DNA of 54,578 nt from a virus (Duplodnaviria; Caudoviricetes): positions 1 through 54,578 of IMG/VR virus record IMGVR_UViG_3300009180_002134. The stretch is one strand, 5' to 3'. Position 1 is the stretch's first letter. Every line of letters starts with the position of its first letter. Below, piece by piece: positions 1 to 54,578 of the stretch. The notes below the pieces were generated by a model that saw only the letters and a list, made by a program, of their open reading frames with translations, made no database searches and had not been told where the DNA came from. The translations under genes and the position numbers were made by a program.

Positions 1-1
1 C

Positions 2-943
2 AATGATATGATGAACAATCTTAAAAATGGTGGTGATGAGTTTACTAATGATAAGGTTCAGAAAGCTATGGATGGAATGTTAGACAGTAAAGCAGCTAAA
101 GAGATGTTGGAAGAAGCAATTAATGAGGCACAGGATACATGTAAAAGTCTTGATGGTGCAATGTCTGAAGAACAACAAGATCAAATGTTTGAAGCTGCCA
201 ATAAAGGAGGGAATGAAGCCGGTAAGATAGATGGTCAGTTCTTAAACAGAATAGCTAAAGATATTCAGAAAATTAAACTTTCTTTGGGTAATCTTAAAGA
301 AAAGATTAAGAAACTGATGGATAAATCTGCTAGTTATTTTTCTGCTAAAGAAGAAACCACATTTGACGACTTATTCAATTCTGATAACATTGGAGGACTT
401 GATGACTTTATGTTGTTACATCCTAGTCTTAGAAAAATAATGATTGAAGATGTAATGATTAAGGATACTAAGAAAGTGGGTAAGATAGATCTTTATATAG
501 ATATATCAGGCAGTATGGCTTCAGATTGTGGTGTTAAAACAGATGATGGATCTTATATCAGCAAGCTTGATTTCTGTAAATCTTTTGCATATAAGCTTAA
601 GGAGATGGATATGTTGAATGACATCTACACCTTTGAGAATGTAGTAAGAAAGATTGGTAGTGATCTTGTAAGTATTGCAATGATAGATGACAGAGGTGGT
701 ACAGATATTGATAAAGCTGTAGCCAAAGTTGTAAAGAATGGTTTAAATGCTATTATTATTACAGATGCAGAAGATCATTGCTCTATTTATTCTGATAAAG
801 CATTCTTTATCGGTGTGCAGGGATCAAGATTTAGTGGATTCCGTGATGAGGTGATTAAAGAATATTCTGAGAAAGAACAAGTGATTGTATTCAATGGAAC
901 CACCATTAGTAAAGTGGACCAAAGAGGTTTCATAATAAAATAG
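2..943 (+). CDS. vWA (MIDAS) domain protein, 5'-truncated; probable partner of a MoxR-type AAA+ ATPase outside the window
   Basis: LYIDISGSM (DxSxS MIDAS), GGTDI and IIITDAED motifs; frame is open to the window edge (aat gat atg). Confidence 0.8.
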   Translation, partial: NDMMNNLKNGGDEFTNDKVQKAMDGMLDSKAAKEMLEEAINEAQDTCKSLDGAMSEEQQDQMFEAANKGGNEAGKIDGQFLNRIAKDIQKIKLSLGNLKEKIKKLMDKSASYFSAKEETTFDDLFNSDNIGGLDDFMLLHPSLRKIMIEDVMIKDTKKVGKIDLYIDISGSMASDCGVKTDDGSYISKLDFCKSFAYKLKEMDMLNDIYTFENVVRKIGSDLVSIAMIDDRGGTDIDKAVAKVVKNGLNAIIITDAEDHCSIYSDKAFFIGVQGSRFSGFRDEVIKEYSEKEQVIVFNGTTISKVDQRGFIIK

Positions 944-962
944 TCATAGGGGGTTATGATGA

Positions 963-1006
963 AAAACTAGAGAGCTTCATAGTGATGTGAGGCTCTCATT
1001 AGTTTT
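963..1006. terminator. Probable bidirectional intrinsic terminator between convergent genes
   Basis: GAGAGCTTCATA-GTGA-TGTGAGGCTCTC 12-bp stem with GNRA loop (970-997), flanked by aaaacta / tagtttt. Confidence 0.7.
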
Positions 1007-1127
1007 AACGTCCCTGTCCTTGATATTTTTTGGGTCTTGGAGTGTGTTTGTTGAAAGACTTTTTAGCAGATCCTGTTTTACGTCTACCAAATGTAAGTTT
1101 TCTAGTTTCTCCTATTGATTTTGCCAT
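1005..1127 (-). CDS. Small basic protein, 40 aa (MAKSIGETRKLTFGRRKTGSAKKSFNKHTPRPKKYQGQGR), not in the ORF track
   Basis: Hand-translated ATG..TAA, starts 10 nt after the upstream stop and ends at the terminator; K/R-rich with a C-terminal KKYxGQG motif seen in small phage proteins. Confidence 0.75.
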   Translation of the reverse strand: MAKSIGETRKLTFGRRKTGSAKKSFNKHTPRPKKYQGQGR

Positions 1128-1137
1128 TCTATTAATT

Positions 1138-2181
1138 TTAATCTCTTAACAATCTTACTGAATATCCACGGGTTTTTATAACATTAGCATTATACACTGC
1201 AGTTCCAGTGTATAATAAATAAAATACGTATGCATTTGTTAGACCAGAAGTTGAAGTCCAGTAATTTGAAGTTTCTGTTATATCTAAAAAATTCTGATAG
1301 TCATCACAACCACCACCACCTAAAGCTGTAAACGCACTACTATTAGTAGCTCCAGTATTTGGAGTTTTCCAATGTGTTAACCCAGTTTCTTTTAATTCTC
1401 CTCCAGCTACTGATCCACCTCCTAAAGTTGTAATTAAAGTTTCCCACTCCGTTTTTGTGGGTACATGATAACCGACAGGAGCTAAACCTCTAGGATCTGT
1501 TACAGCATAATTATTATATAGCTTTCCATAAATTGGACCATTTGCAGAATCATTATTGTAATAACACCATGCACCTGTAGTTGCTAATACCCATTCTGCT
1601 GGATCTGTTATTTCAGGTATAATATCTCCATTTCTGTATCTATCAACATCTAGATTTCTACTAGTCCATTCTTGAGTACCAATTGTTTGTGTAGTACATA
1701 TACTGCATTCACCATCCGTTGACCAAATAGTAGATATAGTTCCTACATCAGCAGGACCAGTTGTTACACTGTCTACATACCAACATTCTGGAGTGTCATT
1801 ACTAACAATAGTTCCTTGAATCAACTCTTGAGTTCCTGTATATCTTATTGTATGATATTCCATTCTTTCACAACCAGCCACTCTATAGTATTGGGCTGTG
1901 TCACAGCATAAATCTACAACCACTTCTTTCCATACACCGTCCTTAGGATATGACTTTCCCACTATTAAACTACCGGGAACTATCTGACCACTTTTAGTAT
2001 ATCTCACCCATCCTTTAGGAGATGCAGTGATTACACCTGGAAGGTCTGTATCACAACAAATATTAGTGGGCACTTCTGTATATAAACCATCAATAGGATA
2101 GCTTCCTGCAGTAAGAATGAGACTTCCTGGTATAAGTCTACCTTGTTTAGTATATTTTACGAATGCACGTTTCTTAGCCAT
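1138..2181 (-). CDS. Putative virion-surface protein: two N-terminal 'PGSLI...CC' repeats plus C-terminal FISUMP (Fib_succ_major) domain
   Basis: IGTQEWTSRNLDV, YGKLYN, GLAPVGYHVPTKTEWETL, YWTS and GYSVRLLRD are FISUMP hallmarks; tandem N-terminal module at aa 1-45 and ~56-95. Confidence 0.8.
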   Translation of the reverse strand: MAKKRAFVKYTKQGRLIPGSLILTAGSYPIDGLYTEVPTNICCDTDLPGVITASPKGWVRYTKSGQIVPGSLIVGKSYPKDGVWKEVVVDLCCDTAQYYRVAGCERMEYHTIRYTGTQELIQGTIVSNDTPECWYVDSVTTGPADVGTISTIWSTDGECSICTTQTIGTQEWTSRNLDVDRYRNGDIIPEITDPAEWVLATTGAWCYYNNDSANGPIYGKLYNNYAVTDPRGLAPVGYHVPTKTEWETLITTLGGGSVAGGELKETGLTHWKTPNTGATNSSAFTALGGGGCDDYQNFLDITETSNYWTSTSGLTNAYVFYLLYTGTAVYNANVIKTRGYSVRLLRD

Positions 2182-2192
2182 TTTATTTTACT

Positions 2193-3182
2193 TTATAAAC
2201 TATTTAAAAATGGTGTTGTTAAATCTGTCCATCCTGATACAGAGTTATATTTTTTAAATGAAGTAACATTTACATATGCATTGTATCCATAATCTACATT
2301 AATAAATGTACCACTGCAATAGAATACATCTACATTAGCTCCTACATTAGCTGCTATAATACCAGATGCTCCTGTTAAGAATGTATCTGATGCCACTCTA
2401 ATATATTCTGTAGCTAGTTTAACACCAGCACCATACTTAGTAGGATCTAATACAAAGTTATAAGGAGCAGAACAAAGTGTAGCTCTATTTGCCCATAGTA
2501 TAGTGGCAAGAGTGAAATACTGATCATTATTAGCAAATACACCAGCTCCTCTCACTGGAGTGGGACCACCAGCTAAATTAGTCATAACCCATTGAGCAGC
2601 TGTAACAACAGCACCACATGTGTTATCTGTCAAAGACTGAGCTTGAGTTTTACCTTTTCTCCACATACGCCCTACATTACCAACTTGTGATATACCTATA
2701 TGAGGCATATTTACTAAGAACAAAGCTCCATTAGCTGTAATATGAGAAGCCCAAGCTTGCAATCCTAACACCCCTGTATGAGGATAACCTGCTAATCCTG
2801 CACCAAAAAATGGTCCAAGAAAACTAGATTGTTGTGCCGAAGTTTGTCCCAAGTTGCCAACAAGCTCAACAGCATTAACATCATCTGAACATACATCTGT
2901 ACTAAGAAGTACATCTTTATAACTGTATCCTTGAGTTTTAATAAACTCTTTAGTAGCTTCAGCAAATCTTAATGCTGATATAGCATCTTCATATTCATCT
3001 TGAACAGTGATGTTGTATGATGTTGGATTAGGTGGAAAAACAGAAGTTGTACAACATAAGTCTGCTGGAACTTCATTCCATGTAGCTGGTCCTTGAGGAA
3101 AACTTCCTGCTGTTAGGATTAAACTACCAGGTACAATCTTGCCTTGCTTACTGTACCTTACAAATGCTCTTTTCTTTGCCAT
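2193..3182 (-). CDS. 'PGSLI...CC' N-terminal module fused to an LCIB/LCIC-family beta-carbonic-anhydrase-like domain
   Basis: VCSDDVN, GPFFGAGLAGYPHTGVLGLQAWASHI, PHIGIS..G..G...R.G, TCGA: Cys/His/Cys zinc-ligand pattern of the LCIB family. Confidence 0.7.
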   Translation of the reverse strand: MAKKRAFVRYSKQGKIVPGSLILTAGSFPQGPATWNEVPADLCCTTSVFPPNPTSYNITVQDEYEDAISALRFAEATKEFIKTQGYSYKDVLLSTDVCSDDVNAVELVGNLGQTSAQQSSFLGPFFGAGLAGYPHTGVLGLQAWASHITANGALFLVNMPHIGISQVGNVGRMWRKGKTQAQSLTDNTCGAVVTAAQWVMTNLAGGPTPVRGAGVFANNDQYFTLATILWANRATLCSAPYNFVLDPTKYGAGVKLATEYIRVASDTFLTGASGIIAANVGANVDVFYCSGTFINVDYGYNAYVNVTSFKKYNSVSGWTDLTTPFLNSL

Positions 3183-3183
3183 A

Positions 3184-3312
3184 TTATATATTTTTTGATT
3201 GTAATTTTGCTTGTTCAGCTTCTAACTTAGCTTTAGATTTATCTAAGATTTCTTGTACTTTTTCAGATACAGGTTTAGGAGCTGGAGGATTAGGAAATAA
3301 AGGTTGTGTCAT
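3184..3312 (-). CDS. Small hypothetical protein, 42 aa (MTQPLFPNPPAPKPVSEKVQEILDKSKAKLEAEQAKLQSKNI), not in the ORF track
   Basis: Hand-translated; fills the gap, with its stop 1 nt before the next ATG; Pro-rich N-terminus then an amphipathic helix. Confidence 0.65.
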   Translation of the reverse strand: MTQPLFPNPPAPKPVSEKVQEILDKSKAKLEAEQAKLQSKNI

Positions 3313-3336
3313 AATATTTAAGTTTTAAATTGTTAA

Positions 3337-4023
3337 TTAATCCCACCAAAGGGTAACATTAGAATTTCCTGCTGCAAATTCAAAGTCATAAGATATAAGA
3401 GCTTCAGCTAAATCTGTTGTAGGTACTGATCCATAAGCTTCTAATACAAGACCATAGTTAATTTCTCCTGTAACAGGATCAGCAGGTCCATAACTATACA
3501 TCATCATTTTAACACCATATAATGTATTATACACTGCAGCATCTATATCCCACATTTGAGCACCATCTGCTAAAGGAGTGGTTGTAATATCTAGAGTGGG
3601 ATCATATACATTACCATCTTCTACAGCTGCCACCATTCCTGTTAGTTTACCAGGAAATAAAACAGGGCCTCCAAATATTTCATTAGTAGGTATAATTTTA
3701 ATTGTACCAAGATATTGACTAATTACAGAATTTCCACTATACTGAAGTACTCCTCTCACTCTATAACTATTTACAGTGACAGCTGGAATAAAACCCATAC
3801 CTTGACCACTAGGATATTGATATATAGGACCTGCATCAAATAATGTAGATTCTGGATACCATACAAAAGGATAGTCAAGAGTATGTATTTCTTGATTAGC
3901 TTTATTTTTTTCTACATCATCCACTAATCCATTAAGATGTCCTAATCTAGCAAGACTATTGTCTCCTACTATTTTGTTTAAATAGACTTCTGGACTACGA
4001 GGTTTAAATTTTTTAAGACTCAT
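3337..4023 (-). CDS. Hypothetical virion-associated protein (beta-rich C-terminal domain); start re-called at MSLKKFKPRSPEVYL
   Basis: ATG at 4023 follows an A-rich leader (taaaacaATG); the longer 4074 start overlaps a coupled micro-ORF. Confidence 0.6.
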   Translation of the reverse strand: MSLKKFKPRSPEVYLNKIVGDNSLARLGHLNGLVDDVEKNKANQEIHTLDYPFVWYPESTLFDAGPIYQYPSGQGMGFIPAVTVNSYRVRGVLQYSGNSVISQYLGTIKIIPTNEIFGGPVLFPGKLTGMVAAVEDGNVYDPTLDITTTPLADGAQMWDIDAAVYNTLYGVKMMMYSYGPADPVTGEINYGLVLEAYGSVPTTDLAEALISYDFEFAAGNSNVTLWWD

Positions 4024-4027
4024 TGTT

Positions 4028-4096
4028 TTATTTTTTAGGTTTAGGAACAGCTGGTTTACCACAGCCACATCCATAGTTAAAAATATTTTTTATCAT
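4028..4096 (-). CDS. 22-aa micro-protein MIKNIFNYGCGCGKPAVPKPKK
   Basis: ATG overlaps the TGA of the upstream gene (ATGA); stop 4 nt before the next ATG; GCGCGK motif with basic tail. Confidence 0.55.
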   Translation of the reverse strand: MIKNIFNYGCGCGKPAVPKPKK

Positions 4097-4395
4097 TCTT
4101 TTTTTGTTTTTTCAGTTCCAAAATAATAAGAAAAAATCATCAATGTCAATGTTTTTATTAAATCAAATAATTGATTATTTTGTTCATCAGATAACAAAGC
4201 CATTTTAAATGCAATCACTTTATCAACTATAAAAACACCAACAAGAGCTGCAAATACTAATAAAATAAATCTTACTAATAAATCTTTGGTGTTTGTTGTA
4301 AATAACTTATTAGTAAACCATACACACAATATAACAAATAACAACCCTATAATTACAGCACAAATTTGCTCAAGCTGACTAGGAGAACTAAACAT
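4093..4395 (-). CDS. Holin-like membrane protein (3 TM segments)
   Basis: Three hydrophobic stretches, SYYFG motif and charged C-terminus; TAATG-coupled to the endolysin. Confidence 0.6.
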   Translation of the reverse strand: MFSSPSQLEQICAVIIGLLFVILCVWFTNKLFTTNTKDLLVRFILLVFAALVGVFIVDKVIAFKMALLSDEQNNQLFDLIKTLTLMIFSYYFGTEKTKKE

Positions 4396-4811
4396 TATAT
4401 ACTTTTAAGTTGAAAATGCATTCCATCTTTTCTTTGCCATGTTCCACCCCATTCAAACCCATTGTCTGTAAAACATTTTACAAATCCTGGAGATAATTTT
4501 GGTGTCATATTAAGTCCATTCTCAAATGCATTAAGATCTACAGCTATTCCCCAGCTATGTAAAGACATAGAACCTAAGCCTCTTTTCTTTCTTATATTGA
4601 AACAACCATCCCATGTTTTTAGTTCTTTAACATGTCCTGTTGTAATAAGAGCTTGAATAGCTTTTGCTAATGGTTCAACCATATCTTTGTTACAATAGAT
4701 TTTTTTAGGAATCACTCCTATTTCTAAATATCCTGGAACATCCCATAAGATCATTGCTGATTGTTTATTAGGATCTCCGTATTTCTTTAATGCTTGTGCT
4801 GATGTTACCAT
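4395..4811 (-). CDS. Endolysin, peptidase M15 family (L-Ala-D-Glu peptidase-like)
   Basis: FNIRKKRG...SLHSWGIAVDLN...WGGTWQRKDGMHFQ (SxH, D and H zinc ligands). Confidence 0.88.
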   Translation of the reverse strand: MVTSAQALKKYGDPNKQSAMILWDVPGYLEIGVIPKKIYCNKDMVEPLAKAIQALITTGHVKELKTWDGCFNIRKKRGLGSMSLHSWGIAVDLNAFENGLNMTPKLSPGFVKCFTDNGFEWGGTWQRKDGMHFQLKSI

Positions 4812-4812
4812 A

Positions 4813-5250
4813 TTATTTTGTATATCTATATATAAATGCTCCTGTTACAGCAATTATACCACCTGTAAACAAGAAATCTGTAATTGTTTTCTTAACTCTG
4901 TATCTTTTATATTGCTTAGAAAGATCTGCATATTGCTTCTTAGACTCTTCAAACAAAGACATGTAAGCTTTCTTTTGAATCTGTTCGTTCTTAATCATTT
5001 CATTATAGTTAAGCTCTTTAATCTTTCCTATAACTATAAGACTATCTTTAAAAGATAATTTATCTCTAGTGATACCAAGCTGCTCTATAGTGATATATAA
5101 ACTAGCCTTAGCAGAATCTCCTATTAAAAGATCTTCAGCTATCTTTTTAGCTACAGATGTAGGCATACAGACAGTGTTAGGATCTGGATTAGGTTGAGCA
5201 TAAGCAGTTATGCTAAACAATAAAATGATAAATGTTATTAGTTGTTTCAT
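4813..5250 (-). CDS. Spanin-like periplasmic coiled-coil protein (signal peptide plus C-terminal TM); start re-called at MKQLITF
   Basis: MKQLITFIILLFSITAYA|Q signal peptide, helical/coiled-coil body, C-terminal FLFTGGIIAVTGAFIY; adjacent to the endolysin. Confidence 0.55.
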   Translation of the reverse strand: MKQLITFIILLFSITAYAQPNPDPNTVCMPTSVAKKIAEDLLIGDSAKASLYITIEQLGITRDKLSFKDSLIVIGKIKELNYNEMIKNEQIQKKAYMSLFEESKKQYADLSKQYKRYRVKKTITDFLFTGGIIAVTGAFIYRYTK

Positions 5251-5251
5251 A

Positions 5252-5653
5252 TTAATAATTATATCTATCTTTAAAGAATGAGTCCACTTGTTGAGGAGTG
5301 TAAGTCCCAGGTTTACTAATTCTATCGTGATAATATTCACGTATAATAGTTTCTTTGTTCTTCACCTTACTAAGTTTGTCATCCAAGACATTAAGCTTAT
5401 CATCTATAGAATGAGCTATACTATCCAATGTAGATTGTTTAGCTTGTAAGTCTACATTATCTTTAGCTGCTGAATCAATAACATTTTGTATAAACTCATC
5501 TTTAGGGCTAACAGGTTTTTTATCTGTATCTTTTACAGCAAGTACAATTAGAATTATAAGAACAATAATACCTATTATACCAAATATGCTTGCATTATCA
5601 ATCTTACGTTTAAATTTAGGAAAGTATATTTCCTCTTTTTGTTGTTCTTCCAT
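5252..5653 (-). CDS. i-spanin-like protein (N-terminal TM plus coiled coil)
   Basis: IFGIIGIIVLIILIVLAV TM followed by a heptad-rich region; lies in the lysis cassette. Confidence 0.55.
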   Translation of the reverse strand: MEEQQKEEIYFPKFKRKIDNASIFGIIGIIVLIILIVLAVKDTDKKPVSPKDEFIQNVIDSAAKDNVDLQAKQSTLDSIAHSIDDKLNVLDDKLSKVKNKETIIREYYHDRISKPGTYTPQQVDSFFKDRYNY

Positions 5654-5654
5654 A

Positions 5655-5915
5655 TTAATCAGATTGTTGTTCTCCTTCCTGAATATATACTGGTTCTTCT
5701 GTAAAGAAATTACTTAACACCTTACCCACCACACCTATAATAAGAGATGTAATAGCTAAGGTTTTATTGTCCATTATCATACTAGACATAGATGTAATAG
5801 AAAATATCCCAAGTAAACTATCCCCAATCTTTCTCATCTTATTAGGCGTAGGTGCCCAATAAGACTTCATACTGAATGTAGTTTTATGTTTAATAAATTT
5901 TCTATTCTTCTTCAT
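5655..5915 (-). CDS. Holin-like 2-TM membrane protein
   Basis: YWAPTPNKMRKIGDSLL followed by two hydrophobic helices; first gene of the spanin/endolysin run. Confidence 0.5.
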   Translation of the reverse strand: MKKNRKFIKHKTTFSMKSYWAPTPNKMRKIGDSLLGIFSITSMSSMIMDNKTLAITSLIIGVVGKVLSNFFTEEPVYIQEGEQQSD

Positions 5916-5917
5916 AA

Positions 5918-6595
5918 TTATACTATTATAAGTGTTACAGTATTATTCGTTTGTAAAGTAACTATATTAGGATCTGTAACTAAAGCAGCTGGTAATGTTA
6001 CTGTAATGGTGTTACCAGATATACTATCAAATACAATAGTACCATCCATTGTAATACATTTGTTAATATTAAGAGTCTCTAAAGAAGTGCATCCATTGAA
6101 ACATTCAGTTCCTATATCTATTACACTAGGTAGATTTACGTATCTTAAAGCAGAACAATATCTAAAGTTTTTATCACCACTTAATATAGATTTTGGTAGA
6201 TTTACATACTCTAAACCTGTACATAAACCAAAACTTGCACCACCTGCATCTGTAACTATTCCACCAATATCATTTATACTTAATATACGATTATAATCTA
6301 CAACAGGTGCAAAAATACTACCAAGTGTTAATGTAAAATTAGAACCACCATAGAATCTCTGTGTATCTCCAAGAGTGATCATTGATGTAAAGTTTGAACT
6401 CATGTCAGCATTTGCATCAGAAAGTGTAGGCCAACCATCATTAGTAGCCCCAAATATCACTTCAAAGTATGGTGGATTATCTATTGATGCTTGAGCAATA
6501 GCTTGTGTATTTTTATCTACAGCACAACAAAGTCTTTTCACTCTAGTTGTAAGCCAGTTTAATCTTCCAAATATATCAGAGCTTATGGGATTCAT
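5918..6595 (-). CDS. BspA-type (LRR_5) leucine-rich-repeat protein with short N-terminal helical '..RLCC' module
   Basis: Repeats FGLCTGLEYVNLP / FRYCSALRYVNLPSVIDIGTECFNGCTSLETLNI. Confidence 0.75.
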   Translation of the reverse strand: MNPISSDIFGRLNWLTTRVKRLCCAVDKNTQAIAQASIDNPPYFEVIFGATNDGWPTLSDANADMSSNFTSMITLGDTQRFYGGSNFTLTLGSIFAPVVDYNRILSINDIGGIVTDAGGASFGLCTGLEYVNLPKSILSGDKNFRYCSALRYVNLPSVIDIGTECFNGCTSLETLNINKCITMDGTIVFDSISGNTITVTLPAALVTDPNIVTLQTNNTVTLIIV

Positions 6596-6918
6596 ATTTT
6601 TTCAGTTATAATTTGTTCATTAATATTATAAAAGTCTTCATGTTTGAAGAACTTGTCATATTGTAAACCTTCTGATGAAGCCACTTTAGATGTCATCTTC
6701 TTTAAGAAAACAACATTATTTAACAACTCCACTTGTTTTTGAAGCTGTTCAATCTTAGTTTTGTCTACATTAGACTGAGCCAAAAGAGCCTTGACATCAG
6801 ACCTTATCTCCAACACTTCTTTGTATATTATACCGGCTAGAATGCTCACTAGAGCAGGAAACAGCCACAACTTAAATTGATTCATTACTCTCTCTGTCTT
6901 TGAAGTTGTAGGAGACAT
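6592..6918 (-). CDS. Membrane-anchored coiled-coil hypothetical protein
   Basis: LWLFPALVSILAGIIY TM followed by coiled coil; ATGA-coupled to the LRR gene. Confidence 0.6.
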   Translation of the reverse strand: MSPTTSKTERVMNQFKLWLFPALVSILAGIIYKEVLEIRSDVKALLAQSNVDKTKIEQLQKQVELLNNVVFLKKMTSKVASSEGLQYDKFFKHEDFYNINEQIITEKI

Positions 6919-6948
6919 AGCTTTTAAATTTTAATATTCACCATTATT

Positions 6949-6963
6949 TACAATATAATATAC
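6949..6963 (-). promoter_or_regulatory. Candidate phage late promoter motif GTATATTATATTGTA
   Basis: About 30 nt upstream of the first gene of the minus-strand late block; near-identical motif at 42324-42339. Confidence 0.4.
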
Positions 6964-6984
6964 ACTTTTTTTAAGTAAAATCCA

Positions 6985-6992
6985 TATATTTG
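6985..6992 (+). promoter_or_regulatory. Bacteroidota housekeeping-sigma -7 element (TAnnTTTG)
   Basis: TATATTTG 20 nt upstream of the first replication-block ATG in the divergent intergenic region; no clear -33 TTTG. Confidence 0.6.
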
Positions 6993-7012
6993 TTGCCCAA
7001 AATAAATCAATC

Positions 7013-7513
7013 ATGATAAAGTACAGTAAAAAAGAAGAAGTTGAGAAAAGACTCATTAACAACTTCAGAAAGACATTTTATAGAAGACTAGGGTATTATC
7101 CTATAGTGAGCACACAAGTAATTCAAAATGATTCTGTTATAAGTATCATGAGTTTGAACGAACTTGAACAGCATTTTGCCTACCGTTTTCCTTATAAGTT
7201 TGGTAAACACCACAACTTAAGAAGTAAAGGTAGATATAGAGAACTTGTAGATTTGAGAATTATATTCACTCAGATGGCAAGGACAATGAATTATACATAT
7301 TATGACATAGGACAGTATCTTGGTGGTAAGCATCACACTACTATTTTAAATTATGCAGTGCTATTCAGAAATTTGATGGAAACATCTGAAGCATTTAGAG
7401 AATTGTATACTACTATTTTTAACCACATAAAAGAAAAAACAAAACATGAGTCATCAAATCTGGAATCCCTTAATCAAACACAATGTGAGCCCCAATCAGA
7501 TTTATTTTCTTGA
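7013..7513 (+). CDS. DnaA domain-IV-like (Bac_DnaA_C) helix-turn-helix DNA-binding protein
   Basis: LRSKGRYRELVDLR...YYDIGQYLGGKHHTTILNY resembles DnaA 'IG..FGGRDHTTV'; no AAA+ domain. Confidence 0.75.
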   Translation: MIKYSKKEEVEKRLINNFRKTFYRRLGYYPIVSTQVIQNDSVISIMSLNELEQHFAYRFPYKFGKHHNLRSKGRYRELVDLRIIFTQMARTMNYTYYDIGQYLGGKHHTTILNYAVLFRNLMETSEAFRELYTTIFNHIKEKTKHESSNLESLNQTQCEPQSDLFS

Positions 7514-8021
7514 TTGCTGCAGAGATAAAATTAGACCTAGTGGTATTGTAAACTATGAAGGAGAATTTTTGATCTGTCAAATGAAAGACTTAATCAGTTC
7601 TGAAGGAATACTTCTTCCTAAAGGACTATTGGTTTTACAAGAATGGGAAACATTCTTGGTAAAAACTAAGAAGAAAGTAGCTACAGATGTGTTAGGACCT
7701 GATGCTATAGAAAATGTAAAGAAGTATAGGGAAATGTTTCCTACAGGAAGATTTCCTTCTAAAGCATTAGCTAGACAAAATCCAGAAGATTTAAAAAAGA
7801 AATTCATTTGGTTTTTTCAAACCTATCCTGAATACACATGGGAACTTGTACATGATGCCACTCATTATTATCTTCATGTAAAAGAGTTAGCAGACTATCA
7901 GTTTGCTGTAACAAGCAGTTATTTTATAAGCAAAACAGATAGATATACTAAAGAAGTGACATCTGCATTAGCAGACTATTGTCAGGAATTACTTGATAAT
8001 CCTGATTTAAAAAACCATTAA
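7446..8021 (+). CDS. Hypothetical replication protein upstream of the helicase (possible initiator/loader)
   Basis: 191-aa ORF; function inferred from position only. Confidence 0.45.
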   Translation: MSHQIWNPLIKHNVSPNQIYFLDCCRDKIRPSGIVNYEGEFLICQMKDLISSEGILLPKGLLVLQEWETFLVKTKKKVATDVLGPDAIENVKKYREMFPTGRFPSKALARQNPEDLKKKFIWFFQTYPEYTWELVHDATHYYLHVKELADYQFAVTSSYFISKTDRYTKEVTSALADYCQELLDNPDLKNH

Positions 8022-8022
8022 T

Positions 8023-8214
8023 ATGACAAAATATGAAAAGATATTACACAGATTTATAATCAGTATACTATTTTCTATAGCTAGTTGGTTTATCATCAAC
8101 AACTTAATTGTAAGTGTTAGCTTTTGGAAATATCTTATTATAGAAATTTTATTATTAGTAATGTTGAAATTGAATACAATGTTAACTAAAAAACTTAGTT
8201 TATGGACCCTATAA
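8023..8214 (+). CDS. Small 2-TM membrane protein
   Basis: Two hydrophobic segments; tightly packed with neighbours. Confidence 0.55.
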   Translation: MTKYEKILHRFIISILFSIASWFIINNLIVSVSFWKYLIIEILLLVMLKLNTMLTKKLSLWTL

Positions 8215-9275
8215 AAAAGCCTTTTGGGGCTAGAAAGTATTCAGAAATACTTAAAGAAGGATTAAAATATATAGATGACAGAAGAAAAGGAAGAATAAAG
8301 TCTTTCAAAACTCCATGGCTTGGAATAAATAAAGCAGGGGTGGGAGGACTGGAGTGGGGATCTATGCTCACTATAGGTGCCAGACCAGGTTCTGGTAAAA
8401 CCTTAGTTGTAAATCAGATTCTTAGAGAAGCTCATAAGAATAATTCCTCTCAGGATTTTAATATTCTAGACTTCCAGTTTGAGATGGGAGGTAAACAATC
8501 TGCAGCTAGAGCTTTTGCTGCTGAGACAGCTTTGGATTATAACATAGTTCTTTCTACAGATAGGCAGTTAGATGATTATTCTTATGCAATGATGGACCAA
8601 CACGTAAAAGAAACAGAAGCTTTTGAGGCTGTGGGTATAAATAGAGAAGTGATAACAGAACCTCTAAGTCATGATGGAATCAAAAAAGCTATAGAACATT
8701 ATTATGTTGCTATGGGAGGTAAACCTATGGTGGTAACTATAGATCATAGTTGGCTTATTAAAAGAATGCCGGATGAGAAAGAAAAGATTACCACCCTGTA
8801 TAACACTGTAGAAATGTTGATGCAACTCAAAAACAAATATCCTATTATTATAATCATGATCACCCAGCTCAACCGGGGGATGGAAGATTATACAAGAAAA
8901 GAACCAGGTAAAATTGCAAACTATCCAACCAGTACAGATATATTTGGTGGTGATGCTCTAATGCAGGGATCTGACATGGTGTTAGCTCTTAGTAGACCAT
9001 TCACTCTTAACATTCCCTTGTACGGGGACAAAGCATATCTTGTAAAAAGTGATGATATATTTGTTCATCTTCTTAAAGTGAGAAATGGTGGAGACAACCA
9101 TCCTATTCTGTTTATGAAAGCAGAATTTAATAAACAAAGAATGATAGAAGTGTCAGAACCACAGGCCACAAGTAGTGGTAGTAAAACTGCTGGAGCTGGA
9201 TACACTAGACTATCACAAAGACCTGCAACACCGTCCACACCAATATCTGGAGATATAGATGTAGATGATATTTAA
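8202..9275 (+). CDS. dnaB: Replicative DNA helicase, DnaB/SF4 family (C-terminal domain)
   Basis: GARPGSGKT Walker A, FQFEM, TIDH, ITQLNR, D...GDALMQGSD, LLKVRNG. Confidence 0.9.
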   Translation: MDPIKKPFGARKYSEILKEGLKYIDDRRKGRIKSFKTPWLGINKAGVGGLEWGSMLTIGARPGSGKTLVVNQILREAHKNNSSQDFNILDFQFEMGGKQSAARAFAAETALDYNIVLSTDRQLDDYSYAMMDQHVKETEAFEAVGINREVITEPLSHDGIKKAIEHYYVAMGGKPMVVTIDHSWLIKRMPDEKEKITTLYNTVEMLMQLKNKYPIIIIMITQLNRGMEDYTRKEPGKIANYPTSTDIFGGDALMQGSDMVLALSRPFTLNIPLYGDKAYLVKSDDIFVHLLKVRNGGDNHPILFMKAEFNKQRMIEVSEPQATSSGSKTAGAGYTRLSQRPATPSTPISGDIDVDDI

Positions 9276-9296
9276 TAATAATTAAAACAAACAAAC

Positions 9297-9857
9297 ATGG
9301 CAGAAAACCAGACATTTGATTTAAAAGAATGGAAGAAACAAAAGCTAGATGCTATTCGTAACTTTCATATGGGGTTAATCAATGACCTTGGAATTAGTCC
9401 ATTAGATTTCAACATGAAGAAAGCCTTCTATGATAAGCAAGGTAGAGAAGTTGTTGGAATCTTTGGTTCAGAATTCCGAAAAGACAAAGGCTTTTTCTTT
9501 GAGCTAATCAGTAGTGATCTTGATCCTATTGATGCAGAAAGAAAAGTTTATAGAGTACCACCAAACGCTTGTTTTGAAGAAGAGTATGAACTAAATCCTA
9601 AGAATTCATACAATGTTCCTTTAGAAGAGTTAAGAGTGGTAAATCCTTACTCAGCAGCTATTAGCAAGGGTGCTGCTATAGATATTATGGAAAAAAAAGT
9701 AGAAGAAAAAACACCAAAATTCCATAAAATTTCAGTACCTTTGGAGGAAGATGCACCGTATAGTGAGATGACAATTAGAGACTTCTATGCTATGCAATCA
9801 GGTAAACCAGTTAGTTTAAAAGGCTGGCTTAACAACTTAATCAAATCTTCAACATAA
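9297..9857 (+). CDS. Hypothetical phage protein
   Basis: 186-aa ORF with A-rich leader; C-terminal MTIRDFYA motif. Confidence 0.6.
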   Translation: MAENQTFDLKEWKKQKLDAIRNFHMGLINDLGISPLDFNMKKAFYDKQGREVVGIFGSEFRKDKGFFFELISSDLDPIDAERKVYRVPPNACFEEEYELNPKNSYNVPLEELRVVNPYSAAISKGAAIDIMEKKVEEKTPKFHKISVPLEEDAPYSEMTIRDFYAMQSGKPVSLKGWLNNLIKSST

Positions 9858-9858
9858 C

Positions 9859-10542
9859 ATGGCACAGAGTATTTTAGTAATTGCCGAATCAGGTAGTGGT
9901 AAGTCTACAAGTATAGAAAACTTAGACCCCAAAGAAACCTTTATCATTAATGTGGCTAACAAGCCCTTACCGTTCAAAGGTTGGAAAAAAAAGTATACCA
10001 TCTGGAGTAAAGACAACCCCACTGGTAATATGTATGACAAATCCACAGTACCTAACATTGAAGCTTGTATTAAATATGTCAATGACAAAAGACCTGATAT
10101 AAAGGTGTTAGTCATTGATGATTTTCAGTACATGAGTTCATTTGAATTCTTTGAAAGAGTTGATGAAAAAGGTTATGAAAAGTTCACACAGATCGGGGCA
10201 GGATTAGCACGTATAGCTAGAATGCCAAAGGATTTACGAGATGATCTTCAAATCTATTTCTTAACACATGCAGAAGAATCTTCAGATTTAGAAGGAAAGA
10301 AACGTTACAAAGCCAAGACTATTGGTAGAATGGTGGATGAAAAACTTACATTAGAAGGTTTATTCTCTGTTGTACTATTTGGTAAGGTGAAGAAGGACAA
10401 AGATGGTACTATCCGTCACGTGTTTGAAACACAGAACAACGGAGAGAATACATGTAAAAGTCCTAAAGGAATGTTTCCTACCTTTGAGATTGTAAATGAT
10501 CTTGAATATGTAAGACAAGCAATTATTGACTACGAGAATTAA
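9859..10542 (+). CDS. Sak4-like/AAA_24 P-loop ATPase (ssDNA-annealing recombinase)
   Basis: AESGSGKSTS Walker A, LVIDDFQY Walker B, FLTHAE, KSPKGMF; followed by an SSB-like gene. Confidence 0.8.
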   Translation: MAQSILVIAESGSGKSTSIENLDPKETFIINVANKPLPFKGWKKKYTIWSKDNPTGNMYDKSTVPNIEACIKYVNDKRPDIKVLVIDDFQYMSSFEFFERVDEKGYEKFTQIGAGLARIARMPKDLRDDLQIYFLTHAEESSDLEGKKRYKAKTIGRMVDEKLTLEGLFSVVLFGKVKKDKDGTIRHVFETQNNGENTCKSPKGMFPTFEIVNDLEYVRQAIIDYEN

Positions 10543-10565
10543 TCATTATTTAAAAACAAAACAGT

Positions 10566-11174
10566 ATGTTTAACACAAAAGGACAAGAAATCAAAACAGG
10601 AGGAGGGACTCCTAAATCGTTACAACCAGGAGTTGTAAAAGCACACATCTTTAGTTCATCAGTAAGAACTGCAAAAAGTGGTAAAAAATCTTTAGAACTA
10701 ATCTTAGAAGGTCCTGCATCTGAAGGATTTGAAGGTTGGGCTATAGATAAAAACAATCCAGAAGGACCAAAGTTTACAGGTCAGTCTTCTAGAGTGAGTG
10801 CCACCATTTATTCTGATCAATATGATTCAGATAGCCCAGCTAAGAATGAGATCATTTACAAATTATTATTCATTGCCTCTGAACTTGGGTTGAGAGATGA
10901 TGCTGATAATGTAAGTGCTAACAGCATTGAAGAATGGGTTGAGAAAGTAACTGAAATTATTAAAGATCATGATCTTTATTTCTTCTTGAAAGGCACTGAA
11001 GAAGAGTATAATGGTAAAACTATTGTAAAATTATCTTTACCAAGATACAAGTTTGTTTCAGTGGATACAACAGGATTGGATAAGTTTGATAAAAACAATC
11101 AATACCATTACAAAGCCATTACAACCAAAACGGTTAGTGGTTTTGAACCTGCTGTTGATGATTTTGATATGTAG
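10566..11174 (+). CDS. Probable single-stranded DNA-binding protein
   Basis: Located between Sak4-like ATPase and primase; beta-rich with acidic/aromatic C-terminal tail (AVDDFDM). Confidence 0.55.
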   Translation: MFNTKGQEIKTGGGTPKSLQPGVVKAHIFSSSVRTAKSGKKSLELILEGPASEGFEGWAIDKNNPEGPKFTGQSSRVSATIYSDQYDSDSPAKNEIIYKLLFIASELGLRDDADNVSANSIEEWVEKVTEIIKDHDLYFFLKGTEEEYNGKTIVKLSLPRYKFVSVDTTGLDKFDKNNQYHYKAITTKTVSGFEPAVDDFDM

Positions 11175-11195
11175 TATTTTGTTTTTTTAATTGTC

Positions 11196-11227
11196 GGGGG
11201 GATGTTTCTACATTCCCCCTTATTTTT
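11196..11227 (+). terminator. Intrinsic terminator after the SSB gene
   Basis: GGGGGATGT-TTCT-ACATTCCCC hairpin followed by ttattttt. Confidence 0.7.
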
Positions 11228-11244
11228 GCATAAAATTTTGGAAT

Positions 11245-12225
11245 ATGTTTAATACAAAGAATCTAGTACACGATGTAAAAGATGTTCCATCAAGTTGGAT
11301 ATTTGAACATTTCTGTGTACTTAAAGAAAAACTAACAGGACAAGATGTAAAGTTTAAATCTATATTTAATCCTGGGGAACGTACACCTAGTATGTGTATA
11401 TATTTTGATGGTAAAGTTTATAAGTTTAAAGATTTCTCTACAGGTAAGGGAGGTGATGCTATACATTTTATAAAAGAAATGACACATCTAACATTTCATA
11501 AAACTTGTCAGCTTATTGTAGAAACTTACAATGATTATGTTCTGCATAACAATGGAGGATACGACATAGAAAAGTTTCAAAAAGCTTCTAAGTATAAAGT
11601 TACTAGCCATGTAGTTAGAAGCTGGACCACACAGGATCAATATTTCTGGACACAGTTTAATATTGGATCTAAACTACTTGAGGCTCACAATGTGAGACCA
11701 CTAGAAAGTTATTGTATGACCAAGGACGATAATGAACTTTGTATCAAAGGACTGTATCTATATGGTTATTTCAAAGAAGATGGTACCCTGTATAAAATCT
11801 ATCAACCAAAGACATTAGACAAGAAGTTTATCAAAGCTGAAAGTTACATCCAGGGGTGGGAACAATTACAAAATCGTAAGCACTTAGTAATTACATCTAG
11901 TCTTAAAGATGTGATGTCTATTAAATCTTTAAAGCTTAATGTAGATGTTATAGCACCTGATAGTGAGAACACTATGATCAAGAAATCTGTAATGGAAGAA
12001 CTTAGAAATAAGTATTCTAAAATTATTGTAATGTTTGATTATGATGATGCAGGTGTGGAAGCTATGAAAAAGTACAAAGAAGAATATCCCTTTATAGAAA
12101 TTACAGTGCTTCCTATGAGTAAAGATCCATCGGATAGCATAAAAGATTATGGAGCTAAAGAGGTTAGAAACAGATTAGTTCCTATCTTAGCTAAAAAATT
12201 AAATGATGAGAAAGAAAATAGCTAA
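11245..12225 (+). CDS. DNA primase (DnaG-like, TOPRIM); start re-called at MFNTKNL
   Basis: SIFNPGERTPSMCIY..FKDFSTGKGGD N-terminal domain; ITSSLKDVM, APDSE, MFDYDDAG, KDPSD TOPRIM motifs; the track's TTG start lies at the terminator hairpin. Confidence 0.85.
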   Translation: MFNTKNLVHDVKDVPSSWIFEHFCVLKEKLTGQDVKFKSIFNPGERTPSMCIYFDGKVYKFKDFSTGKGGDAIHFIKEMTHLTFHKTCQLIVETYNDYVLHNNGGYDIEKFQKASKYKVTSHVVRSWTTQDQYFWTQFNIGSKLLEAHNVRPLESYCMTKDDNELCIKGLYLYGYFKEDGTLYKIYQPKTLDKKFIKAESYIQGWEQLQNRKHLVITSSLKDVMSIKSLKLNVDVIAPDSENTMIKKSVMEELRNKYSKIIVMFDYDDAGVEAMKKYKEEYPFIEITVLPMSKDPSDSIKDYGAKEVRNRLVPILAKKLNDEKENS

Positions 12226-12598
12226 ACCTAGAAAAGGGGCAGCACCAAAAACTAGGAATGCTGGTACTATGACAGAATCAGCCTTCTGGAGTTTTATTAG
12301 AAGTGCACTAAGACAGAAGTCTAGATGGTGGAAACCTATATCCCAAGCTAAAGCAAAAGTTAAAAGGGCTTATAAGGGTCCACTTAAAAGACAGAAGTTT
12401 GAGTATCAGTGTGCAGAGTGTTTGAATTGGTATCCTGACAAGAAGATCAATGTAGACCACATTATACCTGCGGGTACATTAAGGTGTGCCAATGACCTCC
12501 CAGGCTTTGTAGAAAGATTATTCTGTGAGATAGACAATCTACAATGTTTATGTAGTGACTGCCATAATAAAAAGACACAATCTGAAAAAGCAAAATGA
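12203..12598 (+). CDS. HNH endonuclease with CxxC zinc-binding pairs
   Basis: YQCAEC...VDHIIPAG...NLQCLCSDCHNKKT. Confidence 0.85.
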   Translation: MMRKKIAKPRKGAAPKTRNAGTMTESAFWSFIRSALRQKSRWWKPISQAKAKVKRAYKGPLKRQKFEYQCAECLNWYPDKKINVDHIIPAGTLRCANDLPGFVERLFCEIDNLQCLCSDCHNKKTQSEKAK

Positions 12599-13194
12599 CA
12601 TCTGATTTAGAACTGATTGAAGCATATAAGAAAGGAAATGAACAAGCCTTTGAAATACTTTACAAAAAGTATAAAAAGCTTGTACTTTCTATTATACGAG
12701 AATCTACTAAAGAAGTTCAAATAGCTAAAGATTATAATCAGGAAATATGGATTAATGTTACTACAAATATTGATAAGTTTATAGATGGTAGTTTTGTATC
12801 TTGGTTACGCACTGTTGCTAAAAACTATTGTATTGATAGACACAGAAGAGCCACTAGTTCTAGAACTATTAAAGAAGAGTTAACTGATGACTTTTTATAT
12901 TTAAGTGATGAATATCAAACTGAAGATGATGATATAGAAAAAGAATTAACTATCATGAGTGATGGTTTTAAATTTCTAACAGAACTTCAGAAAAAGATAT
13001 TAGTTTTTAGAATGAATGGTCTTGCTTTTATTGACATAGCTAATAAGCTCAATCTTCCTTTAACCAATGTGTTATCAAATAGTAGATATTTAACTATCAA
13101 ACTCAGAAGACATTTTGTTAATTCAGGATACACCTTTAATGAAAAACTACCAATAAAAACAAAAAAAACACAAGATGAAAAGTCCAAAAAGTAA
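12595..13194 (+). CDS. ECF-type sigma-70 factor
   Basis: SDLELIE..KKGNEQAFEILYKKY, DYNQEIW, SFVSWLRTVAKNYCIDRHR (region 2); LTELQKKILVFR..GLAFIDIANKLNLP (region 4). Confidence 0.85.
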   Translation: MTSDLELIEAYKKGNEQAFEILYKKYKKLVLSIIRESTKEVQIAKDYNQEIWINVTTNIDKFIDGSFVSWLRTVAKNYCIDRHRRATSSRTIKEELTDDFLYLSDEYQTEDDDIEKELTIMSDGFKFLTELQKKILVFRMNGLAFIDIANKLNLPLTNVLSNSRYLTIKLRRHFVNSGYTFNEKLPIKTKKTQDEKSKK

Positions 13195-13366
13195 ACAAGA
13201 CCTTATAGAAACAGTGTATAAACAAATAGAATTAGATATTCACTGTGGTGAAATGGAAGCTATAGAAGAACTGCTTACATTTCTACCTATAGTAAATCTA
13301 ATAGAATATTTACCAGAAGAAGACTGGAAACAATTTAAACACTTAAGAGATGCCGGAACTACATGA
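13175..13366 (+). CDS. Hypothetical protein
   Basis: 63-aa ORF overlapping both neighbours. Confidence 0.6.
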   Translation: MKSPKSKQDLIETVYKQIELDIHCGEMEAIEELLTFLPIVNLIEYLPEEDWKQFKHLRDAGTT

Positions 13367-13562
13367 GACCCTAATGGGTAGAAAACTTATAGAAGGTACG
13401 TTACCAGAAATAGCTTTACAATTAAAACGTATAGCTGACAGTATGGATAAAGAGAACAAAACAAAGTATGCAAACTTATCAACAGCTATAGCCGTATTTA
13501 TAGAAGGTCATCCAGATGATAAAGATTTAGGAAAACAAATAAGACAACTATATGGAAAGTAA
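13350..13562 (+). CDS. Hypothetical protein
   Basis: 70-aa ORF in the operon; C-terminal HPDDKDLGKQIR. Confidence 0.6.
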   Translation: MPELHETLMGRKLIEGTLPEIALQLKRIADSMDKENKTKYANLSTAIAVFIEGHPDDKDLGKQIRQLYGK

Positions 13563-13725
13563 TGAATTAAAAAGTCAGGACAAATTAACTAGTGAAGTTA
13601 ATCAAGACAAAATAAATGTCCATCAACTTATAGAATTCTTAGAGTATGAAGAAGCATACACTGAAGACAGACAAACCAAAACAAGAATTACATTATTATT
13701 AAAACAATTAGGAATATGGAGTTAG
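13552..13725 (+). CDS. Hypothetical protein, 57 aa (MESNELKSQ...KQLGIWS), not in the ORF track
   Basis: Hand-translated; fills the gap and overlaps both neighbours by about 10 nt. Confidence 0.6.
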   Translation: MESNELKSQDKLTSEVNQDKINVHQLIEFLEYEEAYTEDRQTKTRITLLLKQLGIWS

Positions 13726-14768
13726 AAGATTTGATGGAAGAGTCCATAAAAGTTATGGAATCAGAATTTTATAAAAAGAAGTTTTACTTCAGTTACAGCA
13801 GCCTTAATAAATTAATGTGGAACCCAGTGGTGTTTCATCAAATGTATGTACTTGGTATCAAAGAAGAAAAGACAGATGCTCATCTTGTACAAGGTAAACT
13901 TATACATGGATTGTTATTAGAACCAGAAAAGTTTAATGAACAATTTATAGTGAGTCCTGATAATCTCCCAACTGGTAATACACGTACAGTGGTGGATAGA
14001 ATATATCATCATCATGTAGAGCTTGCTAAGAACGGAGATGAAAGAACAATGCTTTCAGAATTTATGGATGCTATTATAGATGTTCTTAAAGATATGAATG
14101 TTCATCAAAGTTTAGTTGATGATAAGAAAACTGGAGTTACAGGAGATCAAAAAAGATTAGATAAAATACTTACAACAGAAGCTGAAAACTATTGGAACTT
14201 TCTTAGAGCTAAAGGAAATAAAACTCTTATTGATCAACAAACTTATGATTATTGTAATACAGCTGTAGAGATTATCAAAACTAATAAAAAAGTTTGTGAG
14301 CTTATTGGATGTAACACCAATGATTTTGATAGTAGAGTTATAGCCAATGAGCTTCCTATACAAGTTGATGTTCCAGGAAGAGCATTTGGTCTTAAGGGAA
14401 TCATTGATAATTTAATAGTTGATAAAGACAAAAAAATTATCTATATTAATGATGTAAAGACTACTAGCAAAGAGCTAAAAGATTTTGAAGAAAGTGTAGA
14501 ATTTTATTCTTATTGGATGCAAGCTGTTATATATTGCACTATGGTTACAGCTCACTTCCAAGATCTTGTAAACGATGGTTATGAAATGAAGTTTCATTTT
14601 GTTGTAATAGATAAAATGTTTCAAACATATGCATTTCCTGTTTCAGATTCTACATTAGCAATTTGGTTTGATAGACTTATGAAGGTTTTGGATAAGGCTC
14701 AATGGCATTATGAAAATAATAAATTTGATCTACCTTATGAGTTTGCTACAGATTCAATAACCCTATAA
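13716..14768 (+). CDS. PD-(D/E)XK exonuclease (RecE/exonuclease VIII-like)
   Basis: FSYSSLN, GKLIHGLLLEP, NELPI, LKGIIDNL, INDVKTT, YWMQAVIY. Confidence 0.85.
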   Translation: MELEDLMEESIKVMESEFYKKKFYFSYSSLNKLMWNPVVFHQMYVLGIKEEKTDAHLVQGKLIHGLLLEPEKFNEQFIVSPDNLPTGNTRTVVDRIYHHHVELAKNGDERTMLSEFMDAIIDVLKDMNVHQSLVDDKKTGVTGDQKRLDKILTTEAENYWNFLRAKGNKTLIDQQTYDYCNTAVEIIKTNKKVCELIGCNTNDFDSRVIANELPIQVDVPGRAFGLKGIIDNLIVDKDKKIIYINDVKTTSKELKDFEESVEFYSYWMQAVIYCTMVTAHFQDLVNDGYEMKFHFVVIDKMFQTYAFPVSDSTLAIWFDRLMKVLDKAQWHYENNKFDLPYEFATDSITL

Positions 14769-14778
14769 ATTATATAAA

Positions 14779-15339
14779 ATGATCAAGAGTTTATACAGTA
14801 AATACTTTCAGAAATCTAAGTCATTCCTATACCCAGCTCTTGGCATAAAGAAGAACAGTGAGTTTTCACCTTCAGCCACCTATTTAGCCATTGAAGACTA
14901 TATAGGTGCTGAAGATGTAAAGCTTATATGTACATTTGAAAATATAGAAAGTGAAATGTTTAAAACATTTGAACAGAATATGCTAATTGAAAATCCTTTG
15001 TTTATAGAAAAGATAGTTATAGAAAACTACACTGTCTATACATTTGATTACAGCATATATCAAACAGATTGGTTTAATTTCATCATGGGAAAATATTCTA
15101 AACTATCTAATGTTTTAAAGAAAGCTATTAAAACGTATTACGGAGAAGGATCATCTGAATATAAATATATTGACAGTTACCTACATCCTATAGAATACTT
15201 TGATGAATATGCTGAGCTTTTAAATGTAAATGTGGAAGATCTAAAATGTATAGGAGAATTGTGCAATGCATGTGATATGGAAAAAGAAACTTTAAAAATT
15301 CCAAAAGAATATTTGGAAAGTTTAAAAAAAACAGTTTAA
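14779..15339 (+). CDS. Conserved-looking hypothetical phage protein
   Basis: 186-aa ORF; KSKSFLYPALG and FIMGKYSKLS motifs. Confidence 0.6.
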   Translation: MIKSLYSKYFQKSKSFLYPALGIKKNSEFSPSATYLAIEDYIGAEDVKLICTFENIESEMFKTFEQNMLIENPLFIEKIVIENYTVYTFDYSIYQTDWFNFIMGKYSKLSNVLKKAIKTYYGEGSSEYKYIDSYLHPIEYFDEYAELLNVNVEDLKCIGELCNACDMEKETLKIPKEYLESLKKTV

Positions 15340-15344
15340 CTTTG
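15312..15344 (+). promoter_or_regulatory. Complete Bacteroidota housekeeping promoter (-33 TTTG, -7 TAnnTTTG)
   Basis: TTTG (15312-15315), 21-nt spacer, TAACTTTG (15337-15344); 23 nt upstream of ATG 15368. Confidence 0.7.
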
Positions 15345-15367
15345 TTTAAACCAACAAAAACCAACGT

Positions 15368-15784
15368 ATGAATAATTCAATGATGCTGATTACTTCCAGC
15401 TGGGGTCAATTCAAGACCTTCAAAATGATTCCTACTGATGTCAACTGCCCATATGCTGAGTGCATCTTTGATGTACAATCTAAGGTGTTAGCTGTTATCG
15501 GTAAAGTTAGTAAAGAGTCTTTGCACATGTTACCAAAGCTTACTGATCAAGGAGATGTAACATATCTTAAGATTGGTAAAAGAGAAAATGGTAAACCATA
15601 TGCTGAAGAAAGAAGAATGCTCACCACTCTTTACGAATACTACATAGAAGATGTAACAGAGATTAAAGCTTTTGTAAATGGATTTGCAGAGAATTCTGAC
15701 ACATTCAATGTACAGCAGTATATAGATCTTGTTATAGACACTAAACCAGTTCCTGCTGAGAACAGCATTATTACGACAGTCTAA
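15368..15784 (+). CDS. Hypothetical protein with its own promoter and terminator
   Basis: 138-aa ORF bracketed by the promoter at 15312 and the terminator at 15807. Confidence 0.7.
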   Translation: MNNSMMLITSSWGQFKTFKMIPTDVNCPYAECIFDVQSKVLAVIGKVSKESLHMLPKLTDQGDVTYLKIGKRENGKPYAEERRMLTTLYEYYIEDVTEIKAFVNGFAENSDTFNVQQYIDLVIDTKPVPAENSIITTV

Positions 15785-15806
15785 TTGTTATTCATACTAA
15801 TAAATT

Positions 15807-15836
15807 AAGGAGGTGCATTCAGCACTTCCTTTTTTT
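15807..15836 (+). terminator. Intrinsic terminator
   Basis: AAGGAGGTGC-ATTCA-GCACTTCCTT followed by a T-tract. Confidence 0.8.
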
Positions 15837-15882
15837 ATCTTTTTATTTTAAAGGGGAAACAGCTTAACTGAATATTATACAA

Positions 15883-17811
15883 ATGAAAAGGACTCACTGG
15901 GTGATGGACTATGAAACTATTGTGAATTGTTTCGTAGGTGTATTTATAGATTACAAAGACAGTAATGTAAAGCACTTGTTCGTTGTTCACGAACAGAGAA
16001 ATGACATTTCTAAACTTGTCACATTTCTTCAAAGATGTGTGACACAAAAAGAATGGCACATCTCTTATAATGGACTAGCATTTGATGCTCAAATTAGTCA
16101 ATACATTCTAGACAATGCTAAGAAATTAGAGAAGATGTCTACAGAGAATGTTATAAAAAACATATTTAATTTTGCACAAGAAACTATTAAGAAAACGGAT
16201 GTTGGTGGGTTTGCTACTTATTCTCCTTCTAGGCTTAAAATCAGGCAGATTGACTTATTCAAGCTCAACCACTGGGATAACAAAGCAAAGATGAGTTCAC
16301 TTAAGTGGATACAGTATTCTATGGATTGGAAGAATGTAGAAGAGATGCCACACCACTATCTTCAACCGGTCACAGACAGTGACACCTTGAATGCTGTTAT
16401 TGACTATTGTGTTAATGACGTACTGTCCACTAAGGAAATTCTCAAGCATTCTAAAGAGCAAATACAGCTTAGGAAAACTCTCACTGATGAATATAATATA
16501 GATCTTTATTCTGCATCTGAGCCACGTATATCTAAAGAGCTATTCTTACATTTCTTAAAAGAGAAACTGGGAATGGAAAAGTCTGAGATAAAACAGCTTA
16601 GAACACCAAGAGATTATATTGTATTGGCTGATTGTATCCTACCATCTATAAAGTTTCAAACCCAGGAATTTCAGGACATACTTACATATTTTAGAACAAA
16701 GGTTATCACCTCCACTAAAGATAAGTTTAAGTATACAATGAACTATAAAGGAGTGAAAACTGACTATGGACTAGGTGGTTTACATGGTGCTGCTGATATG
16801 GGAGTATATGAAGCTAAACCGGGATGGACTATTATGACATCTGACGTTGTAAGTTTCTATCCCAATCTTGCTATTAAGAATAAGTTTCATCCAGCTCATC
16901 TACCAGAGAAAGAATTCTGTGAATTGTATGAATGGATATTTGAAGAGAGAAAAAAGATTCCAAAATCTGATCCTAAAAACTATGTGTACAAGATTATTCT
17001 TAACAGTACATACGGTTTGACAGGTGATGAGAATAGTTTTCTATTTGATCCTAAAATGACAATGGACATTACGATCAATGGTCAGCTACAACTATCTATG
17101 TTATATGAGATGTTATGTCTTGCTATTCCGGAAGCTCAACCTCTAATGCAAAATACAGATGGCTTAGAGATGATGATTCCTGAAAACAAAATAGACATCT
17201 ATAATAAAGTTTGTGGTGAATGGGAATATATTACTAAGCTAGCTCTTGAGCATGATGAATATTCTAAGATGATAATTGGTGATGTAAATAATTACATTGC
17301 TGTTTATAAGAATGGAAAGACAAAGTGTAAAGGTAGATTTGAGTGGGAAGATCTTGAGAAAAAGAAAGTGGCTATGTTTCATAAGAACAAGTCTTTCTTA
17401 ATTATTCCTAAAGCTATATATGCATATCTTGTACATGGGGTGAAGCCCGAAGAGTTTCTTGAACAGAACCAAAACATTCTTGATTATTGTGGTGGTGTAA
17501 AAGCTAAAGGAGCTTGGCACTTTGTAGACAGAAGAATAGTTGATGGTCAGCTTGTTAATAAAAAGCTTCAAAAGATCATTAGGTATTATGTATCCAACAA
17601 CGGAAGTAAACTTGTAAAGTGCCATACAGATGGTAGAGAAATACAAGTGGAGGCCGGTGAATGGATGCAGACCACCATGAATCAGATGGTGAATAAACCA
17701 TTTGAGGAATATGATATTGACATGAAGTATTATATTGATGCAATATATAGAGAAATAAACCAAATAGAAAAAGTTAAGAGTAGAGAAGTTACACAATTAT
17801 CATTATTTTAA
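15883..17811 (+). CDS. polB: Family B DNA polymerase with 3'-5' exonuclease
   Basis: MDYET (ExoI), YNGLAFD (ExoII), YCVNDV (ExoIII), SDVVSFYPN (motif A), KIILNSTYG (motif B), QNTDG (motif C). Confidence 0.92.
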   Translation: MKRTHWVMDYETIVNCFVGVFIDYKDSNVKHLFVVHEQRNDISKLVTFLQRCVTQKEWHISYNGLAFDAQISQYILDNAKKLEKMSTENVIKNIFNFAQETIKKTDVGGFATYSPSRLKIRQIDLFKLNHWDNKAKMSSLKWIQYSMDWKNVEEMPHHYLQPVTDSDTLNAVIDYCVNDVLSTKEILKHSKEQIQLRKTLTDEYNIDLYSASEPRISKELFLHFLKEKLGMEKSEIKQLRTPRDYIVLADCILPSIKFQTQEFQDILTYFRTKVITSTKDKFKYTMNYKGVKTDYGLGGLHGAADMGVYEAKPGWTIMTSDVVSFYPNLAIKNKFHPAHLPEKEFCELYEWIFEERKKIPKSDPKNYVYKIILNSTYGLTGDENSFLFDPKMTMDITINGQLQLSMLYEMLCLAIPEAQPLMQNTDGLEMMIPENKIDIYNKVCGEWEYITKLALEHDEYSKMIIGDVNNYIAVYKNGKTKCKGRFEWEDLEKKKVAMFHKNKSFLIIPKAIYAYLVHGVKPEEFLEQNQNILDYCGGVKAKGAWHFVDRRIVDGQLVNKKLQKIIRYYVSNNGSKLVKCHTDGREIQVEAGEWMQTTMNQMVNKPFEEYDIDMKYYIDAIYREINQIEKVKSREVTQLSLF

Positions 17812-17823
17812 ACATAAAAAATT

Positions 17824-18519
17824 ATGGCAATAATAGGAGTTAATGGATACAGTGGTTCCGGTAAGGACACTATAGGAGCAATTATTCAATACATATTTGC
17901 TCATCACGAAGAACCTCTTGCACTTCCTGTGGAAGACATGGTTGCTAACATGGAAGAACATGGGTGGTTTTTAGAAGAGCAATCAGGTTGGGAGATTATG
18001 AAGTTTGCAGGTAAGTTAAAAGACATAGCTGAACATCTTACAGGTATCCCAATAGAAAATTTTGAAGACCAAGAGTTTAAGAAAACTAATTTAGGTCCAG
18101 AGTGGGATTATCAAATAGATGAGTTTAACACTCCAACAAAAATGACTGTTAGAGATTTCTTACAGAAGCTTGGTACAGATGCTTTAAGAATGGGACTACA
18201 TGATAATGTATGGGTGAATGCTCTTATGGTTGATTACACTCCTGAATGGACAACTGATGAAGGTGCCCATGATCCAGTACAGGAACTTCCTAACTGGATT
18301 ATTACAGATGTTAGGTTCCCTAATGAAGCCCAAGCTATCAAAGACAGAGGTGGTATTATCATTCGTGTAGATAGACCAGGAGTCAAACCCATCAATGATC
18401 ATCCTAGTGAGATAGGATTGGATGATTGGAAGTTTGATTACAGAATAGCTAATGTATCTGATGTATTTGCATTAGCTCAGACAGTAAGAAGTATTTTAAA
18501 CCACAGTAAATTATTATGA
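17824..18519 (+). CDS. Deoxynucleoside monophosphate kinase
   Basis: IIGVNGYSGSGKDT, FAGKLK, RDFLQKLGTD, ITDVRFPNE, HPSE. Confidence 0.88.
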   Translation: MAIIGVNGYSGSGKDTIGAIIQYIFAHHEEPLALPVEDMVANMEEHGWFLEEQSGWEIMKFAGKLKDIAEHLTGIPIENFEDQEFKKTNLGPEWDYQIDEFNTPTKMTVRDFLQKLGTDALRMGLHDNVWVNALMVDYTPEWTTDEGAHDPVQELPNWIITDVRFPNEAQAIKDRGGIIIRVDRPGVKPINDHPSEIGLDDWKFDYRIANVSDVFALAQTVRSILNHSKLL

Positions 18520-18731
18520 GAATAGGAGACCTTTGTGCTAAGGATGAATATCTAAAGATATACGATCCTTCTAAGCAAGAACTTATAAAAGAATGTGACA
18601 CCTATGTAGATGCTGAAATATACACAGGCATACAAGCTAAAATATTAAGGAATGCAGTTAGGTATAAGACTAGGAGGTTCTCTCCATTCTTGAATAAAGA
18701 AATAGCAATTAGAGTAGGAATTAAAAAATAA
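18516..18731 (+). CDS. Hypothetical small protein (possibly NUMOD1-like DNA-binding)
   Basis: ATGA-coupled; IYD...LIKECDTYVDAEIYTGI pattern. Confidence 0.5.
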   Translation: MRIGDLCAKDEYLKIYDPSKQELIKECDTYVDAEIYTGIQAKILRNAVRYKTRRFSPFLNKEIAIRVGIKK

Positions 18732-18733
18732 TT

Positions 18734-18865
18734 ATGAAAAAGATAAACTGGAAGACATTAATCATATACATATTAGCTGTAGTGGCATCTTCTATATTTT
18801 TTTCTTGGTTTTCTAAAGTGCTCTACTTTATGTATTTATTAATTAAAACAATATTAACCATATGA
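18734..18865 (+). CDS. Small hydrophobic protein, 43 aa (MKKINWKTLIIYILAVVASS...), not in the ORF track
   Basis: Hand-translated; ATG 2 nt after the upstream stop and TGA overlapping the next ATG. Confidence 0.55.
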   Translation: MKKINWKTLIIYILAVVASSIFFSWFSKVLYFMYLLIKTILTI

Positions 18866-19047
18866 AAAAACAATTAAAAGTTAGCTTTCACTTTTTAGAA
18901 AGCAACAAGTCCGTACTAGGACTAGAATACAGTCAGGGCACTGTATCATTTCCAGGTGAGAAACCTGAAAACTATGATGAGCTTATAATAGGATTTCTAT
19001 TCTTTTATGTATCAATTATGTACACAACAGAAAAAGGGGATAGTTAA
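18862..19047 (+). CDS. Hypothetical protein
   Basis: 61-aa ORF; last gene before the terminator. Confidence 0.6.
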   Translation: MKKQLKVSFHFLESNKSVLGLEYSQGTVSFPGEKPENYDELIIGFLFFYVSIMYTTEKGDS

Positions 19048-19058
19048 TCCCCTTTTTT
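19031..19058. terminator. Bidirectional intrinsic terminator at the convergence of the replication and virion blocks
   Basis: AAAAAGGGGAT-AGTTA-ATCCCCTTTTT perfect stem with A-tract and T-tract. Confidence 0.85.
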
Positions 19059-19062
19059 GTTT

Positions 19063-22000
19063 TTATCTAATGTAGAAATTACTAACTGTTTCAAAGCTTT
19101 CCCATCTATTTAAAATGTTTAAAGCAGGTACCACATCTTTAGTTTGTTTCCAAAGTTTTAATTGACCATCATAAGGACCTCTTTCATAATAGTTTTTATT
19201 ATAAGGAGGGAAAGGAAGTGTGAATGCAGCTGCAATAACTTCTCCGTAATCTCTTAGTGTACCAGCAGATGCTATAGGACTCTTCAGCATCTGAAACTGC
19301 TCACTTATTCCAAGAATTGGAATAAATGTTTTTATCTCATTTTGCTGTCTGGTTTGTTGGTATATCAAAAAGTTCACTAATCTTTTTACTTCTTCATCAT
19401 CATCGTCAAGTCCGGATGCTAACAATTTAAATAATTGAGCAGCAATAACAGATGCCATAAAGAAACCTAATTCAGCAAGATTTTTATACATGTTCTTCAC
19501 CTGAATCTCATCCATATTTTTATATGTTCTAGACCCAGGTATAAATGCACCAAGCATACCAGTAGTTTTAGCTAGGAATCCTTGTTCAGTTTTATAGACA
19601 TGCTTCATTACATTATAGAAGGTTCTATATCTACCTTCTATAGTTCCTAATACAACATTGTCATATCTGTTTTGGAATCTAGCTTTAGCTAATGGAACTA
19701 TCCATTTATGAAACTGAGCACCTAATTCACCAAGAGCATGTTGTTGTAAGACCATTCTATCTTCCCATGCATAGTTACCATGAATTTGTTTGTTCACTTC
19801 ATATACATAGTTAGTAACCTTTGTTCTTAAATCTTCAGGAAGTTCAAACCCAGGTTTTAATGTCAATTCATTTTTTTGTTCATCAAATGTAAAGGCATCA
19901 TATATAGATAGAGTTTCTCCAGTTTGGTTATGTGTAAGTTGAAACTTATCTCCCATTACAATGGCCATTCCTGTTTTAGATTGTACATTGTATTCACCTG
20001 TTTCCTGAAATATATAAGCAGCTTCAGTTATTAATCCAGCATCCACCCTACCTGAATTTTCTTGATTTTTTCTCACCATTCTAAAATAAGAAACTATAGC
20101 TTCATACTTAGAATAATGTTTATCAATCTTATAAGCACCTTCGTTAGATGAGCCTAGTCTTTTCATAGCTCCAGGCATATAATCTTTATTATACTCACCA
20201 ACAGCTCTGAAATAAGGTTTTCTATCATAATAAACTCCACCATAAGCTTCTATGGCATTGTTTATTCTACCCATTGCATAGTTGTTTATACCACCAAATA
20301 TATTAAAACCAATTCCTTTTAATGATGTAATGTTTTGTAGTTTCTTAGCAACTTGAGCAAACTGACTGTAGTCATACTCATCATTGTTATAATACACCAT
20401 CTTGAACCATTTCTTCATACGTACATATGCACGTGATTCACCTTCAGCTTTGTATATATCTTTACTATCTACACCTTTAGATACAAATTTTTTATCTTCA
20501 CTGGTAGATTGATAGTATTTTTTCTTTTCTACAATTTTTGATATAGCTAATAAAGAACCTTCAATGTTTGACATTTGCTCATACTTCTCAGTCATTGATC
20601 TAAAAGCTATAAGATTTTCTACAAGATCTGTATTAATATCATTATAGTCTATTTTAGAATTCTCAATAGCTAAAGAAAGTTGAAGTTTTTTTAATTCAGC
20701 TTCATACTCTTCACTAGTCAAAGCTTTAGCAATTATATATTGATCTTTTAATTCTTTTATTTTTTGTTCTATTGATGCTATTCTTTTTTCATTACGAGCA
20801 TTATTAGTGTACAGGATAGGCAAGTTATCTACAGGTACACCATCATCATCTGTAAGACGTTGTGTTGAATGCATCTTAGGAGAAAAGTCAAACCATTTAC
20901 GCACTCCTTTAGTTACAGCTTTAAAATGAGAACTTCCTTTACGTTTAGCACTACTTATATAATTGTCTGCCACCCTAGCAACTTTTCCTAACAGTTTTTG
21001 TTGTTGATCAAGAGGAATTTGTTCAAGTCCTGCTTTCATTTCTTCAACGAATATATGATAGAATTCTTTTTTTGCAACTTCTTCAGAAGACTTAGCATTC
21101 ATTAAAGTAACATACCTTGGATCCCTCATATCACGTCCATCATTAGTTATTTCTTTTATTTCTATACATTTAGATTTTGGAAAATAACTTGATGACTTCT
21201 CCACTCTTCCTTTAAACTCACCATTATCCATCTTTGCTCCTAAATATTCCCTTTTATCATACCATTTGTCTATATATTTTCTATAAGCTTCATCACTAAC
21301 ACCTATTTTTTTTGTCCATTTAAGAAAACCATTTTGTAATGCTTGACCATTTGGAGTTTCATACTTAGCTCTTTCATTTATAAATTCAATAGAATATCTG
21401 TGGTGTTCTCCACTTATTATTTGATTTTTACCATCTAACTGTTCAGCTTGTCTAAACTCTTGAATCTTTTCTTTTATTTTTCTCACTTCTATATTGTGAG
21501 CTAATTGTTCAGGGGTGGCTTTTGTCATATCAGGAATCTCAATGTATTCCATGTCTTCCCCATCTTTATTTTTTAACAGAGCATACACTTGACGTTTTAT
21601 ATCATAATACCTTTGACCAACAGCTTGTAAGTATCTTCCTGTAAAATTACCTTCAGCATCAAAGTTTAACATGAAAGAAAAGTCTATCTTCTTTGTACCA
21701 AGAGCTGAAGCTAATTTATTACCAGCAGTTTTTATTCTAGCTTCAAACAGGTCTTGTTTATTTTTGGCTTTTTGATTAGCCTCCATGTATAAATTAGCAG
21801 CAATAGCTAAAAGCTTTTCCTTAGTGTTTTGCATATCACTTGCATTAAGATCTATCAAGTTGATATCATAACCTTCTCTTAAAAGATTTGTAAGTTCTTC
21901 TTCAGATAGTGTAGCATCCACCTTTTGTCTGATGAGATTTTTTACATAAGTTTCTAGGGCCGGATTGATTTCTGCTTTAACAGCATTCAATCTACTTTGT

Positions 22001-25000
22001 ACAGATCTCATAAGAGCATACTGATCTTGTGATCCAAGTCCTATTTCTGGGATACTTGCTATGTCTCTATAAGACTCTACAAACTTTTCAGCTTCTAAAA
22101 CCACATCTATAAAAGCATCACTATTAAGATTTGATTGCTTGTTCATATATTTATACAAACTATCAAGAGTGTCTTTTGTATAATTTAAAAGTTTTCCAAA
22201 AGCCATATTAGGTTCACCAACTTTCTTTATTTCTACAAGTGCTAACACTTCTGATATCTTATCTATAGCAGCTTCTTTACTTTCTTCACTGAATGCATCA
22301 AATCTAGTTTGATTAAGATTCTTTAGATACTCCATACGTTTACGGAGCTTAACACTATAGTTTTCAATAGTGGCCATAAGCTGAGCTTGTACATCTGCTG
22401 GAATCTCTTCAGGCATTTCTTCTTTCTCATCTAAGAAGTTATCATCATTAGCTGGATTGTTCTGTCCTAAAGCTTTTCTAAAACCAGCCACTTTATTTTT
22501 ACCAGGTTTTGTAGGAACTATTCTATTTACAAATGATTCATTAGAACTTGGTAAGTGTTGTTGTTCATCTTCTATTTCAAAGTCTTTAATTTTTTGTTGA
22601 TCTCCAAGTCCTTCTAATTCTAAATGGAAGTGTATTGTTGATGTACCTGAAATTGGAAGACCACTTATTTCTGCAAGTCTTTTGTAAACAGCCACCTGAA
22701 TACCATGTTGTTGTTGTGTAGTTATTTTTTCACCCATCAACATTGATCCCTGATTTACAGGATGTGGTGTATTAAGATATTCTTGTGATGTGCTTTTAGT
22801 TTTAGAAACCTTAAGATCTTTAATAAACATCTCACCATTAGGCTTCACTACTAATATATCCAAAGAACCAGCTATACCAGATGTAGGATCAGACACTACA
22901 AACTGAGGGATTATTATTGAACCATCTGATGTAAGTCCTATCACTATTCCTTTTAAGGCGTCATAAGCTCTTCTTGAAATATCTTCAGAAACAGCATCTG
23001 TCATATCAGACTTAGCTTCTTCAAATGTTTTACCTTCAACAATATTTTGAAGAGTTTTATCAAAATGATTACCAAAAAGTCTGTTAAGTTCATACTTTCC
23101 ATCAGGGTCATTCATCTCACCTTTAATAGCCATGGTGGTTGATTTATACACCTGACCTGTTTTAGTGTGCATGTATATGTGACTTTTTTCTTCTAGCACC
23201 ACTCTACCCGGATCTTCTTCTCCCGTCTTAGGTTCAAAGTATATTTCATCAATTATTCTTTTTTGAAGATCATTTGCTTTAGCTCTAATCTTTTCTTTAA
23301 AAGTACGTGTCCTAGGATCTAATTGATAGTTTGCTTTTCTACTTGCTTTTAATCCTGTTAAATTAATTCTAGACTCAGACATACTCACCATGTTGGCAAT
23401 GTCTTGTAAGCTATTAGTAAGTTCTAATTCTGAAAGCTTTATAGAAAATAATTTATTAAACATTTTACGTAACCAGTTCTTGAACTGACTCAATACAGAT
23501 TGTCTAATACCAGCTTCTTTGCTTTCCACCACATCTCCTTTAGAAGAAATGTTTCCGGAAGCAAGTTTACCAATGTAACTAACTAATGCTTCTTCTAATA
23601 TTTCTTCTTCTGTGAGACTAGAGTATCCTGTAGATTGCTTTACATTTTGTATCTCAGCTAATCCTTCATCTATAGATTGTAGGTCCGTTAAGAGCTTGTT
23701 ATACAATGAAGGATTCTCTTTCTTAAGCACTTGTACAAATGGATGTAGATATTCATGGAATGGTGTATCCTTTGTTATTTCTTTAGCAGCATTAATATAC
23801 ACTTTACCATTTTGGAATTTACCTTTCCAATCACTGTTGGGTTCATTTACAATTACATAATCTACACCAAACTTTTGTTTCAATCTATCTAACACTTTTC
23901 TTACATTGGCTAAGCTTTCAACAACAGGAATATCTGTAGGGGTGTCTTTTTGGAATTTAGGAGCTGTTTCTGCAAACTTTTTAAATCCTTCTATATCTTG
24001 TTTAGATCCTAGTATATGTATTTGTTCTGGTTCAAATACTACTATTTGATTTTCTCCAGCATCATACATTCTATTATTAGATTGCTTTCCTCCTTTTAAT
24101 AAAAGCCCATCTGAATTTTCTTTTAGTTTGCTACTATTATCATAATTATCAAACCATTCTTTAACTGTTAGATTTTTAGGATTTTTAATATTAAGAATAG
24201 CTTGTTCGGAAGTTCCTTTATTATTTAATATATAACTTTGAAATTTTTTAGCGTCTTTTTCAATCTGTTCTTTAGTAGCTCCCATTTTTTCAAAAAAAGT
24301 TATTTCAGATTTTATCTGCTCAATAGTAGGATTTAATCCAAATTTTTTTACAATTCCTTGTATAATAGAGTCATCAAATTCATCTCCCTTATATTTAACT
24401 GCATAAATGTTAGCTGCATTTTTATCATCTGTAAAAAATATACCTAATTCTTCACTTTTCTGATTAGTTTTTTCCCCTGTTCCTCCTTTATAAACAATAC
24501 CCTTCACTTGGCTATCAGGAAATATAGAATCTAAGTATGCAGAGTATTGTTCAGCTGTCCCTATAGATGCTAACTCAGGATTTGAATTAAATACTTCTTC
24601 CACTCCTGGTTTAACTGTAGTAGTTTTAAAATAATCAGTTTGAATTAATGAATCTCTAATTAAAGATTCATTAGACATAAAAGTTTCAAAACTTTTTTCT
24701 AAAGCATTTTTTATGTTAACATTTCCTCCAAATAATTTTGTTAAAGCATTTATAATCCTATCTAAAATAGAAACATTATTAACTTTAATCTTTTCTAAAG
24801 ATTTTATAAACTCTGAGTTTGTAAGACCATATGTAATGAATTCTTTTATATCATTATTAGGTTGATCAAAATCAACGTCATCTATTTTATTTTCTAAATA
24901 TTGTTTATATAATTCTTCAACTTCTTCTATAAAATTTATTTCAGAACTTGTTAATCCAACTTGTTCTAAACCTTTTTTCCAATTTGATTTATCTATTAAA

Positions 25001-25647
25001 GCATTTTTAATATCCCATAAGGTTTGTGTATATCTATGTATTTCTTCATGTAAAACAACTTCTTCATAAAAATCTTGTCTATCTTTTCTGTTTTGAATAA
25101 CAAGTTTTATATTGTTTAGATCTATTGCAACATCTGTAATCACATTACCTTCTGAATCTACATCTGAATAAGCAAGACCTCCAGAATCCAATTTAGTATT
25201 TGCTATTCTTGTTTCTAATCCTTTTCCATATTTGCTGAGAATAGCTGCAACTTTACTTAATCTACTATTACTATTAGCAATTTTATCAAATTCTTCTTTA
25301 GAATTTAGTTCAGCTTTTTTTACAGTAGATTCTGGAGGAGCAGCCACTGTCTTAGTGGGCTTTGTAAACTCAACAGCTGTACTACTTGTAATAAACTTCA
25401 TAACAGAAGAAGCATATGGTTCATTGTTAGCATCTATCAATCCATTAACCTCTCCATTTTCAAAATCACCAAAGTAGTTTTTAAAAGGAGGTGTATAAGC
25501 TAATAAATACATATCTACAGCAACTTCTTCGTCTCCCTTTACATCAGGAAGAGCTAAGATGTCACTGTATAATTTAGACTCTTCTCCGTTAGGAGCTAAC
25601 ACTCTATCCACTTTACCATCTTCATTTCTAAATATACTACACGTCAT
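19063..25647 (-). CDS. Giant polyvalent virion/ejection protein (2194 aa): two zincin-like domains, ADP-ribosyltransferase-like module, PD-(D/E)XK nuclease, crAss-like helical C-terminus
   Basis: HEEIH..EFI and HEYLH..EEAL; VYKG..GIFFT..LNIKNP..QIVVFEPEQI; GIAGSLDIL..IKDLKVS..QVAVY; directly downstream of the RNAP gene. Confidence 0.75.
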   Translation of the reverse strand: MTCSIFRNEDGKVDRVLAPNGEESKLYSDILALPDVKGDEEVAVDMYLLAYTPPFKNYFGDFENGEVNGLIDANNEPYASSVMKFITSSTAVEFTKPTKTVAAPPESTVKKAELNSKEEFDKIANSNSRLSKVAAILSKYGKGLETRIANTKLDSGGLAYSDVDSEGNVITDVAIDLNNIKLVIQNRKDRQDFYEEVVLHEEIHRYTQTLWDIKNALIDKSNWKKGLEQVGLTSSEINFIEEVEELYKQYLENKIDDVDFDQPNNDIKEFITYGLTNSEFIKSLEKIKVNNVSILDRIINALTKLFGGNVNIKNALEKSFETFMSNESLIRDSLIQTDYFKTTTVKPGVEEVFNSNPELASIGTAEQYSAYLDSIFPDSQVKGIVYKGGTGEKTNQKSEELGIFFTDDKNAANIYAVKYKGDEFDDSIIQGIVKKFGLNPTIEQIKSEITFFEKMGATKEQIEKDAKKFQSYILNNKGTSEQAILNIKNPKNLTVKEWFDNYDNSSKLKENSDGLLLKGGKQSNNRMYDAGENQIVVFEPEQIHILGSKQDIEGFKKFAETAPKFQKDTPTDIPVVESLANVRKVLDRLKQKFGVDYVIVNEPNSDWKGKFQNGKVYINAAKEITKDTPFHEYLHPFVQVLKKENPSLYNKLLTDLQSIDEGLAEIQNVKQSTGYSSLTEEEILEEALVSYIGKLASGNISSKGDVVESKEAGIRQSVLSQFKNWLRKMFNKLFSIKLSELELTNSLQDIANMVSMSESRINLTGLKASRKANYQLDPRTRTFKEKIRAKANDLQKRIIDEIYFEPKTGEEDPGRVVLEEKSHIYMHTKTGQVYKSTTMAIKGEMNDPDGKYELNRLFGNHFDKTLQNIVEGKTFEEAKSDMTDAVSEDISRRAYDALKGIVIGLTSDGSIIIPQFVVSDPTSGIAGSLDILVVKPNGEMFIKDLKVSKTKSTSQEYLNTPHPVNQGSMLMGEKITTQQQHGIQVAVYKRLAEISGLPISGTSTIHFHLELEGLGDQQKIKDFEIEDEQQHLPSSNESFVNRIVPTKPGKNKVAGFRKALGQNNPANDDNFLDEKEEMPEEIPADVQAQLMATIENYSVKLRKRMEYLKNLNQTRFDAFSEESKEAAIDKISEVLALVEIKKVGEPNMAFGKLLNYTKDTLDSLYKYMNKQSNLNSDAFIDVVLEAEKFVESYRDIASIPEIGLGSQDQYALMRSVQSRLNAVKAEINPALETYVKNLIRQKVDATLSEEELTNLLREGYDINLIDLNASDMQNTKEKLLAIAANLYMEANQKAKNKQDLFEARIKTAGNKLASALGTKKIDFSFMLNFDAEGNFTGRYLQAVGQRYYDIKRQVYALLKNKDGEDMEYIEIPDMTKATPEQLAHNIEVRKIKEKIQEFRQAEQLDGKNQIISGEHHRYSIEFINERAKYETPNGQALQNGFLKWTKKIGVSDEAYRKYIDKWYDKREYLGAKMDNGEFKGRVEKSSSYFPKSKCIEIKEITNDGRDMRDPRYVTLMNAKSSEEVAKKEFYHIFVEEMKAGLEQIPLDQQQKLLGKVARVADNYISSAKRKGSSHFKAVTKGVRKWFDFSPKMHSTQRLTDDDGVPVDNLPILYTNNARNEKRIASIEQKIKELKDQYIIAKALTSEEYEAELKKLQLSLAIENSKIDYNDINTDLVENLIAFRSMTEKYEQMSNIEGSLLAISKIVEKKKYYQSTSEDKKFVSKGVDSKDIYKAEGESRAYVRMKKWFKMVYYNNDEYDYSQFAQVAKKLQNITSLKGIGFNIFGGINNYAMGRINNAIEAYGGVYYDRKPYFRAVGEYNKDYMPGAMKRLGSSNEGAYKIDKHYSKYEAIVSYFRMVRKNQENSGRVDAGLITEAAYIFQETGEYNVQSKTGMAIVMGDKFQLTHNQTGETLSIYDAFTFDEQKNELTLKPGFELPEDLRTKVTNYVYEVNKQIHGNYAWEDRMVLQQHALGELGAQFHKWIVPLAKARFQNRYDNVVLGTIEGRYRTFYNVMKHVYKTEQGFLAKTTGMLGAFIPGSRTYKNMDEIQVKNMYKNLAELGFFMASVIAAQLFKLLASGLDDDDEEVKRLVNFLIYQQTRQQNEIKTFIPILGISEQFQMLKSPIASAGTLRDYGEVIAAAFTLPFPPYNKNYYERGPYDGQLKLWKQTKDVVPALNILNRWESFETVSNFYIR

Positions 25648-25657
25648 AATTTATTTT

Positions 25658-28600
25658 TTATTTAGGGGTACAACCGTTATCTTTTTCGTCTTTCTTAGCA
25701 GCTATATCTTTTCTATACTTTTCCAATGCTTTAGCAACATCACTTTGAGCTGGCTGATCTGATACATCTATATCACCAAAATCTTGATTTTCAGGAGATG
25801 TTGTTTCTATATCTTCCATTCCAGCAAAAGGATTATTCATTGCTGTTGATGATGCAATAGTTCCTCCACGATCTTCATCTTCTTTTATTCTCATTTTATA
25901 TAACTCTTCTGCTGTTTTAGCTGTAGTTTCATATAAAACTTTTTTACCTCCCACTGTTTTATAAAACTGCAATTTATCACCAACAAATTCAGTATCAATA
26001 CCATATTCATTTTGAAGCTCATACACAAAATTTTGAAGTCCTAAAGGATTTCCTCCCATGTCTATGTCTGAATAATCATCATTATAATCTATATCATCAA
26101 GATCAAATGTCTTTTTATTTTTACCAAATCTTTCTCTTAAAACAACATTGGTTGGTGTTTCTCCAGTTAGACCTGCTAATTTCCATTGATTTCTTGAGCC
26201 TACAAGATCAAACTTCTCATATACAGCAGCTGATCCTAATGCTAAATTATCACCTGGTTTTAATATAAAGTTACCAATTCCTGGTGACTTTTGATCATCT
26301 TTTTCTTTACTTACAGATTTTAATTTGTAATAAGTCTCTGTATAACCATTAAACTGATCACCAGTTTTAATCATTAATGTATATGGTAGTTGAATATAAT
26401 ATCTATTTTTACCATTTTCATCTGGTTCATTTACTATACTAAAACCTAAAGCTTCTAATAAATCCTGGTTGTAGTTCATTTTTTCTAATTCAGTTTCACT
26501 AAACGTACCAGTGTTTATCATTTCCACCATACTTCCATATCCATTTTCATCTATCAACCACTGAATTTCTTTTTCACGGATACCACCAAACATATCTATT
26601 TTAATATTTTTACCATCAGTTAAAAATATCTTAGGAGTATATCCTTTTATAGTGTCAGGTTTTACAACTTGATCTAAATCTTTTTTCTCAAGAGAACTCT
26701 TAACTCTTCTAATACTAAATGCATTATTGGTATTAGTAGTGTAAAGTTTAGTAAATTCATTAAACACTTCTAATGCAGTTGCTCCAAAAGTTTCTTTATA
26801 AGTGACATTATCATCAACCAAGCCATCTTCTTTTAAAACAGTGTGAGCTTGTTTTGTAGCATCTAATAACTCTTTGAACATAGCTGGAGGCATATATCTT
26901 ATAAAACTACCACTCTTGTACTGACCACCGTCCTTTACAAGAAGATAGTTAAACAATGTATAAACCATTGGTCTGGTTTTGTGATTAGAATACATCTCTA
27001 AGAAACTATCTTTCAACTTATTTATTTCAAGTTGTCCTAGCTTAGCCCATGTATTAATCTCCACCATATTTATACCACCTCTATTTTTAGGGTTTACAAA
27101 CTGCTTATCTGCAGAAATATCCGTTAACATTACAGGAATAATGTTCAAGAATTGTTTAGCAAAATAGTTACCCTTTCCATCATTTGTTTCTTTTAATTCT
27201 TCACGGATGGCTCTTACAGTGTCTATAATATCTTTAAAGCCTTCACCACGTTGAACAGCTGATGCATCATATATTAAAGCATTAGTAAGACCAGCTAACT
27301 TAGTGCTTTTACCATTCACTTTTAAATATTGAATGTAAGCTTTCATTCCCAAGTAAGAAATAAGATCACGTTTTAATTGTATATTAAACTTCTCTTTTTC
27401 TTTATTGTTAACTCTTAGATTAGCTAATACAGTTTCCTTCAATCTTTTGTACATGTAAGATTTTTCAATCATTACACTTTTTTGAAGCTCTTGTATTTGA
27501 TTTTTTATTCTTAAATAGTTAGCTGTAATTCTATGATGTGGTTTACTTTCTTCCACCCCTGTCAATACTTGACGTAAATCAAAAGGAATATTTGTTTTAA
27601 CAAACTCTTCATCAGTAAGATTTAATCCAAGCAATTTTTCTTTGTCTTCAATCTTATCTATATTTTCATTACTTGTACCAAGACCCTTACTTAATTTCAA
27701 CACTTGAGACACTGCAGAAAAATACTTAGTTTGATTATAAAACTGTAAGAAACTTGAGAACACTGAATAGTCAGCACTTGCATTTCCACCTTCAGATTTA
27801 ATATTCTTTTCTAAAAGATCTGTAGTGATAGGGAACATACCTTTATCCTCTCCTCTTTTTTTAGAAAGTTCTTCTAATAATTCATCTCCCACTTTACTTT
27901 TATAAATCTCCTCTTCTTTAGCTGTTTTAATATTTTTATTAGTGATTGCAATTCTTTTATAAAATTCTCTCACTGATGGTTGCAAGTTAAACATCAAAGC
28001 TGTTTCTAATGAAACACCTAATGCCACCATATTTGAAACTACATCAATAGCATTTATATTAAGACCAAGTCTAGCAGCCAAACGTTCTTTAGCATTATCC
28101 GTCATAGCTGATACTATAGCAGAAATATTATAGAATACACGTTTACCATCGTAAGTTTGAGTTTCATTATTCCAGGCTCTACTATTTTCATATGTATCAA
28201 ACTCATGACCATCTATTGTTAAAGCATACATTGCTTCACCTTTAGCATTAAGTTTTCTAAGCTTGGTTTGTTTGTAGAAAGAATTCATTAAAGCTGCTGT
28301 TAGCATAGAGTTTACAGCTGGTCCAATGCCGCTAGCACCTTCTTTATTGTTTTTAAAAGATCTAATCATACCTCTTATAGAATCAACATCAACAGTTCCT
28401 TCTATAAGAACATCACCAAGAACTTTAAATTTATCAATAAATGTATTTACAGCATCTAATAATGGTTGAACTTCAGCAACTTGGAAAGCCACCGGAGTTT
28501 CTCCTTCTTTAGCTTTCACCATTCCATCATTGTTCAACAATTTAATCTTAGCATCTAAGATTCTATTGTTAAGAACACCATTATTAGGTTCACCGTATTC

Positions 28601-31600
28601 TTTAACATATTTAGCATATTCTGCAGGAGATGATGGAAGTTTCAGTTCTTGTAGAGCTCTAATCTCTAACAAGTTTCTAGCTGAAACAGCTGGTGATAAA
28701 AGATCATGAAAAAGATCTTCTATATTATCATACTTTTCATCTTCATATTCATCATCATAACTATCAGCATCATTTTCATTAACAGCAGCATTCTCAAGCT
28801 CTCTCATTTTAGCTTTAAACACCTTATCTTTTTTAGATAGATAGTGAACATATTCTACAAATCTATCTTCTATAGTTTTTGCAGTTCCATAAGGAATACG
28901 TTTGTTATCCTTTGTATAGGAATCTACAATATGCATGTATAATTTATCCACGTCAAAATCGGCACCAGATATCTCAATAAGTTCATGAGGAAACACTCCT
29001 ATAGAACCGTAATGAGCTGGTAAAAAGTCTACTAGTTTTAATGTAATAGCACTATGTTTATCCTGAGATGGAATACGTACACCAAATGCTCTTAATGTAT
29101 CATCAGAAAGTGTTCCGTCAGCATTATATTGAACCATGTGTTCTTTAAAATGTGGAGGTATCATAAACTCAGTGAAGTATCCTATGATATTTCCTTTCTT
29201 GTCGTACTCTGGAACATTATGTCTAAGGTCATCTATATAAAGATCTCCAATAGAAAGTCCTTCAAACTCTCTATCTAATTCATTATTCCATTTTTTAGCA
29301 TTTCTTGCTTCAGATAATAAAGCTGCATCTTTTTCATACTTTCTTCTGGTGATAACTTCCCAACGTTTTGGTTGTCCATTCTCATCAAGTTCAATCACTC
29401 TTTTAACCACTTGTGATCCCCAGTTAGATACAAGGGTGAGAGCATGTCCTGGAACTTTTTCACTCATCACTCCTTTAGAAAAGTAGGCTAAGAACAATTG
29501 TGTAAACTTATCCAACAACATAGGATGGTTAAGATCATATACAGGAGTTAGTTCACCGGTCTTTTCATTTTTTAATGGAGTGAAAAATTCAATAGTTTGT
29601 GGATCAGCTCCTATAGAAGCTAATGTTTTAACAGCATTTTCTAAAAACTTACCAAGTTTTGGTTCAATTTGACCTTGTTTTAAACTTTTTCCAAGTTCTC
29701 TAAATGCTCCTTTAATATCAAATATTTCATCACGAGCTTTGAAATAGTTATTTTTAACCCTTTGCTCTGTATCAGATAGATATTCATCAATAACTTCCCC
29801 AAGTTTTATTGTTTCACCTCTGAAATTTACTTCAAGATCTCTATACTGTTCAGATATAATAGATTGTTTAGCCTGTGTAGGATCTGTTATTTCTAATTTG
29901 TTAGAAGGGTTTTCTAACTGAAGTCTCCAAAATCTATTATCATGTTCAATAAAGTTTTTATCTTCTATTGCACCAACACTATCAGCTATATTAACTTTTT
30001 TACCTTTAGAGGCTGACTTAGGAATACCGAATGCAATAGTTTGATTACGTCCTTCAAACTCTTCTAATGTTTCTCTAAGTTTATGAAGCTCTTCCATTCC
30101 AGGTCTTGGTCCACGATCTTTCATACTAGTATATTCTTTTGTAAGAATAATACCAGATGTCTTTACAATTTTTTGACCATCACCATAAACAAGTTTAATA
30201 GAATTGGTTTGAGCATTAAACTGTATTGAACCACCTCTTCTTTTTTGTTTACCGTTTACATCAGTGTAAACATCTCCAAATATATCACCTACACTAACAC
30301 TTTGACCTCTTTCTATTTTATCTAAAAGATCTGCTTGAGCTGCATTTAATTTACCAAGTCCAAATAATGTATATCTAAGTCCTTTAACAGACATGTACAT
30401 CTGAGCATCTGCTTTCTCTTTATTTTTACCAGCAAACTTCCCTTTGTACATAGGATCATTGAATGTAACTACATGAGATGTTTTATTAGTATGGTTGATA
30501 CCTAATTCAGGAGCTGTAATTATAGAAGAAATATCAGAACCCATTGCATTTCTTACTACATTACGTTTAACTTCATCCACACCACCATCATCTTTAAAGT
30601 TTTCTGCTACGTCATTTGCAAACAACTGATTAACTGAAAGAGCATTAATGTAATTACTTAATAAAATCTGAGCCATGTTAAACTCAGGATTGGTACTTAA
30701 ATTAGTATGTTGATTTCTTTCTGTATCAACTTTATTGTCTATTTTATGACCACTAAATAAAGTGCTACTTAACAACTTACTTCTTAGTTCACCTTTAGAA
30801 TCTTCATATATTATACCCAGATCTGTAAGATCTGTTAAAAGACCATCCACTTGACCACCTGGACCAAGCCAATAGTTTTCAATACCATTAAATATTAATT
30901 GTTTTTGATCTGTAGATAGTTCTTCTCCATTTCTTGCAGCCACTTCTAATTCACCCACCATATCACCAAGCATGCTTCTCATCTTGATAAATCTAAGACC
31001 TCTTTCACCACCTTTTGCAGGATCTCCATTATGATAACCTTCTATCACTCCTCTAGGAAAACCATTGTCAATTTCATCTTGAACTCTACCTATACGTTCA
31101 TATTCACGCATCACTTCATTAAACAATGCAGTTTTAGCTACACTTGTAAGTTGAATTGTTTTATTTTTTATTTCAACTGCCTTTACAATAGGAAGGTTAT
31201 TAGCTAAATCCCCTGTGTTTTTTTCTGCTAATACCCCCATTAAAACTGGAGCTGTAGCAAAAGTTTTTGAAGCATTCTCCCCATCTCTTGGGATGGTGTG
31301 TATTGTATTCTTTAAGTATAAATTAAATATTGATAAAGCAAACTCACGATCAGACATACTACCATACGTTACACCTTTATTTTGGTTTACGTTTAGTTTC
31401 TTACCTTCTACATATTTATTATTGTCATTTTTATTTAAAGAAGATTGCTTTAATCCATCAATACGAGCAATCTTAAAGCTTTCAGCTACATACTCAAAGA
31501 ATGGATTGTTAAGAAGGAAGTTTGTTTTTAAGAAAGGATCTTTCTTAAGATTTTCACGGAACTCTTTACTTCTTAATTCCACCCCTCTAATAAGATTAAA

Positions 31601-34600
31601 GGTTGGCATTTGATGACTTTGTACTAATTCTCCACTAGCATTTTTAAATGAAGTGGTAGCCACTTGTTCATCAAAGATGGCATTACCAGCTGCTATAATA
31701 CTTAAACGTCCTATAGCTCCCATTGTATCATCTTCTACATCTTCGTCTTTAGTCTTATCATCTTCCGGAAGACTTTCAGCATCACCATCAAGAAGTTTTG
31801 TTTGAGCTTCAGCATCAATTAGTTTATCTGGATCTACGTTATTTCCAAATGGATTTTTACCAGCTCTAATTACACTATAGATTTCTCTAACAGACTCTTC
31901 AGTAATTGGTTCAATTTCTTCGTATGCTCTTAATAATTTAAAGTTTTCAATATCTGCTGGATTTTCTGGATCCAACACAATACTTTTTAAATAAGAATAT
32001 TTTAAATACAATGGAGATAATGAAATTCCCAAATCATCTTTAAGCCTTGTAATAATAGTTTCTATTTCAGCTTTTAAAGTTTGTTCATTATAATATGTTC
32101 CTTTATTCAAAAGGTTCATTAAACCAGATAATCCTCTGGTTTTATTATCCATGAAATCTAACTGAGATCTTCTATCACTTTTAACTTGTTGATATTGATT
32201 AACAAATAATTCTAAATAAGCATTGTACCAAATACTAAACTGATTTTTTCCAGCTCCTCTTCTGTTAGCTTCCATTATAGTTGTTACACCTTTACCTATA
32301 TCCATGTTCTGAAAGTAGTAATCAACAGAATGCTGCATGAATCCTTTTATAACAGCTTGGAATAATGTAGCTTGTTTTTTATTTCCAATATCTACAAAGT
32401 TTTTGTCTTTGTCATATATAAGATCTACATCTTTAGAAAACTTATTCCAAAACTTATTTGCTTCAGGATTATATTGAGCAAAGATTTCAAATTTCAACAA
32501 CACTTCTTCCTGTGTAGTTGAACCACTAACAGCTTTTAAAAGACCATTATATAGAGTGTTTGCATTAGCAGCTTCTATTAAATGTACACCTGTTAGTTTT
32601 CCATCTTCTGTAACAAATTCACTATTACCAAATTCATCAGTCACCTCATCTACAATAGTGCTAAGATATTGTCTCAATTCTTTAGAAAGAGATCCATATC
32701 CACCAATACTATAAGACTCTTTACGTTTATCTGTTGTAGATCTATCACCAAATTCATCAACATCAGCTTCTTCTTCATCACTAATATCTTTTTCTCTATA
32801 TCCCATTATATCTGTATGAATTTTTACAGAGTCTTTAAGAATTTGACGTAATTCTTCTTGAGTGAAAAGTCTACGTCTAATTTTTATTTTTTCCATAGCC
32901 TTCATATAACTAGATGCCGTAGGGTATCTACTAAGAAAATCTTCAGATTGATAATAAGGATTTATTCTTTCATCATATAAATTAGAATAATCATTTAAAA
33001 TTTCATTTAATATAGTTTCATCATATGTACGTAAATTAGCTTCTCTCATTTTTTTATGATAGATGGCAGCAATAGTTGAAGCTATTACATCACCTTCTGC
33101 TTGACTCAAGTAAATTGGGATACGTTCTCTTTCTCCATCTTCATTGTCAATAACTGTGGTTCCAATTTGTATAGCTTTTAGGGCTGGTTCAGTTATACCA
33201 ATATTCATTGCCTCAGTGAATCTGTTAGGCATGATGTGACTATTTCTAAACTTCCCTTTTTCAATCTTCATGAATAGATTTTCTAAAGGAGATGTTCTAA
33301 GACTTTTAAAGAAATTAGTAATAAGATCAAGCAACCATCTAAAGAAACTTTTATTAACTGGAGATGTTTCGGTTTTGATATTCTTTTTCCACTCTTGAAA
33401 CTTATCAGCCATATACTCCTCATACACTCTTTCTTCAAGTTCTTTATCTGAAAGTCTTGAATAAATTTCAGGAGCACTTTCCAATAGTTCTTTCTTTAAA
33501 GCAGCTATACTTTTACCTTGTTGTAAAAGTTCTTTTTTAGCTATACCATATAGCTGTTCTATTTTAGCATCAGACAATAACATTCTGAATATACCATGGA
33601 AAGCTTCATGATAAGCAGGAGCATATTTACTTAATGCAAGTTTACCAGTTAGTCTTTGATTAAGTTTGTCCATGTGCATATAGAACATACCCACAGTTAT
33701 ACCCTGACCTTTCATATTAGATGAAATCAATTTAAGATCTTCATCAGAAATAAACGCAGGTAGATGTTCTTTCATCCACTTTCTAAACTCAGTGATATCT
33801 AATAAGTCTTCTTGACTAAGATTGTCAGATACTTTCTTAGCTGCACTACCATTTATTACAGCTAATTGTTGATCAATAGCTTTTACTCTTGGATCATTTA
33901 AAAATGCTTCAGAATTATTTATATATTTAAGTCTTTCAGCTTTACCTAATCCTTGTTTTATAAGCTCTCCTTCTATAATGTCAGCTATAGCATATCTTTG
34001 TTCTTCAAGATCTTGCTTTACATCAGCTATATTTCTCTTACCTTCCCTTTCTTCTTTTTCTCTTTTTAAACGATCTTGTTCTTCCTTACGTTTTCTAACC
34101 ATATCAGCCTGAGCCTTTGCTATATCTTCTGGAATATCAATATCTTCTGTAGAAGGAACGTTAGTACCTTTAGCAGCTCCAGTAGTTGTACTACTGTTTG
34201 GTTTGTTATCTGATTTTTTTACATTTAGGGTTACATTACTATTCTTAACTACATCCACTGTAGTGTTAGTTTGTAGTCCACTATATTCTTCAGGTGAAAA
34301 ACTTTCAGATATACTTCTTTTAAAGTTCTTAACAGTCATTCTAAACTCTCTGATTTTACCATTAGTATCTGTTGTAGAAATGGTTTGAAGTCTTCCTTTA
34401 GTTTTTTTAGTACTATCAGCTTTTGCATCATATTCTGCAACAGCTCTATTGATTCTACCTACAAGATCATCAATATCCTTTAAGGCAAGAGGTTTAGTTT
34501 CATCAGCATTAGATTCTTTTAAAACAATAACAGCTTTTTCTGTTTCTTTACCATAAGTAACTACAGCAAATTCCACCCTAACGTCTCCTTGAGGATTAAG

Positions 34601-37600
34601 TGCTAAAGTTACATTCATCCCTCTTTGTCCAGGAACTGTAATATAAATAGTATCACTAATATCTTCATTGATGTCGTTACTAGCAGTTACATCTTTAGCT
34701 TTAGTAAATGGTTTTTTTGTATTTTCATCTATAGCTTCTTCTAAGTTTTCTTCTTTTAATTTCTTAGATCTTTCATTAAACTTTGTAACCAGCTCATTTA
34801 AATCAGCTGTTGGAATTTCAAATGTAGAAAGTTCTATGAATTTTATTTCTCCATTAGGAAGTTCAACTGCAGCTACATATCTACCATAATTTCTTAAACC
34901 ATCTGCTCCATTTTTTTCATATCTAGCTTCTTTAACTCTTTTGTCAATAGCTTCTCTTTGAGTCATTGGAGCATTTGTTCTTACCACTTCATCATCTTGA
35001 TACATCATATTACCAAGATGTTTAGTTCTTCTATCTATGATGTAAACAAACCCATCAATTGTTTTATATTTAAGATCATTTAATGTAGGAGGAGTTTGTC
35101 CTTTCTTTACATAAGAATATTCTCCAGATGATACATCAAGATAAAATAATGATTTAAGTTGTTCTGGAGATAGTGTTACACTATCCATTCCAGCTTTTAA
35201 TTCATTTATTAAAACACCATGTATTTCTCTACTTCTCTGTTGATTCTTTTTAAACCAGTCAAATTCATTATTTACATTCTTATCTTGAGAATCAAAGATT
35301 TGTTGGAATCTATCTTTGGTGATACTTGACATATCAGTAGGTTGACCATTATCATTTAAATACGTATACTGATTGTAGTATGGAAAGTATCCTATAGGTT
35401 GACCATTATATATTAATGCTATTGTATATGGTTCACCATTAACTCTAAGATGTTTATTTTCATTATTTCCTTCTTTATCAGCTGCTAATTTAGAAGGAGT
35501 TATTGTTTTATTTTTTGTTATAGATATAGACATTCCAGCAAGTAGTTGAGCAGCTGGAGTGTTTAATAATAAATTAGATAATCTTTCTTCAGCTTCTTCA
35601 CGTTTTTCACCACTTTCTCTATTAACATGAGGATATATTTTTACTAATTCATTGTTTCTTACAAGTCTGAATGCATTTGGATTATCTGGTGTTACAGCTT
35701 TTTCAACTTCTGATTCCAGTCTCCATCCGTTAAGATTTTCTTTTATTGGTCTTGATGTAGATGTAGAACCATTAGTTATTTCAGCAACTGTAATTTGTTT
35801 AATACCACCCACTTCTTCAACTTCACCTTTAGTAAGCACCTTATATCTTCTACCTTTATCATCTAATAATACAGTGCCTTGTTTAATAGTTTTACCACCA
35901 AATGAAAATTCACTATTATCTTTTTTAACTTGTGCTTGTAATGCTTCATATATAGATTTAGCTTTAGCATAATCTTCATATAAAATATTATATTCATAGT
36001 CAGGATAGTCTTTGCTATCTAATTTTATATTTGTAATAAATGCACCATTTTTATCTACTATGAGATAAACAGTTGTACCTGTTTCAATATCAGGTAGTTC
36101 TATAAGATAGATGCCATTACTCATTTCTTTCACTATAGCATTTGAATCAAGCCCTGAAGGAACTGCTGGATATTGTTCTTCTCCAGTTTCTTCTTTTTCC
36201 TTTTGTTCTTTTTTGAATACAGCATCAAGATCATCAGCTATAGTTTGAGCTTCATCTAAAGTTTCAATATCTTTAGCTACTACAGTTCCTTTTGAACTAA
36301 CTACACTAAACTTACCATCTTCTTGTGGAGTCACTTTATGAGAAAGTTCTGGCTCATCATCCTCTTTTAAAGGAGGTTTACCTTGTGCTTCTCTAATCAT
36401 TTCCTCAAGATGTTCAGCTAACATTTTTTCTCCAGTAGCTTGCATAGCATCCATAAGTCTTCTATGAATATTTACAAACTGTATGGGATTTGCCATAATG
36501 TTATAAGCATCAATGTATTCTTTATTATCTGTATTCAAGTCCATGTAATCAATAAGACTTTCATAAATCTCTTGAACATCATCAGTCTTAAGTGTTATAT
36601 CAATCTTAGCTTCTCCATTCTTAGCATTCATGTAATTCTGAAAAGCTTTGATTGCTTTATTAAACTTACGTTTTTCTTTACGTCCCATCAATTTTAATGA
36701 TGGAGAATTTTCTTTCCAAGCTTGTAAAGCTTTTAACTGAGCTTTCTTAGATTTAATAAGATCTTTGGTAGCTTTATCTTTTTTAGGAAGAGCTTCAGCT
36801 GATTTTATTTCTTCTTCTAAAGTTTCAATTTCCAACTCAGTGTTTTCCATAACACCAAGATTTCTAAAAGCACTAGCTGCCGATCCACCTATCACAGGTT
36901 TAGATGCCATATTATTTAGTAAAGCAACAGATCTAAGAGCTGATTGTTTAGCTTTGTAATCTGTAGTAGACATCATTTCTATAGCATCATTCAAAACTCT
37001 TTTAGCCATTAAAGCCACTTTATGTGACTCACTACCTTCTAAATATAAATCTGGTTTTATAAGATCACCATATTTATCTGTAAGAGCTTTCCAGTTTTTA
37101 TGATATTCTACAACGTCATCTGCTATTTTGGTAAAGAACTCTTTTACAGATGCTCTATTAGTTTCATCTGGAGTCATTCCAAATGCTTCTTTAAAATCAT
37201 TGTTTGTCTTGTCATCAAAGGTTTCTCCATATCCTCTAAGTGTATCAATAACAGATTCAACTGTTCCTGTTTTGATAGCTGCAGAAATCATTTTAGCAAA
37301 TCCACTATTCTTATTATTGTGGAATACATAAGCATCTCTATTAGCAATGGCTTCTTCCATATTCTGAGCCACTTTATTTTGAACTTTTACATTAGCTATA
37401 TGTTCAGGAAGAAACTTATTAGGATTTTCATAGAATGCATTTACAGTTTTTACAGCATCTTCTATACCATTTTTACGTTGAGCTCTATCTTTAGCTGATG
37501 TACCAGCATAGTATTTTGTTTTACCAACAACATAGTTAATTGGTGAAAGCAGTCTTCCTGTCAAAGCCCCCATTAAGAATGTTTTCAATCCTTGAACATT

Positions 37601-39130
37601 TGCTTGACCTTCCACTCCTTTTCTTACAGATTTTTCCAGTCCACCTTTATATCCATGATAAAGATCATAATAATAATCTTGTAACGTTGTATTAGATCCC
37701 TCTTGGAATAATTCTTGCAATCCTTCAGATGCTTCCCATTTAAATACATTTTTTCCAACAGCTTTTGTAGCTTCCCAAGCAGCTCTTCTTCCACCAAAGT
37801 CAGTGGCTATTTTACCAAGGGTGCTAAATGTTCCAAAGGCTCCTTTAGCATATTGTTTAGTTAGTTTTTCACCAGCTTCTTTACCAATTTTTCTACCTGT
37901 AACAGTTATAACATCTTCAGCAAATCCACCAGCTTCTCCTAACACACTTCTACCAAATTTAAATTTAGTAAACAGATTATCAAATTGAAGTCTATTAGCT
38001 AACATCAAAATTCCAGTGTTCACTTTAAAGTTATCTGAAGCAGCATCCATAGCTGTTTTCTTCATTCTATCAACATTAAGTTGTGATGGAGCTTGTCCTG
38101 TTTTAAAAAGCTCTTCATCATATAATTTAGTGTAAAGATCTCCATATGTACCAGCCATTTCCATACGAGCCTCTGTCATTGCCATGTTAGTTTCACTTAA
38201 GAAACGTCTTACACCACCAATACCTATAGCTGCTATTTGTAATGCACCAGCACCGGCCTTACCATACTGAAACATCTCATATCCTGTATTAACTAAAGGA
38301 ACAAACTTTCTAGCTCCTTGTACAAGACCTTCTGCAAATGATCGTGATTTCCATATTGGATCTCCCAGTTTTTTCATGTCTTTAGCCAATTCTTCCACTT
38401 TAACAATCTTTCCCATCCAAGAAGCTTCTTTTATTCCAAGCTTAGCCAAAGAAAATTCTGTAGAAAGTCCCATAGTTAATAATTCCTCAGAAAGAAACTG
38501 AGCAATTGTACCTACAGCAAAACCTGATTGTTGTAACATTGTACCAAACATACTTCTATTAAAAATACCTTCTTTTGATTCAGGTGTTTCAAATATTGCA
38601 TATTTGTTCATGATATCTTTAGTCTGCTTATCTTGTTCTAACAAGTGTTCAGGACTACCATATAACTTAGACATGTCAGCTGATCCAATAGCATCAGCCA
38701 TATATCCCCAACCTTTCCATCCTTCTATAAAAGTATTACCAGCAAGTTTAACCATACCTGTAAGACCATTACTCCATACATCTCCCCATGTCTGAGCTCT
38801 ACCATATCTATATTCATTCTCTTGTCCAAGATTAGGATTAAATCCTAATGTTTTATAGTGGCTAGAATTAACATATCTATCAGCTTGAGACCTATTCCAA
38901 TCAAAAAATACTGGAGCAGCCTCTGCTGTTTTAGATGCTCTACCGGCAGCAAATGCTTCAAGACTACTTTTTACAGGATCTTCTGCAGGTTGTTGATAAG
39001 ATGGAGCTGATTGAACACCACCACCTATTAAATCAAAAACATTAGTTTCTGATTGAGGCATATCCAAATTAGGATCTTCAAAATAATTTCCTTGTAAATC
39101 TTCAGGTATTATACCGGTTTCAAATGACAT
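25658..39130 (-). CDS. Virion-packaged crAss-like RNA polymerase (two-barrel type) within a 4490-aa protein
   Basis: GVRIPSQDKHS and SGADFDVDKLY (DxDxD at 28946-28960), ADAQ, KVPG, TDNAKE motifs; zincin HEAFH..EEYMAD near 33600. Confidence 0.9.
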   Translation of the reverse strand: MSFETGIIPEDLQGNYFEDPNLDMPQSETNVFDLIGGGVQSAPSYQQPAEDPVKSSLEAFAAGRASKTAEAAPVFFDWNRSQADRYVNSSHYKTLGFNPNLGQENEYRYGRAQTWGDVWSNGLTGMVKLAGNTFIEGWKGWGYMADAIGSADMSKLYGSPEHLLEQDKQTKDIMNKYAIFETPESKEGIFNRSMFGTMLQQSGFAVGTIAQFLSEELLTMGLSTEFSLAKLGIKEASWMGKIVKVEELAKDMKKLGDPIWKSRSFAEGLVQGARKFVPLVNTGYEMFQYGKAGAGALQIAAIGIGGVRRFLSETNMAMTEARMEMAGTYGDLYTKLYDEELFKTGQAPSQLNVDRMKKTAMDAASDNFKVNTGILMLANRLQFDNLFTKFKFGRSVLGEAGGFAEDVITVTGRKIGKEAGEKLTKQYAKGAFGTFSTLGKIATDFGGRRAAWEATKAVGKNVFKWEASEGLQELFQEGSNTTLQDYYYDLYHGYKGGLEKSVRKGVEGQANVQGLKTFLMGALTGRLLSPINYVVGKTKYYAGTSAKDRAQRKNGIEDAVKTVNAFYENPNKFLPEHIANVKVQNKVAQNMEEAIANRDAYVFHNNKNSGFAKMISAAIKTGTVESVIDTLRGYGETFDDKTNNDFKEAFGMTPDETNRASVKEFFTKIADDVVEYHKNWKALTDKYGDLIKPDLYLEGSESHKVALMAKRVLNDAIEMMSTTDYKAKQSALRSVALLNNMASKPVIGGSAASAFRNLGVMENTELEIETLEEEIKSAEALPKKDKATKDLIKSKKAQLKALQAWKENSPSLKLMGRKEKRKFNKAIKAFQNYMNAKNGEAKIDITLKTDDVQEIYESLIDYMDLNTDNKEYIDAYNIMANPIQFVNIHRRLMDAMQATGEKMLAEHLEEMIREAQGKPPLKEDDEPELSHKVTPQEDGKFSVVSSKGTVVAKDIETLDEAQTIADDLDAVFKKEQKEKEETGEEQYPAVPSGLDSNAIVKEMSNGIYLIELPDIETGTTVYLIVDKNGAFITNIKLDSKDYPDYEYNILYEDYAKAKSIYEALQAQVKKDNSEFSFGGKTIKQGTVLLDDKGRRYKVLTKGEVEEVGGIKQITVAEITNGSTSTSRPIKENLNGWRLESEVEKAVTPDNPNAFRLVRNNELVKIYPHVNRESGEKREEAEERLSNLLLNTPAAQLLAGMSISITKNKTITPSKLAADKEGNNENKHLRVNGEPYTIALIYNGQPIGYFPYYNQYTYLNDNGQPTDMSSITKDRFQQIFDSQDKNVNNEFDWFKKNQQRSREIHGVLINELKAGMDSVTLSPEQLKSLFYLDVSSGEYSYVKKGQTPPTLNDLKYKTIDGFVYIIDRRTKHLGNMMYQDDEVVRTNAPMTQREAIDKRVKEARYEKNGADGLRNYGRYVAAVELPNGEIKFIELSTFEIPTADLNELVTKFNERSKKLKEENLEEAIDENTKKPFTKAKDVTASNDINEDISDTIYITVPGQRGMNVTLALNPQGDVRVEFAVVTYGKETEKAVIVLKESNADETKPLALKDIDDLVGRINRAVAEYDAKADSTKKTKGRLQTISTTDTNGKIREFRMTVKNFKRSISESFSPEEYSGLQTNTTVDVVKNSNVTLNVKKSDNKPNSSTTTGAAKGTNVPSTEDIDIPEDIAKAQADMVRKRKEEQDRLKREKEEREGKRNIADVKQDLEEQRYAIADIIEGELIKQGLGKAERLKYINNSEAFLNDPRVKAIDQQLAVINGSAAKKVSDNLSQEDLLDITEFRKWMKEHLPAFISDEDLKLISSNMKGQGITVGMFYMHMDKLNQRLTGKLALSKYAPAYHEAFHGIFRMLLSDAKIEQLYGIAKKELLQQGKSIAALKKELLESAPEIYSRLSDKELEERVYEEYMADKFQEWKKNIKTETSPVNKSFFRWLLDLITNFFKSLRTSPLENLFMKIEKGKFRNSHIMPNRFTEAMNIGITEPALKAIQIGTTVIDNEDGERERIPIYLSQAEGDVIASTIAAIYHKKMREANLRTYDETILNEILNDYSNLYDERINPYYQSEDFLSRYPTASSYMKAMEKIKIRRRLFTQEELRQILKDSVKIHTDIMGYREKDISDEEEADVDEFGDRSTTDKRKESYSIGGYGSLSKELRQYLSTIVDEVTDEFGNSEFVTEDGKLTGVHLIEAANANTLYNGLLKAVSGSTTQEEVLLKFEIFAQYNPEANKFWNKFSKDVDLIYDKDKNFVDIGNKKQATLFQAVIKGFMQHSVDYYFQNMDIGKGVTTIMEANRRGAGKNQFSIWYNAYLELFVNQYQQVKSDRRSQLDFMDNKTRGLSGLMNLLNKGTYYNEQTLKAEIETIITRLKDDLGISLSPLYLKYSYLKSIVLDPENPADIENFKLLRAYEEIEPITEESVREIYSVIRAGKNPFGNNVDPDKLIDAEAQTKLLDGDAESLPEDDKTKDEDVEDDTMGAIGRLSIIAAGNAIFDEQVATTSFKNASGELVQSHQMPTFNLIRGVELRSKEFRENLKKDPFLKTNFLLNNPFFEYVAESFKIARIDGLKQSSLNKNDNNKYVEGKKLNVNQNKGVTYGSMSDREFALSIFNLYLKNTIHTIPRDGENASKTFATAPVLMGVLAEKNTGDLANNLPIVKAVEIKNKTIQLTSVAKTALFNEVMREYERIGRVQDEIDNGFPRGVIEGYHNGDPAKGGERGLRFIKMRSMLGDMVGELEVAARNGEELSTDQKQLIFNGIENYWLGPGGQVDGLLTDLTDLGIIYEDSKGELRSKLLSSTLFSGHKIDNKVDTERNQHTNLSTNPEFNMAQILLSNYINALSVNQLFANDVAENFKDDGGVDEVKRNVVRNAMGSDISSIITAPELGINHTNKTSHVVTFNDPMYKGKFAGKNKEKADAQMYMSVKGLRYTLFGLGKLNAAQADLLDKIERGQSVSVGDIFGDVYTDVNGKQKRRGGSIQFNAQTNSIKLVYGDGQKIVKTSGIILTKEYTSMKDRGPRPGMEELHKLRETLEEFEGRNQTIAFGIPKSASKGKKVNIADSVGAIEDKNFIEHDNRFWRLQLENPSNKLEITDPTQAKQSIISEQYRDLEVNFRGETIKLGEVIDEYLSDTEQRVKNNYFKARDEIFDIKGAFRELGKSLKQGQIEPKLGKFLENAVKTLASIGADPQTIEFFTPLKNEKTGELTPVYDLNHPMLLDKFTQLFLAYFSKGVMSEKVPGHALTLVSNWGSQVVKRVIELDENGQPKRWEVITRRKYEKDAALLSEARNAKKWNNELDREFEGLSIGDLYIDDLRHNVPEYDKKGNIIGYFTEFMIPPHFKEHMVQYNADGTLSDDTLRAFGVRIPSQDKHSAITLKLVDFLPAHYGSIGVFPHELIEISGADFDVDKLYMHIVDSYTKDNKRIPYGTAKTIEDRFVEYVHYLSKKDKVFKAKMRELENAAVNENDADSYDDEYEDEKYDNIEDLFHDLLSPAVSARNLLEIRALQELKLPSSPAEYAKYVKEYGEPNNGVLNNRILDAKIKLLNNDGMVKAKEGETPVAFQVAEVQPLLDAVNTFIDKFKVLGDVLIEGTVDVDSIRGMIRSFKNNKEGASGIGPAVNSMLTAALMNSFYKQTKLRKLNAKGEAMYALTIDGHEFDTYENSRAWNNETQTYDGKRVFYNISAIVSAMTDNAKERLAARLGLNINAIDVVSNMVALGVSLETALMFNLQPSVREFYKRIAITNKNIKTAKEEEIYKSKVGDELLEELSKKRGEDKGMFPITTDLLEKNIKSEGGNASADYSVFSSFLQFYNQTKYFSAVSQVLKLSKGLGTSNENIDKIEDKEKLLGLNLTDEEFVKTNIPFDLRQVLTGVEESKPHHRITANYLRIKNQIQELQKSVMIEKSYMYKRLKETVLANLRVNNKEKEKFNIQLKRDLISYLGMKAYIQYLKVNGKSTKLAGLTNALIYDASAVQRGEGFKDIIDTVRAIREELKETNDGKGNYFAKQFLNIIPVMLTDISADKQFVNPKNRGGINMVEINTWAKLGQLEINKLKDSFLEMYSNHKTRPMVYTLFNYLLVKDGGQYKSGSFIRYMPPAMFKELLDATKQAHTVLKEDGLVDDNVTYKETFGATALEVFNEFTKLYTTNTNNAFSIRRVKSSLEKKDLDQVVKPDTIKGYTPKIFLTDGKNIKIDMFGGIREKEIQWLIDENGYGSMVEMINTGTFSETELEKMNYNQDLLEALGFSIVNEPDENGKNRYYIQLPYTLMIKTGDQFNGYTETYYKLKSVSKEKDDQKSPGIGNFILKPGDNLALGSAAVYEKFDLVGSRNQWKLAGLTGETPTNVVLRERFGKNKKTFDLDDIDYNDDYSDIDMGGNPLGLQNFVYELQNEYGIDTEFVGDKLQFYKTVGGKKVLYETTAKTAEELYKMRIKEDEDRGGTIASSTAMNNPFAGMEDIETTSPENQDFGDIDVSDQPAQSDVAKALEKYRKDIAAKKDEKDNGCTPK

Positions 39131-39152
39131 GAATATATATCTTTAGAGTTGA

Positions 39153-42100
39153 TTATTTATTATATGTGTTTGGATTTATTCCTGCTTTTTTAAACATCTC
39201 ATCTTTTGTAACAGTTTGTATAGGTTGCCCTGTTTTAGGATTAGTTACTGTTCCCGATGTTATAGCTGTTTGATATTCTTTTAATGTTGTGCTATTCTTT
39301 ACCATAGAATCGTAATATAATTTGTAGATGTAATTTACGATTTCATCTGGAGTTTTCCTATTATCTCCGGCTCTAAGACTAAAATCCACTTCAACTTTAA
39401 CAGGTTCCATTCTTGTTATAAGTTCTCCAGCTTTATTTTTTTCATTAACACGTTTTCTATAATTGAGAGTGAGATGTGCTGAAGAAGGCTCTGCATCTTT
39501 TCCCATTTTATTAGGAATAATTTCAAAATCAAATCCTGATGCTGCAATTATAGGATCACTTACTAATTTGTTTCCTTGTAAAATAGCACCATATATATAA
39601 TTACCTGTATTTTTAGGAAGATCTCTTAAATTAGTCATAGTTGATTCATCTATTTCTAATTGATATATTTGTTGATTAAGTTTATTTAAAGCAACATTTC
39701 CAATTTCTTGTTTAGTTTCTGCAGATATTTCTCCTAGGTTAAAAGATATTGTAGGTTTACCATTAACTCCCAGTGATTTATAAGTGAAGCCTTGAACATA
39801 TTTTTCCATATTGTCTTCTTTATTTTGAAAAAGCATTTTCAAAGCATTGGCTATTTCAGGATCTGTTATTAGATTACCATTATTGTCATATAAGGTGGCA
39901 TTAGCTGGAGAAAATGCATTATTAAATAATAAAGATGCTTTATCACCTATATTTTTTTTATCAAAATTATAATACCATTCTTGACCCAATTGACCAGTTC
40001 TAGTCTGATAATATAAAAGATTAGGTACTACAGATTCATATGCAGCTTTGATTTTAGTAGAAAATTCTTGAGAAGTTCCATATTTTTTTTCTGCACCACT
40101 CATAGCATTCACATAAGCAGCATTTGATGCCCAACCTAAACGACTTGATATACCATTTACAGATGTTACACTATATTTTACACCATTAATAAATGTTTCA
40201 CTACCACCTGCCATCGGATCTGCTCCTATTTTTAATTCTCCTTGTATAAATAATTTAGCAACATCTTTTCTAGAAAGTTTTTGAACAGAACCTTTTCCAT
40301 CAAGTGACTTAAGAACTAATTCAGGCATGTCTTTAGATATATCATTAACACCAAGAAGTTCTCTTTTACCATTACGTTCTATTGTAACATTTTTAAATTC
40401 AGGATTAGTTTTAAGATTTTGATCTAAAATAGCTCTTCTATTTTCTTCATTTGCATTATATGTATCAAACATTGTTGTAGCCGTTGTATAAGCTGTTAAT
40501 GCAAGAACCTCCTCATCTCTTAATGGAACATCATATCCATCTTTAGACATGTTTAATCTTTGTGCATAATAATCCTGAGCATATGTTACTAATGCATTTT
40601 TAAAAGTACCTGGTCCAGTTACTTTAGTAATACCAGCATTTTTAACAGCATCATTAGCTAATAATTTAGCTGATAATTTATTTAATGCTACAGCTTCTTC
40701 TTTTGAAGCTGTATACTCTTCTGTTGCCTCAGGATCTACTGATTTTGATTTCATTTCCTTACCCCAAAATGAAGAAACTAATGTTATTTCTTCTTGAGTA
40801 AGACCAAGTCCTATTTTAGTTAATAACAATAATCCTTTTGTATCAAACATTAAATCATTTGCTCCTTTAAAAATATCTTTTTGATAATTATTAAATATAT
40901 CAAAAGCTACACTTTTATTTTTTTCAAGTATATTGGTTGTACCAAGTCCTTGATATACACCTAATGTAGTTTGATCCACTGCATTAACAGGTGGTTCAAT
41001 TATATTACCAAATGCATCTCTAGTTGGTTCCGTAGTTTTGGTATCTTTATCTTTACCATCTTTACTAGTTTTAACTTCAGGATGTTCTCTTTCCCAAATT
41101 GTATTAGCTTCATCAAAATTTTGCTTTCTTACATCAAGTAGGAACTTCTGTCTATTTAGTTCATGTGCTTGTGCAGTTGTAAAAGCTGTATTTTCTTTTA
41201 TAGTTTTACTCTCAATACTAGCTCTACCTGTAGACCAGTTATTGATAACACGTTGCTTAGCTAATACACCAAAATAACCATCTGCATTTGCAAAAACAGC
41301 ATTTCTTATTTTATCTTTATCAGGTTGATCAAAGTTTTTATACTCTTGATTAATTCCATCTCTTTTAGCTATAAGCTGAGCTCTTTCATTTACTAAAGCT
41401 GTAAATGTATTTTGTTGATCAGGACTTAGTGTAGCTGGCAATGAAGAAAGAAGACTATTAATTTTAACTAATTCTACATTAACTTCTTCATTTCTTTTTG
41501 TAAATCCATCATTTAATTCAGTGATTACATCTTCAGATATAAATTTCATCACTTGATCATCTGTCCAAGTGGGATGTAGCTTTTTAGTATCTTTTATTCT
41601 CTGTTCTTTTTCAACAACACCTGTCACTCTAAACTGCTCATAGAAATTATTTCCCATGACAGACTGAGCCCATGTAGCATACTTCTTTTGAGATCTTTGA
41701 CCATTCTCTGTACTAACTAAATATGGTCCAGATGGATCATCATATTTAACCGATAGGTTATTATCCTTAGCCATTTTCTCTAAATATCCTTCTATGTTTG
41801 TCCATGGGGTGGCTTCTCTTTTTTCCACTTTAGAATATGCATCAGCATTTCTATTAGCATTTTGTAAAGCACTAAGACCGTTATTTAAATACTGAGTGGT
41901 GATTCCATTATACTGCTCTCTTATCTTTGCATCAGAAGATGTTCTCCAGTTGTTTAATTTTTCAGCTTGACTTTGATACCACTTTGTAAGTTTAGTATCT
42001 TCCATCATTAATTTATCTTGCCAAAAAGGAGCATAAAGATTCTCAGCTATTTGCTGATTTTCAGGAAGAGAAAGATCAGAACTAGCAATTTGCTTAAGTC

Positions 42101-42320
42101 CATCTTCTGCTTGTTTGATATATTGATCTCTTAAAGGAATGTTTGCCTTATCTGATAGAGGAGCATTAAGTACTGATTGATAAGCTATCTTAGCTTTACT
42201 TACACCTTGTTCATACTGAAGCTGCTTCTTCTGCAGCATCTTATCAAAAAAGTTAAAATCCGGAGCATACACGACCGGTTCAGGTAATACATCAGGTATA
42301 AAGGGAAGGTATTGTGCCAT
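39153..42320 (-). CDS. Large internal virion/ejection protein (1055 aa), no Cys seen
   Basis: Helical, directly upstream of the RNAP gene as in crAss-like gene order; no catalytic motif recognised. Confidence 0.6.
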   Translation of the reverse strand: MAQYLPFIPDVLPEPVVYAPDFNFFDKMLQKKQLQYEQGVSKAKIAYQSVLNAPLSDKANIPLRDQYIKQAEDGLKQIASSDLSLPENQQIAENLYAPFWQDKLMMEDTKLTKWYQSQAEKLNNWRTSSDAKIREQYNGITTQYLNNGLSALQNANRNADAYSKVEKREATPWTNIEGYLEKMAKDNNLSVKYDDPSGPYLVSTENGQRSQKKYATWAQSVMGNNFYEQFRVTGVVEKEQRIKDTKKLHPTWTDDQVMKFISEDVITELNDGFTKRNEEVNVELVKINSLLSSLPATLSPDQQNTFTALVNERAQLIAKRDGINQEYKNFDQPDKDKIRNAVFANADGYFGVLAKQRVINNWSTGRASIESKTIKENTAFTTAQAHELNRQKFLLDVRKQNFDEANTIWEREHPEVKTSKDGKDKDTKTTEPTRDAFGNIIEPPVNAVDQTTLGVYQGLGTTNILEKNKSVAFDIFNNYQKDIFKGANDLMFDTKGLLLLTKIGLGLTQEEITLVSSFWGKEMKSKSVDPEATEEYTASKEEAVALNKLSAKLLANDAVKNAGITKVTGPGTFKNALVTYAQDYYAQRLNMSKDGYDVPLRDEEVLALTAYTTATTMFDTYNANEENRRAILDQNLKTNPEFKNVTIERNGKRELLGVNDISKDMPELVLKSLDGKGSVQKLSRKDVAKLFIQGELKIGADPMAGGSETFINGVKYSVTSVNGISSRLGWASNAAYVNAMSGAEKKYGTSQEFSTKIKAAYESVVPNLLYYQTRTGQLGQEWYYNFDKKNIGDKASLLFNNAFSPANATLYDNNGNLITDPEIANALKMLFQNKEDNMEKYVQGFTYKSLGVNGKPTISFNLGEISAETKQEIGNVALNKLNQQIYQLEIDESTMTNLRDLPKNTGNYIYGAILQGNKLVSDPIIAASGFDFEIIPNKMGKDAEPSSAHLTLNYRKRVNEKNKAGELITRMEPVKVEVDFSLRAGDNRKTPDEIVNYIYKLYYDSMVKNSTTLKEYQTAITSGTVTNPKTGQPIQTVTKDEMFKKAGINPNTYNK

Positions 42321-42323
42321 AAT

Positions 42324-42339
42324 TACATTATAAATATAC
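42324..42339 (-). promoter_or_regulatory. Candidate phage late promoter motif GTATATTTATAATGTA
   Basis: In the widest (57-nt) intergenic gap of the giant-gene block; matches the motif at 6949-6963. Confidence 0.4.
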
Positions 42340-42350
42340 TACAAAATATT

Positions 42351-42372
42351 TAAAGTTTAAAACTAAACTTTA
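42351..42372. repeat. AT-rich inverted repeat TAAAGTTTA-AAAC-TAAACTTTA
   Basis: Perfect 9-bp arms just upstream of the candidate promoter. Confidence 0.5.
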
Positions 42373-42377
42373 TAGGT

Positions 42378-45300
42378 TTAACTATTATCATCATCATTAC
42401 TACCTGTTACATTTCTTGTGTTATTAATGTAAGCTTGGTTCCATGCATTTACATCAGAACTTCTACTACCACCTCTTGAAGGTCCAAACTCTTGATCAAG
42501 TAGTAATTTAATTTGACCATCTGAATAACCTGCTTGTTTATACTCATCTAGTCTTTGTCTATATGAAGCAGCTGTACTAGCTGTAGCACCAGGACCAATG
42601 ATTGTATTGTAAGCTCCTACACCAGGTCTCATTTGAATCATTCCACCTTGAGGAGTGTCTATAACATTGTAATATGGATTAGTTGCATTTAATATGTTTC
42701 TCTTAGTAACATATTCATACATACCTTTCTTAACCTTATCTCTATCTGTCAACCATTTTCTCCATGTATTTCTGTATTCTTTGTCATACATGTTTTCATT
42801 TTGATGTAATATATCTTGTCTATTAGCATCATACTTCATCATGTCATTCATGATACCTGCTTGTAAAGGAGAATATTGATTAGCTATTCCTACATTTTGG
42901 TTACTCACTCTAGCAATTATATTAGCTGCATTTCCTACAGCACCTTGTTGAGCTGCATTAGCCATAGCTGCATATTGTTGAGGACTACCAGTGTACCCTC
43001 TACTCATAGCTGTAGCCAATCCTGCATTTTCTGCAAGCTCTCTTTCAGGACTTAAGAATGCTGGATTAGGCATGTATTGTTCTAATCTAGCAGCCCATGG
43101 GTGATATTTCTTTGGTCCAATAGCAGCAGCTGAATCAAAATTAGGAGGCATTCCTGGAAATATAGGAGGTGGTATTAACGATGGTGGTGTTTTTGGTTTT
43201 TCAGGTTTACAAACTTTTTCAGCTTCTTCTTTTGTTTCATAGTAAGGACCTCCTTGAGATTCATCACCATATCCCATCATATCAGATGTCACCCATTCGT
43301 GAGTGATAGGATCTGAAAATCCTTCTTCAGGACCAGCTTTTGAAACATCAACTTTAACAGGACCATTTTCTGTACACCTCCATTTATATTTAGGTGGTGT
43401 TGTTACAGGTGGTGGAGTGTCTTCAATAGTTGCATATTGAGGATCTGTACCTGGTTCTTCTATATCTGGAGATTGATAAGTCAATCTTTGACCTTTAGCT
43501 AATTCTTTTAAAGCTTTTATTTGTTCTTCTAAAGGAGCATTTTTCCAGTTTTCTGTTTCTAAGAAAGTTTTATAACAGTTAGGTCTTGCTTTTGTATCTG
43601 CTATAGTGTATAATAAATTTTCACAACCTTTTATAGCACGACCTCCTCCACCTATTTTACGTCCTTTATGAATTGTTCCTTTCTTTAAACTACCTGGTTT
43701 ACCCGGTATCCACCAAAGATCTACACTGCCTGGGTATGGAACATATCCTGTAGGTATAGATCCTTTAGGATATACCTCAGCTTCAACTTCTCCTTTATCT
43801 TTTGTTTTTACTTTTTTCTTTTTTCTATTACCCACTTCAGTTCCTTCGTCTGCATATTGTACATTTCCTCCATAGGCCATCTCACCATAATCTTGAGGAA
43901 TGTAAGTGCCATCATTAAATGCAAAAGTTCCACCATAAGCATAAGGAGATCCACCATACATTTGCATAGGAGGCATTTCTTCCCCTTGTTCTTCTTCTGG
44001 AGCTTCCATCATTTGTTCTTCCATACCTTGTTGAGGCATTTCTTGTGGAGGCATCATTTCTTCTTGAGGCATTTCTTCCTGACCTTGTTGAGGCATTTGT
44101 TGCTGTCCTTGATTCTGTAAAGCTTGTTGTCCTTGTTTAGTTGTACCTAACACTTCTTCAGCTATCTTAGGAAGACCTTGTGGGAAACCTTTCATTGACT
44201 CCTGTATAAGAGCTAAATATCCAAGTTTCTTTTCATAATTTTCCATCATCAACTGAGCCGTTCTTTTCTTAATAGCATCAGCCAATGGATCTTGTAAAAT
44301 AGCTTTATATTTATTTACGTCATAACGTTTTGCTATTTCAGCAGGTGTGTATCCTTCTTTAATAGGCTTTAAACCAAAAAAGTTTAACACTTCAGGATCT
44401 TTAATTCTCATCTTCTTTGTATCAGAGAATATAAAACTTCCCTCAGGTACATTAAGAGGGGTGCCTCCTTGGGTATGTTTTTTACCACCAATCAACATAT
44501 GTTCTCTTTGACCATCTTTATCAATGTCACCAAACACTGTTTCTCCTTCTTCAGCTTCAACATTTGCTTGATCACGAGGTACAGGTCCTAATGTCTTAGA
44601 AGAGTTTTCATAAGGATTTTGAGACATTGCAGAATATGTATTTCTTTGACCAAGATCAAAGCCATAACCTGATTGTCCACCATAAGCCATTTGCTTTGGT
44701 CCACCTGTTATACGTATTTTCATATCATTATCAATTGTATTGTTATTAAATCCACATTTGTGACATACATTTACATCAGAAGGATCAGATTCATCAGCTG
44801 TCCAAGACCATCCACAATTTGAACATGTAATTTCATCAACACTTCCACCTTCTGCAAAGATTACTTTTTGTTTTTTAAGTCTATCATAAACTCTTCTATC
44901 TTCCCATTTAATAAACTCAGCAACAAGTTTATTTCTTTCTTCTTCATTAAGATCTCTAAGTTTAAAATCTCCACCCATAGCTTTAACTATTGGCATTGTA
45001 CTAACAGTTGTAACAGTTGGTTTACCATTCACCCATCTATTACGAGCTTGTGATACTGTTAAGTTTTTATATCCCTCTCCAAATATAAGATCTTTCATAG
45101 CTTGCATCCCTGTCTCCATATCTGGGAATATAGCCACTCTACCATCTGAATCTTTTCTACCTATTTTAGCATTGTATGTTTTAGCAAATTCACCATAGTG
45201 AATATTACCTGGATTATAATGTTCCCATGACGATGGTAAAGGTCCTTCTTCAGCTTGTGTTCTTTCAACAGATGTTACCGGTGCTTGATATGCTTGAGGA

Positions 45301-47879
45301 ATTTCAGAAGTTATAGGTTGAGGAAGGGGCATGTTTGATGATATAACATCTGAAGGTAAATCAAGTGATTCATCTATAACACCACCGTATGCATACTTTT
45401 TTTCTTTTGTGTTCCCATAAAAACTTGCATGAACATGATCAGTGTGTGGATCATTACCGTTCTGTTTATTTGGTGTGTATGTTTGCCATCCACTATTAGG
45501 ACTCCATATTCTTCTATTAAATATTAAATATTTAATGTTTCTATCAGAAGCTTCATTAATAAGCTTCTGTGCTATTTGATTACCTGCTGTTATACTGTTT
45601 ATACCTATATCTAAAGCATTCCCAGTATTATGATCACTTGTTCTTAGTTTATGTTTCCAATCACCTCCTATACCTAAATTAGTAACCCCTTTAAACTTAG
45701 TAGAAATATCATCCCATGTTTTTTGAGCCATTGGATTCACTTCAAAAGAACTAGATGTATTATTTTGAGGTTCAGCTTTTCTTTTTTTAGTAAAATTAAA
45801 TATAATATCAGGATCAATTTGTTCTCCTTGAGGATTTCTATATGTAAAATGTAAATGTGGTCCATTTGAATTACCAGTGTTACCAGATAAAGCTACAATC
45901 TGTCCTTTAGCAACAGGATCCCCTATATTAACTTTATACCCATTTAAATGAGCATATCCTGTTTTTGATCCATCAGAGTGTTGTATAATAAGTTGATTAC
46001 CACCTTGAGGATTTTGATATATACTTTTTACTACACCATCCATTGGTGCATATATATTTGTATTAACACCTACTGCTAAGTCAATACCATTATGTTCACT
46101 AGACGCAAATCCTTGTGGTCCTTTAGGAGCTTTTCTACGACCATATCCACTAGTTACTACAAAGTTTTTTAAAGGAGAAAATAAACCTTCTCCTACTGGA
46201 TAACTTTCTCCACTTGTTTCAGAAGAAGCAGGTGCTGATGAAGTTTCTGGTGCAACTTGTGGTGCAGGAGTTGGTGTAGATGTTATCTGAATCATTTCAG
46301 AAGGAAGACTTAGCTCATCATCAATAGCTCCACCAAAAGCTCTTATCTTCATTCCAGGATTGTTCATGTAACGACCCTCATTAGTAAAACCTTGTTCAGG
46401 TTGTCTAAATGCACCATATGAACTACCTGTTACACTATAGTTACCACGATTACCACTTCTATTAGCTGGAACTACAGCTGCAGAATTAAATCTTTGATTT
46501 CTAGCCCATTGATCATAATCTTTTTGTTTATTTCTATCACCTATAAACTGACCTACAACACCAAGCTTATCTGTCATTCCTTTAAAAGCCTCTACACCAG
46601 CATTAAACTTATTTGTTTTTACACCTATTTGATCAAAGAATGTTTTAGGTTTAACAACGTTTGACTGATCATGTTCATATCCTTTTCTTGCTTCCCTTCT
46701 TCTTTCTCTTTTAGATAAATCTAATGAAACACGTGGTATATAATCAGGACTATTAGGATCATCATTACTACTTGTAATATTAGTAGTTGTATTATTAGTA
46801 GTTGTAGTACCAGTTTGTGTTGTATTAGTAGTTTGTGCTGCAGGTTCTGTAGTTGCAGGAACTGTAGTAGCAGTAGGCTCTATAGTTGGTACAGTAGTTA
46901 CAGGCTCTGTACTTGGTACTGTGGTTATAGGTGCTGTAGTTGTAGGTTGTTCAGTTGATACTACAGGTTGTTGATCTGGAGGTGGAGTAACTACAGGTGT
47001 TGTAACCTTTCCTGTTTCATCTTTATTACCATTAATTGTTGGCACTGTAGTTGAAGCTGTAGGAGCATTTGGATCTTGTCTATTTTTAAACTTACCTCCA
47101 TAGTTTGGAAGACCATATCTTTGATACCAAGATAATGTAGCAGGATTTTCAACAGACCCTGTTCCATCATTACTAGCAACAAACTTTCCATTAACAATAT
47201 TACCTCTGTTTGTATTACTGTAAAAAAACTGTCTACCTTGATTCATCAAATTTCTTTGTTGATCAACTGGAAGAGTTGTTATTTTATCTTTATATTGATC
47301 ATAGATAGTATTGAATGCAGTTTCTTTAGTTGGATCTGTCCATACACCAGCTTTATTAGCAGCTCTAAAACCACCTCTTCCTGATAAACCAGCTGCATTT
47401 CCTTCAACAGTTTTTATATATTGATCTAACATATAAATTCTAGGATCTACCCCAGCATTATATAATAAATCACCAGCTTCAGTTCTTATACCAGGATTAA
47501 ACTGTTCAAGATCTGTTCCATAATCTTGATTAAAAGTATTATACCAAGATTCATAATCTGTTGGATTAGGAGCTGTATAATCTGCAGGAGCAGGTTGTCC
47601 TGTACGGGCATCCATAGTTTTACCAGTGGCATCATCAGTATAATACCCTCTTCTATTATTATACCCATAGTTACCTAAACCATATGCTTGATTTTTATTT
47701 TGATCATATCCACCCACTGTACCTTCTGTATCAAAAATCTGTTCATACGGTCTTATCTTAACACACTTAGTTCCATCCCAATATTCATCATCAGCACAGC
47801 CATTAATCTGTGTACCATACTCAGCTTTTGGTAATCCTGTAATTCTAATTTTTCTATATCCAGTAATTTTTACTTTCAT
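42378..47879 (-). CDS. Modular virion protein (1833 aa): Thr/Pro linker, M23 peptidase, second His-rich metallopeptidase-like domain, lysozyme-like NPGN domain, Zn ribbon, Q/M-rich region; xGG linkers
   Basis: HNGIDL/GYAHL/GPHLHF (M23); SDHNTGNALD...HTDHVHASF; HYNPGNI...FPDMETG; CSNC..CHKC; NVEAEEGE..GKKHTQGG. Confidence 0.8.
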   Translation of the reverse strand: MKVKITGYRKIRITGLPKAEYGTQINGCADDEYWDGTKCVKIRPYEQIFDTEGTVGGYDQNKNQAYGLGNYGYNNRRGYYTDDATGKTMDARTGQPAPADYTAPNPTDYESWYNTFNQDYGTDLEQFNPGIRTEAGDLLYNAGVDPRIYMLDQYIKTVEGNAAGLSGRGGFRAANKAGVWTDPTKETAFNTIYDQYKDKITTLPVDQQRNLMNQGRQFFYSNTNRGNIVNGKFVASNDGTGSVENPATLSWYQRYGLPNYGGKFKNRQDPNAPTASTTVPTINGNKDETGKVTTPVVTPPPDQQPVVSTEQPTTTAPITTVPSTEPVTTVPTIEPTATTVPATTEPAAQTTNTTQTGTTTTNNTTTNITSSNDDPNSPDYIPRVSLDLSKRERRREARKGYEHDQSNVVKPKTFFDQIGVKTNKFNAGVEAFKGMTDKLGVVGQFIGDRNKQKDYDQWARNQRFNSAAVVPANRSGNRGNYSVTGSSYGAFRQPEQGFTNEGRYMNNPGMKIRAFGGAIDDELSLPSEMIQITSTPTPAPQVAPETSSAPASSETSGESYPVGEGLFSPLKNFVVTSGYGRRKAPKGPQGFASSEHNGIDLAVGVNTNIYAPMDGVVKSIYQNPQGGNQLIIQHSDGSKTGYAHLNGYKVNIGDPVAKGQIVALSGNTGNSNGPHLHFTYRNPQGEQIDPDIIFNFTKKRKAEPQNNTSSSFEVNPMAQKTWDDISTKFKGVTNLGIGGDWKHKLRTSDHNTGNALDIGINSITAGNQIAQKLINEASDRNIKYLIFNRRIWSPNSGWQTYTPNKQNGNDPHTDHVHASFYGNTKEKKYAYGGVIDESLDLPSDVISSNMPLPQPITSEIPQAYQAPVTSVERTQAEEGPLPSSWEHYNPGNIHYGEFAKTYNAKIGRKDSDGRVAIFPDMETGMQAMKDLIFGEGYKNLTVSQARNRWVNGKPTVTTVSTMPIVKAMGGDFKLRDLNEEERNKLVAEFIKWEDRRVYDRLKKQKVIFAEGGSVDEITCSNCGWSWTADESDPSDVNVCHKCGFNNNTIDNDMKIRITGGPKQMAYGGQSGYGFDLGQRNTYSAMSQNPYENSSKTLGPVPRDQANVEAEEGETVFGDIDKDGQREHMLIGGKKHTQGGTPLNVPEGSFIFSDTKKMRIKDPEVLNFFGLKPIKEGYTPAEIAKRYDVNKYKAILQDPLADAIKKRTAQLMMENYEKKLGYLALIQESMKGFPQGLPKIAEEVLGTTKQGQQALQNQGQQQMPQQGQEEMPQEEMMPPQEMPQQGMEEQMMEAPEEEQGEEMPPMQMYGGSPYAYGGTFAFNDGTYIPQDYGEMAYGGNVQYADEGTEVGNRKKKKVKTKDKGEVEAEVYPKGSIPTGYVPYPGSVDLWWIPGKPGSLKKGTIHKGRKIGGGGRAIKGCENLLYTIADTKARPNCYKTFLETENWKNAPLEEQIKALKELAKGQRLTYQSPDIEEPGTDPQYATIEDTPPPVTTPPKYKWRCTENGPVKVDVSKAGPEEGFSDPITHEWVTSDMMGYGDESQGGPYYETKEEAEKVCKPEKPKTPPSLIPPPIFPGMPPNFDSAAAIGPKKYHPWAARLEQYMPNPAFLSPERELAENAGLATAMSRGYTGSPQQYAAMANAAQQGAVGNAANIIARVSNQNVGIANQYSPLQAGIMNDMMKYDANRQDILHQNENMYDKEYRNTWRKWLTDRDKVKKGMYEYVTKRNILNATNPYYNVIDTPQGGMIQMRPGVGAYNTIIGPGATASTAASYRQRLDEYKQAGYSDGQIKLLLDQEFGPSRGGSRSSDVNAWNQAYINNTRNVTGSNDDDNS

Positions 47880-47888
47880 AAGTGTATA

Positions 47889-48548
47889 TTAACGTACATA
47901 TTCAAATGTATATCCACCCTCTTTTAATTTCTGAAGAAGTTCAGGAGTTGCTTCCATAGTTTGACCCACTACAATACCACCATCTGCATAATTACTTTTA
48001 GAAGTATTTTTTGCAAAGTTAGCTTTTTTAGATGATGGTTTGTTATAAGTTCCACCTTTTGCATATTGATTATCACGATACATCATACCATTATTCATAG
48101 CACCACCATATCCCATATCTCCACCATACATCATAGGAGATTGTTGATTAAAATAACTAGGTTGTTCCATCATTGGTCCACCGTAAGCATACTCACCATA
48201 TGTAGGAACATATGCTCCTCCATAGTTATAATATTGATTACCACTGAATGAACCATCGTCATAAGATCCACCGTAAGCATATGCACCACCATACATCATA
48301 GGAGGTTGTCCTTGTTGAGCCATCATTTGTTGCTGCATTCTAGGATCCATACCACCCTGCTGTTCTTCTTGACCTCCACCTTGTAAAGCTTCAACCATTT
48401 GAGCTAATGCTTGTTGTTGCTGTTCAGGCTTCATCTGCTGAAGTTGTTCAATTATTTTTCTAGGGTCAGTCTGTGTAGCCTGAGCATAAGCTTGTATGAT
48501 TTGCATGATCTGTTCTTGTTGACCACCACCACCTTGTTGATTTTGCAT
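47889..48548 (-). CDS. Low-complexity Q/M/G/Y-rich protein with YGG repeats
   Basis: Gln-rich N-terminal half, about 8 xGG motifs, C-terminal EATPELLQKLKEGGYTFE. Confidence 0.75.
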   Translation of the reverse strand: MQNQQGGGGQQEQIMQIIQAYAQATQTDPRKIIEQLQQMKPEQQQQALAQMVEALQGGGQEEQQGGMDPRMQQQMMAQQGQPPMMYGGAYAYGGSYDDGSFSGNQYYNYGGAYVPTYGEYAYGGPMMEQPSYFNQQSPMMYGGDMGYGGAMNNGMMYRDNQYAKGGTYNKPSSKKANFAKNTSKSNYADGGIVVGQTMEATPELLQKLKEGGYTFEYVR

Positions 48549-48587
48549 ATTAAATGTTTTAACTATTGTTTATAATGAGAAGGGTTA

Positions 48588-51500
48588 CTAATCTAATTTA
48601 CGTTTTTTTTGTGGTTTCACCATAGAATCCATCAAGTTTCTTGGAGCTTGTCCACCAAATTTATTATAATAAAATTGTAATAATGGACTATTTTGTCTTG
48701 GTAATTGTGGAATAGAGATATCACCTCCATAAGCTTTCTTTTCATAAGAAGAAACATCTGAATATTTACTTGATACATTATTAGCAGGATTATTATAAAA
48801 TGCTTCTGCTTCTTCATTATTATCAAAATGTTTTGTCTGAGTTTTTTTAGCAATAGGATCAAAGTATTCTACATTCCATCCAACACTAGTATTAGTGGAA
48901 GGTGTTTCATTATATGAACCAGACATTGGAATATCCAACTTAGGGAATTTTCTTTCTTGTATTTGAAAATTCATAGTGGGTTGTGGTATAGGTATTTTAG
49001 TAGCTGGTACAAATGGTGTCAAATGTAATTTAGGTTCTGATTTAGGTTTTACATTAACTTTTGGTTTTTCTTTAAGTTTAGGTTTAAGAGCAGGATCGTA
49101 AGGAGTTCCTTTAGGTCCGTATTTCTTAAGTCTTTCTTGTTGTTGTTTAGGTTTAAGTGTATTCCATGGAGCAACATATATAGGATCATACTGAGGTAAT
49201 TCTACTATATCTGATGTAATGTACTGGTTTGCTTTGTTTACACCATCTGGCCATAAGTTACTGCTTGGTGATAGGTTTCTTCCCTCAGCACTAATCAAAT
49301 AATTTGGTTGTATTCTTCTATCGTATACACCAATAGGAATATTTTTATTTATAAAACCTACAGTGAGTTCTCTTTGATCAAATTTATTTTTATCAATATT
49401 TTTATAATATTCTTTTGATTTTTTCAGTCTATCATTTGATTGTCTTGTATTTTCTAACTCACTAAGAATTTTTTTTCTATCAAGAGAAAAAGGATCTTTT
49501 ACAATCTTATAGTTAGGATTATTTTTAAACCAATTTTGTTGAGCTAATGCTCCTTGATAAAGTCTAAGACTATCTGCTTGAGTAGCTGTTCCATATCCTG
49601 GAGGACATTGACAATTAAATTCTGGACATGGGCAATCTTCCCCACCTTCATCAAATCTAGGAACTCCCATTCCTACATTGTAATATCCTTGGTTAGATGC
49701 TACACCACCTTCTTTCTTTTTATTTAATGTTGAAGCTCCTGAAATAAGTCCTGAACCAATACCCACACCTGCTGCAGTTTGTCCAATCTTTTTCCAATCT
49801 AAAACTCTAGGTGCTGGTGTATATGTACCAAAACTTAAAGTTTCAGCAAGTGGATCACTTGCTTGACTACTTGCTTTAGTAATGTTTTGATAGTTAGGTG
49901 TGTATGTTGGTCCAGCAGAAGGTTTAGTAAAGTATTGTCTAGGATTTGTAAACATTTCACTACTTCCAAACAATGATGATTGTTTAGGAGTTGTTCCAAT
50001 AGATGAAGATATAGGTTTAAGTCCTCTTGGTCCTAATAAACTTTCTATAGATGGTGTATGACCATATTGTCTATTCAACCAATATCTTGTATTAGAATCA
50101 AATAATTTTCCTGTTTCAGGATCAAAGAGTATTCCTTTACCTTGTTCTAAGGAAGTCTCAGGAGCAAGTTTAGGGATTCTTTTATAGAAAAAATCTTGAA
50201 AAGGAGTTATTTTTAAATCATCTTTTAAGTTTTTCATTTTATGAGCAACATCTTCAAAAGATCTAGTTGGTACAAGTCTATCTGCAACATTAGCATTATA
50301 AAACTCATCTGCTTTAGTAACAGGATTATATCTACTAAAAGTTTTATTTTGAATAATTGCTTCTCCAAGATCTGTAGGAGCTGAAGGTTTTATAAATCTT
50401 CTAACTCCTGGAAGGTTTGCAAATTCTAATAATGGTAAAGCATCTGCAACATTTCCTACAAAGTTTAAAGCTCTTGCATTTGTACCAGCATCACCAAATG
50501 GAGATTTAAATTCTGACATAGTTTGACCAGGTAAAAGCGTACTCTCATTTAACTTATGACTACCATATGCTAATAAATTACCTGTTCCTTGTAAAACATC
50601 TTGAGTAGTTTGAAAAGGATCTGAAACAAATTGTTTAGTGGCATTACCTGCTCCTTTCAACCATGTAAATGGAGATAGCGTATTTATAATACTAGAAGAA
50701 CCTCCCATATTCTCAGCAGCTGCACTTAAATTACTAGGAACATACCCCATCTTATTATATGCTCTAATTGCTGTTCCCGGATGTGTTATTATATCCAATA
50801 TTTTATTAACAGGTGATTGAGTATATCCTTGTCTAAATTGTGCTTGATTCTGATTAGATAATGATGTCTCTAACATATCCTTTCTAAGCAACGCACGTTT
50901 TTGATCCTCTGTTAGTTTGCTATTCACTACAAATGGTTTACTTGTAGGAAATACAACTTTTCCATCAGGAAGTTGCTGAACAAGTTTTCCTGATTCATAT
51001 AGTTCTTTATACAATTTAGATGCTATATCAATACATCCTGTACCTTCTAAATATATTTGACCTGGTTTACATTTAACCTCATCACCATCTTTAGCTTTTA
51101 CTAATCCTCCATTTTTAAAGTTTAAACCTTGTCTAAGAGGAGCAGATCCAATGGGATAATTATTCGTTGAATTAAGATTTGGTTTTGGAAAAATAGATTT
51201 ACCACCATTGTCAATATACTGCTCATATGCTCTAGCTTCACCTTCTAATGTAGATGGGTCTTCATATATACGATCTTCAGCCCCTACAAAAGGTTTTCTT
51301 CCTTTTGCATCTGGTTTAGATCCAGCAATTAATCTATTTCTTGGTATAAACTGTAATTCTGGATTAGCTTGTATCATTTTATTCATTTCATTATTCACTT
51401 CTTGTCCTCTTCTTTCTCTTGGATTTTTACCTGTTAAAGTTTGATAATGATGATATTGTTCATGTCCCATCCACCAAGGATTATTAACATTTTCAATTTG

Positions 51501-52232
51501 ACTATTAGGATCATACCAAATAGTATTGTCACTATATCCATAATGACCTTCTGGATTTTGTCCTGCAACATATTTAGGTTCTGCAAAATTAATTACAGGA
51601 AAAAAAGGTTTCTTAGGACCTGGTCCAGATTGACCACCATTTTTATAATAAAGAGGTGAAGGTCTATTAACTCCAGACATAAATCTACTTGCATCTAAAT
51701 GTTCACGTCTACCTGGTTCTTCAGCAAATATTCTGTTATAATAACTAGGACCATACATATCTGCTGATTGTTTAGATGGTTGATATCCACTTTTTTCAGT
51801 CCAGTTACCACCATAAAAACCATCTACACCATGATAGTTAGATTGATTACTAAATGTAGGATGATTTGGTTTTTTCCATTTATCACTTCCATGACCATTT
51901 TCATCCGTCTTTTTATAATCTCCAGACTTCCAAAAACCTTGTACATCATATGCACCCTTATCCATCATAATATCTCTACCTTGTCTTTTAGATTCTTCAG
52001 CAGCCCATTCACTAAACTCTTTCTGTTCTTTTTTAGTTAATGATGTATTGAATCTATCTGTATACATCATTTCAGGATCTTGCTGTGGTAAGAAAGATAT
52101 AGGACCTGGTCCTTTAGTACCACCTTCCTTAAACATTTCACCATGGTTCATCTTACCGGCCATGTAATCCACCATTGGACCACCATATGCTAATTCAGGA
52201 GTTTCCCATCCTACAATTTTTATTTTATGCAT
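48588..52232 (-). CDS. Modular virion protein (1214 aa) with xGG linkers, a 'KKPNHPTFS' domain and a zincin-like domain
   Basis: YDVQG..GHGSDKWKKPNHPTFS; GHEQYHHYQ...EGEAR; Cys-paired mini-modules; 8 xGG linkers. Confidence 0.7.
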   Translation of the reverse strand: MHKIKIVGWETPELAYGGPMVDYMAGKMNHGEMFKEGGTKGPGPISFLPQQDPEMMYTDRFNTSLTKKEQKEFSEWAAEESKRQGRDIMMDKGAYDVQGFWKSGDYKKTDENGHGSDKWKKPNHPTFSNQSNYHGVDGFYGGNWTEKSGYQPSKQSADMYGPSYYNRIFAEEPGRREHLDASRFMSGVNRPSPLYYKNGGQSGPGPKKPFFPVINFAEPKYVAGQNPEGHYGYSDNTIWYDPNSQIENVNNPWWMGHEQYHHYQTLTGKNPRERRGQEVNNEMNKMIQANPELQFIPRNRLIAGSKPDAKGRKPFVGAEDRIYEDPSTLEGEARAYEQYIDNGGKSIFPKPNLNSTNNYPIGSAPLRQGLNFKNGGLVKAKDGDEVKCKPGQIYLEGTGCIDIASKLYKELYESGKLVQQLPDGKVVFPTSKPFVVNSKLTEDQKRALLRKDMLETSLSNQNQAQFRQGYTQSPVNKILDIITHPGTAIRAYNKMGYVPSNLSAAAENMGGSSSIINTLSPFTWLKGAGNATKQFVSDPFQTTQDVLQGTGNLLAYGSHKLNESTLLPGQTMSEFKSPFGDAGTNARALNFVGNVADALPLLEFANLPGVRRFIKPSAPTDLGEAIIQNKTFSRYNPVTKADEFYNANVADRLVPTRSFEDVAHKMKNLKDDLKITPFQDFFYKRIPKLAPETSLEQGKGILFDPETGKLFDSNTRYWLNRQYGHTPSIESLLGPRGLKPISSSIGTTPKQSSLFGSSEMFTNPRQYFTKPSAGPTYTPNYQNITKASSQASDPLAETLSFGTYTPAPRVLDWKKIGQTAAGVGIGSGLISGASTLNKKKEGGVASNQGYYNVGMGVPRFDEGGEDCPCPEFNCQCPPGYGTATQADSLRLYQGALAQQNWFKNNPNYKIVKDPFSLDRKKILSELENTRQSNDRLKKSKEYYKNIDKNKFDQRELTVGFINKNIPIGVYDRRIQPNYLISAEGRNLSPSSNLWPDGVNKANQYITSDIVELPQYDPIYVAPWNTLKPKQQQERLKKYGPKGTPYDPALKPKLKEKPKVNVKPKSEPKLHLTPFVPATKIPIPQPTMNFQIQERKFPKLDIPMSGSYNETPSTNTSVGWNVEYFDPIAKKTQTKHFDNNEEAEAFYNNPANNVSSKYSDVSSYEKKAYGGDISIPQLPRQNSPLLQFYYNKFGGQAPRNLMDSMVKPQKKRKLD

Positions 52233-52235
52233 AAC

Positions 52236-54578
52236 TTATAACATTTGAATTTTATATCCTTGTCTTTTAAGATTTTCTAATTGTTCTGTACTTACTGTCA
52301 TTTCAGTTCCCGTTTTTATTGAACCTCCCTCACGTAATTTATTAGAATAATAATTGCTTAGTTTTGATACATCTCCTCCATTTTCATAATAATAAAAACC
52401 AGCTCCTCCCTGATCATTAGCATCATCATATAGTTTCCAATCATTCTTTTGAATCTTTTTATCTTTCTTTCTAAAACCTCTTGAAAAAGTACCGTTATCT
52501 AAAATTACAACTCTAACTGTAGAAAGCTTATATCTTTTCTTAAATTCTTCTAAAGCATCATCTAAATTTTGTAAAGATCCTGAAACTAAAAACTTATGTT
52601 TCATGTCAGGTGTAGTTAAAATAAATCTTCCTCCTGTAGTTTCACCATATGTAAGATGTTGATCTTTACCATTTTTTGGAACAAGTACATTTAAAGGTTT
52701 TTGACTTCCATCTGCTGTAATTAAATGAGGAACTTTAGCAATTAATTTATTACTTGTTTCATCTCCAAGAATATAATTACCTTTTGAATCTTTAGCAAAT
52801 CCTTTAACATCTTCATATCTAAAATCAGCTAATTTTAGATTTTTACCTTTTAAGTTTTTACCAAAATCCAAATAGAACTTACCTTGGTCATCCACTCCTC
52901 CATATAGTTTATCATCTTTAATTTCAGAATCAGTATATGTTCTTATACTATTTCTTCCAATATCATCTTTATATGCCTCACCTTCATATTCTTTATCAAA
53001 AACAGGAATAACTAATCCTTCAGTATTTGTAATACCAGTTTTAGAATCTGTAGTTGATCCCACTCCTTCTCTATTATGAAATCCAAATTTAAATTTATCA
53101 AGATCAATCATTTCTGATGTATGATAGAATCCTTTACCTCTATGTTTAATATCTTTTTCATCAGATATTTCAGATCCTAATGTAATAGGTTCAAAAACAT
53201 TTTTAATTTGTCCTTCATATTCTATTTTTGGTTTTTTTAAATCAATTTTTGTAATTGTTTTTTCATCATCTCCTTTTAATAATTTAAGCTTTCTATCAAT
53301 ATAACTTGTTCCAAGATCAATAAAATTTTCAGCACTTTCTTTAAAATCTTTAATACCTCCTTGAATATTTTCAATACCTTTTAATGTATAATCAAATAAA
53401 GAAGGAGGTGCTTTTGTAATAGGTGTATTATTTAGATAAGCATCTTCCATCATAGCTTGTCTACGATTATCAGATGTAGTTGTAGACTCACTAACGTTTA
53501 GTGGCATCTGATAATTTGGCATTACAAAAGGTTGTTGTACAGGAGCTACAACAGGTGCTTGTTGAGGAGCTTGCTGGTTACCGTTAAATATTGGATAGTT
53601 AAAAGATTGTTGAGTTTGTTGATAAGGTGCTCTAAAGCCATTATCAATAATAGGTGCTGCTGGTGGTGTTACAACAGTTTGTTTAGGAACACCTCCTGTA
53701 ATAGAACCAAAAGGATTATTAGGAATTTGAACAAAAGGTGTTTGGTTAGCAGAAGGTTGTGTAGACAACATCATATTTAACACCGTAGGATTAAGTCCTT
53801 GTGGAGCAGGTGGTATAACTTGTTTTTGAACAATAGGTTTTTGAACTACTGGTGCTAAAGGAGCAGGTCTAAAAGACATTTTATTTCTTAAAAAACCAAT
53901 GTTAGGTGCAGGAGTAGCTGGTGTTCTAAAATTCATCATTCTAAGATTAAGTCTTGCATTGTAATCTTGAACATTAAATGTATTTTTTTTCTGAGGAAGA
54001 CTTTTAGCTACAGGAGCCTTCACTTCTTTTTTATATAATTTTTCTACAGGAATAGGAACATAGTCAGGATCAATTTCTTTAAGAATCTCATCATCTTCTT
54101 TTAATTTAGCTAATAATTCTAAATTCTTTTTAGCAGAAAAATCATAATTTTCTATTTCATATTCTTCAGCTAAATGTTTTCTAAATTGCTTATCTGCAGG
54201 ATATCCCTTTAATGTAAGAAAATCAACAATACTTATTCCTGTATATTCTTTTGTCGGAACAGTTGTTTCTACAGGATCTTCTTGAGGAGCAACTGGAACT
54301 TCATCAACCAATGCTTCTTTTGCTGCAGCAGCTAATGTACCTGGTTTTAAAGGACTACGTGGTCCTGGTCCAACCTCTACACCTTCTTCTGCTTTATTTA
54401 ATTTAGAGGTGTAATATTTTTCTAGAATACTACCTGATGTTCCACCATATTTTTGCTGAGAAGCATTTTGTTTTAAAGATGAATTAATTAAACCTGCACC
54501 TATTGTTCCAGTTCCTAATAAAGGTACTGCAACTTTCATTGCACCATGTATTGTACGAGGATTACTATAAAAACCAAA
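52236..54578 (-). CDS. 5'-truncated modular virion protein with DUF3597-like putative cell-wall-binding module and xGG linkers
   Basis: Frame open to the window end (FGFYSNPRTIHGAMK...); SIVDFL..KG...RKHLAEEYEIENY..SAKKNLELL; C-terminal STEQLENLKRQGYKIQ. Confidence 0.7.
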   Translation of the reverse strand, partial: FGFYSNPRTIHGAMKVAVPLLGTGTIGAGLINSSLKQNASQQKYGGTSGSILEKYYTSKLNKAEEGVEVGPGPRSPLKPGTLAAAAKEALVDEVPVAPQEDPVETTVPTKEYTGISIVDFLTLKGYPADKQFRKHLAEEYEIENYDFSAKKNLELLAKLKEDDEILKEIDPDYVPIPVEKLYKKEVKAPVAKSLPQKKNTFNVQDYNARLNLRMMNFRTPATPAPNIGFLRNKMSFRPAPLAPVVQKPIVQKQVIPPAPQGLNPTVLNMMLSTQPSANQTPFVQIPNNPFGSITGGVPKQTVVTPPAAPIIDNGFRAPYQQTQQSFNYPIFNGNQQAPQQAPVVAPVQQPFVMPNYQMPLNVSESTTTSDNRRQAMMEDAYLNNTPITKAPPSLFDYTLKGIENIQGGIKDFKESAENFIDLGTSYIDRKLKLLKGDDEKTITKIDLKKPKIEYEGQIKNVFEPITLGSEISDEKDIKHRGKGFYHTSEMIDLDKFKFGFHNREGVGSTTDSKTGITNTEGLVIPVFDKEYEGEAYKDDIGRNSIRTYTDSEIKDDKLYGGVDDQGKFYLDFGKNLKGKNLKLADFRYEDVKGFAKDSKGNYILGDETSNKLIAKVPHLITADGSQKPLNVLVPKNGKDQHLTYGETTGGRFILTTPDMKHKFLVSGSLQNLDDALEEFKKRYKLSTVRVVILDNGTFSRGFRKKDKKIQKNDWKLYDDANDQGGAGFYYYENGGDVSKLSNYYSNKLREGGSIKTGTEMTVSTEQLENLKRQGYKIQML

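What the first reader, a model, noticed from the sequence alone, without database searches (positions are those of the whole stretch)
2193..3182. LCIB-type beta-carbonic-anhydrase-like domain fused to a probable virion-anchoring module
Seen: C-S-D-D...GLAGYPHTG...PHIG...CGA, in a gene that starts with the same ~45-aa module as the neighbouring FISUMP protein and lies in the late block. Known: LCIB/LCIC proteins (algal CO2-concentrating mechanism, with bacterial homologues) have a beta-CA fold with Cys/His/Cys zinc ligands. Inference: this may be a capsid-displayed or structurally repurposed carbonic anhydrase rather than an ordinary auxiliary metabolic gene. I do not recall this architecture being described in a phage.
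Basis: partly seen in the sequence, partly recalled or inferred. Interest (0 to 1): 0.85.

Follow-up and report, generated by a model that had tools for sequence, protein, structure and literature searches.

The report
Phage carbonic anhydrase on a fibre adaptor
An uncultured crAss-like phage encodes a complete LCIB-type carbonic anhydrase joined to a short N-terminal adaptor that related phages put on fibre-like, adhesin-like proteins, so the enzyme may ride on the virus particle, which has not been described before.

Summary
ORF 2193-3182(-) encodes 329 aa. Residues 54-326 are a full LCIB/theta-type beta-carbonic-anhydrase domain: Pfam PF18599 E 5.4e-25 and Z 27.3, rmsd 2.1 A to PtLCIB4. The zinc ligands C98/H161/C189, plus D100, H147 and R175, are conserved.

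Residues 1-46 are a small module. In this window it recurs only, twice, at the start of the neighbouring FISUMP protein.

The family is phage-specific and widespread, with 335 protein clusters and 71 IMG/VR loci. The phages are crAss-like.

In 123 of 123 other proteins examined, the same module sits at the extreme N-terminus and ends in Cys-Cys. It is followed by poly-Thr/Ser stalks, lectin-like or LRR domains.

In other phage lineages the LCIB domain carries two different N-terminal adaptors. Each of these is also shared with other proteins of its own lineage.

This pattern argues for a virion-anchoring adaptor. However, attachment, enzyme activity and biological role are all unproven, and an intracellular auxiliary enzyme remains a serious rival. 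No paper describing this was found.

The parts
2193..3182 (-). Whole gene, 329 aa: N-terminal adaptor module + linker + LCIB-type carbonic anhydrase domain
   Evidence: ORF list. 335 homologous protein clusters; all 120 listed carry PF18599. dN/dS against 6 close relatives is 0.08-0.39.
3045..3182 (-). N-terminal adaptor module, aa 1-46 (three short beta strands; conserved VPGSL turn; ends in Cys-Cys at aa 43-44)
   Evidence: Module HMM. Alignment A2 of 30 modules. pLDDT 77-86 in the second model. The same module heads 123 of 123 unrelated small proteins.
3033..3062 (-). Flexible linker, aa 41-50
   Evidence: The only low-confidence stretch of the deep-alignment model: block mean pLDDT 59, residues 42-44 below 50.
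2205..3023 (-). LCIB/theta-type beta-carbonic-anhydrase domain, aa 54-326
   Evidence: VIA-align Z 27.3, rmsd 2.1 A, 238 of 241 residues of 5b5y_B aligned, model range 54-326. Foldseek E 1.4e-13. Pfam PF18599.
2889..2891 (-). Cys98, predicted zinc ligand (aligned with PtLCIB4 Cys46)
   Evidence: Alignment. Invariant in 81 sequences. Present in 119 of 120 close relatives.
2883..2885 (-). Asp100, catalytic Asp next to the zinc (aligned with PtLCIB4 Asp48). Ser99 before it aligns with Ser47.
   Evidence: the wild-type chain and the S47R mutant chain differ at this column. Invariant.
2742..2744 (-). His147 (aligned with PtLCIB4 His88)
   Evidence: Numbering derived from the chains. Invariant.
2700..2702 (-). 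His161, predicted zinc ligand (aligned with PtLCIB4 His102)
2658..2660 (-). Arg175, invariant arginine of the family
   Evidence: Invariant in 81 sequences. A review names a His and an Arg as important active-site residues of LCIB; their equivalence to H147 and R175 is inferred here.
2616..2618 (-). Cys189, predicted zinc ligand (aligned with PtLCIB4 Cys126)
1138..2181 (-). Neighbouring gene, 347 aa: two tandem copies of the same module (aa 1-45 and 53-95) + FISUMP domain (aa 167-346). Its start lies 11 nt after the LCIB stop.
4395..4811 (-). Upstream M15 peptidase (endolysin-like) in the same-strand run
   Evidence: PF13539 E 6.4e-15. PHROG endolysin families.

Best explanation
The gene encodes a two-part protein of a crAss-like phage.

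Shown:
- Residues 54-326 are a complete LCIB/theta-type beta-carbonic-anhydrase domain.
- Every residue that aligns with the zinc site and catalytic set of the active diatom enzyme PtLCIB4 is kept under purifying selection.
- Residues 1-46 are a small, separately folding module joined by a flexible linker.
- The same module sits at the extreme N-terminus of a set of other phage proteins. Their remainders are poly-Thr/Ser stalks, Cys-rich knobs, lectin-like (FISUMP, Lcl_C) or BspA-type LRR domains.

Inferred:
- The module is an adaptor that docks these proteins into a conserved socket of the virion (head or tail). This is how the N-terminal 26-58 residues of the phiCrAss001 head and tail fibres work.
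- The particle would then carry a zinc enzyme that interconverts CO2 and bicarbonate outside the cell. It would act at the particle or host surface, or after lysis.
- The enzyme was probably captured from a bacterial (possibly Bacteroidota) cytoplasmic homologue. It was then joined to whichever adaptor each phage lineage uses.
For: Domain identity:
- Pfam 88.4 bits.
- phmmer to 6kfs at 4.7e-13 and to PtLCIB4 at 1.5e-11.
- Z 27.3 over 238 of 241 residues. Canonical beta-CAs reach only Z 10-13.
- The second model has mean pLDDT 91.3.

Active site:
- C98, D100, H147, H161, R175 and C189 are invariant in 81 phage and bacterial sequences.
- The full set is present in 119 of 120 close relatives.

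Selection: dN/dS is 0.17-0.39 for the domain and 0.08-0.24 for the module.

Adaptor logic:
- 66 of 71 related LCIB genes carry the module. 26 further ORFs in 19 of those loci carry it on other bodies of 67-627 aa.
- In 123 of 123 database proteins the module starts at residue 1-4 and ends in CC.
- Median module identity is 97% across 34 unrelated C-terminal types, many of them poly-Thr/Ser.
- Fusions to Lcl_C and LRR_5 also occur.
- Complete genomes hold 2-3 module proteins each.

Independent repeats of the pattern:
- In other phage lineages the LCIB domain is fused to a type-C N-terminus. That N-terminus also heads 22 Gly/Ser/Thr-repeat proteins of 85-814 aa.
- It is also fused to a type-B domain of about 65 aa, which also heads proteins of 75-910 aa.

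Position:
- In 30 of 71 loci a crass-type capsid gene lies 1.6-8.1 kb upstream on the same strand.
- In the type-C lineage the gene lies between a major head gene and a head-tail adaptor gene.

Precedent: in phiCrAss001, gp21 residues 1-38 and gp29 residues 1-58 bind capsid pockets, and gp22 residues 1-26 dock in the tail hub. The authors expect unknown analogues in other crassviruses (passages read, PMC10172136).
Against: - No virion data exist. No cultured phage carries the module or the enzyme.
- The module has no detectable sequence relative among solved structures, including phiCrAss001 fibres (0 hits at E <= 10).
- In the window's own lineage, and in two complete genomes, the gene is 30-60 kb from the capsid gene. 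In the window it follows lysis genes.
- The bacterial relatives have no signal peptide, so the domain comes from a cytoplasmic enzyme.
- Some LCIB proteins with all ligands lack in-vitro activity (review passage).
- The LCIB-linked modules are more diverged than the fibre modules. In the 315-aa lineage they lack the Cys-Cys.
- Some representatives of the phage-type clade have almost no N-terminal extension, for example 283-299 aa. Whether these are viral is unknown: one tested, P0254, had no viral locus.
Confidence: 0.5

Rival explanations
1. It is an ordinary intracellular auxiliary metabolic enzyme. The carbonic anhydrase works in the infected cytoplasm late in infection. It would supply bicarbonate for carboxylations (nucleotide and lipid synthesis) or buffer pH. 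The N-terminal module would be an oligomerisation or regulatory tag rather than a virion anchor.
For: - The catalytic set is intact and conserved.
- The nearest non-phage relatives are standalone proteins of 226-275 aa without signal peptides. One is from a Chitinophagaceae MAG, on contigs up to 383-507 kb.
- Viral carbonic anhydrases of other classes are reported as auxiliary genes (abstract and passages of bioRxiv 10.64898/2026.01.21.700432; giant-virus CAs in BFVD).
- In the window the gene sits beside lysis genes, not structural genes.
Against: - It does not explain why three unrelated N-terminal adaptors, each shared with stalk-like, lectin-like or LRR proteins, are fused to this one enzyme in different phage lineages.
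- It does not explain why the module is 97% conserved across unrelated bodies.
Confidence: 0.3
2. It is a repurposed, non-catalytic domain. The LCIB fold would serve as a binding or structural tip of a fibre (a receptor- or surface-binding knob), with the zinc site kept for stability only.
For: - It shares its adaptor with binding-type domains: FISUMP, Lcl_C and LRR.
- 2 of 150 family representatives have lost all three ligands while keeping the fold. One of them (P0267, 549 aa) carries the module.
- Algal LCIB/LCIC lack measurable activity in vitro (review passage).
Against: - The ligands, and also the non-ligand catalytic residues D100, H147 and R175, are invariant. The full set is present in 119 of 120 close relatives.
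- Ser99 matches the residue of the PtLCIB4 wild type rather than the S47R mutant chain. That the wild type is active comes from the review passage; the effect of S47R is recalled only.
Confidence: 0.13
3. It is an enzyme with a different small-molecule substrate. The beta-CA fold also includes carbonyl sulfide and carbon disulfide hydrolases.
For: - A phage-clade-specific His135 replaces the Phe of cellular LCIBs in the GLAG(F/Y)P(F/H) motif near the active-site sequence.
- COS and CS2 hydrolases share the fold (Z about 7).
Against: Similarity to LCIB enzymes is far higher (Z 27 against 7). No feature specific to COS or CS2 hydrolases was found or tested.
Confidence: 0.05

Closest known systems
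PtLCIB4 / LCIB-LCIC family (theta-type, a subgroup of beta-carbonic anhydrases; PDB 5b5y, 6kfs, 5k5w)
   Same: - Same fold over the whole domain: Z 27.3, rmsd 2.1 A.
- Pfam PF18599.
- Cys/His/Cys ligands, Asp, His88-equivalent and Ser47-equivalent lie in the same columns.
   Different: - About 23% identity.
- Encoded by a phage.
- Carries a 46-aa N-terminal adaptor and linker.
- The C-terminal half is too diverged for the Pfam model: only profile positions 5-127 of 223 match.
- His135 stands where cellular members have Phe.
- The phage proteins form their own clade on a long stem: 27 rows, support 100.
Head fibres gp21 and gp29, and tail fibre gp22, of phiCrAss001 (PMC10172136)
   Same: - Host phage is of crass type.
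- A short N-terminal segment (26-58 residues in phiCrAss001, 40-46 here) is followed by a variable distal domain.
- There are two or three such proteins per genome, several under 150 aa.
   Different: - No sequence similarity was detected.
- No crAss_AuxCP family match in 5 related genomes.
- Attachment is not shown.
- The distal domain here is an enzyme fold, not a small binding domain.
Viral carbonic anhydrases reported as auxiliary genes (alpha, beta and gamma classes in virome studies; giant-virus CAs)
   Same: A virus-encoded carbonic anhydrase with conserved active-site residues.
   Different: - Those are canonical classes without adaptor fusions. The best BFVD matches to this model are weak: E 0.04, TM 0.32.
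- No LCIB-type viral enzyme was found in print.
Bacterial standalone LCIB homologues (for example a Chitinophagaceae MAG protein, 265 aa)
   Same: Same domain and ligand set. 32% identity over 152 aa, E 2e-17. Tentative sister group in the tree, support 83.
   Different: No N-terminal adaptor and no extension. They lie on large cellular contigs.

Membership tests
LCIB/LCIC (theta-type beta-carbonic anhydrase, Pfam PF18599) | Profile match above the curated cut-off | tested here: met
   88.4 bits against a cut-off of 25, E 5.4e-25, aa 71-204. Relatives with other N-termini match profile positions 7-220 of 223.
LCIB/LCIC (theta-type beta-carbonic anhydrase, Pfam PF18599) | Whole-domain fold of solved LCIB structures | tested here: met
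   Z 27.3, rmsd 2.1 A, 238 of 241 residues of 5b5y_B. 6kfs also gives Z 27.3, and CrLCIB gives Z 20.7. The model has pLDDT 91.3.
LCIB/LCIC (theta-type beta-carbonic anhydrase, Pfam PF18599) | Zinc ligands Cys-His-Cys | tested here: met
   By alignment only: C98, H161 and C189 lie in the columns of PtLCIB4 C46, H102 and C126. The numbering was derived from the S47R and H88A mutant chains; that these residues are the ligands is recalled, because the primary paper is not held. Invariant. Distances in the model could not be measured because no coordinates are given.
LCIB/LCIC (theta-type beta-carbonic anhydrase, Pfam PF18599) | Catalytic Asp after the first Cys, plus the conserved His and Arg | tested here: met
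   D100, H147 and R175 are invariant in 81 sequences.
LCIB/LCIC (theta-type beta-carbonic anhydrase, Pfam PF18599) | CO2-hydration activity and bound zinc | not testable with these tools
   Needs purified protein. Some family members are inactive in vitro.
LCIB/LCIC (theta-type beta-carbonic anhydrase, Pfam PF18599) | Dimer as the basic unit | not tested
Crassvirus fibre proteins with an N-terminal virion-docking segment (phiCrAss001 gp21, gp29, gp22) | Short conserved N-terminal segment followed by exchangeable distal domains, several per genome | tested here: met
Crassvirus fibre proteins with an N-terminal virion-docking segment (phiCrAss001 gp21, gp29, gp22) | Sequence relationship to gp21, gp29 or gp22 | tested here: inconclusive
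   A profile of 30 modules against all PDB chains gave 0 hits at E <= 10. Such short, fast-evolving segments may be undetectable.
Crassvirus fibre proteins with an N-terminal virion-docking segment (phiCrAss001 gp21, gp29, gp22) | Physical presence on the virion, docked in a capsid pocket or tail hub | not testable with these tools
   No cultured relative.
Crassvirus (phage with Crass_capsid major capsid protein) | Major capsid protein of family PF23898 | tested here: met
   Not in the window itself, which is 41% complete. Found in a close relative's record (G002, LCIB 82% identical, partial match E 6e-10), in two complete related genomes (E about 1e-28), and in L015 (E 1.7e-31).
Auxiliary metabolic gene | Host-derived metabolic enzyme acting inside the infected cell | tested here: inconclusive
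   Bacterial standalone relatives exist and are a tentative sister group. The place of action is untestable here.

The most novel reading that the evidence does not exclude
A widespread group of uncultured crAss-like phages, and at least two other phage lineages with their own adaptors, display an active zinc carbonic anhydrase on the outside of the virion, on head or tail fibres. Each particle would then change CO2/bicarbonate/proton chemistry in the boundary layer where it meets its host or a surface. This would be the first virion-borne enzyme of inorganic-carbon chemistry, and a new class of fibre 'tip' that is catalytic towards a dissolved gas rather than towards a polymer.
Probability: 0.33. 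Interest if true: 0.85.

Novelty: new variant of a known kind. Interest (0 to 1): 0.66.

Why it matters
- LCIB-type carbonic anhydrases are known from algal CO2-concentrating mechanisms and from a few bacteria, not from viruses.
- Here a phage-specific clade of them is abundant in metagenomes.
- It keeps its active site.
- It is repeatedly joined to lineage-specific N-terminal adaptors that otherwise carry stalks and adhesin-like domains.

If the adaptor docks to the virion, phage particles would carry an enzyme that acts on dissolved CO2. That is a new idea for how phages condition the micro-environment of adsorption or persistence.

If the adaptor does not dock to the virion, this is still a new type of viral auxiliary gene bearing on bicarbonate supply during infection.

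Either way, the roughly 45-aa module defines a previously unnamed family of modular phage proteins. It is a practical handle for finding fibre or decoration proteins in environmental crassviruses.

Tried and rejected
- **Cultured phages.** tblastn of the protein and megablast of 12 kb against 50,697 phage records gave no match. tblastn of a small module protein gave no match. The FISUMP neighbour matched 5 records, through its FISUMP domain only.
- **PHROGs.** No family matched the LCIB protein, the FISUMP protein, the 245-aa neighbour, or ten other-N-terminus relatives.
- **Module against structures and libraries.** The module profile against PDB gave 0 hits at E <= 10. The ESM Atlas with the module gave no usable hit. 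With a 141-aa module protein it gave only leads below 0.9.
- **The 338-aa genes c5 and c24 upstream of module genes.** I suspected an auxiliary capsid protein.
  - They are not related to each other (hhalign probability 2%).
  - Neither matches PDB alone or as a profile.
  - The crAss_AuxCP family was not found in 5 related genomes (the control genomes did not ring either, so absence is not shown).
  - I therefore make no claim about them.
- **Complex prediction.** A job with capsid protein + c5 + module (aa 1-48) gave 'no answer', score 0.00. This is neither for nor against binding.
- **First structure model.** The 26-row alignment left aa 95-136 below pLDDT 50. This was resolved with an 81-row alignment.
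- **Type-C N-terminus.** tblastn against cultured phages gave one weak hit, E 8e-3. PHROGs on seven proteins that carry it gave only families of unknown function. Their fibre nature therefore rests on their Gly/Ser/Thr repeat pattern alone.
- **Repeats, tRNAs, promoters.** No direct DNA repeats hinting at a diversity-generating retroelement near the FISUMP gene. No tRNAs. The sigma-70 promoter and terminator scan was no better than shuffles.
- **Bacterial genomes.** Only 1 relative was found in one-genome-per-species of 185,579 species, on a 1.5-kb MAG contig.
- **Tools and papers not available.**
  - The look-up of sequencing runs could not be reached in four tries, so expression was not examined.
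  - The primary LCIB structure paper is not held.
The virion proteomics tables of the phiCrAss001 paper could bear on fibre nomenclature only.
Full report
**What is there.** The window is an IMG/VR virus record of 54,578 bases, judged 41% complete. ORF 2193-3182 on the minus strand encodes 329 aa.
- CSDD at aa 98-101
- GLAGYPHTG at aa 129-137
- PHIG at aa 160-163
- CGA at aa 189-191

The first 46 residues are 64% identical to the first 45 residues of the next gene (1138-2181, minus strand). They are 53% identical to a second copy at that protein's residues 53-95. That neighbour ends in a FISUMP domain (PF09603, E 6e-36). A profile of the module finds only these three copies among all window ORFs; the next best E-value is 0.33.

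**The enzyme domain.**
- Pfam LCIB_C_CA matches at 88.4 bits against a cut-off of 25. It covers only profile positions 5-127 of 223.
- phmmer finds the solved LCIB proteins: 6kfs at 4.7e-13 and PtLCIB4 at 1.5e-11.
- A first AlphaFold model from 26 phage sequences was poor around the active site. It still matched LCIB structures by Foldseek, with E 1.4e-13 over 277 columns.
- A second model, from 81 phage and bacterial sequences, has mean pLDDT 91.3.
- That model aligns to PtLCIB4 with Z 27.3 and rmsd 2.1 A, covering 238 of 241 residues over model residues 54-326.
- For comparison, canonical beta-carbonic anhydrases give Z 10-13, and COS/CS2 hydrolases give about 7.
- The C-terminal half therefore belongs to the same domain. 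Relatives match the Pfam profile almost end to end.

**The active site.** The PDB chains of the S47R and H88A mutants fix the PtLCIB4 numbering in the alignment. Under that numbering:
- C98, S99 and D100 of the phage protein stand at C46, S47 and D48.
- H147 stands at H88.
- H161 stands at H102.
- C189 stands at C126.

That C46, H102 and C126 bind zinc is my recollection of the primary paper, which is not held. A review confirms two Cys and one His as the beta-class pattern, and names a His and an Arg as important in LCIB (passages).

C98, D100, H147, H161, R175 and C189 are invariant in the 81-row alignment. The full set occurs in 119 of 120 close relatives; the remaining one has Ser at position 98. 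Among 150 cluster representatives, 2 have lost all three ligands. One of these carries the module and is 549 aa long.

Activity is inferred, not shown. Algal LCIB/LCIC have the same site but no measured in-vitro activity, whereas the diatom homologues PtLCIB3 and PtLCIB4 are described as constitutively active (passage).

**Distribution and origin.**
- The word-indexed search gave 335 protein clusters at E <= 1e-3 among 3,594 candidates. All 120 listed carry PF18599, and several lie on contigs of 95-127 kb.
- The IMG/VR scan gave 71 loci.
- The exhaustive profile search gave 885 representatives at E <= 1e-3, 384 at <= 1e-10 and 34 at <= 1e-30.
- One relative was found among one-genome-per-species of 185,579 species, on a 1.5-kb MAG contig. 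None was found in 50,697 deposited phage records.
- A FastTree of 144 of 152 rows was built. I dropped 8 rows whose domain match spanned fewer than 140 profile positions. It puts the phage-type proteins in one clade of 27 rows, with support 100 and stem length 1.02.
- That clade is tentatively sister (support 83, midpoint root only) to a small group that includes a Chitinophagaceae MAG protein. That protein is 32% identical to the window protein over 152 aa.
- The bacterial relatives start directly with the domain and have no signal peptide.

**What kind of phage.**
- Related loci encode a portal (phrog_6547) and a Crass_capsid major capsid protein (PF23898, E 1.7e-31).
- The same family is found in two complete related genomes of 113.6 and 117.0 kb. 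It is also found, cut by the contig end, in the record of a close relative whose LCIB is 82% identical.
- The window itself holds:
  - replication genes on the plus strand: helicase, primase, exonuclease and a family-A polymerase;
  - six giant minus-strand ORFs of 767-4,490 aa, one with an M23 peptidase domain;
  - the minus-strand run 6918-1138, containing an LRR protein, small ORFs, an M15 peptidase, a 245-aa protein, the LCIB protein and the FISUMP protein.

**The N-terminal module.**
- Of the 71 related LCIB genes, 66 carry the module, 4 carry a different N-terminus (type C, see below), and 1 is cut by the contig end.
- A further 26 ORFs in 19 loci carry the module on other bodies of 67-627 aa. 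One of these is a BspA-type LRR protein.
- A database search with a 141-aa module protein gave 374 proteins of 77-247 aa. Many share only the first 48 or so residues, at 84-92% identity.
- The search for longer proteins gave fusions to Lcl_C and LRR_5.
- In all 123 proteins retrieved by those two searches, the module begins at residue 1-4 and ends in Cys-Cys.
- After the Cys-Cys come 34 unrelated C-terminal types, many of them simply poly-Thr/Ser tracts. Median module identity between types is 97%.
- Complete genomes hold two or three module proteins each.
- In the model the module is a three-strand unit (pLDDT 77-86), joined by a low-confidence linker at residues 41-50.
- Both parts are under purifying selection against six close relatives: dN/dS 0.08-0.24 for the module and 0.17-0.39 for the domain. 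I left out L005 (same as L003), L006 (uncertain start) and L010 (truncated).
- Synonymous divergence differs between the two parts, which hints at recombination between them. The module is only 45 codons, so this is weak.

**The same logic with other adaptors.**
- Type C: in a second lineage the LCIB domain follows a conserved N-terminus of about 30 residues. This N-terminus also heads 22 other viral proteins of 85-814 aa that continue with Gly/Ser/Thr-rich repeats. There the gene lies between a major head gene (phrog_138) and a head-tail adaptor gene (phrog_211).
- Type B: in a third group (26 + 23 viral loci, on contigs up to 272 kb) the LCIB domain follows a beta-rich domain of about 65 aa. 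This domain also heads proteins of 75, 86, 127, 132 and 910 aa in the same loci.

Three unrelated N-terminal pieces, each shared with other proteins of its own phage lineage, are thus attached to one enzyme domain. This is the architecture expected of virion appendage proteins: a lineage-specific docking end and an exchangeable distal end.

**Gene position is mixed evidence.**
- In 30 of 71 loci the crass-type capsid gene ends 1.6-8.1 kb upstream on the same strand. A 'virion structural protein' family (phrog_29507) lies downstream.
- In 15 loci a 338-aa gene of unknown function lies upstream.
- In 4 loci and the window an M15 peptidase lies upstream.
- 22 loci show none of these.
- In two complete genomes, and in the close relative, the gene is 30-60 kb from the capsid gene.

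**Precedent.** In phiCrAss001, head fibre gp21 binds a hexon pocket with residues 1-38, and gp29 does so with residues 1-58. Tail fibre gp22 docks with residues 1-26. The authors note that most crassvirus groups lack homologues, and that uncharacterised proteins may play these roles (passages read, PMC10172136). I found no sequence link between the module and any solved chain, so this is an analogy, not membership.

**Verdict.**
- The LCIB-type carbonic anhydrase fused to a shared N-terminal module is real, conserved and phage-specific.
- The most likely reading (about 0.5) is a virion-docked fibre-type protein whose distal domain is an active carbonic anhydrase.
- An intracellular auxiliary enzyme (about 0.3) and a non-catalytic binding tip (about 0.13) remain open.
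- Searches of the held literature found no description of a phage LCIB or of a virion-borne carbonic anhydrase: 'LCIB' with 'phage'; the Pfam name; 'carbonic anhydrase' with bacteriophage and auxiliary metabolic; with crAss-like; and with virion and capsid decoration.
- One preprint reports alpha, beta and gamma class enzymes in viral contigs, without LCIB.

Noticed in passing
window 1138-2181 (-): The FISUMP protein carries the adaptor module twice in tandem (aa 1-45 and 53-95). Each copy ends in Cys-Cys. Only 4 of 123 other module proteins have two copies.
   Followed up: partly
L055:6576-7592, L058:5784-6800 and 13 other loci: A conserved 338-aa gene (phrog_4417, unknown function) lies immediately upstream of the small module + poly-Thr/Ser proteins. 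By eye it has a DxD-like 'CDCD' motif, so it may be a glycosyltransferase. That would suggest glycosylated stalks. No Pfam or PDB match.
   Followed up: partly
proteins P0267 and P0283 (one search hits): A sub-branch of the module-bearing LCIB clade has lost all three zinc ligands (Pro, Ala/Gly and Asn in their place) and grown to about 540 aa. This is a likely pseudo-enzyme derivative.
   Followed up: partly
window 2778-2780 (-), His135: In the GLAG(F/Y)P(F/H) motif, the clade nearest the window protein has His where cellular LCIBs, and part of the phage clade, have Phe. Its position relative to the zinc could not be measured.
   Followed up: no
window 19063-54578 (-): Six consecutive giant ORFs of 2,194, 4,490, 1,055, 1,833, 1,214 and 767+ aa. 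Only an M23 peptidase domain (in the 1,833-aa protein) and an L-Ala-D-Glu peptidase-like stretch (in the 767-aa protein) were recognised. The 4,490-aa ORF was not scanned. They are reminiscent of crassvirus cargo or virion RNA polymerase blocks (recalled, not tested).
   Followed up: partly
window 3045-3182 against 2205-3023 (-), compared with L002-L009: Synonymous divergence of the module and of the enzyme domain differ up to threefold, in either direction, between the same pairs of genomes. This hints at recombination at the linker.
   Followed up: partly
window 5918-6595 (-): A BspA-type LRR protein (PF13306, E 7.3e-10) without the module in this window. Relatives have module + LRR fusions (L008 400 aa; P0242, P0243).
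   Followed up: partly
window 3337-4074 (-): A 245-aa protein with no family match. It travels with the LCIB gene in 14 loci, sometimes upstream and sometimes downstream.
   Followed up: no
window 47889-48548 (-): A weak ThylakoidFormat match below the cut-off (21.4 against 27 bits). Probably chance. Noted only because of the carbon-concentrating theme.
   Followed up: no
window 8-943 (+): A 311-aa ORF convergent with the FISUMP gene. By eye it contains a D-x-S-x-S stretch like a VWA metal-site motif. No Pfam match above the cut-off.
   Followed up: no
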